Positions 1 to 63,174 of a DNA stretch of 63,174 nucleotides are shown piece by piece. Made by a program: the position numbers and the translations under genes. The DNA lies in the NCBI GenBank assembly GCA_030324005.1, contig JARDVH010000121.1, forward strand, positions 5,681,144 through 5,744,317, given 5' to 3'. The stretch comes from Negaprion brevirostris. Taxonomy: Eukaryota. Below the pieces are notes generated by a model. The model saw nothing but the letters and a program-made list of their open reading frames with translations, was not told the origin of the DNA and made no database searches. How positions within the stretch are numbered: the stretch's first letter is position 1; each line of letters starts with the position of its first letter.

Positions 1-13860: not shown

Positions 13861-15291
13861 ACTAAATTATCCATAACTTCCTTGAATACTTTTGATGTAA
13901 AATGTGATGCTTGATCTGATTGTCTTTCTGTGGGTAGTCCATGTCTAGTAAAAAAATTCAAGCATCTCCTCTACAATCCTTTTAGCTATAATATTGTGTA
14001 ATGGACTGGCCTCTGGAAACTAGTAGACTCATCCACAATGGCCAATAGATATTGATTCCTTTTTTTTGTTTTAGAGAGGGGTCCTAAGTAATCAAATAAG
14101 ATCCTTGTAAAATGTTCCTCAAACACTGGAATGAGTAGTAAGCATTCTGGTTTTATCACTGCTTGGGGTTTCCCTACTATCTGACATGTGTGACATGTCT
14201 GTCAAAATTCAACCATATCTTTATACAGTCCGGGCCAATAAAAATGTTTTTGTGTTTTGGCCTGAGTTTTCCTTCATCCCAAATGATCTCCTACTGGAAC
14301 CTCATTTGTTACCCAAAACACCTCCTTTCCATAATCCTACTGGCAATACAACTTGATGAACTTCTGCCCTCTTTTCATCCACCTGAATATGTAAAGGTCT
14401 TTATTTCCTTATTAAGACATCCTTTTCAAAAATAAAAACATTCCAGTATACACACAGATTCTTCTTCTTCTGTATATATTTTCTGATACAATTGTTTTAT
14501 CTCCACATTTTTCTGTTGCAACTTTCCTGAACTAAAAATATCCACTTTGCCCTTCACTTATTCTTGTTCTTCCTCAACCATCTGTTCAAAATGGTTTTGG
14601 CTAACTGAACTTCAACTTCTTTACCTTTACTCTTTGATTTCTCCTCTTGTCTTAACCTATGGCTTTGTGGCTTTGTTACTACACATTCAGGAAAAATACC
14701 AGGATATGTTTCTTGTAACACATCAGTTGTTTGATTGTATTCATATTTTTCAACCACAGTAGCAGCACTCCCACCTGTGATCCAGCTATACCACTACCCA
14801 AGATAATCTGTATTCCTAGACTCGATAATTTCTCTATTACTCCGACCACTACTTTGCCATTTTGTACTGGACTCTCCTACCTCACCTTACATAATGGAAC
14901 ATTACTTTTCTCACCATATATTCCACATATTATTAATTAAGTTGTATGTATTCCATCCATATTACCAATTTTCCTGGCAATACTCCTTCTGAACTACAAA
15001 ACTCTTTATCTCTTACCATCAACTTGCTCCCATATCTCTTAAAATCTTAACTTGTTTCCCTACTTCTCCTGGTATACATGAGTAAACTTTACCTACACAT
15101 ATACATTCTTTAAAGAAATCTGGCACTTCCTTATCAGTCAACCCCTGACCAAGCTCAACATTCTTTGCACCTCTTTAGTTTCAGTCGAGTTTCCTTTTAC
15201 CACTTTAACAAACCCCACTGTCTCATCCTGTTTTATTGCATCTGTCTTCCGAGTGCTTTTCTTAAACACTGTGACTCTGTGTGTTCTACTT

Positions 15292-15639
15292 TATGATGTG
15301 GAGATGCCAGCGTTGGACTGGGGTAAACACATTAAGAACAAAACAAAGAACAAAGAACAGTACAGCACAGGAAACAGGCCCTTTGGCCCTCCAAGCCTGC
15401 GCCGCTCATGCACCTAACTAGACCATTCGTTCGTATCCCTCCATTCCCAGTCTGTTCATGTGGCTATCCAGATAAGTCTTAAAGGTCTTAAAGAAGTCCA
15501 AGGTTAAAGTCCAACAGGCTTATTTGGTAGGACAAGCCACTAGCTTTAGTCTGTGTCGATAGTGTCACTCTGAAAGTTAGTGGCTTGTGCTACCAAATAA
15601 ATCTGTTGGACTTTAGACTGGTGTTGTGAGATTTCTTAC
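15292..15639. mobile_element. Penelope-like-derived palindromic element, copy 2, carrying a nested CR1 3' end (~15338-15487, minus)
   Basis: Starts TATGATGTGGAGATGC. Has a ~45-bp inverted repeat (ggttaaagtccaacagg..caagccactagcttt / aaagttagtggcttg..ctgttggacttta). TSD-like tgttctactt/tgtcctactt. Splits the gag zinc knuckle. Confidence 0.7.
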
Positions 15640-15912
15640 TGTCCTACTTGACTAGAGTGAAAACACCTAAGGCTTTTTTATTTCTCTTCCACCGTCAGTG
15701 GTTTTCTTTTTAACCTGAGGTACACTATCTTTACTATCTGCTGTGAGATCTCATTTACCCATCCCACCTGAGATTATCTCTTTTCCCCAGTTTCTATCTG
15801 TTGCAGTTTGAAATTGGTGTTGGAAACTTTGATTTATGAACAAATTCATAATCACCTGCCATTTCTGCTGCTAACCTCACAGTTTTAACCCTCTGATTTT
15901 CCACATGAGTTT

Positions 15913-16220
15913 GGAGTAGCATGGTGGCACAGTGGTTAGCACTGCTGCCTCACAGCACCAGGGACCTGTGTTCAATTCCCTGCTTGGGGCACTGTCTGTG
16001 CGGAGTCTGCAAGTTCTCCCTGTGTCTGCATGGGTTTCCTTTGGGTGCTCTGGTTTCCTCCCACAGTCTGAAAGATGTGCTGTTAGATGCATTGACTGTG
16101 CTAAATTCTCCCTCAGTGTACCCAAACAGGTTGGAGTCTGGCAACAAAGGGATTTTCACAGTAACTTCATTGCAATGTAAATGTAAGCCTACTTATGATA
16201 TGAGTAAATAAACGTTAACC
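15913..16220 (+). mobile_element. V-SINE (alternative tail) nested in the Gypsy gag
   Basis: Full head, core and tail; splits the gag reading. Confidence 0.9.
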
Positions 16221-17079
16221 ACTACTTCAGGACGTGAATTTTTAAACTCCTCCAAAATAACTGTTTCTCTAAGAGCTTCTTACATCTGGCCTATTTTCAA
16301 TGTCCTTATCTTTCTATCAAAATTACTTTGTTTGATCCTTTCAAATTCCATGTACGTTTGACCAGGTTCTTTCCTTTGATTTCTAACCTGTTGTCAGTAG
16401 GCTTCTGGCACTAGTTCATTTGCACTTTAAATGTCTTTTTTTTAAACCTGATCATAATGCTTAGATACCTCCTCTGATTGTAATGCAAACATCTCACTAG
16501 CTCTACCTACCAACTTCATTTGAATCAACAATAGCCCCATGATCTGTAGCCCTTTAATTTATTTCACTGCTTTTTCAAATGAAATGAAAAAGGCCTCTAC
16601 ATCCTTCTCATCAAACCTTGGCAATGCTTGGACATATTTAAAAGACCCTCCCGAGGCCTTTGACTACAATATGCTTGCTCTTCCTAACTGCCTCATCACA
16701 GTCCCAAATTTTACCTTTACCTCTGGAATTCTAATTTGACATTCATTTCTCCAGTACAATTTCTGAAGTTCAAATTCTCTCTTCCTTTCCCTTTCCTCTC
16801 TTGTTTTCCAACTATAAAAGCTTTACTTTAACCACCTTTTCTAAATCAGCCCGAATGACTTCTTCCACACCCATAAAGCTTTTAGCCACTGAACGAGGTA
16901 TTATTCCACAAGGCACCCTCTATTTAAATGAACTGAATGCAACACCAAAAAGCAAATACAAATATTCACAAGACTCACTGTTTTTGAGTTCAATAATCCT
17001 CAAACCCAAACAAGGAATTATAGATTTTAATCGCCATTAAGACCCTAATTTTTAGGGATCTGATCAGAAACTCCAAATA

Positions 17080-17600
17080 TTTTATGAAGTTGTCCTAGAC
17101 ACCAACTTTTTTTGATTTTGGCATTAATGTGAACATCATTCTAGGTGCAATTCTATTAACCCACTAGGAAGCTGTTTTTAAAACAAACTTTTAAGAACAA
17201 AGTTGAAATGTATCAAAAAGAGTCAGCATAATTTTTACGAATTGAAATATTTAAACATGCCATGGTATATTTCTTAACAGCTATCTATTTGTATAGTTCC
17301 AAGTTAAGCAATATCCTCACAGACGTACATCCTCCTTCAGACTCAATAAGCACAAGATGTGTAGCTCGTGTGGATGTTAGCTTTCCAGTCTTTTAATACC
17401 TCTGGACAGAAATCCAGAAAGACAAATGTCTTCTGACTCCATATAGAAATCTCCAGTGAAAGATCTAACTACAAACTGCAGAACTTTGGAGAAAGAGGCC
17501 AGTTATGGACAAAGTGGCACTGATACATAGTGCTAAAAAAAACTCTGCACAAGAAACATGACATAAATACATTTCTTAAGGGCACAGTATTATCATAACA
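17080..17600 (-). repeat. 5' LTR of the Gmr1-like element
   Basis: Shares blocks with 10871-11751, e.g. cagcataa..tttaaacatg and ctgcaca.gaaacatgaca.aaatacatttcttaa.ggcac. Boundaries are approximate. Confidence 0.7.
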
Positions 17601-19028
17601 TTCTGTATCTATGTGTGTGTACATGTGCTCGTATATCCTTGTACTATACACAATGTGTGTGTGTGTGCATGTGTGTACGTGTGTGTGTTAAGGTTCCTGA
17701 TGCATACATACAATCTATATATTTGTGTATTCAAATATATGGTGTCATATATACTGTCTGTAAGTATTTGTGTGTTTAGAAACCTGGTGCAATATACATA
17801 GGTTGTGTGTGTGTGTGTGTGTGTTCAGAGACCTGGAACAAGATATGCAATCTGTCCATATGTGTTAAGAAACTTGTTGCAATACATGCAGTCTGTGTAT
17901 GCACGTTTGTATGCATGCATGTATGTACACATGTTCAAATACTTGGTGCAGTATACACAGACTGCATGTTTCAGTTCAGATATCTAGTGTAGTACACTCA
18001 GTCTGTGTGTGATCAGATGCCTCGTGCAATATACATAGCCTAAGTGTGTGCATGTGTACGTGTGTGCATGTGAGTTCAGAGATCTGGGTCAGTATACATT
18101 GTGTGCATAGTTTCATGTGTGTCTGTGTGGTCAGAAGCCTGGTACATGATACACAATTTGTGTGTGTGTTTGTGCATGAGAGCATACATGTGCATGTGTG
18201 TGTGTTCAGATCCCTGGTATAATAGTCACAGCATGTGTGTTTGCATTTGCGTTTGGTGTTCATATCCTGGTGCACTATACACAGTATGTTACGTGCATGC
18301 ATGTGTGTGTTCAGTATGCACTGTGAGCAGGATTTTCTGGCCACATTCACTCCAAAACAGGAAAATCCTACGCGAGGTCAACTGACATTTGCATAGTCTA
18401 CCCCCATCTTCTACAATTCCTGTGGTATGTGGGATGGGAAAATTCCCCCCGTGTGCATGTTCAGATATCTTGCACAATTTACACAGTCTGTGTGTGTGTG
18501 TATGTTCAGATACCTGGTGTAATTTACACAGTCTATGTGTGTGGGCGTGGATGTGTGCATCTGTCTGTGTGTGTTTGTGTTCAGAGACCTTTTGTAGTAT
18601 ATACAGTCTGTGTGTGTGTTCAGATACCTTCTGAAACTTACACAGTTTGTGTGTGTGCATGGGTGTGTTTGTATCTGTCTGTCTGTGTTTCTGTTCAGAG
18701 ATCTGGTGCATTTCACTCAGTCTGTGAGTGTGTGTCAGATACCCAGTGTAATATACACAATCTGTCTGTGTGTATGTTCAGATACTTTGTGCAATGTATG
18801 CAGTGTGTGTACATGTATAACTGTGTGTATGCTTGTATTCAAAGACCAGTGCATTGCATGCATCCTGGTCTGTGTATCCAGATACCCAGTGTAATATGCA
18901 TACATTGTGTGTATGTTCAGATAATTTATGGCATATATCCAGTCTGTGTGTGTGTTTGTGTGTGTGTGTGTGAGTGTGTATTTGTGTGTGTGTATGTTCA
19001 GATAACTTGTGCAGTAAACCCAGTCTGT

Positions 19029-19059
<31 letters not shown>

Positions 19060-19167
19060 GGGGGGGGNNNNNNNNNNNNNNNNNNNNNNNNNNNNNNNNN
19101 NNNNNNNNNNNNNNNNNNNNNNNNNNNNNNNNNNNNNNNNNNNNNNNNNNNNNNNNNNNNNNNNNNN

Positions 19168-19208
<41 letters not shown>

Positions 19209-20130
19209 TCAGATACCTGGTATGATATGCACAGTCTGTCTGTGTATTTGCATGTGTGTGTGTTCAGGTATCTTGTGCAATATACATAGTATGTGTGTGT
19301 ATATTCAGATATCTGGTGCAGTTTACACAGACCATTGTGTCTCCGCGTGTTCAGTTACCTGCTACAATGTGTGTGGTGCATGTGTATATCTAAACATGGT
19401 GCACTGTGCAGATTCTGTGTGTGTCTGTATTCAGAGTCCTAGTGCATCTTGTGCAGCCCATGTCTCTGTGTGTTCAAAGACTTGTTGCAATATACACAGT
19501 CAGCATGTGTGTGTATGCATGTGTGTCTGTTTGCATTCAGATTCCTGGTGCAATATACACAGTGTGTGTGTGTGTTCAGGTTCCTAATACAGTGTACACA
19601 GTGTGTATGTATTCGGACACCTGTTGCAATATATACATCTGTGTGTGTTCAGATACTTAGATACATATTTTGTATGTGCGTGTATTCAGACACATGTTGC
19701 AGTATATGCAGACTTTGCGTCTGTGTATTCAGACACCTTGTGCAGTATAGACAGTCTGTGTGTGCACACAGGCGTGTGTGTGTTCAGGTACCTGGTGCAG
19801 TGTACACAGTCTATGTGTATATTGAGGTAGGTGGTGCGGTATACAAAGTCTGTATGTGTGTGCGCTCAGACACCTGGTGCAGTATACACAGTCTGTGTGT
19901 ATATATGCAGGTATCTGATGCAGTATATACAATCTGTGTGTATGTATTCAGGTACCCTGTGCAGTATACATAATCTGTGTGTCTGTATTCAGGTATCTGG
20001 TGGAGTATACACTACGTACATATCCAGGTATCTGAATCAGTATACACAGTCTGTGTGTATGCATTCAGGTATCTGGTAGAGTATACACTTGTATGTACGT
20101 ATGTATTCAGGTACCTGGTGCAGTGTACAC
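17601..20130. repeat. TG-rich ~35-45-bp minisatellite (gttcagatacctggtgcaatatacacagtctgtgtgt)n
   Basis: Degenerate tandem repeat; a matching unit also lies at 10810-10870. Confidence 0.9.
18325..18450. mobile_element. Small MITE-like insertion in the minisatellite
   Basis: Imperfect terminal inverted repeats gagcaggattttc / gaaaattccccc. Similar termini occur at ~55665, 55738, 56292 and 62023. Confidence 0.5.
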
Positions 20131-21881
20131 GGGTACCATTTATTTGCGGTCAGTTGCAGGATTTGACTGAAACTAAACCCGCTGCTTCACCGCAGACCGC
20201 GCGCCTTCAGTTCCATTTGCTTAACTCCCCTTTTCCGTGAGCCTAGTGTCTATAATGCAAAGAGTTGCAACAATTCCTGTCCTCGAGAGGGTTTAACTTT
20301 GGAGGATTAAAATAAAAGGCTTTTTTTAAAAAAAATGTGTTTGAGAGGGGCAGACCAGTGTTGTTGAAACGACTCTGGAAGGTAACTAAATAAATGATGA
20401 TGGATGGCGGTGCCTGTCACACAGAGTAACATGGCCCTGGGCTCAAATCTTGCAGTTTAACTTACTCGCCGGCTCCGACTGCTTATTTGGGGCCGGCTGC
20501 TTCCTCCTGACGCTGGGGCGACCCAAACTGTGCCCGCTGCAGCCGGGGAGAGAGCGCTGACCCGCGGTTACCAATTCAGGGACGGGTCGCTGTTGTTCCC
20601 CCCTACGCCCAAGGACCGAGAGACAGTGAGAGGGAAAGAGAGGGGCAAATAGAAGGCTCTTAATCGCAAAGTCCTTTTATGCATGTGTATGTATCAGGAC
20701 AGCTAACGCTTCAACCCCAGCCTCCTGAATATTGAAAATGACCCATTATCTCTCTATTTAAGAGATGAAGTGAGTTAGATTTTTTAAAAAAAAATCTTTT
20801 CTTTTTTTCTCCCCCTCCTACTTTGCACCCCCCTCTATCAAATGTGACACTGAATTGCCGCTTTGGTTAGAGGATAGATGGGGAAAGGGAGAGAGAGAGA
20901 GAGAGAGACAGGCAGAAGGCTGGGTACAGACTGGCAGTCGCGCTGTGAGCGGAATCTGCTGCAATCTAAGCATTTCATTCTGAGGATAACTTCGAGGGGC
21001 GATCAGATATACGGCAGCGAAGCCGCCAATACGATTCATACTGAATGAAACATGTTATTCCATTTCGTTTTGTTTCCTTTTCAAAGACATTTTCAGAAAA
21101 TTTTTCAACGTGTAACATCATGAAATGTTACCCATTTGTTTGAACTTAAATGCAAAGCCTTGTATTCACCCATGCAGGAACCAGTAGTTTTGAACGCGTC
21201 TATGTTTCAGTGTTGTGTTCGTTTTAAAGATTTTGTATCAGTTTTTCTTGTTGATTTTTATTGTCACGCTGCTTGAGCGTTGCGAGCACATTTTCAAACG
21301 CTCCCTGCAAATATTTTACTTCGGCTGAACAAGGATTGTTTGCTGTAGTTATACTCCGATCTGATGTCACCTATTGTATTAGGGGGTTTTTTTGTTCTTT
21401 TTAACTGTTCTTGAAAACATGACATTTGTGTGTGATGTGTGACCGTTTCGTTTCTACCTTTGGGCAAATGTGTCATTTTAAAATCGCCCCCAATATTTAT
21501 AGTTTGCTACACATTTGTTCGTTTCATTTTTTTTGTTTTTTTCTAACAAAACATCCATGATGTATCAATCTTTGTGTTTATTTATTTTTAAATTGCTTTC
21601 TGTTTCACACACGTGCGAATACCTGGGAGAAGCCGAGTGGAATTTTAAATGCATCTTTATTTAGGAACCCAGTTGCAACGTTTAAAAAAAATCGATAGAT
21701 TGGCTTTGCATGCAAGGTGGCGAGTTTAAACTTTCTGCCGGTTTATTTCTATTGTTTTTAAATCGAATTGTCGCTGCTTAGAAAGTAATTCCTTGTGAAT
21801 TTATTGCCGCAGAACTGTTTAATTTCCCGTTTCTTATTTTATATTTATATATATTGATTTAACCCCTCGCTTTCTTTCTAG
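20130..21881 (+). promoter_or_regulatory. Putative ERFL promoter, 5' UTR exon(s) and 5' UTR intron
   Basis: Repeat-free ~1.7 kb island with many retained CpGs (20145-20240, 20465-20625, 20935-21040) in CpG-poor surroundings. Contains an ETS-like cttcct next to a TGACG half-CRE (~20500-20512) and a CCAAT (~20571), and ends at the acceptor at 21881. The TSS cannot be located. Confidence 0.55.
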
Positions 21882-21902
21882 GGTCGCTTCTCGTTTATCA
21901 CC

Positions 21903-21966
21903 ATGGATTGCAGTTGTGTCTCTGATTTGCTTCTCACTCCACCTCTGCCCACCCTATGGACTCCAG
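21903..21966 (+). CDS. ERFL: ERFL first coding exon (MDCSCVSDLLLTPPLPTLWTP-G, phase 1)
   Basis: Strong Kozak context (atcaccATGG). The translation matches the ERFL N-terminus as recalled (MDCSCVSDLL...LWTPG). Donor CCAG|gtatta at 21966/21967 is phase-compatible with the acceptor at 58488/58489 (G|GC = Gly). An upstream acceptor tttctttctag ends at 21881. Confidence 0.9.
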
Positions 21967-22519
21967 GTATTAACCAGTCGGTTAAGGAAAACTCCACTAA
22001 GAAGCTATATACGAGTGTGTTTTTTTTTTCAATTTGAAGGTGCAATTGAATTGTACCGGACACTGGTGGGCAGCAGGTTAGAGCGGGGAATTCGCCAGGG
22101 TCTAAGATAAGTAAATCACCACGGTTCAGGTTGTCCCTTAACGCGCCTTGGTATTTTCCGCTCTGTAATAGCGGATGAATGGAATAGAGGAGACAGAAGT
22201 GTATGGGGATAGGAATGGGGAAGGGATGGGGCGTTGGAATAATTAAACAGAAAAGAAGAGAAGATAGAGGAGAGAGAGAGTTATGAACGAATGCACTCAG
22301 AACTGGAGACATAGTCTGGCATAGAAAGGGGACGGCGTCAGATGAGAAATGATTGGAAAGGGATGAATANNNNNNNNNNNNNNNNNNNNNNNNNNNNNNN
22401 NNNNNNNNNNNNNNNNNNNNNNNNNNNNNNNNNNNNNNNNNNNNNNNNNNNNNNNNNNNNNNNNNNNNNNNNNNNNNNNCGAAAGGATATATTGGCCTTG
22501 GAGGGAGTGCAGAGAAGGA

Positions 22520-23240
22520 GAAAAAGTGTGTGTGTGGAGGGAGAAAAGGAGAGCAAGAAAGAGAAATAGGGAGGAAGAGAACGTGTGAGGGAGAAATAGA
22601 GTGAAGGAGAAAAAGTGTGTGTGTGGAGGGAGAGAGAGAGAGAAAATAGAATGAGAAATGAGTGGGAGGGAAAGATAAAATTGGAAAGTGTGAGGGAGAA
22701 ATTGAAGGACGAAAAGAGAATGAGAACTACATATAGAAATGGACAATGCAAGGGAGAAATAGTGATGAAGAAATAGAGTGAGAAAGGGAGAAGGAAGGAA
22801 GAAGCTGACAGACGAAAAGAACAGGGGAGCGAGAGGAAAGGAGAGAGGGAGGGCAGTGGAGAAAGAGAGACGAGGAAGAGAGGGGATGGCAGAAAGTGAG
22901 AATAAGAAGAGGGGGTGTGAGAAAGTTGAGGTGGAAAGAGACAACAAAATAATAGAATGAGGGAGAAAGAAAGAGAGAAATGACAGATTTAGGAAGAAAG
23001 AGATGAAGAAAGATAGGGAAGGTGGCAAAAAGACTGAGAGTAAAGGGTAGAGCGAAAGGGAAGGAGGGAGTGAGAGATGGAATGAGAAAAGATAAAGGGA
23101 GAAAGAGGAGAGAGTGAGGGAGAGATAAAGGAATTGTGAGAGAAAGACAGGTTGAGAGGATGTGAGAGATAGAGAGAGAGAGAGAAAGGAAAGCAAGGGA
23201 GAAGGAGTAACCAAAGAAGATTGTGATGGGGAAGGGATAT
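22520..23240 (+). repeat. Polypurine GA-rich tract
   Basis: Predominantly A/G on the + strand; source of the 330-aa L/S/F-rich minus ORF. Confidence 0.9.
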
Positions 23241-23244
23241 GTTT

Positions 23245-23875
23245 AAGGAAGGGTACACTTGCTTTGGAAGCGACGCCACAGAGGTTCATGTAGGGTGATC
23301 CCTGGAGGGAGGGGTTTCTCTGTCGAAAGGTTAAGTCATTTAGCCTGTGTTCTCTAGAGTTGAGAGAATGAGAGGTGATTTGGTAGAAAGGGATTTGAGT
23401 GGACAGACACTGAGAAGTTGCTTCCCTTGGCTGGGGACTCTAAAGCACAGGGGGCACAGTCTCAGCACAAGGGGACAGTCATTTCAGACTGAGGCCTGGA
23501 GAAATTTCTTCACTCAAACAGACATAAATCTTCGGAATTTCTATCCCAGAGGGTTGTGTGTCGGCCAGTCGCTGAATACATTTCAGGCTGTGATAGATCC
23601 ATTTTTGAACCCTCGGGGAATTAAGGAATGGGGGGGGGGTGGCAGCGGGAATTGNNNNNNNNNNNNNNNNNNNNNNNNNNNNNNNNNNNNNNNNNNNNNN
23701 NNNNNNNNNNNNNNNNNNNNNNNNNNNNNNNNNNNNNNNNNNNNNNNNNNNNNNAACCCTCGGGGAATTAAGGAATGGGGGGGGGGGGGGCAGCGGGAAT
23801 TGAAGTTGTAGCCAAACATAAGCCATGGTGTTCTTTAACAACAGGGCTGGGGGACAACATGCATTCCTATGATGT
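23245..23875 (+). mobile_element. Degraded CR1-clade LINE 3' fragment
   Basis: RMRGDL..RGHSL..RNFFTQ. Confidence 0.8.
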
Positions 23876-26800
23876 CCTAGTCTTCAATTCAGCCCCCAAA
23901 TCAGTCTCTTAGAGTGCTGAAAACACAATCACTACACCTTTCTATATCACTAACTCTAACAGTGTCTGTAACAATCACCTGAATGCAATTTCAAACAGTA
24001 GCCACAAATAACTGTGGTTATCGCATTGTCCTCGAGAGTGAGTAAGCCATTCATATAGAGATTGTTTATACCAGAGTCTGCGATGCAAGCAGACAGCTGT
24101 AACACTGAATGTCACAGTGACTACAGCAGTGACTATTTGAATGCATGAACAGTCTCTGAAGAAGGTCAATCACAGTTGGTATGACTGTCACCAGATTTTT
24201 TTTTAAAAAGGGCAAGAAGTTAACATAGTATTGTCTGTCAGAGTGTCTGTAAGAATGCCTTTAATAAGAGTGTCTACAACAATGTGTATAACAATGTATA
24301 CAACAGTGTCTATAATAGTGCCCTTAACAGCATCTATAACAATAACTGTAAGTGTCTATAACAGTGCCTGTAACAGTGAATATAACAGTTAATATAAAAG
24401 TGAATATAACAGTGACTGTGTCTATAGCAATGTCTATAATAGTTTATAACAGTGACTATAACAGTGTCAATAACAGTGTCAAAAGTGTCTCTAACAGTGT
24501 CTTTTACAGAGACTATAACAGTTTCTATAACAATGTCTATAACTCTGGCTATTACAATGTCTATCACAGTGACAATTAAAGTGTCTTTGACCTTCATGGT
24601 AAGATTGTGTACAACAATGCAAATAAAATAGTACCTATAACAGTGTTTATTACAGGTTCTATAACAGTTTCTATAACAGTGACTCTAACAGTGATAATAA
24701 CAGTGACTATAACAGTGTCTAAAACAGTGACTATACAGTGACCAAAACACTGTCTTTAACAGTGTCAGTAATGGTGAATATAACAGTGTCTATAACTGTG
24801 GCCATTACAATGTCTATCATGGTGAGAATTACAGTGTCCTTGACCTTGACTGTAAGATTATGTACAACAATGCTCAAAACAGTGCCTATTACAGTGTTTA
24901 TTACAGTTTCTATAACCATGTCTATAACAGTGCTTATTACAGCTTCTATAACTGTGTCTATAACAGTTTCAAGAACACAGTCTGCAACAGTAAATATAAT
25001 AGTGAATATATTTCGTCCATACCTGTGTCTATAAAAGTATAACAGTATTTATAACAGTGTCCATAACATTTGTCTAACAGTGATTATGACAGTGTCTCTA
25101 ACAGTTTTTATGACAGTGTCTATAACAACATCTATACCAGTGTCTTTAACAGTGTCTGTAACAGCATTTATAACAGCGTATATAACAGCATCTATAACAG
25201 TGTCTCTAACATTGACTACAACAGTGTCTATAACAGTTTTTAATAGAGTCTTTAACAGAGTCTCTAACAGTGTCTATAACAGTGTCGATAACAACATCTA
25301 TAATAGTCTCTATAACAGTGTCTATAACAATGCCTATAACAGTATCTATTACAGTCTTTATAACAGCATCTATAATAGCGTCTACAACAGCGTATGTAAC
25401 AGCATCTCTGACAGTGTCTGTAACAGTGTTTATGATAGTGAATATAACTGTGTCTAGAACAGTTTCTATCACAGTGACTATAACATAGTCTCTGACGATG
25501 TCTATAACATTGACTGTGCAAGTGTCTATAACAGTGTCTATAACAGCGTTTATAACAACAACTGTAATAGTGTCTATAACAGTGTCTCTACAATTGTCTG
25601 TAACAATGTCTATAACAATGTTTCAAACAGTGTCTAAAACTGTGTCTTTAACAGTCTCTATAACAGTGCCTGCAAGTGTCTAATATATTGTGTATAACAG
25701 TGACTATAATAATGTCTTTAATAGTGCCTATAGCTACAAAAATGCCTATAACAGTGCCTATTACAGTGTCAGATACAGTGATTATAACAATGTCTATAAT
25801 AGTGTCAATTACTGTATTTTTGACAATGACAGTAAGATAGTGTACAACAATGCCTACAACAGTTTTTATTACAATGTTGACAACAGTGACTTTAACAGTG
25901 TCTAGAACAGCATCTATAACAGCATCTATAGCAGTGTTTATAACAGTGATATAACAGCATCTCTAACAGTGTCTAAAACAGTGACTATAACAGTTTGTCT
26001 AACATTATCTATAACAGTGACTATAATAGTGCATATAACACTCTCTATAGCAGTGTCTATTAAAGTGTCTTTAATAGTGACTATAACAGTGGCTATAACA
26101 GCGTCTCTAATAGTGTTTATAAATAACAGTGTCAATAACATTGACTACAAAAGTTTATATAACACTCAGTAACAGTGAATATACTGTGTCTATTACTGTG
26201 TCTCTAACAATATCTCTAACAGTATCTATATTGTTGGCAGTGCAAGTGTCTGTAACAGTATCCATAACAGTGACTATAACAGTTTCTGTAATAGTGACTG
26301 TAACAGTGTCCATAACATTGCCATTAAAACAGTGACTATAACATTTTCTACATTAGTGACTGTAACAGTGTCTCTAACAGGGTCTATAATAGTGACTATA
26401 ATAGTGTCTCTAAAAGTGTCTATAACAGTGTTTTAACCAGTGTCTCTAACAGTGACTATAACAGTGTCTCTAACAGTCTTTATAGTAGTGTCTCTAACAG
26501 TGTCTCTAACAATCTCGGTAACAGTGCCTGTGACAGTGTCTCTCATAGTGTCCATAACAGTGTTTGTAACAGTGACTATAACAGCACCTATAATAGCATC
26601 TATAAAAGTGTCTTAAAAGCATCTATAACAGCAGCTATAACAGTGACCAGAGCAGTGACTATAACAATGTTTCTATCAATGTCTGTAACAGTGTGTCCAT
26701 AACAACATCTATAACAATGTTTATAACAGTATCTATAACTATGTCTATAAAAGTTTCAATGACTGCCTATTACAGAGACCAATACAGTGTCTCTAACTGT

Positions 26801-28013
26801 GGCTATTACAATGTCTATCATGTGTCATTGCCCATGACATAGGATTTTGTGCAACAAAGCTTCGAACAGTGCTTATCATAGTGAATATAACAGTAACTAC
26901 AAGTGTCTATAACAATGCCTACAGTGCCTACATTAGTAAATATAACAGCGACTATAACAGTGATTATGAGTGTCTATAACAGTGACCAGAACAGTGACTA
27001 TAACAATGTAACGATGTTTCTATCAGTGTCTATAACAGTGTGTCCATAACAACATTTATAACAATGTTTATAATAGTGTCTATAACAGTCTCAAAACAGT
27101 GCCTATAACAGTGACTGTGCAAGTGTCTAATACAGTGTCTAATATAGTGTCTATAAAGTGTCTATAACAGTGTCTGTAACAGTTGCTATAACAGTGTCAA
27201 TAACGGTGTCTATAACAGTGACTGTGCAAGTGTCTAGTGTCTAATATAGTGCCTAATATAGTGTGTAATATAGTGTCTATAATAGTGACTGTAATAGTGT
27301 CTGTAATAGTGCCTATAGTTACAAAAATGTCTATAACAGTGCCTATTACAGTGTCAGATACAGTGATTATAACAATGTCTATAATAGTGTCAATTACTGT
27401 GTCTTTGACAGTGACAGCAAGATTGTGTAAACACTGCCTATAATAGAGTTACAGTGTTGATAACAGTGACTTTAACAGTGTCTAGAATAGCGTCTATAAC
27501 AGTGTCTATATCAAATTCTATAGCAGTGTTTATAACAGTGATATAACAGCTTCTTTAACAGTATCTATAAGAGTAACTATAACAGTTTGTCTAACGTTGT
27601 CAATAACAGTGACTATAACAGTGTATATAACACTCTCTACAGCAATGTCTATTAAAGTGTCTTTAACAGTGACTATAACAGTGTCTATAACCATTTGTCC
27701 AACAATGTTTATAACAGCTTCTATAACAGTGTTTATAAAGTGACTATAACATTGTCTATAACAGTGAATGTAACAGTGTGAGTAACAGTGAATATAACTG
27801 TGTCTATAACAGTCTTTATAATAGTTTCTATAACACTGAATATAACAATCTCTGTAATAATGTCTCTAACAGTGTCAATAACAGCGCCTTTCAGTGAATT
27901 TTATATATTCTGTAACAGTGTCTATCACAGTGCCTATAACAGTTTGTCTCACAGTGTTTAGAACAGTGTCTATAAGTGTTGATATCAATGTATTTAACAA
28001 TGTCTCCAATAAT

Positions 28014-28241
28014 ATAAGAACATAAGAACATAAGAAATAGGAGCAGGAGTAGGCCATCTAGCCCNNNNNNNNNNNNNNNNNNNNNNNNNNNNNNNNNNNN
28101 NNNNNNNNNNNNNNNNNNNNNNNNNNNNNNNNNNNNNNNNNNNNNNNNNNNNNNNNNNNNNNNNCATCTTATATGTCTCAATGAGATCTCCCCTCATTCT
28201 TCTAAACTCTAACGAGTACAAGCCTAGTTTATTCAGCCTCT
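28014..28241 (-). mobile_element. CR1-clade LINE 3' end inserted in the satellite (contains a gap)
   Basis: YSLEFRRMRGDLIETYKM; (ttcttatg)n tail. Confidence 0.88.
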
Positions 28242-31200
28242 ATTGACTGTGCAAGTGTCTATAACAGTATCCATAACAGTTGCTTTAACTGTGCAAGTGT
28301 CTATAACAGTGTCTATAACAGAGTCTATAACAGTGTCTAAAATAGTGTCTATAATAGTGTTTATAACAGTGACTATAACAGTAACTATAACAATGACTAT
28401 AACAGTAACTATAAGTGTGTCTATAACAGTGTCTATAACAGAGTCGATACCAGATTCCATACCAGTCTATAACAGATTCTATAACAGTGTTTATGATAGT
28501 GTCTATATAGTGTTTATAACAGTGTCTTTAACAGAATCTATAACAGTGTCTGTAATAGTGTTTATGACAGCATCTATTATAGTGTCTATAACAGCGTCTC
28601 TAACAGTGTTTATAACAGTGTCAATAATATTGACTACAAAAGTTTATATAACACTGTAGTAATAGTGAATATAACTGTGTCTATAGCAATGTCTCAAACA
28701 CTAACTATAACACTGGCAGTGCAAGGGTCTATAAAAGTGTACATAACAGTGTCTATAACAGTGTCTATAAGTACCTTTAACAGTGACTATAACAGTGTCT
28801 ATAAGTACCTTTAACAGTGACTATAACAGTGACTATAACAGTGTCTATAACAGCATCTATAAAAGTGTCTTAAAAGCATCTGTAACAGCATCTATAGCAG
28901 TGACCAGAACAGTATCTATAACAATGTTTCTATCAGTGACTATAACAGTATGTCCATAACAACATCTATTTTATAATAGATGTGTTTATAATAATGTCCA
29001 TAACTGTGTCTATATTCGTGTCTATAAAAGATCAATGACTGCCTATTACAGAGACCAATACAGTGTCTCTAACTGTGGCTATTACAATGTTTATCACGTG
29101 TCATTGCCCATGTCATAGGATTTCATAAAACAAAACTTCTAACAGTGCCTGTCATAGTGAATATGACAGCGACTACAAGTGCCTATAACAATGACTGTGC
29201 AAGTATCTAATTTAGTGTCTAATATAGTGTCTATAAGTGCCTAAAGCAGTGTCTCTAACAGTGTCTAGAACAGTGTCTATAACTGTCAAAACAGTAACTA
29301 TAAGAGTGTTTATAACAGTGTATATGACAATGACTATACAGTGACTATAACAGTATCTCTAACAGTGTCTGTAACAGTGACTATAACAGTGTCTATACAT
29401 AGTGACTATAACAGTTTTATAACAGCGACTATAACAGTGTCTATAGCAATGCCTATAATGGTGTCTATAACACTATCTTGAACAGTGACTATAATAGTGC
29501 TTATAACAATTTCTTTAACAGTGTCTTTAACAGTGTTTATAACAGAGTCCATAACAGTGTCTGTAACAGTGTTTCTAACATTGACTATAACATTGACTAT
29601 AACAATGACTATAACACTGTTTATAACAGTGTCTATAATGGTGACTGTAACAGTGACTATAATGATGTCTCTAACAGTGTCTCTAACAGTAACTAAAACA
29701 GTGTCTGTAACAATGTCTATAACACTGTTTATAACAGTGTTTATAATGGTGACTATAACAGTGTTTCTAACAGTGTCTATAACAGTGATTGTAACAGAGT
29801 GTGTAACAGTATCTATAACAGCATCTCTATGGTGTCTCTAACAGTAACTAGAACAGTGTCTATAACTGTATCTAACAGTGTCTATAAAAGTAACTGTAAC
29901 AGTGACTATAACATTGTTTATAACAGTGTCTATACAGTGACTATAACAGTACCTATAACAATGTCAATATCAGCATCTATGACAGTATCTATAATTTTCT
30001 AAAATAGTTTGTCTAACAGTGTCTCTAACAGTGACTATAACAGTGTTTGTACCAGTGTGTATAACAGTGTCTATAACTGTCTACAATTGTTTGTCTAATA
30101 ATGTTTCTAACAATGTCTCTAACAGTGTCTCTAACAGTGACTGTAATAGTGTTTATAATAATGTCTCTAACAGTGACTGTAATTGTGTTTATAACAGTGT
30201 CTCTAACAGTGACTGTAATAGTGTTTATAATAATGTCTCTAACAGTGACTGTAATTGTGTTTATAACANNNNNNNNNNNNNNNNNNNNNNNNNNNNNNNN
30301 NNNNNNNNNNNNNNNNNNNNNNNNNNNNNNNNNNNNNNNNNNNNNNNNNNNNNNNNNNNNNNNNNNNNTAACAGTGTCTCTAACAGTGACTGTAATAGTG
30401 TTTATAACAGTGTCTCTAACAGTGACTGTAATAGTGTTTATAACAGTGTCTCTAACAGTGACTGTAATAGTGTTTATAACATTGTCTATAACAGTGACTA
30501 TAAAAGCATCTATAACAGTGACTATAACAGTGTCTATAACAGTGATTAAAACAGTGACTATAACGGAGACTATAACAGTATCCATAACAGTGTCTCTAAC
30601 CATCTCTATAACCGTTTCTATAGCAGTGTCTCTAACAGCGTCCATAACAGTGTCCACAACAGTGTCTGTAACAGCATCTATAGCAAGTGTCTATAACAGC
30701 ATCTACAACAGTATCTGTAACTGTCTATAACTATGTTTATAACAGACTCTATAACAGCATCTCCAACAGTGTCTCCAATAATGTCTATAACAGTATCTAT
30801 AAGTCTCTATAACTGTCTCTATAACTGTCTCTATAACAGTGTCTCTAACAGCATCCATAACAGCATCTGTAACAGCATCTATAATAGTGTCTATAACAGC
30901 ATCCATAACAGCATCTATTACAGCGTCCATAACAGAGTCTATAGCAGTGTCTATAAAAGAGTCTTAAAAGCATCTATAACAGTGACCAGAACAGTGACTA
31001 TAACTGTGACTATAACAATGTTTCTATCAGTGTCTATAACAGTGATTATAACAGTGTCTGTTATAGTGCCTATAGCTACAAAAATATCTATAACAGTGTC
31101 TATATCAGTGATATTACATTGACTATTACAACGCCTATAACAATGTTAATTACTTTGTCTTTGACCATGACTATAAGATTGTGTGTAGCAATGCTTATAA

Positions 31201-34200
31201 CAGTGCCAATAACAGTTTGTTACAGTTTCTATAACAGTGCTGATAACAGTATTCATAACAGAGTCTATAACAGGTTGTCCAATAGTATTTATGACTGTCT
31301 GTAACAGTGTTTAAAACAATGACCAAAACAGTGTTTATAACAGTCTTTATAGTAGTCTCTATAACACTGAATATAACAGTATCTATAACAATGTCTCTGT
31401 AACAATGTCTCTAACAGTGTCAATAACAGTATCTTTAACAGTGACTATAACATTGTCTATAACAGTTTGTCTAACAGTGTCTATGACAGTCTCTATAACA
31501 GCGTCTCTAACAGTGTTTATAAGTGTCAATAACATTGACTACAAAAGTTTATATAACACTGTCAGTAACAATTAATATACCTGTCTTTTACTGTGTCTAT
31601 AACAGTGTCTATAACAATGTTTATAAGTGTCTACAACATCGACTGTGCAAGCGTGTATAATAGTATCCATAACAGTTTCTTTAAAAGTAACTATGCAAGT
31701 ATCTATAACAGTCTCTATAACACTGTCCAAAACAGTGTCTATGATAGTATATTTATAACAGTGACTATAACAGTGTCCATATCAATCTCTATAATAGTCT
31801 CTATAACAGTGTCTATAACCGTGTCTAGAACAGCATCTATAACAATCTATAACAGTGTATATAAAAGTGTCTTAAAAGTGACTATAATAGTGTCCATAAC
31901 ACAGAATCTCTATAACAGGGTCTACAATAATGACTATAACAATATTTCTATCAGTATCCATAACAGTGACTATAACAATAATGATAATAGTGAATATAAC
32001 AGTGTCTATAACAGTGACTATGATAGTGACTATAACAGTGTCTATAACAATATTTCTATCAGTGCCTATAACAGTGACTATAACATTGTCTATATCAGTG
32101 TCTTTAACAGTGTCTATAATAGTGTCTGTAATTGTGGCTATAGCTACAACAATATCTATAACAGTGTCTATTACAGTGACTATTACAATATCTATAACAA
32201 TGCTAATTACTGTGTTTTTGATCATGATGATAAGGACGTGTGTAGCAATGATCATGCCTTTAACAGTGTTTGTTACAGTTTCTATAACAGTGCTGATAAC
32301 AGTGTCTATAACATCGACTGCAACAGAGGCTAGAACAGTTTCTATAACAGTGTTTATAAAAGTGAATATAATATTTTCCATTACAGTGTCTATAACAGTG
32401 TCAAAAAGAGTTTCTTAATCAGTGCCTGTGACAGTGACTATAACAGTGTCTATAACAATATCTGAAGCAGTGTGTATAACCATGACTATAACTATTTTCA
32501 TAACGATGACTATAACAGTATCTAAAGCAATGTTTCTAACAGCGTCTTTGTCAATGGCTATCACAGCAACTATAACAGTGACTATCGCAGTGTCTATAAC
32601 AGTAACTATAACAGTGAATATAACAGTAACTAAAACACAGTCTGTAACAGTTTTGATAACAGTGTCTATAACAATATCTGTAACAGTGGTTATAATAGTG
32701 TCTATAATAGTTTGTTAAACAGTGTCTATATCAGCATCTCTAACAATGTTTGTAACAGTGTCAATAGATTGACTAGAAAAGTTTATAAAACACGTCAGCA
32801 ACAGTGAGTATAACAGTGTCTGTAACAATGTCTATAACAGTGATGATAACAGCATCTGTAATAGTGAACATCAGAATTTCTATAATAGCATCTATAACAA
32901 TGACTATAACAGTAACAATAGGTGCCTGTAACAATGTTTGCATCAGTGTCTTTAACAGTGATTATAACAGTGTCTGTTATAGTGCTTATAGCTACAAAAC
33001 ATATCAATAACAGTGTCTATTACAGTGACCATAACAATGTCTATAACAATGTCAATTACAGTGTCTTTGATCATGATGATACGATTGTGTGTAGTAATGC
33101 TTATAACAGTACCTATAACAGCGCTTGTTACATTTCTATAACAGTACTATATCAATGCTTGTTGCAGTGCCTATAACAGTGCTGATAACAGTGTCTATAA
33201 CAGTGACTGCAACAGAAATAGAACAATGTCTATAACAGCATTTATAAAAGTGAATATAACAGTGTCCATAACAGTTTCAATAATAGTGACTATAACAGTG
33301 TTTAAAAGTGTCCATAGCATTGTCCATAACAGTGTCTGTAATAGTGTATTTATCAGTGGCTATAACAGTGTCTATAACAGTATCTTAAGCAGTGTGTATA
33401 ACCGTGACCATAACTATTTCCATACAATGACTATAACAGTGTCTAAAGCAATGTTTCTAACAATGTCTTTATCAATGACTATCACAGTGTCTATAACAGT
33501 AACTAGAACAGTGAATATGATAGTAACTATAACAGTGTCTATAACAGTTTCTATGAAAGTGTTTATAAGTGTCTAAATCAATGTCTATAACAGTGACTGT
33601 AACAGTGTCTATGTCAGTGTCAATAACAATGTACATAACAGTATAAATAACAGCATATAAGAAGGTGTCTATAACAATGTCTATAACAGGGTCTATCAGA
33701 CTGATGATAACAGTGTCTGCAAAAGTGTTTATAAAAGTGCCTATATAAGTGTTTATAACAGTATCTATAAGTTTCTATGACAGTTTCAATAACAATGTCT
33801 ATAAAATTGTGTATAACAGCACCTATAAAAGAGACTATAACAGTGCCTATAACAGGATCTATTGAATGACTATAAGAGTGACTATAACAGTGCCCATAAA
33901 TGTGATTATAAAATTGACTATAATAGAGTCTGTAACAATGTTTGTAAAAGTGCCTATTACTGTAACTGTACAATGTCTAATAACGGTGACTTTGACTGTG
34001 TTAGTAAGACTGTGTACAACAATACTTATAACAGTGCCTATAACAGTGTTTATTATAATTTCTATAAAAGAAAGTATACCAGAGACTATAACAGAGACTA
34101 TAATAGTGCATATTACAATGATTATAACAGCATCTTTAAGAGTATCTATAATAGCATTTATAACAGTGTCTATAAGTGTGTGTATAACATATCAATTACA

Positions 34201-37200
34201 ATGCCTGTTACTGTGACTGTTACAATGTATAATAACGGTGCCAATTGCAGTGTCTTTGACCCTGACTGTGACTATAAGATTGTGTACAACAATGGCCATT
34301 GTGTTTAAAGCAGTGTGTATAATAGTGACTATATCAGTGTCCATAATGCTGACAATAACAATGTCTATAACAGTGCCTATAAGAGCACAGTCTATCAAAG
34401 ATTGTGTCTATAACAGTGTCTATAACAGCATCTAATACAGTGTTAATGACAGTGAATATGACAGTGTCTATGACTGTGTATGTAACAGTAACTGTAATAA
34501 CAGCATCCATAAGCGTGTATATAACATTGTCTAAAAGTGTGTATAACAATGACTATAACAGAGAATGTAACAATATCTGTAAGTGTCTATAAAAGTTTCT
34601 ATACGAGTGTCTATAATGGTGCTCCTAACATTTTCTATAACAGCGACTTTAACAGAGTTAATAACATTTTCTATAACAGTGTCTATTAGAGTGTTTCTAA
34701 CAGTGATTTTAACAGTGACTATAACAGTATCAATAAGATTGTCAATAACAGTGTCTCTAATAGCACCCATGACAGTAAATATAACAGTGCTGATAAGGGA
34801 TCTATAAAATGACTATAACAGTGACTATAACAGTATCTATAACAATGTCTATAACAGGGTCTATAACAATGTCTATAACAGGGTCTATAACAATGTCTAT
34901 AACAGTGTTTATAACAGTGTCTATAACAGCGTTTATAACAGTGTCTATAACAGCGTTTATAACAGTGTCTATAACAGTGACTGTAGCAGTGTCTATAACA
35001 GTGTATATAGCAGTGTTAGTAACAGTGACTATAACAGTGTCTCTAACAGTGACTTTAACAGTGTCTACAACAGTGTCTGTTACAGTGTCCATAACAGTCC
35101 TTAACAGTGTTTAAAACAAGGTCTATAACAGTGTCTATTAGAATGTTTCTAACAGTGTCAGTAACTGTGTCCATAACATTATCTGTAACAGTGAATATAA
35201 CAGTGCCCATAACAATGACTATAAGATTGTCTAAACCAGTGTCTCTAACAGTGTCCATAACAGTAAATATAACAGTGCCTATGAGGGTGCCTATAAATTG
35301 TCTCTAACAGTGACTATAATAGTGTCTTTAGCAATATCTCCAACTGTGTCCATAACAGTGTCTATAACAGTCTCTATAACTGTGTCTGTAACAGTGTCTG
35401 TAACAATATTTCTAACAGAGTTATTAACTGTGACTATAACACTGTCCATAACAATGTCTCTAACAATGATTATGACAGTGACTGTAACAGCATCCATAAC
35501 AGTGTTTATAACAGTAGTTCTATAACAGTGACTGTAACAGTGCCTATAACTGACTGTAACATTGTCCACAAAATGTTTATAACAGTGTCTTTAATGGTGA
35601 CTATAACAGTGCCTGTTACAGGGTCTTTCAGTGGTTATAACAATGTCTATAACAGTGCCTATAACAAAGACTATAACAGTGTCTGTAACGGTGATGACCA
35701 AATTGTCTAAAACAGTGACTATAACAGCATCCATAACAGTGTTTACAACAGTGACTATAACAACATCTATAACACTGCCCATAAAATGTCTATAACAGTG
35801 TCTACAACAGTAACTATAACAGGATCAAAACAGTGAATATAGCAGTGTCTATTAGAGTGTCTACAAGATTAAATATAACAGTGTCTTTAAGAGTGACTAT
35901 AACAGTCTGTAACAGTGACGATGAGGGTGTCTGTAAAAGTGACTAGAATAATTTCTATAACAGTGTCCATTACATTGTCTATAATAATTCTATAAGCCTC
36001 TACCACAGCTAATATAACAATGACTATAACAGTGTCTCTAACTGTGTCTATAACAGCATCTATAACAGTATATCTAAACAGTGTCTATTAGAATGTTTCT
36101 AACAGTGTCTATAACAGTGTCCATAACATTACCAATAACAGCGAATATAAGTGTCCATAACAATGTCTATAAGATTGTCTATAACAGAGTCTCTATCAGT
36201 GCCCATAACAATAAATATAACAGTGCCTATGAGGGTGTCTATGAAATCTCTCTAACAATGACTATAATAATGTCTATAACAATGTCCAAAACAATGTCTT
36301 CAACAATGTCTCTAATAGTGTCCCTAATAGTCTCTACAACAGTTTCAATAACAGTGTCTATAACTGTGTCTATAACAGTATCTATATCAATGTCTATAAC
36401 AGTGTCTGTAGCAGTGTCTATAGCAGTGTCTAGAACAATGTTTCTAAAGTGTCATTGTGACTATAACAGTGTCCATAACCATGTCTCTAATACTGATTAT
36501 GACAGTGACTATAACAGTGACTGTAACAGTGCCATAACTGACTGTAACATTGCCTATAAAATGTCTATAACAGGGTCTTTAATAGTGGCTATAACAGTGT
36601 CTGTTAAGGGTCTTTCATAGTGACCATAACAGTATCTAATACAATGTCTATAAAAGCATCTATAAGAATGTCTATAACAGTGCCTATAACATTGTCTATA
36701 ACAGTGACTACAGCACATCCATAACAGTGTTTATAACAGTGTCTATAAGTAAATATAAGTGTCTAAGAGTGTCTACAACAGTGCCTCTAATTGTGCCCAT
36801 AACATTAAATATATCAGTGTCTTTAAGAGTGTCTGAAACATTGTCTATTGCAGTGCATGCAATGGTGTCTGTAACAGTGACTATAAGGGCATCTGTAAAG
36901 TGCGTCTAACATTGTCTATAACATTGTTAGATCAATGTCTCTAATACTGCGCATAGTAATGTCTATTACAGTCTCTATAACAGCTACTATAACAGTGACT
37001 ATAATAGTGTCTAAAACAGGGACTAGAACAGTACCTATAACAGGGGCCCTAAATTTTCTTTAATAGTGACTTTAACAGTGTCCATAACATTTTCTATAAC
37101 AGTGTCTATTAGAATGTTTCTAACAGTGTCTTTAACAGTGAATATAACAGTGTCCATAACAATGTCTATAAGATTGTTTATAACAGAGCCTCTTGCAGTG

Positions 37201-39494
37201 TCCATAACAGTAAATATAACAGTGCCTATAAGGCTTCAATAAAATCTCTAAATGTGACTATAACAGTGTCTATATCAATGTCTCTAACCGTGTTGAGATC
37301 AATGTCTCTAACCGTGTTTATAATAGTGTCTATAACAGCTTCTATAACTGTGTCTGCAACAGGGTTTAGAACAATGTTTTTAACAATGTCGTTAACTGTG
37401 ACTATAACAATGTCTCTAATAATGATTATGACAGTAACTATAGCAATGACTGTAACAGTGCCTATAACTGACTGTAACATTGTTTATAGAATGTCTATAA
37501 TAGTGTCTATGACAGAGAGTATAACAATATCTGTAACAGTGTCTATATCAATGATTATAACAATGTCGGTAACATTGTTTGTAAATGTGTCTGTAACAGT
37601 GTCTATAACAGTGACTATAACAACTTCTGTAACAATGTCTCCAACAATGTCTATGACATTGACTGTAACAATGTCTATAATAGTGACTGTAGCAATGTCT
37701 ATAACAGTGCCTTGAACAGAGACTTTAACAGTATCTACAACAGAGGATGTAACAGTGTCTGTTACTGTGACTATTAACAGTGATAATTACAGTGTCTTTG
37801 ACCATGGCACTAAAATTGTGCACAACAGTGCTTATAACAGAGCCTGTGAAAGAGTTTATTACAGATTGTATAACAGTGACTATAACTATAACAATCTCAA
37901 AAATATTGTCTACAATAGTATCTACAACAGTGTCTATATCAGTGGCTACAACGGTGTCTTTGACAGTGCCTAAAATAGTGCCTATAACAGTATCTATAAC
38001 AATGTGTATAGCCACATCTCTTACAGTGTTTCTAGCAGTTCCTATGACAGTGTCAATAGCAGTGTCTATAAAAGTGTCTATAACAATAAAAAAAGTGTTG
38101 TTAAGAGTGTCTTTAAACATGTCTATATAAGTGTCTATATCAGTGGCAGTTTGTAACAGTGTCTATAACAGTTTTTGTAGCACAGTCTATAACAGTGTTT
38201 ATAACAGTGTCTCTAACAGTGTCTATAACAATGAATATAGTGTCTAGAACAGCTTTTATATCAGTGTCTACAACAGTGTCTATAATGGTGTCTATAATTG
38301 TATCTACAACAGTATTTATTACAGTGTCTATAACAATGTTTCGAACAGCGTCCGTAACAGTGACTATAAGAGTGTCTATAATTGGTACTATGACAATGAC
38401 AGTGTCTAGAAATTATCTATAACAGCGACAAAACAGTGTCTAAAACAGTATCTACTACAGTGTCAAAGTGCCTATAACAGTGTCTATAAATGTCTGTAAC
38501 AGTGAATATTAGTGTCTATAAAATGTCTATGACAGCGTCATTAATAGTGCCTATGACAGTGTCTGTTACAGTATCTTTAATTGTGCCTATGACGGTGTCT
38601 GTTACACTGCCTGTAACAGTGTCTATAGCACTGCTTATACAATTGTCTATAACAGTGACTATAACAGCATCCATAAGAGGGTTTATAATAGTGTCTATTA
38701 CAGTGATGATGACAATACCTTAACAGTGCTTATAACATAGTATCTAAACAGTATCTATAAGTGTCTATAACAGTATCTATAAAGTATATGTGACCGCAAC
38801 TATAACAACATCTATAACAGTGTCTAAAACAATGTCTCTATTAGTGACTACAATGTCTATAAGTGTCTATATCATTATCTTTAATAGCATTTACAAGAGT
38901 GTTCATAACGGTGTCTACTACAGTGTCTATGACCGTGACTCTAAGAATATCTATAAGTGTCTATAACATAGAGTGTAGCAGTGTCTATAACAGCAACAAT
39001 AACCATAACTATAAAAATATCTATAACTGTATCTATAAAAGTGACTATAACATTCTTTATAATAGTCTCGATAACAATGTCTATAACTATGTCTTAACAG
39101 TGACAATAACACTGTTTATAACAGTGAATATAACAGCAATTATAGCAGTCTCTATAACAGTATCAATACCAGTGTCTGTAACACTGTCTATAACAGTGAC
39201 TATAACAGCAACAATAACAGCATCAATACCAGTGTCTCTAACAATGTCTATAATAGCGACTACAAGTCTCTATAACAGTATCAATAACAGTGTCTATAAC
39301 ACTGTCTATAACAGTGACTATAACAGCATCAATAACAGTGTCTCTAACAGTGTCTGTAACAGCGACTATAATAGTGAATACAACTGTGACTATAAGAGTA
39401 TCTATAACTGTGTCTGTACCAGAGACTATAACATTCTCTATAACAGTGTCCATTACAGTGTCTATAAAAGTGACTGTAACAGTGACTATAACTG

Positions 39495-39795
39495 CAGCAC
39501 TGTGGCACAGAGTTTTAAACTCCGCCCCATAGTGTCAGTGACCCAGGTTCGATTCCCAGCTTGGGTCACTGTCTGTGCGGAGTCTGCACATTCTCTGTGT
39601 CCACAGGGGGTTCCTGTGGCTGTTCCAGTTTCCCCACAGTCCATAAGATGGGTTGGTTAGATGCATTGGCTATGCTACATTCTCCCTCAGTGTACCCGAA
39701 CAAGTGCCGGAGTGTGGCGACTGGGAGATTTTCACAGTAACTTCATTGCAATGTTAATGTAAGCCTACTTGAGACACTAATAAATAAACTTTGAA
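39495..39795 (+). mobile_element. V-SINE (alternative tail) inserted in the satellite
   Basis: ggttcgattccc B box, core and tail. A tail-only fragment also lies at ~44765-44835. Confidence 0.88.
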
Positions 39796-42700
39796 AAAAC
39801 AGTGACTATTACAGTATCTATAACATTGTCTATAATAGTGTCTATAAAAATGTCTGTTTCTCTGACTATTACAATGTCTATAAACAGTGACAATTACAGT
39901 GTGTTTGACCGTGACAGTAAGATTGTGTGCATCAATGCTTATAATATTGCCTATAACAGTGCATATAACAGTGCTTATTACGGTTTCTGTAACAGTGTCT
40001 CTAACAGTGTCTATGACAGTTTCTATGATAGTGTCTCTAGCTGTGTTTTATAACAGTGGCAATATCAGTGCCTATAACAGTATCTGGAACATTTTCTGTC
40101 ACTGTGTTTCTTAGTTTCTATAACACTGTCTATAATAGGGTCTATAACAGTGTCTACAACAGTTTCGATAAGAGTGACTAAAAGTGGCTAAAAAGATTTC
40201 GTACACAGTGTCTACAACAGTGTCAATATCAGTGAATACAACAGCTTCGATTACAGTGTCTTTAACTATGTCTCTAACTGCGTTCCTAACAGTGAAAAAA
40301 CAGTGTCTATCATGATGTCTATACAGGTGTCTATAAAGGTATCTATCGCAGTGTCTATACCAGTGTCTATACCGATGTCTATAACAGTGTCTATCACTGT
40401 CTACACCGATGTCTATCACAGTGTCTGTCACAGTGTCTATACCAATGTCTATAACAGTGTCTATCACAGTGTCTATACCAGCGTCTATAACAGTGTCTAT
40501 CACAGTGTCTATACCAGCGTCTATACCGATGTCTATAACAGTGTCTATCACAGTGTCTACACTGGTTTCTATAACAGTGTCTCTAACAGTGATTATACCG
40601 GTGTCAAAAACAGTGACTATAAGAAAGTCTACAAGAGTAATCTTAACAGTGAATATAACAGTAGCTATAACTGTGACTGTAATGGTGACTATTGCAATGT
40701 GCATAACAGTGTCTATGTTATTGTGTCTAACTATACTCATAACAGTGACTATAAGTATCTATGTCAGTGCTTATTGCAGTGTCTAGAACAGTGTCTGTAA
40801 CAGTGACTTTCACAGTGTCCATAACAGTGACTATAACAGTGCCTTTCCCAGTTTGTATAACAGTGTCTATTACAGTATCTTTAAAAGTGTCTATAAAAGC
40901 GTATGTAAAATGCATATAACAGTGTCTATAACAGTGTCGATAATAGTGTTTCTGACAGTGTCAACAACAATCTAACTATGGTTATTACAATGTCTATAAA
41001 AGTGACAATTACCGTAAGATTGTGTGCAATGAACTTATAACAGTGACTATAACTGTGCCTATAACAATGCTTATTATAGTGTCTATAACAGAGTTTATAA
41101 GTGTTTTTAACAGTGTCTGTAACAGTGTCAGTAACAATGTCTATAACAGTCAGTAACTGTTGATGATTACAGTGTCTTTGACCATGACAGAGCGTGTACA
41201 ACAATATTCATAATAGTGCAAATAACATTGCTTATTACAGTGTCTACAAGTGTCGATAACAGTGTTCATAACACTGACTATAACAGTGGTGTCTATAACA
41301 GTGACTATAACAGTGATTATAACGGTGGACTGTTACAATGTCTATAAATAGTGACAATCACAATGTCTTTGACCGTGACTGTAAGATTGTGTATATGTTT
41401 AAGACAGTGATATAAGTGAGTATAATAGTCTCTATAACATGACTGTAACAGTGTCTATAATAGTGTCTATAACAGTGACAATAACGGTGTCTTTGATCTT
41501 AACAGTAAAATTGTGTACATCAATGATTATAACAGTGGCTATAACACTGTTTATTGCAGTTTCTATAACAGTGTCAAAACAATGCCTATTACAGTGTCGA
41601 TTACAGTAACTATAAAATTTCTGTAGCAGTGCAAATTACAGTGTCTTTGTCCAAGACTGTAACATTGTGTATAACAATGCTTACAGCATTGTTTAAGACA
41701 GTGATATAACAGTGTACACCAATACATGTAACAGTGCATATAACTGTGCTTATTACAATTTCTATAACAGTGACAATAACAGTGTCCATAACAGCAACTA
41801 TAACAGTGTCTGTAAAAGCATCTATAGAAGTATCTATAAAAGTGTCTACAATACTGCTTATTACAACTTCTATAACACTGACTATAACAGTGACCACAAC
41901 AGTGTCTATTACTGTGACTGTTATGATGCCTATAAACAGTGACAATTACAGTGTATTTGACAGTGACAGTAACATTGTGTATAACAATGCTTATAACAAT
42001 GTCTATAACAATTTTTATTCAGGTGTCTATTACAGTGACAAAATGTCTATACCAGTGCAAATTACAGTGACTGGAAGATTGTGTATAACAATGTTTGTAG
42101 CATTGTTTGTGATAGTGAGTAACAGTGTTGATCACAGTGTATAAAGCAGTGTTACTAACACTGTCACGAACACTGTCTCCAAGTGTGATTATTACAATGT
42201 CCATTGAGTGACAATCGCAGTGTCTTTGACCATGAGAGTAGGATTGTGTGCAACAATGCTTATAACAGTGACTATAAAAGAAGATATAACAATGTCTATA
42301 ACAGTGTCTACAACAGAGTCTATAACAGAGTTTGTAACAGTGACTATAACAGTGTATAACAGTGACTATAACAGCGCCTCTAACACTGCTTATAAGAGTG
42401 TCTATTACAGTGACTATAACAGTGTCTATAACAGTGTTTAAAACAGTCAACAGTGTTTATAACAACGTCAATAGCAGGTATTATAACAGCTACTACATCA
42501 TTTTCCATAAAAGTGACTTCAGCAGTGTCTAAAACAGTGCCTATAATAGTGACTATTACAGTTTCCATAACAATACCTATAGCAGTGTCTATAAGAGTGC
42601 CTATAGCAGTGTCTATTACAGTGTCCATTACTGTGAGTATTACAATGTCTATAACAAATAACAATGTCTTTCACTTTGACTGTAAGATTGTGTATAACAA

Positions 42701-45700
42701 TGCTTATAATGGTGTTTATGACTGTGATATAACAGGATGATAACGGTGACAATAACAGCGACTATAACAGTGACTATTACAATGCCTTTAAAAGGCTCTT
42801 TAATAGTATCTATAACAGTGCTTATAACAGTTTCTGTAACAGTCTCTATGACAGTGCCTTTAACAGTGTCTAAAATAGTGCCTAAAACAGTGCCTATAAA
42901 AGTGTTTAGAACAGTGTCTTTAACAGTGACTATAATACTTTTGATNNNNNNNNNNAAGCAGTGTCTATAACAATAGCTAACAGTTCTATAACAGTGTCTA
43001 TAAGTGTCTATAACAGTCTCTATAACAATCCCCATAACAGTCTCCATAACAATGTCTATAACAATCTCTATAATAATGTCTATAACAATCTCTATAACAG
43101 TGTTTATAACAGTGCCTATAACAGTGACATAAACAGCATCAATAAGAATGTCTCTAACAGTGTCTCTAATAGTGACTATAACAGAGACTACAACAATGAC
43201 ATAAACAGCATCAATAAAAGTGTCTATAAGTGTATGTACAACAGTATCTATAACATTGTCTATAACGGTGACTATGAGAGTGACTATTATTTTATGTATA
43301 CCTGTGTTTATAACAGTGACAGTGTCAATATCTGTTATAGTACCTGTAACAGTGTTTGTAAAGATGTTTCTTACAATTTTTATAGCACTGACTACTGGAG
43401 TGTCCACAACAGTGTCTTTAACATTGTCTATAATAGCGATTGTAACAGCAACTATGATAGTGCCTCTGTGTTTATAACAATGTCAATGTCTGTAACTGTC
43501 TACAAGTGTCTTTAACAGTGACTGTAACAATGACTTTAAGAATGTCCAAAAGGATGCCTATCACAGTGACTGTAACAGTGTCTACAACTGTGTCTGTAAC
43601 AGTGCCTATAACAGCATCTACAACAGTCTCTGTAACAGTGTCTCTAACAGGCTCTATAACAGTCTAAAACAGTCTCTATGACAGTGTCTACAACAGTCTC
43701 TCTGAAAGTGCTTATAACACGACCTACAACAGTGTCTATAACAGTCTCTATAACAGTGTCTATAACATTCTCTATGACAGTGCCTATAACACGACCTACA
43801 ACAGTGTCTATAACAGTCTGTATAACAGTGTCTATAACAGTCTCTATGACAGTGTCTAAAACAGTGTCTACAACAGTGTCTGTAAGAGTTTCTATAACAG
43901 TGTCTAAAACAGTGTCTATAACATTCTCTATGACAATGCCTATAATACTACCTACAACAGTGTCTATAATAGCGTCTCTGACAGTCTCTGTAACAGTGTC
44001 TCTAACAGTGTCTCTAACTGTCTCTATAACAGTGTCTACTATTTCTTTAATATTTGTTATGAAGGTGGCTATAAGAATATGCATAACAGTGTAAATAACA
44101 GTGTAACAATAGTGTCAATAACACTGTCCGTAACAACATCAATAACAGTGTAAATAACAGTGTTAACAATTGCGTCAATAACAGTGTCCGTAACAGCATC
44201 AATAACAGTGTCAATAATGGCGTCCGTAACAGTTTCTATAATGCTGACTATATTAATGTGTACAACAGCATCTATAACTGTGACTATTACAATGTCTATA
44301 AGAGTGACAATTACAATGACTTTCACCGTGATAGTAAGATTATGTACACCAGTGCATAGTATTACAGTGCTTATTACAGTTTCTATAATAGTACCTACAA
44401 CAGTGTCTCTGACAGTGTCTGAAACAGTTTCTATAACAGTGTCTGAAACAGTCTCTATAACAGTGTCTATAACAGTCTCTATGACAGTGCCTATAACACT
44501 ACCTACAACAATGTCTACAACAGTCTGTATAACAATGTCTATAACATATCTATAATAGTGTCTTTAGCAGTCTCTATAACAGCATCTCTAACAGTCTCTA
44601 TAATAGTGTCTACAACAATCTCTATAACAGTGCCTATAACAGTAACTAAAGCAATGAGTATAACGGTGTCTGTTATAGTGACTGCAACAGTGACTATAAC
44701 AGTGTATCTTACAGTGCACCTCTTACCGTGTCTAAATAGACAAAATACACCAGAGTATGACGACTAGATTTCCACAGTAACTTCACTGCAGAGTTAATGT
44801 AAGTCTACTTGTGACACTAATAAATGAACCTTAAGAACACTAACTACAACAGTGTCTACAACAATGTCTATAACAGTAACATAAACAGCATCAATAAGAT
44901 TGTCTGTAACAGTGTCTCTAGCAGTGACTATAACAGAGACTATAACAGCGACACAAACAGCATCAATAAGTGTCTATAACAGTGCCTGCAACAGTGTCTA
45001 TAACATTGTCTATGAGAGTGATTATTATTGTACCCCAAACTCTGTTTATAACAGAAAGTGTCAATATCTATTACAGTATCTGTAACAGTATCTGTAAAGG
45101 TGCTTCTTACAGTTTTTATAGCACTGACCACAGCAATGTTTATAACAATGACTGTAACAGCGACTATGATAGTGTCTCTAACTGTGTTTAAAACAATGTC
45201 AATGTCTGTAACAGTGCCTAAAAGTGTCTTTAACATGACTGTAACAATGACTCTAGGAATGTCTATAAGAGTGTCCAAAAGAGTGTCTATCACAATGACT
45301 ATAGCAGTCAGTATAACAGCATCTGTAACCATATCTACAAAAGTGTCTAAAACACTGTCTAAAACAGTGGCAGCATCTATAACAGTGTCTATGACATTGA
45401 CTTTCACAGTCCATTACAGTGTTTATTACAATTCAAGAACAGACAGAAAAGTGACTATAACAGTGTCTCTATCAGTGTCTATTACAATCTCTATAACAGT
45501 CTCTATAACAATGTCTATAACAGTGTCTATATCAGTGACAGTGTCAAAAGCATTGTCTATAACAGGGGCTACAACAGTCTCTATAACAGTGCCTATTACA
45601 GTGTAAATAACTGTCTGTAACACAGACTACAACAGTGACTATAGCACACACTATAGCAGTGTCTATAACACTTTCTATCTTTATTATAGTTTCTATATCA

Positions 45701-45947
45701 GTATCTATAATACCGTCTACAGCAGTGACTATAACAGTGACTATAATAGTGTCTATGAAAGTATCTCCTACACCGTCTATAGCATTCACTTTCATAACGT
45801 AGTGACTATAAATGTCTATATCATTGACTGTCATATTGTCTATTATGATATTTTTAATGGTGTGTACAGTGACAATTATCATTATTACATCCTTGTCTGT
45901 TTAAAACATAATTAATCCCGTGTAAAACCATCTCTGTTTAGCTCTAT

Positions 45948-46141
45948 AGGGTAGCGCGGTGACACAATGGTTAGCACTACTGCCTCACAGTGCCAGGGGC
46001 CTGGCTTCAAATCCAGTCTTGGGTCACTGTCTGTGTGGAATTTGCACGTTCTCCCCGTGTCTGCGTGGGTTTCCTCTGGGTGCTCTGGTTTCCTCCCATA
46101 GTCCAAAGATGTGCAGGTTAGGTTGATTGGCCATGCTAAAT
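45948..46141 (+). mobile_element. V-SINE, 3' part in gap
   Basis: Head and core present. Confidence 0.88.
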
Positions 46142-46241
46142 NNNNNNNNNNNNNNNNNNNNNNNNNNNNNNNNNNNNNNNNNNNNNNNNNNNNNNNNNNN
46201 NNNNNNNNNNNNNNNNNNNNNNNNNNNNNNNNNNNNNNNNN

Positions 46242-47339
46242 TTATGATTTTGGAGTGCCACCGTCCGTATGGCTACGACTTCAGCTGAAACTTCGGAGAT
46301 AGCAGTGCTCACCTCCTCTAATCCATCCGCAGTGTCATTAGCTATCTTCTCATGAGCTGATGCCATATTGATCAACTCTCGAGCTGTCTTTGCTGTCCCA
46401 CAGGCAGGAAAGGCTATCATCCAAAACCATTGAGCTTCAGTGATGGCCCGTTTAGATCTTAACAGGTATATCTTGTGGTGGAGATGCAGAGAGTCATAAT
46501 GTCGGACATAGGGGACCACATACGCGAGATAGCAAGATCCAGACCAGTCCCAGGGAAGCCAAGGATAGGCATTATCTCCACAGACAAAATAGGTGCCATT
46601 ATACACTATCACATCGTCTAATAGGCTGGGATTGGCTGGGAAACGGTTGTCATTGGGGCATGTAATTTTTGTCCCTTCCCAACCCTAACCTTCACATTCC
46701 TTTGATAAGAGAAAGGCATTCTGTATGAACATCCCAGTTTGTGTAGTGGAACAAAGAATCTTATTTTCTTTCTGACTGGGATAGGTAATATTAAACTACT
46801 GAATGCAGTAGCTACAGCCAACGGGTATGGTTCCATTTCTTATCGGGCAGATAGATCCTCTTTGTTGATTTTTTTACAACAATGTGGGGTGGGGAGTCTG
46901 ATCTATCTTATTTGGGTTGGTAATGGTTCTTAAAAGAATTTGTTATATTACACCTCTCTGCAAGTTGAGCGATTTTTTTCTTGCCCGAAGGTACCCAGAG
47001 AGGGACATCTTGTCCGTTAACTTTTATGAAGCCCGTAGGCTTGAACACAGCCCTCATTCCGTTTTTAGTTTTGTTTTGATACAAAATCCATTCTATAATT
47101 TCCTGGAGGTTGAGAGGAGCAGGGAACAGAGGAATCCCTTCTTTAGTATGTAGTGGTATGTGTGAGCTGACCCAACACCCACTTACATTAAACGTTACAG
47201 CATACTCATAAGACATGTACAAAAAGGTGTTAGAGTGAAATCGTCCATTAGTCAGTCCATCTTTCAAACTCCTCTTCTGTACTGGTTTGGAGGGTGGGAA
47301 AAGGGCCAGGAGGCCAAGAATTAGGAAACACGCCTTCAT
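46242..47339 (-). pseudogene. env: Frameshifted gamma-type retroviral env
   Basis: Signal peptide MKACFLILGLLALFP; CWVS at the CXXC position (47166-47177); NGTYFVCG..LPWDWSGSCYLAYVVP; furin site RSKR (46448-46459); fusion peptide; heptad repeat ending VALQNH at the gap. The N- and C-terminal ORFs are in different frames. Confidence 0.9.
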
Positions 47340-48043
47340 GATGAATCACTTAGCTGTGGGAGTCCACCGCTTGCAATCAACGATTCTGTCCTTTAACTGC
47401 CACCGGAGTTTGGAGAAGCACTTGAAACGGTCCTTTCCACCTTGGTCCAAGTTTGGGGCAATCCCATCTCGAATCAGCACGAAGTCTCCTATCTGCGGTC
47501 CAAGGAAGTAGTCCTGTGGGTCAGAATCTTGATTCGGTGTCCATGGAGTTGATCCAAAAGCGCACTGTACCTGTGAATGAAGAAACTTTAAAGACAATGT
47601 TAGCCGTCGGAAGTACTTCTACATTTTATCACCCATAACGTGTAAATCTATCTGGGTGGTTGGGCTTATATTTGCATCCCAGGGTGCCCTACTGAGTCGG
47701 CCTTAAATTATTTCTGCCGCCGAAAGTCCAGTAGTAGAGTGGAGCATTATTCTCATGTGGTATAGAACTAGGGGCAAAACCTTTAACCAGTTAAGGCCGG
47801 TTTCAGACATCAGCTTAGTCAGTTTAGCTTTTAGAGTTCCGATAGCTCTTTTCATTATTCCTGCTGCCTGGGGATGGGAGGCACAGTGGAATTGCTGTTG
47901 GATGTGTAACACATCACACAATTCCTTATTGACTTTTCCTACAAAGTGGGGGCCATTATCTGAACATTATCTGCACCCCAAACCTCGGTATTACTTCAGT
48001 TAGTAACAATTATTTACTGTGCGCAGTTTACTGTTTACAATTT

Positions 48044-48572
48044 ACTGTGCACAGTTCTGGTCGCCTCACTACAGGAAGGATGTGGAAGCTGTTGAGAGGG
48101 TGCAGAGGAGATTTACACGGATGTTGCCTGGATTGGGAGGCATGCCTTATAAGGATAGGTTGGGGAAGCTAGGGCTCTTCTCCCTGGAGAGACAAAGGTT
48201 GAGAGGCAATCTGATAGAGTTTTATAAGATGTTGAGAGGAATAGATAGGGTGGATTCTCGGAGGCTATTTCCCAGGGCTGAGATGGTCGCTATGAGAGGA
48301 CACAGGTTTAAGGTGCTGGGAAGCAAGTACAGAGGAGATGTTAGGGCTAGGTTTTTCACTCAGAGGGTGGTGAGTGAGTGGAATCGGCTGCCGTCAGTGG
48401 TGGTAGAGGCGAACTCGCTGGGGTCTTTAAAAAGACTTCTGGATGAGTATGTGGGATCTAATGGGATTGGGAGTTACAGATAGTTCAATGGCTTGGTAGG
48501 TATAGATGAGATCGGCACAACTTGTGGGCCAAAGGGCCTGTTTGTGCTGTAGTGTTCTATCTTCGGAGTTCT
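48044..48572 (+). mobile_element. 5'-truncated CR1/HER1-like LINE inserted in the ERV integrase
   Basis: Open ORF2 C-terminus YCAQFWSPHYRKD..RFFTQRVV; aattttact duplicated at 48039-48047 and 48573-48581. Confidence 0.93.
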
Positions 48573-49311
48573 AATTTTACTACTGTCGAGGCCTTCTTGT
48601 TTGTCTTTGGAAAAGCCTCTATCCGTCTACTAAATACATCAACAATCACAAGACAATATTTATAGCAATGTACACGTGGCAATTCAATAAAATCTAGCTA
48701 AATACATTCAAATGGTCCATGTGACAAGGGTATTCTTTCTGGTGAGCATCTCATCCCTTGACCAACATTGTGTTGCTGGCATGTCAAACATGATGCTATA
48801 GGAGACTGGGCTGTCTCAGCTAACCGGGGGATGCCACCAGGTACGAAGCGTAACAACAGTGATTCCCTCCTTGCCAAGGTGGGTATCAGAATGAAGACAA
48901 TCAATGAGCAAAGGCAACAAAGCATCAAGTATACATACCTGGCTGATTGGAGTAACCCAAAGGCCTGATGACGCAGAATGTGAACATCCACGCGCTTTCC
49001 AAATGTCCTTTTCAGAGGCAGGGGTGTCCCCCTGCAAGCGCTGGATAGTGACAGTATCTGGCATGCCCGTCGTGTTTGAAGAAGGCGAGCGATTTATCGC
49101 CTGCTTGCTCATAAAGGCCACAATAAAGGTTTGATCTGCAGCAGCCTGATCAGCCCTGAGTAACTGCAGAGTCATCGGTGGCATGGGCAGCGCATTTGAT
49201 AATAGCCAATTGTTTAGGGAGGAGAATGATTGCCTGGAAAAGGTTTTGGACATACAGAGAATTCAGGATGGGCGTGCCCAAGGACATTAAAAACCCACAC
49301 TGAGACCATAG

Positions 49312-49926
49312 TTAGAATCATAGAAAAACTACAGCACAGACAGGCCCTTTGGCCCACAAGTTGCGTTGATCTTGTCTCTACCTACCTATAACCCTCAATC
49401 CTATTAAGTCCCATGTACTCATCCAGAAGTCTCTTAAAAGAACCTAATGAATTTGCCTCCACCACCACCGACGGCAGCCGATTCCACACACCCACCACCT
49501 TCTGAGTGAAAAACCTACCCCTGACATCTCCTCTGTACCTACTCCCCAGCACCTCAAACCTGTGTCCTTTTGTGGCAGCCATTTCAACCCTGGGGAAAAG
49601 CCTCTCAGAGTCTACCTGACCAATACCTCTCATTATCTTATACACCTCTATCAGGTTCCCTCTCATCCTTCGTCTCTCTCAGGAGAAAAGATTGAGCTCT
49701 CTCAACCTATCCTCATATGGCATGTCACCCAATCCAGGTAACATCCTTTTAAATTTCCTCTGCGCCCTTTCAGTGGCTTCCACATCCTTCCTGTAATGAG
49801 GCGACCAGAACTGAGCACAGTGCTCCAAGTGGGGTCTGACCAGGGTCTTATGCAGCTGCAGCATTATCTCCCGACTCCGAAACTCAATCCTTCTATTGAT
49901 GAAGGCCAGTACACCGTAAGCCTTCA
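49312..49926 (-). mobile_element. 5'-truncated CR1/HER1-like LINE, same family as 48044-48572
   Basis: LVRPHLEHCAQFWSPHYRKD..RGRFFTQKVV. Confidence 0.93.
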
Positions 49927-49936
49927 TTCAGGGGAA

Positions 49937-50090
49937 TGATGTGGAGATGCTGGTGTTGGCCTGGGGTGGGAACAGTAAGAAGTCACCAGGTTAAAGTCCA
50001 ACAGGTTTATTTGGTAGCACAAGCTTTCAAAGCACTGCCTCTTCATCAGGTGAGACTTTAACCTGGCTTTGTAAGACTTCTTACTTTGCC
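49937..50090 (-). mobile_element. Penelope-like-derived small element, copy 3
   Basis: Starts TGATGTGGAGATGC. Inverted arms agtaagaagtc..ccaggttaaagtc / gactttaacctgg..gacttcttact. TSD-like ttcaggggaa/ttcagaggaa. Confidence 0.75.
50018..50052 (-). ncRNA. Minimal type I hammerhead ribozyme motif
   Basis: Minus strand reads CAC CUGAUGA A GAGGC AGU GCUUU GAAA GCU U GUG. It has intact CUGAUGA and GAAA boxes, a wobble-rich stem II, a palindromic AGCU in place of helix III, and a 3-bp helix I (CAC/GUG). Confidence 0.65.
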
Positions 50091-50716
50091 TTCAGAGGAA
50101 CATTACGTTTTCCATACCTGTAAGGTCAGTTGATCATGGAGTTTGCTCCAATATCCCTTTTGATATTTGTCTCTTGGCTGATATTTTTAAAAACATTTTT
50201 TTTGTGTCCATTCACCTCACTGCTCTTGTTTGTGTGTGTGGTCAATTGTTTCCAACATTTGCTGCACTACCTGCCTTTCAAAAATGCTTTATTTTCCCGC
50301 AGGCCCTGTGGGCATCCTTACACCTTGAGTAGCACACTTCCGAGATGCATTGTCTCGCTCTTTCCCCTTTAACAATGCCCACATTTACCCCAAAAGCCAA
50401 ACGCAGCAAAGCTTGCAACGTTTCCGTTAAACACTGGAATTAATCAGCACATCAGCTGGAATCTATAGCAGGAGAAACAGAACATTAAGGTTATATGTGA
50501 AAGAGTGAAAGGGGATGATATACAGTGGATTAGGCAGGCAGGAGAGATTAAATGACTAAGCAATGGTGTTGCACAGCCACAAAAAGAGGTAATGATGTGG
50601 CGGCTGAATGGCAGCTTCCGCCCTCCTCCTACTCCTCCTGGCTACTGCTCTGCTCCTCCCTGAGTCACGCTCAGTGTGAGCTGAAGGAACACCACCTTGC
50701 CCCTCGTCACAGCGCA

Positions 50717-51011
50717 CTAGAAACCCTACAGTGCAGAAGGCCACTCAGCCCATCAAGTCTGCACTGACAACAATCCCACCCAGGCCCTATCCCTGTAACG
50801 CCACATATTTACCCTGCTGAGCCCCTGACACTAAGGGGCAAGTTCCCATGGCCAATCCACCTAAACCGCACATCTTTGGACTGTGGGGGGGAAACTGGAG
50901 CACCTGAAGGAAACCCACGCAGACACGAGGAGAATGTGTAAACTTCACTCAGACAGTGACCTGAGGCCGGAATTGAACCTGGGTCCCTGGCACTAACCAC
51001 TATGCCACCTT
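50717..51011 (-). mobile_element. HE1-like V-SINE
   Basis: Reverse complement of head, core and tail. Confidence 0.88.
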
Positions 51012-51224
51012 CAACATTGAGTTCAACAAGTTCAAACCCTAACCGCCACTCATATCTTTTCAGACATTAGGTGCCAGCAACGATTCTGTCACTTCCACCT
51101 CCTCTGCCCCCTCTCCCCTGAACCTTTGTAAATTTAATTTGCCCCAATTTGCATCCCACTTTGTCATTCAATCTCTCCTGTTTTCTGCCCTGTCATGGGC
51201 CTTTAGTAACCTTGCCCCCTCCCC

Positions 51225-52555
51225 CCTTTCGGCCCACCATGTTGTGCCGAATATGATGCCAAATTAAACTTATCATTCTGCCTACCCTTGGTCCATATCC
51301 CCCTATTCCTTGAATATTCATGTGCTTACTTAAAAAGCCCTTAACCACCCCCCCTCTATCGTATCTGCCTCCACCACCACCCCTGGCAGCACGTTCCAAA
51401 CACCTACCACTTTCCATGTAAAAATATTTACCCCTCACATCGCACTTTTCCCTGAAGTGCACGCCCTCTGGTATTAGACATTTCAACTCTGGGACAAAGT
51501 TTCTGACTATCAACCCAATCTATGCCCCGCATAATTTTATANNNNNNNNNNNNNNNNNNNNNNNNNNNNNNNNNNNNNNNNNNNNNNNNNNNNNNNNNNN
51601 NNNNNNNNNNNNNNNNNNNNNNNNNNNNNNNNNNNNNNNNNNNNNNNNNNNNNNNNNNNNNNNNNNNNNNNNNNNNNNNNNNNNNNNNNNNNNNTTAGGT
51701 TGATTGGCCATGCTAAGAAATTGCCCCTTAGTATCCAGGGATGCGTAGGTTAGAGGGATTAGTGGGTATAAACGTGTAGGGATATGGCGGTAGGGCCTGG
51801 GTGGGATTGTGTTCAGTGCAGACTCGATGGGCCGAAGGGCCTCTTTCTGCACTGTAAGGTTCTATGATTTTATGATAGTCCTCTGTACATCAATGCTGTT
51901 CAGGGTCCTGCCATTAAGTGAATACTTACCCTTAACATTAGGTCCCCCCAAGTGCATCACTCACACTTATCCAGGCTAACTCCCATCTGCCATTTCTCTG
52001 CCCACATCTGCAACTGATCTGTATACCGCTGTATTATTTGACAATCTTCTTCACTTTCCACCACTCCAGTCATCTTTGTGTCATCCACAAACTTGCTAAC
52101 TCATCCAGCTACATTTTCATCCAAGTCAGTTGTATATATCACAAACAGCAGAGGTCCCAGTACGGATCACTGCAGAACACCACTAGTCACAGACACCTCC
52201 AGCCAGAAAAACACCCTTCCACCGCTCTGACTTCTGTGGGCAAGTCAATTCTGAATCCAAGCCGCCAACTTACTAGGAGGGAACTCATCGAAAGCCGACA
52301 TCCACTGCTCTACCCTCAATCAATCACCTTTGTCACCTCCTCAGAAAAAATTAACTAAGTTAGTGAGACGTGGCCTGCTCTGCACCGAGCCAAGCTGGCT
52401 TTTCCTAATTCAGCCATGCTTCGCCAAGTGTTCGTAAATCCTATCCCTAAGAATCCTCTCCAATAATATCCCAATCACTGATGTGAGATTCACCGGTCTA
52501 TAATTTCCTGGATTATCCCCTTATCCTTTCTTGAACAAAGGAACAACATTAGGTC
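51225..52555 (-). mobile_element. CR1 LINE fragment with a nested + strand V-SINE (~51695-51876) and a gap
   Basis: Minus-strand ORF2 remnants (GSVLGPLLF region at ~52140-52175) and a 3' end near 51225. Confidence 0.8.
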
Positions 52556-53089
52556 TGGTAACCCCACTAACAGCAGGTGAAGACTGTATTAGATAGAGTG
52601 AAGAATTGAAAGAGAGGCAGAGACAATTAAATGTAGCTGACACAAGGACATTGTCCTGTTAACCCTGTTTCTCTCTCCACAGGAGTTGCCCAACCCACTC
52701 GCTGAATGTTTCCAGCGGTTCCTCTTTTCATTTTCGATTTCCAACATTTGCACTATTTTACTTTGTTGCAGAATAAACAACAGGGAGAGGTAGGGGCAGG
52801 GAGGGAAAGGGGCTGGGAGGGGGGGAGGGGGAGGAAGATGGNNNNNNNNNNNNNNNNNNNNNNNNNNNNNNNNNNNNNNNNNNNNNNNNNNNNNNNNNNN
52901 NNNNNNNNNNNNNNNNNNNNNNNNNNNNNNNNNNNNNNNNNGGGGGCGGGGGAGGGAGATAGACAGGCAGACAGACAGACAGGTAGACAGGCAGACAGAT
53001 AGGAAGGCAGGCAGATACTTTGACAGATAGACAGACATAGATGGATGGATAGACAGACGGATGGATGGATAGATAGAGTTAAAGAGCAC

Positions 53090-53390
53090 ATTCTCTGGCT
53101 AGGAGGTCTAGAACGAGGGAATGCAGTCTCAGAGTAAGGAATGGGTCATTTATGACAGAGATGAGGAGGGATTTCTTCACTCAGAGCTGTGAATCTTTGG
53201 AATTGTCTAGTCAGAGGGTGGTGGAGACTCACTCAATGAGTGTGTTCAGGACAGAGAACGAGAGATTTCTAGATAAAGAATTCAAGGAGTGTTGGGGTTG
53301 GTGCAGGAGAATGGTGTGGAATGGGGAGAACAGCTGCGATGTCACAGAATAGTGCAGTGGGATTGAGGGCACTGAATGTTCCCTTTTCCT
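53090..53390 (+). mobile_element. CR1-clade LINE 3' fragment
   Basis: TEMRRDFFTQ. Confidence 0.75.
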
Positions 53391-54077
53391 GGATAAATTA
53401 CAGCTGGATAGACAGACCAACACAGAGAATGAAGCAGAGATACACAGCAGTTTGGTCCAGTCTAGTCTTCCTGCTTCATGTGAGCAAATGGATCGAATCA
53501 CATTCCCTGCATCCCATGTTCCTTCGTGCCCCAAACCAATCTGATGCTGATAGTTGCTGCCCTCAACGTTAACACCCAATGTGTGTCCCATAGCCTCACC
53601 ATAACATGAACTAGCATCTCCCCCCACTCCCCCCAACTGAAATCTCTCAACCTTACTATTGTCTGTCTCTCTCTGACAACTCGTTCGTCACAGTGCTTTA
53701 AGCATTGAAAGAGGCTCTTCGACCCATCCTATTGGCACCAGCCATTAAGCACTTATCTATTCTAATCCCAGTTTTGAGTACTTGGTCCACAGCCTTGTAT
53801 GCTACGGCACTTCAAGTGCTCATCTGAGTGCTTTGTGTTGTGAAGGTTCCTGCCTCTACCACTATAATAACTCCAGGAATCGGCTGCGAAGGCACTGTGC
53901 TTCTATTGCACAAATGGAAAAAAAAACAACCACCACCAAACCTGTGGTGAACACGACAGGTCCCTACTGGGACTAAACCGTTCATGGACCCTCTCGTGGT
54001 CTTGCTTTATACAGGGATCAGTATACGAGCTCCACCTGGTGGGCTAAGTACCATCTTCAGGGAGCTTGTACTCAAAC

Positions 54078-54355
54078 TTACTTCCCCAGGGAGTAGGGAA
54101 AATGTGGGACTCACTCCCACAGGGAATGGGGGAAATGTGGGACTGGCTCCCACAGGGGGTGGGGAGAATGTGAAATTTGGTCCCAAGGGGAGTGGGGAGA
54201 ATGTAAAATTCACTCCCATGAGGTAAGGGGAGAATGTGGGACTTGTTCCCACACAGGAAATGGAGAGAATGTGGGGATTCATTCCCAGACAGAATGGGGA
54301 GAATATGGGACTCTATTCCATAGGGAGAAGGAGAATGTGCAACTCACTGTCACAG
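54078..54355. repeat. ~30-bp minisatellite (ggggagaatgtgggactcactcccacagggaat)n
   Basis: About 9 tandem units. Confidence 0.85.
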
Positions 54356-54449
54356 TGAGATGGTGAGGTGAATAATATGGACACATTTACAGGAAGCTGA
54401 ATAAACACATGAGGGGGAAAGGAATCAAAGGATGTGGTGATTGTGTGAG

Positions 54450-55190
54450 TGAGAAATATTGTTTCTTATGCACTATACAGACAAAGCATACCATTCATAG
54501 ATTGCATAGGGGAAAGGAGAGCGTGCAGAATATAATGTTGCTGTTAGTTGATAGGTCAGTTACAGTTGTTGATAGGACCATTCAGAAAGTCTGATGGCAG
54601 CAGGGAAGAAACTGTTCCTGAATCAATTGGTACATGTTCTCAAATGTTTGCATCTTTTTCCCGACAGAAGAAGGTGGAAGAGAAAATGTCTAGGATGTGT
54701 GAGGTGTTTGATTATGCTGGCTGCTTTGCCAAGGTAACGGGAAGTGTAGATGGAGCCAGTGGATTGGAGGCTGGTTTGAGTGATGGATTGGGATGCAATT
54801 CATGACCCTTTGTAGTTTCTTGTGGTCTTGGTCAGGAGCTATACCAAGCTGTGATACAACCAGAAAGAATGCTTTCCATGATGCACCTATAAGAATTGGT
54901 GAGAATCGTAACAGATATGCCAAATTTCCTTCATCTGAGAAATTTGAGGCAATGGTGGGCTTTCTTAACTATAGTGTTGGCATGGAGGGACCAGGATAGG
55001 TGATCTGGACATCTAGAAACTTGAAGCACTCGACCATTTCCACTTCATCACCGTTGATGTAGACAGGGGCATGTTCTCCACTACACTTCCTCAAGTCAAT
55101 GACTATCTCGTTCATTTTGTTAGTTAAAAGGGAGAGGTTCTTCTCATTGCACCAGTTCACCAGATTCTCTATCTCTTTCCTGTACTCTGT
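54450..55190 (-). mobile_element. Rex1/Babar-like LINE 3' fragment; matching 3' UTR tails on + at ~4865-5100 and ~61665-61857
   Basis: EYRKEIENLVNWCN..APVYINGDEVEMVECFKFL and QDHKKLQRV. Shared tail ctatgaa.ggtatg.tttgtctgtata; the + copies end in (aaatc)n. Confidence 0.75.
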
Positions 55191-55442
55191 AGAAGGACAA
55201 GGGCAGCAGATAGATGGGGACACCACCACCTGGAGGTCCCCCTTCAAGTCACTCACCATCCTGACTTGGAAATATATCAGCCCTTCATTCATTGTCACTG
55301 GGTCAAAATCCTAGAACTCCCGCCCTAACAGCATAGCTACATCACAGGGACTGCAGTGGCTCAAGAAGGCAGTCCAGCACCACCTTCTCAAGGGGCAATT
55401 AGGGATGGGTAATAGATGCTGGGCCTAGCCAGTGACACCCAC
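55190..55442 (+). mobile_element. LINE 3' end (CR1/L2-like, different family)
   Basis: caccatcctgacttggaaatatatc..caccaccttctcaaggggcaattagggatggg. Confidence 0.6.
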
Positions 55443-56329
55443 AAAACATAACTGAAGGAAAGAAAATGTGCGGTTTGATTTTTTTATATTTGACATCCCT
55501 TGTGACATAGATTTGTTTCCTTTTTCTCACAATTTTATCAACCTGAAGTTCCACTGCTGACATCTTGTTTCTCTCAATGTTTTCCCCCCAACACCCCTGT
55601 CCCACCCCCTACCCCAACACCATCGCCACCATCACTGAGTTACACTGTCGCTTGTCCCGAAACCATAAAATCCCACCCAAGGTCAATGGACCTTCCCATG
55701 CTGCACCCACTCCAATTCTCAGGGCAAGTGGGCCAGTAAAATTCCAGCTACAGAGTCATTAGAACACAGAAGATGACCATTCAGCCTCTTAAGTCCATAG
55801 GGTCTCTATGAAGCCATCCAGTCCATCCCTTTGTCCTTCCTACTCTTAGCTCTGTGGGTTTATCTATCTCAGGTGGCCATCCCATAACCGTCTCCGCTTC
55901 TACCACCCTTGTAGGCAGCTCGCACCAGGCCATTGCCACTCGTAAGAAAACAATAGTCTTTCCTTTCATCAGCTGCCGTGATATTACAGAGATTACAACA
56001 TGGGAGCCCAGCATTCGATATAATATGTTCAGTGTTTTATGGGTCACCTGACCTGGGAGTCAGAGGTCAGATACACATTTAAGTGTAAGCTATAACCAGG
56101 GTGCAGCCCTGCAATTGTGTCCATGTTCTGTCCATACTAAAAGTTTATTTACAATCATGATATTTGTCATCCCGCAATGTAAAAGAATGACATCCCAACG
56201 CCACTCCCCCCAGTCAAAAAGCTTAGCTGCAATGTCCTGTAGACAGTGGCAGGGCTAGAGGGTCCAACGGCCGACCAAAGGCAGGTTGCATGGATAATCC
56301 TGCCCCTTAAATCTCTGCCCCCATGGTTT

Positions 56330-57157
56330 GGGCAGCATGGTGGCACAGTAGTTAGCAGTGCTGCCTCACAGTGCCAGGGACCCGGGTTCAATTCCGGTTT
56401 CGGATGACTGTGTGGAGTTTGCATGTTCTCCCCATGTCTACNNNNNNNNNNNNNNNNNNNNNNNNNNNNNNNNNNNNNNNNNNNNNNNNNNNNNNNNNNN
56501 NNNNNNNNNNNNNNNNNNNNNNNNNNNNNNNNNNNNNNNNNAGAGGGATTAGCGGGTAAATGTGTAGGGATATGGGGATAGGGCCTGGGTGGGATTGTGT
56601 TCGGTGCAGGCTCGATGGGCCTGTTTCTGCACTGTAGGGTTCTATGTTGTATGCTCTGGTTTCCTCCCACCTTTCAAAAATGTGCGGGTTAAGGTGGATT
56701 TGCCATGTAAAATTGTCCCTTAGTGTCAGGGAGATTGGCAGGCTAAATACGTGGAGTCACTGGGGAAGGGCCTGGGTAGGATTGTTGTCAGTGCAGGCTC
56801 AATGGACCGAATAGCCTCTTTCCACACCATAGGAATGCTCGTAGAATCACCTACAGTGCAGAAGGAGGCCATTCAGCCCATCGAGTCTGCACCGACCACA
56901 ATCCTACCCAGGTCTTATTCCTATAACCCCACATATTTACCCTAGCTAGTCGCCCTGACACTTGGGCCAACTTAGCATGGCCGATCCACCTAACTCACAT
57001 ATCTTTGGAGTGTGGGAGGAAACCGGAGCACCCGGAGGAAACCCACACAGACACGGGGAGAATGTGCAGGCTTCAAACAGACAGTGACCTGAGGCTGGAA
57101 TTGAATCCGGGTCCCTGACGCTGTGAGGAGGAGCGTTAAGCACTGTGCCACCGTGCC
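56330..57157. mobile_element. Cluster of three V-SINEs: 56330-56650 (+), 56652-56836 (+, partial), 56843-57157 (-)
   Basis: Core and tail motifs in both orientations. Confidence 0.85.
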
Positions 57158-57299
57158 GGTGATAATTTTATGATTCTTTGTAACAATTACTAAAAGGAAC
57201 AGACTTTCCCTTTGCTTTTTCTAAATAATCCTGTACAATCTCTGTCAAATCTTTCCTCCATTTCCTTCACTCCAAGAGGAACAACTGTAGTTCCTCCAA

Positions 57300-58100
57300 G
57301 TTGGAGAATTGTGTGCAGTTTTGGTCTCGTTATCAAAGAAAAAACAGACTTACCACAGACGGAGTGCAGCAAAGGTTCGCCAGATTGATTGCTGGTGTAG
57401 CAGGACTGATGTATGAGGAGAGATTGGGTCAACTGGGTTTGTATTCACTAGAACTGAAAAGAGTGAGTCGGATCTAATTGAGACGTATAAAATTCTGACA
57501 GGTCTGGATGCACGGATATTGTTTCCTTTACCTTGCGGGTCCAGAACAAGGGGTCACAGCCTCACGATACAGAGAAGGCCATTTGTCATACATACTTACA
57601 ATCCCAGAGTGCAGAAGGAGACCATTCAGCCCATCGAGTCTGCGTCAACAACAATCCTGCCCCATCCCCTTAACTCCACGTATTTTCCCTGCTAGCCCCG
57701 CTGGCACTAAGGGGCAATTTAGCATGGCCTATCAACCTAACCTACACGTCCATGGAGTGTGAGAGGAAATCGGATCACCCGGTGGGAACCCATGCAGACA
57801 TGGGGAGAACGTGCAGACAGTGATCCGAGGCTGGGATGGAACACAGGTCTCTGGCACTGGTGAGGCAATAGTGCTAACCAGAGGGTGATGAACATATAGA
57901 GTTCTCTACCACAGAATGCTGTGCAGACCAAGTCACAGACTGTATTTGAGAAGGAAATAGATAGATTTCTAGACTCTAAATGTGTCAAGGGGTATGGGGA
58001 GAACGCAGGAGTATGGGGTTGAATAAAGGATGAACCTTTGAATGGTAGAGCATGCTCAAAGGGCCGAATGACCTATTCCTACTCCTATTTTCTATGTTTT
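57300..58100 (+). mobile_element. CR1-clade LINE 3' fragment interrupted by a minus-strand V-SINE (57597-57881)
   Basis: tatgaggagagattgg..acaaggggtcacag and tail ctattcctactcctattttctatg. Confidence 0.82.
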
Positions 58101-58488
58101 CAAACCTTGTAGCTAAAATGCCGTGTGTTGGCAACAATTTGGATGAATCTGCTCCGCACCCTGACATCCATCCAAAAGTGTGGTTACTGTAATTGAATGA
58201 AATGCAATTTGCTACTTTGTGTTTGACAATCTAACATTTGTTCGATTCTTCAGGGAGCGAGGGATTTGTCTGAGATTGACACAGGGCCATGGGGAGAGAG
58301 TGGAGCATTGCAATGAATGTTGAATTGTTGGACCACCAGAGCCGTCAGGCAACTAGCCGAGTGGCTTGTGCATTNNNNNNNNNNGCATTGTTCTAGACAT
58401 CTGCGTTGAATCCATACTCGAAGAGGTTGGAAGCGCAGCGTGGAAACCTCTCCTAACTGCCCTCCCTTTCCTGTTAATGTCTCCTCAG

Positions 58489-58687
58489 GCTTCGCATTCC
58501 CGGACTGGGCCTACAAGCCGGAATCGAGTCCCGGATCCCGGCAGATCCAGCTCTGGCACTTTATCCTGGAGCTGCTCCAGAAGGAGGAATATCAGAACGT
58601 TATTGCCTGGCAGGGAGATTACGGGGAGTTTGTCATCAAGGACCCAGATGAAGTGGCCAAGCTCTGGGGCGTCCGCAAGTGCAAACC
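58489..58687 (+). CDS. ERFL: ERFL second coding exon, N-terminal part of the ETS domain ([66 protein letters not shown]); 3' end lost in N gap
   Basis: ERF/ETV3/ERFL-family ETS sequence. Branch-point-like cctaac at 58452-58457, pyrimidine tract, and acceptor cag ending at 58488. Confidence 0.95.
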
Positions 58688-59388
58688 NNNNNNNNNNNNN
58701 NNNNNNNNNNNNNNNNNNNNNNNNNNNNNNNNNNNNNNNNNNNNNNNNNNNNNNNNNNNNNNNNNNNNNNNNNNNNNNNNNNNNNNNNNNNNNNNNNNNN
58801 NNNNNNNNNNNNNNNNNNNNNNNNNNNNNNNNNNNNNNNNNNNNNNNNNNNNNNNNNNNNNNNNNNNNNNNNNNNNNNNNNNNNNNNNNNNNNNNNNNNN
58901 NNNNNNNNNNNNNNNNNNNNNNNNNNNNNNNNNNNNNNNNNNNNNNNNNNNNNNNNNNNNNNNNNNNNNNNNNNNNNNNNNNNNNNNNNNNNNNNNNNNN
59001 NNNNNNNNNNNNCTCCTGCCTATCAAGGGGACCTTCAGACAGACAGTCTGACGGACGGTGACCCCTCTCCAAGACCCCAGTGCCTGTTGGAGGTTCACTG
59101 CACAGGGAGTGAAGTCACTCTGTGGTGTCACTGCCGGTTGTCTCTGCATCACTCGAATGAAGTCACTCCCGGATTCCTCATGTCACCCTGGAGGGGGCGG
59201 TTTCTATGTCATTCTAAGTGTCCCCGTGACCACCCTGGGGGGATTTCCTGTGCCTGTCTGGACTCTGTATGTCTGTCTGAGAGTCTGTAGCGGGAGGTCG
59301 GGCTGTGACTGGAAGGTGGGTGTCTCTGTGTCTCTCTCAATCTCTCCGTATCTCACGCTGACTCTGTCCCTTGCTGATCTTTTTCCAG

Positions 59389-59572
59389 GTATTACTACAA
59401 CAAGCGGATCCTCCACAAGACCAAGGGCAAGCGCTTCACCTACAAGTTTAACTTCAGTAAAGTCATCTTGGTGAATTACCCTCTGCTGGATATGAGCCAC
59501 TCACAGTTACTGCTAACCTCCAATCCATTCAATAACAACCAGGGCCAAGACTGCTCACCAGTTACCACCGAG
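59389..59572 (+). CDS. ERFL: ERFL third coding exon, C-terminal ETS domain ([61 protein letters not shown])
   Basis: Acceptor ttttccag|G at 59388/59389 (phase 2). The exon is 1 nt plus 61 codons and ends at donor GAG|gtacat. [14 protein letters not shown] is ERFL-like. Confidence 0.92.
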
Positions 59573-59739
59573 GTACATCAGAAACCAGACAACCCCACAG
59601 AAGCCAGGCCTCAATCAATCCAATCTCCTCTGCAAGCCACTGTCCGTGCTGCCTGACCCTGGGCCTCAGCCTTGCAGCCTCCCTTCGCAAAATATCCTTA
59701 ATGTTTTCAGATCACTGCATGACCTCATCCCGCCGTATC

Positions 59740-60885
59740 TTTGTAACCTCCTCCAGACTCTACAACTCTCACTATCACTGTAACCTCCTCCAGCCCCTAC
59801 AGCCCTCCCAATCTCTGTAACCTCCTCCAGCCCTACAGCCCTCCCAATCTCTGTAAACTCCTCCAGCCCTACAGCCCTCCCTATCTCTGTAAACTCCTCC
59901 AGCCCTACAGCCCTCCCTATCTCTGTAAACTCCTCCAGCCCCTACAACCCTTGCTATCATTGTAACCTGCTCCAATGCCCCACCTGTCTCCATCTCTGTA
60001 ACTTCCTCCAGTCCCTACAACACTCCCTATCCCTGTAACCTCCACCAATCCCTACAACCTTCCGTGTCTCTGTAACCCTCTCCAGTTCCTACAACCCTCC
60101 CTATCTCTGTAACCTCCTCGACTCCCTACAACCCTCCCTATCTCTGTAATCTCCAGTCCCTACAGCCCTCCCCATCTCTGTAACCCCCTCCAGTCCCTAC
60201 AACTGTCCCTATCTCTGTAACCTCCTCGAGTCCCTACAACCCTCCCTATCTCTGTAATCCTCTCCAATCCCTACAACCTTCCCTATCTCTGTAACCTCCT
60301 CGACTCCCTACAACCCTCCCTATCACTGTAACCTCCTTGACTCCCTATAACCCTCCCTATCTCTGTAATCTCCTTGACTCCCTATAACCCTCCCTATCTC
60401 TGTAACCTCCTTGACTCCCTATAATCCTCCCTATCTCTGTAATCTCCTCCACTCCCTACAACCCTCCCTATCTCTGTAACCCCCTCCAGTCCGTACAACC
60501 ATCTCTATCTCTGTAACCTCCTCGAGTCCCTACAACATTCCCTATCTCTGTAACCTCCTCGAGTCCCTACAACATTCCCTATCTCTGTAACCTCCTCCAG
60601 CTCTACACCATTCCGAGTTCTCTGTACCGCTCCAATTCTGGTCTCCATCACTCTGCCATTGCCAGCTGGGGCGTTAAGCTTCAGAATTTTATCCCTAAAG
60701 CTCTCTGTCTCTGGCCTCCTTTACCAGCCTCCAGGCAGCTTGACCCCTGGGCCAAGCTCCAGGTTATACGTCCAATTATTCCTCGGCCTGCTGTCAAATT
60801 TGGATAATAAATAGCTCGTGTGCAGAGATGTGACCTGAAGTATGACATTATCCTTCGTTAAGGTGCTTTATCAACGTTGGATATT
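59740..60885 (+). repeat. ~35-bp minisatellite (ccctatctctgtaacctcctccagccctacaaccct)n grading into an L2-type LINE 3' end
   Basis: The unit encodes PYLCNLLQPYN, resembling the L2 ORF2 C-terminus. Non-tandem LINE-like sequence follows at 60600-60885. Confidence 0.8.
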
Positions 60886-61317
60886 GTCACTGTAACTCGG
60901 AAAGATTCTGTATCTAACCCCGTGCTGTANNNNNNNNNNNNNNNNNNNNNNNNNNNNNNNNNNNNNNNNNNNNNNNNNNNNNNNNNNNNNNNNNNNNNNN
61001 NNNNNNNNNNNNNNNNNNNNNNNNNNNNNNNNNNNNNNNNNNNNNNNNNNNNNNNNNNNNNNNNNNNNNNNNNNNNNNNNNNNNNNNNNNNNNNNNNNNN
61101 NNNNNNNNNNNNNNNNNNNNNNNNNNNNNNNNNNNNNNNNNNNNNNNNNNNNNNNNNNNNNNNNNNNNNNNNNNNNNNNNNNNNNNNNNNNNNNNNNNNN
61201 NNNNNNNNNNNNNNNNNNNNNNNNNNNNNNNNNNNNNNNNNNNNNNNNNNNNNNNNNNNNNNNNNNNNNNNNNNNNNNNNNNNNNNNNNNNNNNNNNNNN
61301 NNNNNNNNNNNNNNAGA

Positions 61318-61565
61318 AGTGAGAAACTAAGAAGAGGTGATTGAGGAGCAGGAGTAGGCCACTCGGCCCCTCAAACATGCTCTGCCGTTCAATAAGATCA
61401 TGGCTGGTCTGCCTGTGGCCTCCATCCCTGCCTGTTCCCCCCGAACACTCAAATCTCTCGGCAATTAAAAGTCTCTCCAAATTCAGTTTTGAATATATTC
61501 AGTAATCCAAGTCCTCTCTGCGGAACTTCAAACACTATAAAGACTGTCTGAGGGAAGCAATTCCA
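61318..61565 (-). mobile_element. CR1-clade LINE 3' end; another minus fragment at ~62090-62225
   Basis: ggagcaggagtaggccactcggcccctc tail motif; VQRDLDALVHKSQKV. Confidence 0.7.
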
Positions 61566-62239
61566 ATGGTGTTGACCCAATCTGCCCCAGCCTGCCCCAA
61601 TGGAGAGATTGGTTCCTCTGGGTGAATTGGCCTTCCTGACCTGCTTCCAATCCAGGTTCATCATGCCGCTGTCAGACTTTTGAAAGGACCTACCTCACAT
61701 TAAATTGATCTTTCTCTACACCCTAGCTATGATTGTACATTCGGCACTCTCTCATTTCCTTCCCTATGAACAGTATGCTTTGTCTGTATAGTGCAAGGAG
61801 CAATACTTTTCACTGTACACTAATACATGTGACAATAAGACATCAAATCAAATCAAACCTGAAGTAAGGTATTCATTCTCAAATGCACTGCTCCATCTAC
61901 AATCTCAACAATGCCTTGAACATGGGCATGGATTCTCCAATGTGACTCGTTCCCATCTCTGTTGACAGCAGGAATGAGGAATTTGGTACTCAGCCACGTC
62001 TCCATTCACCGCAGTGGGACTGGAGAATCCCAGCCTCGGGAGAATCCCAGCATAAGACTTTACCACCCTCATGCTCCACCCCCCCTTGTAATAAAGGCTA
62101 ATTTTTCACTTGCCTTTCTAATGACTTGCAGGCTTAACCTTTTGTGATTTATGCACTAGGGCATCCAGATCCCTCTGTACCACCACGTTCTGCTGTCTCT
62201 CACCATTTAAATAGTCTCCTGGAGCTAGCTGGCTGAGAG

Positions 62240-62630
62240 AGGTAGGGAAGGTGAGAGTGTGAGAATGCAAGGGAGGGTGGGTGACAGAGAGAAAGTGTGA
62301 GAAAGAGAGGAGAGGGATGCCACATTTGGGAGAAGGGGAAGAGGGTGTGGGGGAGAGAGAGAGGTGGGGAGAAAGAGACACAGGGAAAAAGAGACAAACG
62401 GAGAAAGAGACAGAAGGAGAAAGAGACAGGAAGAGAGGGAAGAATGAGAGAGAAAGGGAGAGACTAAAGATAAGCAGACACCATGGGTTGGAGAAGTAGA
62501 GGAAAGAGGGAGAGAGAGACATTGAGGAAAGAGGGGACTGTTCATGCAGTGTGAGGGTGGGAAAGGGAGGGACTGAGATGGAGAGAGGGGAGACAGGGAG
62601 AGAGAAAGAGAGAGAGAGAGAGAAACAGAC
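62240..62630 (+). repeat. GA-rich polypurine tract
   Basis: Base composition. Confidence 0.85.
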
Positions 62631-62719
62631 AGCATGCGTGGGCACGTGTGTGTGTGGTATGTCCATTGAGCCAGGATTCAGACTACGTTGACGTTTATTG
62701 ATGGGAACAGAATGACATA

Positions 62720-63174
62720 GGGGCCAGTGTGGATATGGGGGATACAGGGTTACAGGATGGGAATCAGGGGTCAGGAGGATAAAGGTGTCAAGGTAGGAAT
62801 AGGAAGATAGAGGGGTCAGGCTGGGGATGGGGATACAAGAATCAGGATGGAAATAAAGGATATAGGAGTCAGGGGTCATGATGAGGATGGGGACACAGGG
62901 GTCAGGGGTTAGAGGTCAGGGTGGATGTGGGAATGGAGGGGTCAAGTGTCAGTGTGGGAATAAGACAATACAGGGGTCAGGGTGGAAATGGGGGATATAG
63001 GGATTAGGGGTCATGGTGAGGATGGGGAACAGGGGTTAGGGTAGGGACATAGATGCAGGGGTCAGGGTGTGAATGGGAAATATAGGATCAGGGTCAGGGT
63101 AGGAAAAGCAGATACAGAGGTCAGGGTGGGAATGGGATACAGAGGTCAGGGGTCCGGGTGGGAATGGGATACAG
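62720..63174 (+). repeat. G-rich minisatellite (ggggtcagggtgggaatgggatacag)n
   Basis: Tandem GGG runs continuing to the window end. Confidence 0.85.

Follow-up and report, generated by a model that had tools for sequence, protein, structure and literature searches.

The 154-base insert at 49937-50090 of the window, the 63,174-nucleotide stretch of the Negaprion brevirostris genome analysed here, is very probably the ribozyme-bearing pseudo-LTR (pLTR) of an abundant, decayed Penelope-like element (PLE), present as two head-to-head pieces within a 10-bp target duplication and likely deposited in a single target-primed insertion by the element's own reverse transcriptase (RT) and endonuclease (EN). 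The insert belongs to a very common and already described kind of jumping element, and is an ordinary and likely dead member of it. An earlier reading made from the sequence alone (the sequence-only reading) had noticed a 154-bp insert with inverted arms and flanks of about 10 bp that resemble a target-site duplication (TSD), and its outline holds in the exact boundaries given here:

49937-50090: insert of 154 bases, two head-to-head mirror-image pieces in an intron
49927-49936: target-site duplication, left copy TTCAGGGGAA, matching the right copy at 9/10
50091-50100: target-site duplication, right copy TTCAGAGGAA, matching the left copy at 9/10
49937-50054, minus strand: direct arm, assigned to the PLE 3' terminus (pLTR), 118 nt, tailed, ending just inside the position of the ORF start codon
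49937-49972, minus strand: tail of ~36 nt, on the direct arm only, spanning the family's two preferred 3' ends
50006-50011, minus strand: AATAAA hexamer, seen in the sequence and conserved in the family copies
50017-50053, minus strand: minimal type I hammerhead with stem I CAC/GUG, CUGAUGA, an extra A, a 5-bp stem II, GAAA and a palindromic AGCU
50054: head-to-head junction with 1-nt microhomology
50054-50090, plus strand: inverted arm, a second copy of the terminus, 37 nt, tail-less, 5'-truncated and without the ribozyme

Inverted repeats connect 49986-49998 with 50054-50066 (13/13 positions) and 49969-49984 with 50075-50090 (14/16), and the insert folds far better than shuffled sequences on either strand (z = -3.9 on the minus, -4.2 on the plus). 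Compared with most copies of the family, the direct arm has lost 7 nt between 49983 and 49984; its 5' end at 50054 lies 34 nt upstream of the predicted ribozyme cut, within a hot spot of 5' ends in the family. The AATAAA hexamer, by its sequence, is a possible polyadenylation signal. Directly adjoining the left TSD is the truncated end of a highly repeated LINE-like RT fragment (window ~49382-49926, minus strand), which is without a Pfam match and which we take to be CR1-type.

The sequence-only reading had suggested looking for the arm genome-wide and for a linked ORF with RT and GIY-YIG domains, and both searches were productive. In the 2.69-Gb assembly, a 31-nt piece of the insert has 13,560 exact matches and the 25-nt piece beside it has 16,150, with none for either reversed control. 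Among the 30 best window-like loci, 8 share further upstream sequence and 2 of these reach a GIY-YIG-like frame; in thirty longer copies the sequence continues as far as linker and RT frames. From the side of the protein, 19 loci were picked by RT similarity alone from 151 RT matches (a twentieth, chosen via the terminus, was left out); in 15 of them the terminus follows on the same strand, no more than 2.8 kb downstream, and the four without it hold 1.1-2.3 kb of N. The RT gives an RVT_1 match that passes the Pfam cut-off (E 6.9e-08). A GIY-YIG motif is visible in translations of the EN frame, which in the Atlas resembles GIY-YIG clusters (0.95 for one in which 42% of members carry PF01541); a Pfam search of the decayed EN frames returned no GIY-YIG match. 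Translations of several copies carry a Cys-rich linker, C-x4-C-x2-C, between RT and EN.

Longer copies also establish where the terminus sits within the element. At loci L308 and L321 it passes through the ATG into the N-terminal portion of the ORF; both align to the region upstream of the RT of L087, and L308 aligns onward to that RT itself. Because longer copies carry the terminus 3' of the RT/EN ORF as well as ahead of the start codon, it is a pseudo-LTR. The element unit measures ~3 kb, and all RT copies seen are broken or decayed, with ~65-80% protein identity to the query. The earlier view holds in that the motif is a Penelope-type minimal hammerhead and the insert, flanked by a TSD, a product of retrotransposition. 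There are other traces of the element. Inverted, 5'-truncated copies of 1-3 kb lie directly upstream of RT-bearing copies at L088, L090, L102, L103 and L104. The window itself holds another, tail-less and single-armed copy of the terminus at 13736-13834 (minus strand), of a different stem II subfamily with a longer loop and with A at the cut site, as well as a head-to-head pair of the same terminus at 15293-15642, split by ~150 nt of another repeat.

These features are those of a known class. Insertion units of endonuclease-bearing (EN+) PLEs of the Neptune and Penelope/Poseidon clades are described in PMC8557442 and PMC3846280 as having an inverted pLTR, a one-sided tail of 30-40 bp and a short TSD of 9-10 bp. 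The present family shares with these units the inverted arm, the one-sided tail of ~36 nt, TSDs of 9-14 bp, a pLTR that extends to the ORF start, TATA- and Inr-like motifs in the pLTR and, as in Neptune, a Cys-rich linker between RT and EN. Such a linker is given as a mark of Neptune-like elements in PMC3846280, and it is this linker, rather than an RT tree, that suggests a Neptune-type assignment. Unlike in those EN+ PLE units, both arms of the insert (118 and 37 nt) consist of nothing but the terminus. Solo minimal hammerheads have been read as truncated PLEs by Cervera and de la Pena (2014, PMC4209133). With solo hammerheads, inverted pLTRs, tails and TSDs already in these three papers, the insert belongs to a described kind rather than to a little-described system. 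In the literature outside most subscription journals and supplements, we found no paper on the shark-type family or on the 5'-end hot spot of PLE stubs.

The ribozyme itself is laid out in full on the minus strand, where 50053-50017 read UCAC-CUGAUGA-A-GAGGC-AGU-GCUUU-GAAA-GC-U-U-GUGC, with a palindromic AGCU helix III and a predicted cut after CUU, between 50021 and 50020. The minimal type I hammerhead named by the sequence-only reading is therefore present on the strand and with the cut site that it gave. That reading had also looked to hammerhead models for support; an Rfam scan of the window gave no match at the gathering score and eight weak matches at E<=10, none of them a hammerhead, and the motif is borne out by its sequence layout instead. 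Folding of a monomer does not recover it, an outcome to be expected when helix III is missing, and no partner ribozyme was found near the window copy on the same strand, as tested. Compared with the metazoan PLE hammerheads in the available text of PMC4209133, in which sharks are unnamed, the window copy differs by its G-U pair at position 10.1-11.1 and by a stem I of 3 bp. Three of the five stem II pairs are G-U, the stem is the second-weakest among 46 fully paired rows of the family (-1.5 versus -5.8 kcal/mol for the best), and the hammerhead pairs have a predicted probability of 0.02 or less within the fold-back. The earlier remark that this copy may be weak or inactive agrees with these values: it is probably weak, and we infer that it is probably inactive.

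Across the family, 127 of 197 upstream stretches could be parsed as the motif, the others being truncated, masked or too decayed, and 116 unique copies were retained. The parser permitted up to 3 core mismatches, so that core conservation is partly built in, and left N7 and N17 unconstrained. At N17, U/C/A/G occur 42/39/32/3 times among the 116 unique copies; at N7, U/C/G/A occur 71/31/7/7 times; and U16.1 is present in 112 of the 116. Stem II covariation was scored on 90 ungapped rows, comprising the window copy and 89 unique copies whose stem II-loop is 13 nt long. These rows, which are related to one another, contain 27 cells changed on both sides versus 12.0 ± 2.9 after shuffling (0/500), while the number of stem II pairs with a double change was not above shuffles (260/500). 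Pair 4 changes from G-C to A-U in 9 rows, and some U-A at the CpG pair of the stem may be decay. The conserved boxes and stem II covariation on which the ribozyme claim had been staked are thus seen in the core, in the NUH cut site and in the excess of double-changed cells. Judged from sequence variation, these signs fit selection for cleavage in master elements, and the hammerhead of the insert would be inherited cargo, probably functional in those master elements as a dimer or with the assistance of protein. The family also contains stem II subfamilies (L134, L218, L247, L270 and others) with a 4-bp G-C stem, a 4-nt loop and G-C to A-U swaps, and some subfamily copies carry an extra 6-7 nt just 3' of the cut site.

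The architecture of the insert recurs throughout the genome. In a sample consisting of the first 100 exact matches on contig C1, 3' ends are bimodal, at about -37 and 0, defining two sites ~37 nt apart. An inverted arm is present at the 5' junction in 45 of 97 loci, and a tail is carried by exactly one arm in 36 of the 40 inverted insertions that could be classified. TSD scores of at least 8 were obtained for 18/36 inverted insertions versus 0-4 in eight mismatched-flank controls, and for 6/39 simple insertions versus 0-1 in controls; the window's own TSD scores 7, just below this cut-off. With its tailed 118-nt arm, tail-less 37-nt arm and 1-nt microhomology, the window's insert reproduces this architecture on a small scale, and most genomic copies are such stubs, many with one common start site.

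A biochemical counterpart is available in PAc, a Poseidon element from Anolis carolinensis, for which Frangieh et al. (2024, PMC11167929) report that both target strands are cut and extended, that RT starts at two internal sites and that uncleaved RNA is the main template in vitro. The family's two 3' ends correspond to the pair of internal RT start sites that flank the tail in PAc. In the same account, the PAc ORF begins from stem II and RT starts inside the ORF, whereas here the ATG lies at the tail end, ~90 nt 3' of the cut.

We propose that the stubs arise in a comparable manner. The endonuclease would nick both target strands ~10 bp apart, and each nick would prime a cDNA at one of the two internal start sites on the pLTR RNA, one at the tail end and the other at the tail-less end. 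One cDNA would be a run-off product, ending where an uncleaved transcript begins just upstream of the hammerhead; the other would stop early, and the two would be joined via microhomology. The stubs would then constitute a fossil 5' RACE of Penelope RNA. They would be strong-stop-like run-off cDNAs, primed from the internal start sites of the upstream pLTR on RNA that the ribozyme had not cut, and the near-strict pairing of a tailed with a tail-less arm would mean that a single concerted reaction primes the two target strands from different start sites. We consider the chances of this reading to be evenly balanced. Inverted arms of 1-3 kb show that there are routes other than run-off at the RNA start.

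The position of the 5' ends bears directly on this proposal. Ends were mapped with subfamily-aware natural references in two samples, A and B, which share some loci and of which B was anchored further 3'; the counts leave out copies ending at N (9/100 and 12/100) and those extending >76 nt upstream of the cut. Positions -38 to -32 from the cut account for 29 of 80 ends in sample A (uniform expectation 6.7) and 25 of 78 in sample B (5.0), with p ~1e-11 each, a significance that the uniform null overstates, and divergence between subfamilies can cut local alignments short. In long copies the hot spot holds an Inr-like CCACT ~31 nt behind a TATA-like tract. From the sequence and the end positions together, the hot spot likely marks the start of the element RNA, and the short copies probably arose as run-off cDNAs with uncleaved RNA as their template, in agreement with PAc in vitro. 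PLE transcripts start in the upstream pLTR according to a review (PMC6765202), and a rotifer pLTR has a TATA and TCACT pair (PMC3846280); the D. virilis promoter is TATA-less (PMC2377424).

The fold-back could instead have formed by self-priming or template switching of a single cDNA, possibly on an antisense transcript, in which case the hot spot would reflect RNA processing or a protein block rather than a transcription start. We regard this as unlikely. A splice-donor-like CAG/GTGAGT on the opposite strand does coincide with the hot spot, an intron end in D. virilis maps to the 5' end of helix I (PMC4209133), and the authors of PMC3846280 prefer to explain head-to-head junctions by self-priming on an antisense template. 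However, the sense strand has no AG acceptor before the hot spot, the spacing from TATA-like to Inr-like motif fits a core promoter, and two priming events agree with the strict one-tail asymmetry and with 3' ends that face outward and carry TSDs. Self-priming would in any case alter the mechanism only, not the identity of the insert. A donor-like CAG/GTGAG is also found in the window at 50047-50055 (plus strand), on the element's antisense strand, which is the sense of the host pre-mRNA, and in intact copies a short ATG-led frame precedes the donor-like site on the antisense strand.

The sequence-only reading had favoured a non-autonomous, retrozyme-like family, which would require pLTR-only RNAs from short copies to be re-mobilised in trans by PLE protein, in the manner of a separate retrozyme-like or SINE-like family. 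Most sampled copies are indeed short, extending >76 nt upstream of the cut in only 11/91 and 10/88 cases, and many of them have one common 5' end. PMC3846280 adds that pLTR sequence alone can suffice in cis, and a preprint (bioRxiv 10.64898/2026.07.22.740005) derives animal retrozymes from pLTRs. The repeated 154-nt unit, however, did not materialise: a genome-wide search with the exact fold-back junction gave 2 matches versus 13,560 for the body, the second having its own TSD and different stem II variants. In two more of the 30 best window-like loci the junction recurs with mismatches, as microhomology explains, and elsewhere junctions differ from copy to copy. A tandem piece lies directly 5' of the copy in just 1 of 100 sampled copies, whereas retrozymes are tandem units with a hammerhead in each, as the preprint describes them. 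The insert shares with animal non-LTR retrozymes its non-coding nature, a type I hammerhead and pLTR-related sequence, but unlike them it is a single fold-back that holds one ribozyme and is flanked by a TSD. Copies that begin at the Inr are, moreover, without the upstream TATA-like box and should not retranscribe themselves. Together with the terminus contiguous with the RT ORF (15/19 loci), this makes the separate family quite improbable.

Still less credible is an origin of the short copies from ribozyme-cleaved RNA, with 5' ends recording cleavage in vivo: sample A has 9 of 80 ends within 2 nt of the cut (4.8 expected), but at least 2 of these 9 are alignment artefacts, the density just downstream is equally high, sample B has 0 of 78 (3.5 expected) and the window copy retains the whole ribozyme. 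An apparent peak of 5' ends at the cut site came largely from subfamilies with the 6-7-nt insertion 3' of the cut, combined with a nearby anchor, and is absent with an anchor further 3'.

The insert lies in the first intron, ~36.5 kb long, of a gene whose two predicted coding exons are both on the plus strand of a window that contains N gaps:

21903-21966, plus strand: first coding exon of an ERF-family host gene, short, with a GT donor
58489-58640, plus strand: second coding exon with the start of the ETS domain, phase-compatible, its end hidden by an N gap

The best PDB match of the ETS exon is ERF (E 3.5e-17). Because both exons are on the plus strand and the motif is on the minus strand, the ribozyme is antisense in the first intron, and for the same reason it is not produced by host transcription. 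Of the earlier description, an antisense position in an ERFL intron, the orientation and the first intron of an ERF-family gene are borne out; from the N-terminus, the gene is presumably ERFL rather than ERF. The same intron contains a low-complexity, short-period AT-rich satellite of ~21 kb (window ~24300-45900) and broken retroviral env-like frames (46136-47618, minus strand; weak TLV_coat match, E 0.0011), with more frames up to ~49262 that are broken up by LINE-like pieces. In contigs from three public runs (X1, X3 and X5), which differ from the window at ~4-5% of bases, the unique right flank is contiguous with the inverted arm; the insertion is therefore older than the split of those genomes from this one. 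No contig among those of four public runs reaches from one flank to the other, and none shows an empty site.

Taken by itself the locus is minor, one of tens of thousands of dead stubs and antisense to its host gene. The stub population as a whole is of some use for understanding how inverted PLE structures form and what the hammerhead does in vivo. If the proposed origin of the stubs is true, this fossil 5' RACE would read out the PLE promoter, the priming of the second strand and the absence of the ribozyme from integration in vivo. The end positions point to an uncleaved RNA whose start lies immediately upstream of the ribozyme, and to arms that were primed in two different ways.
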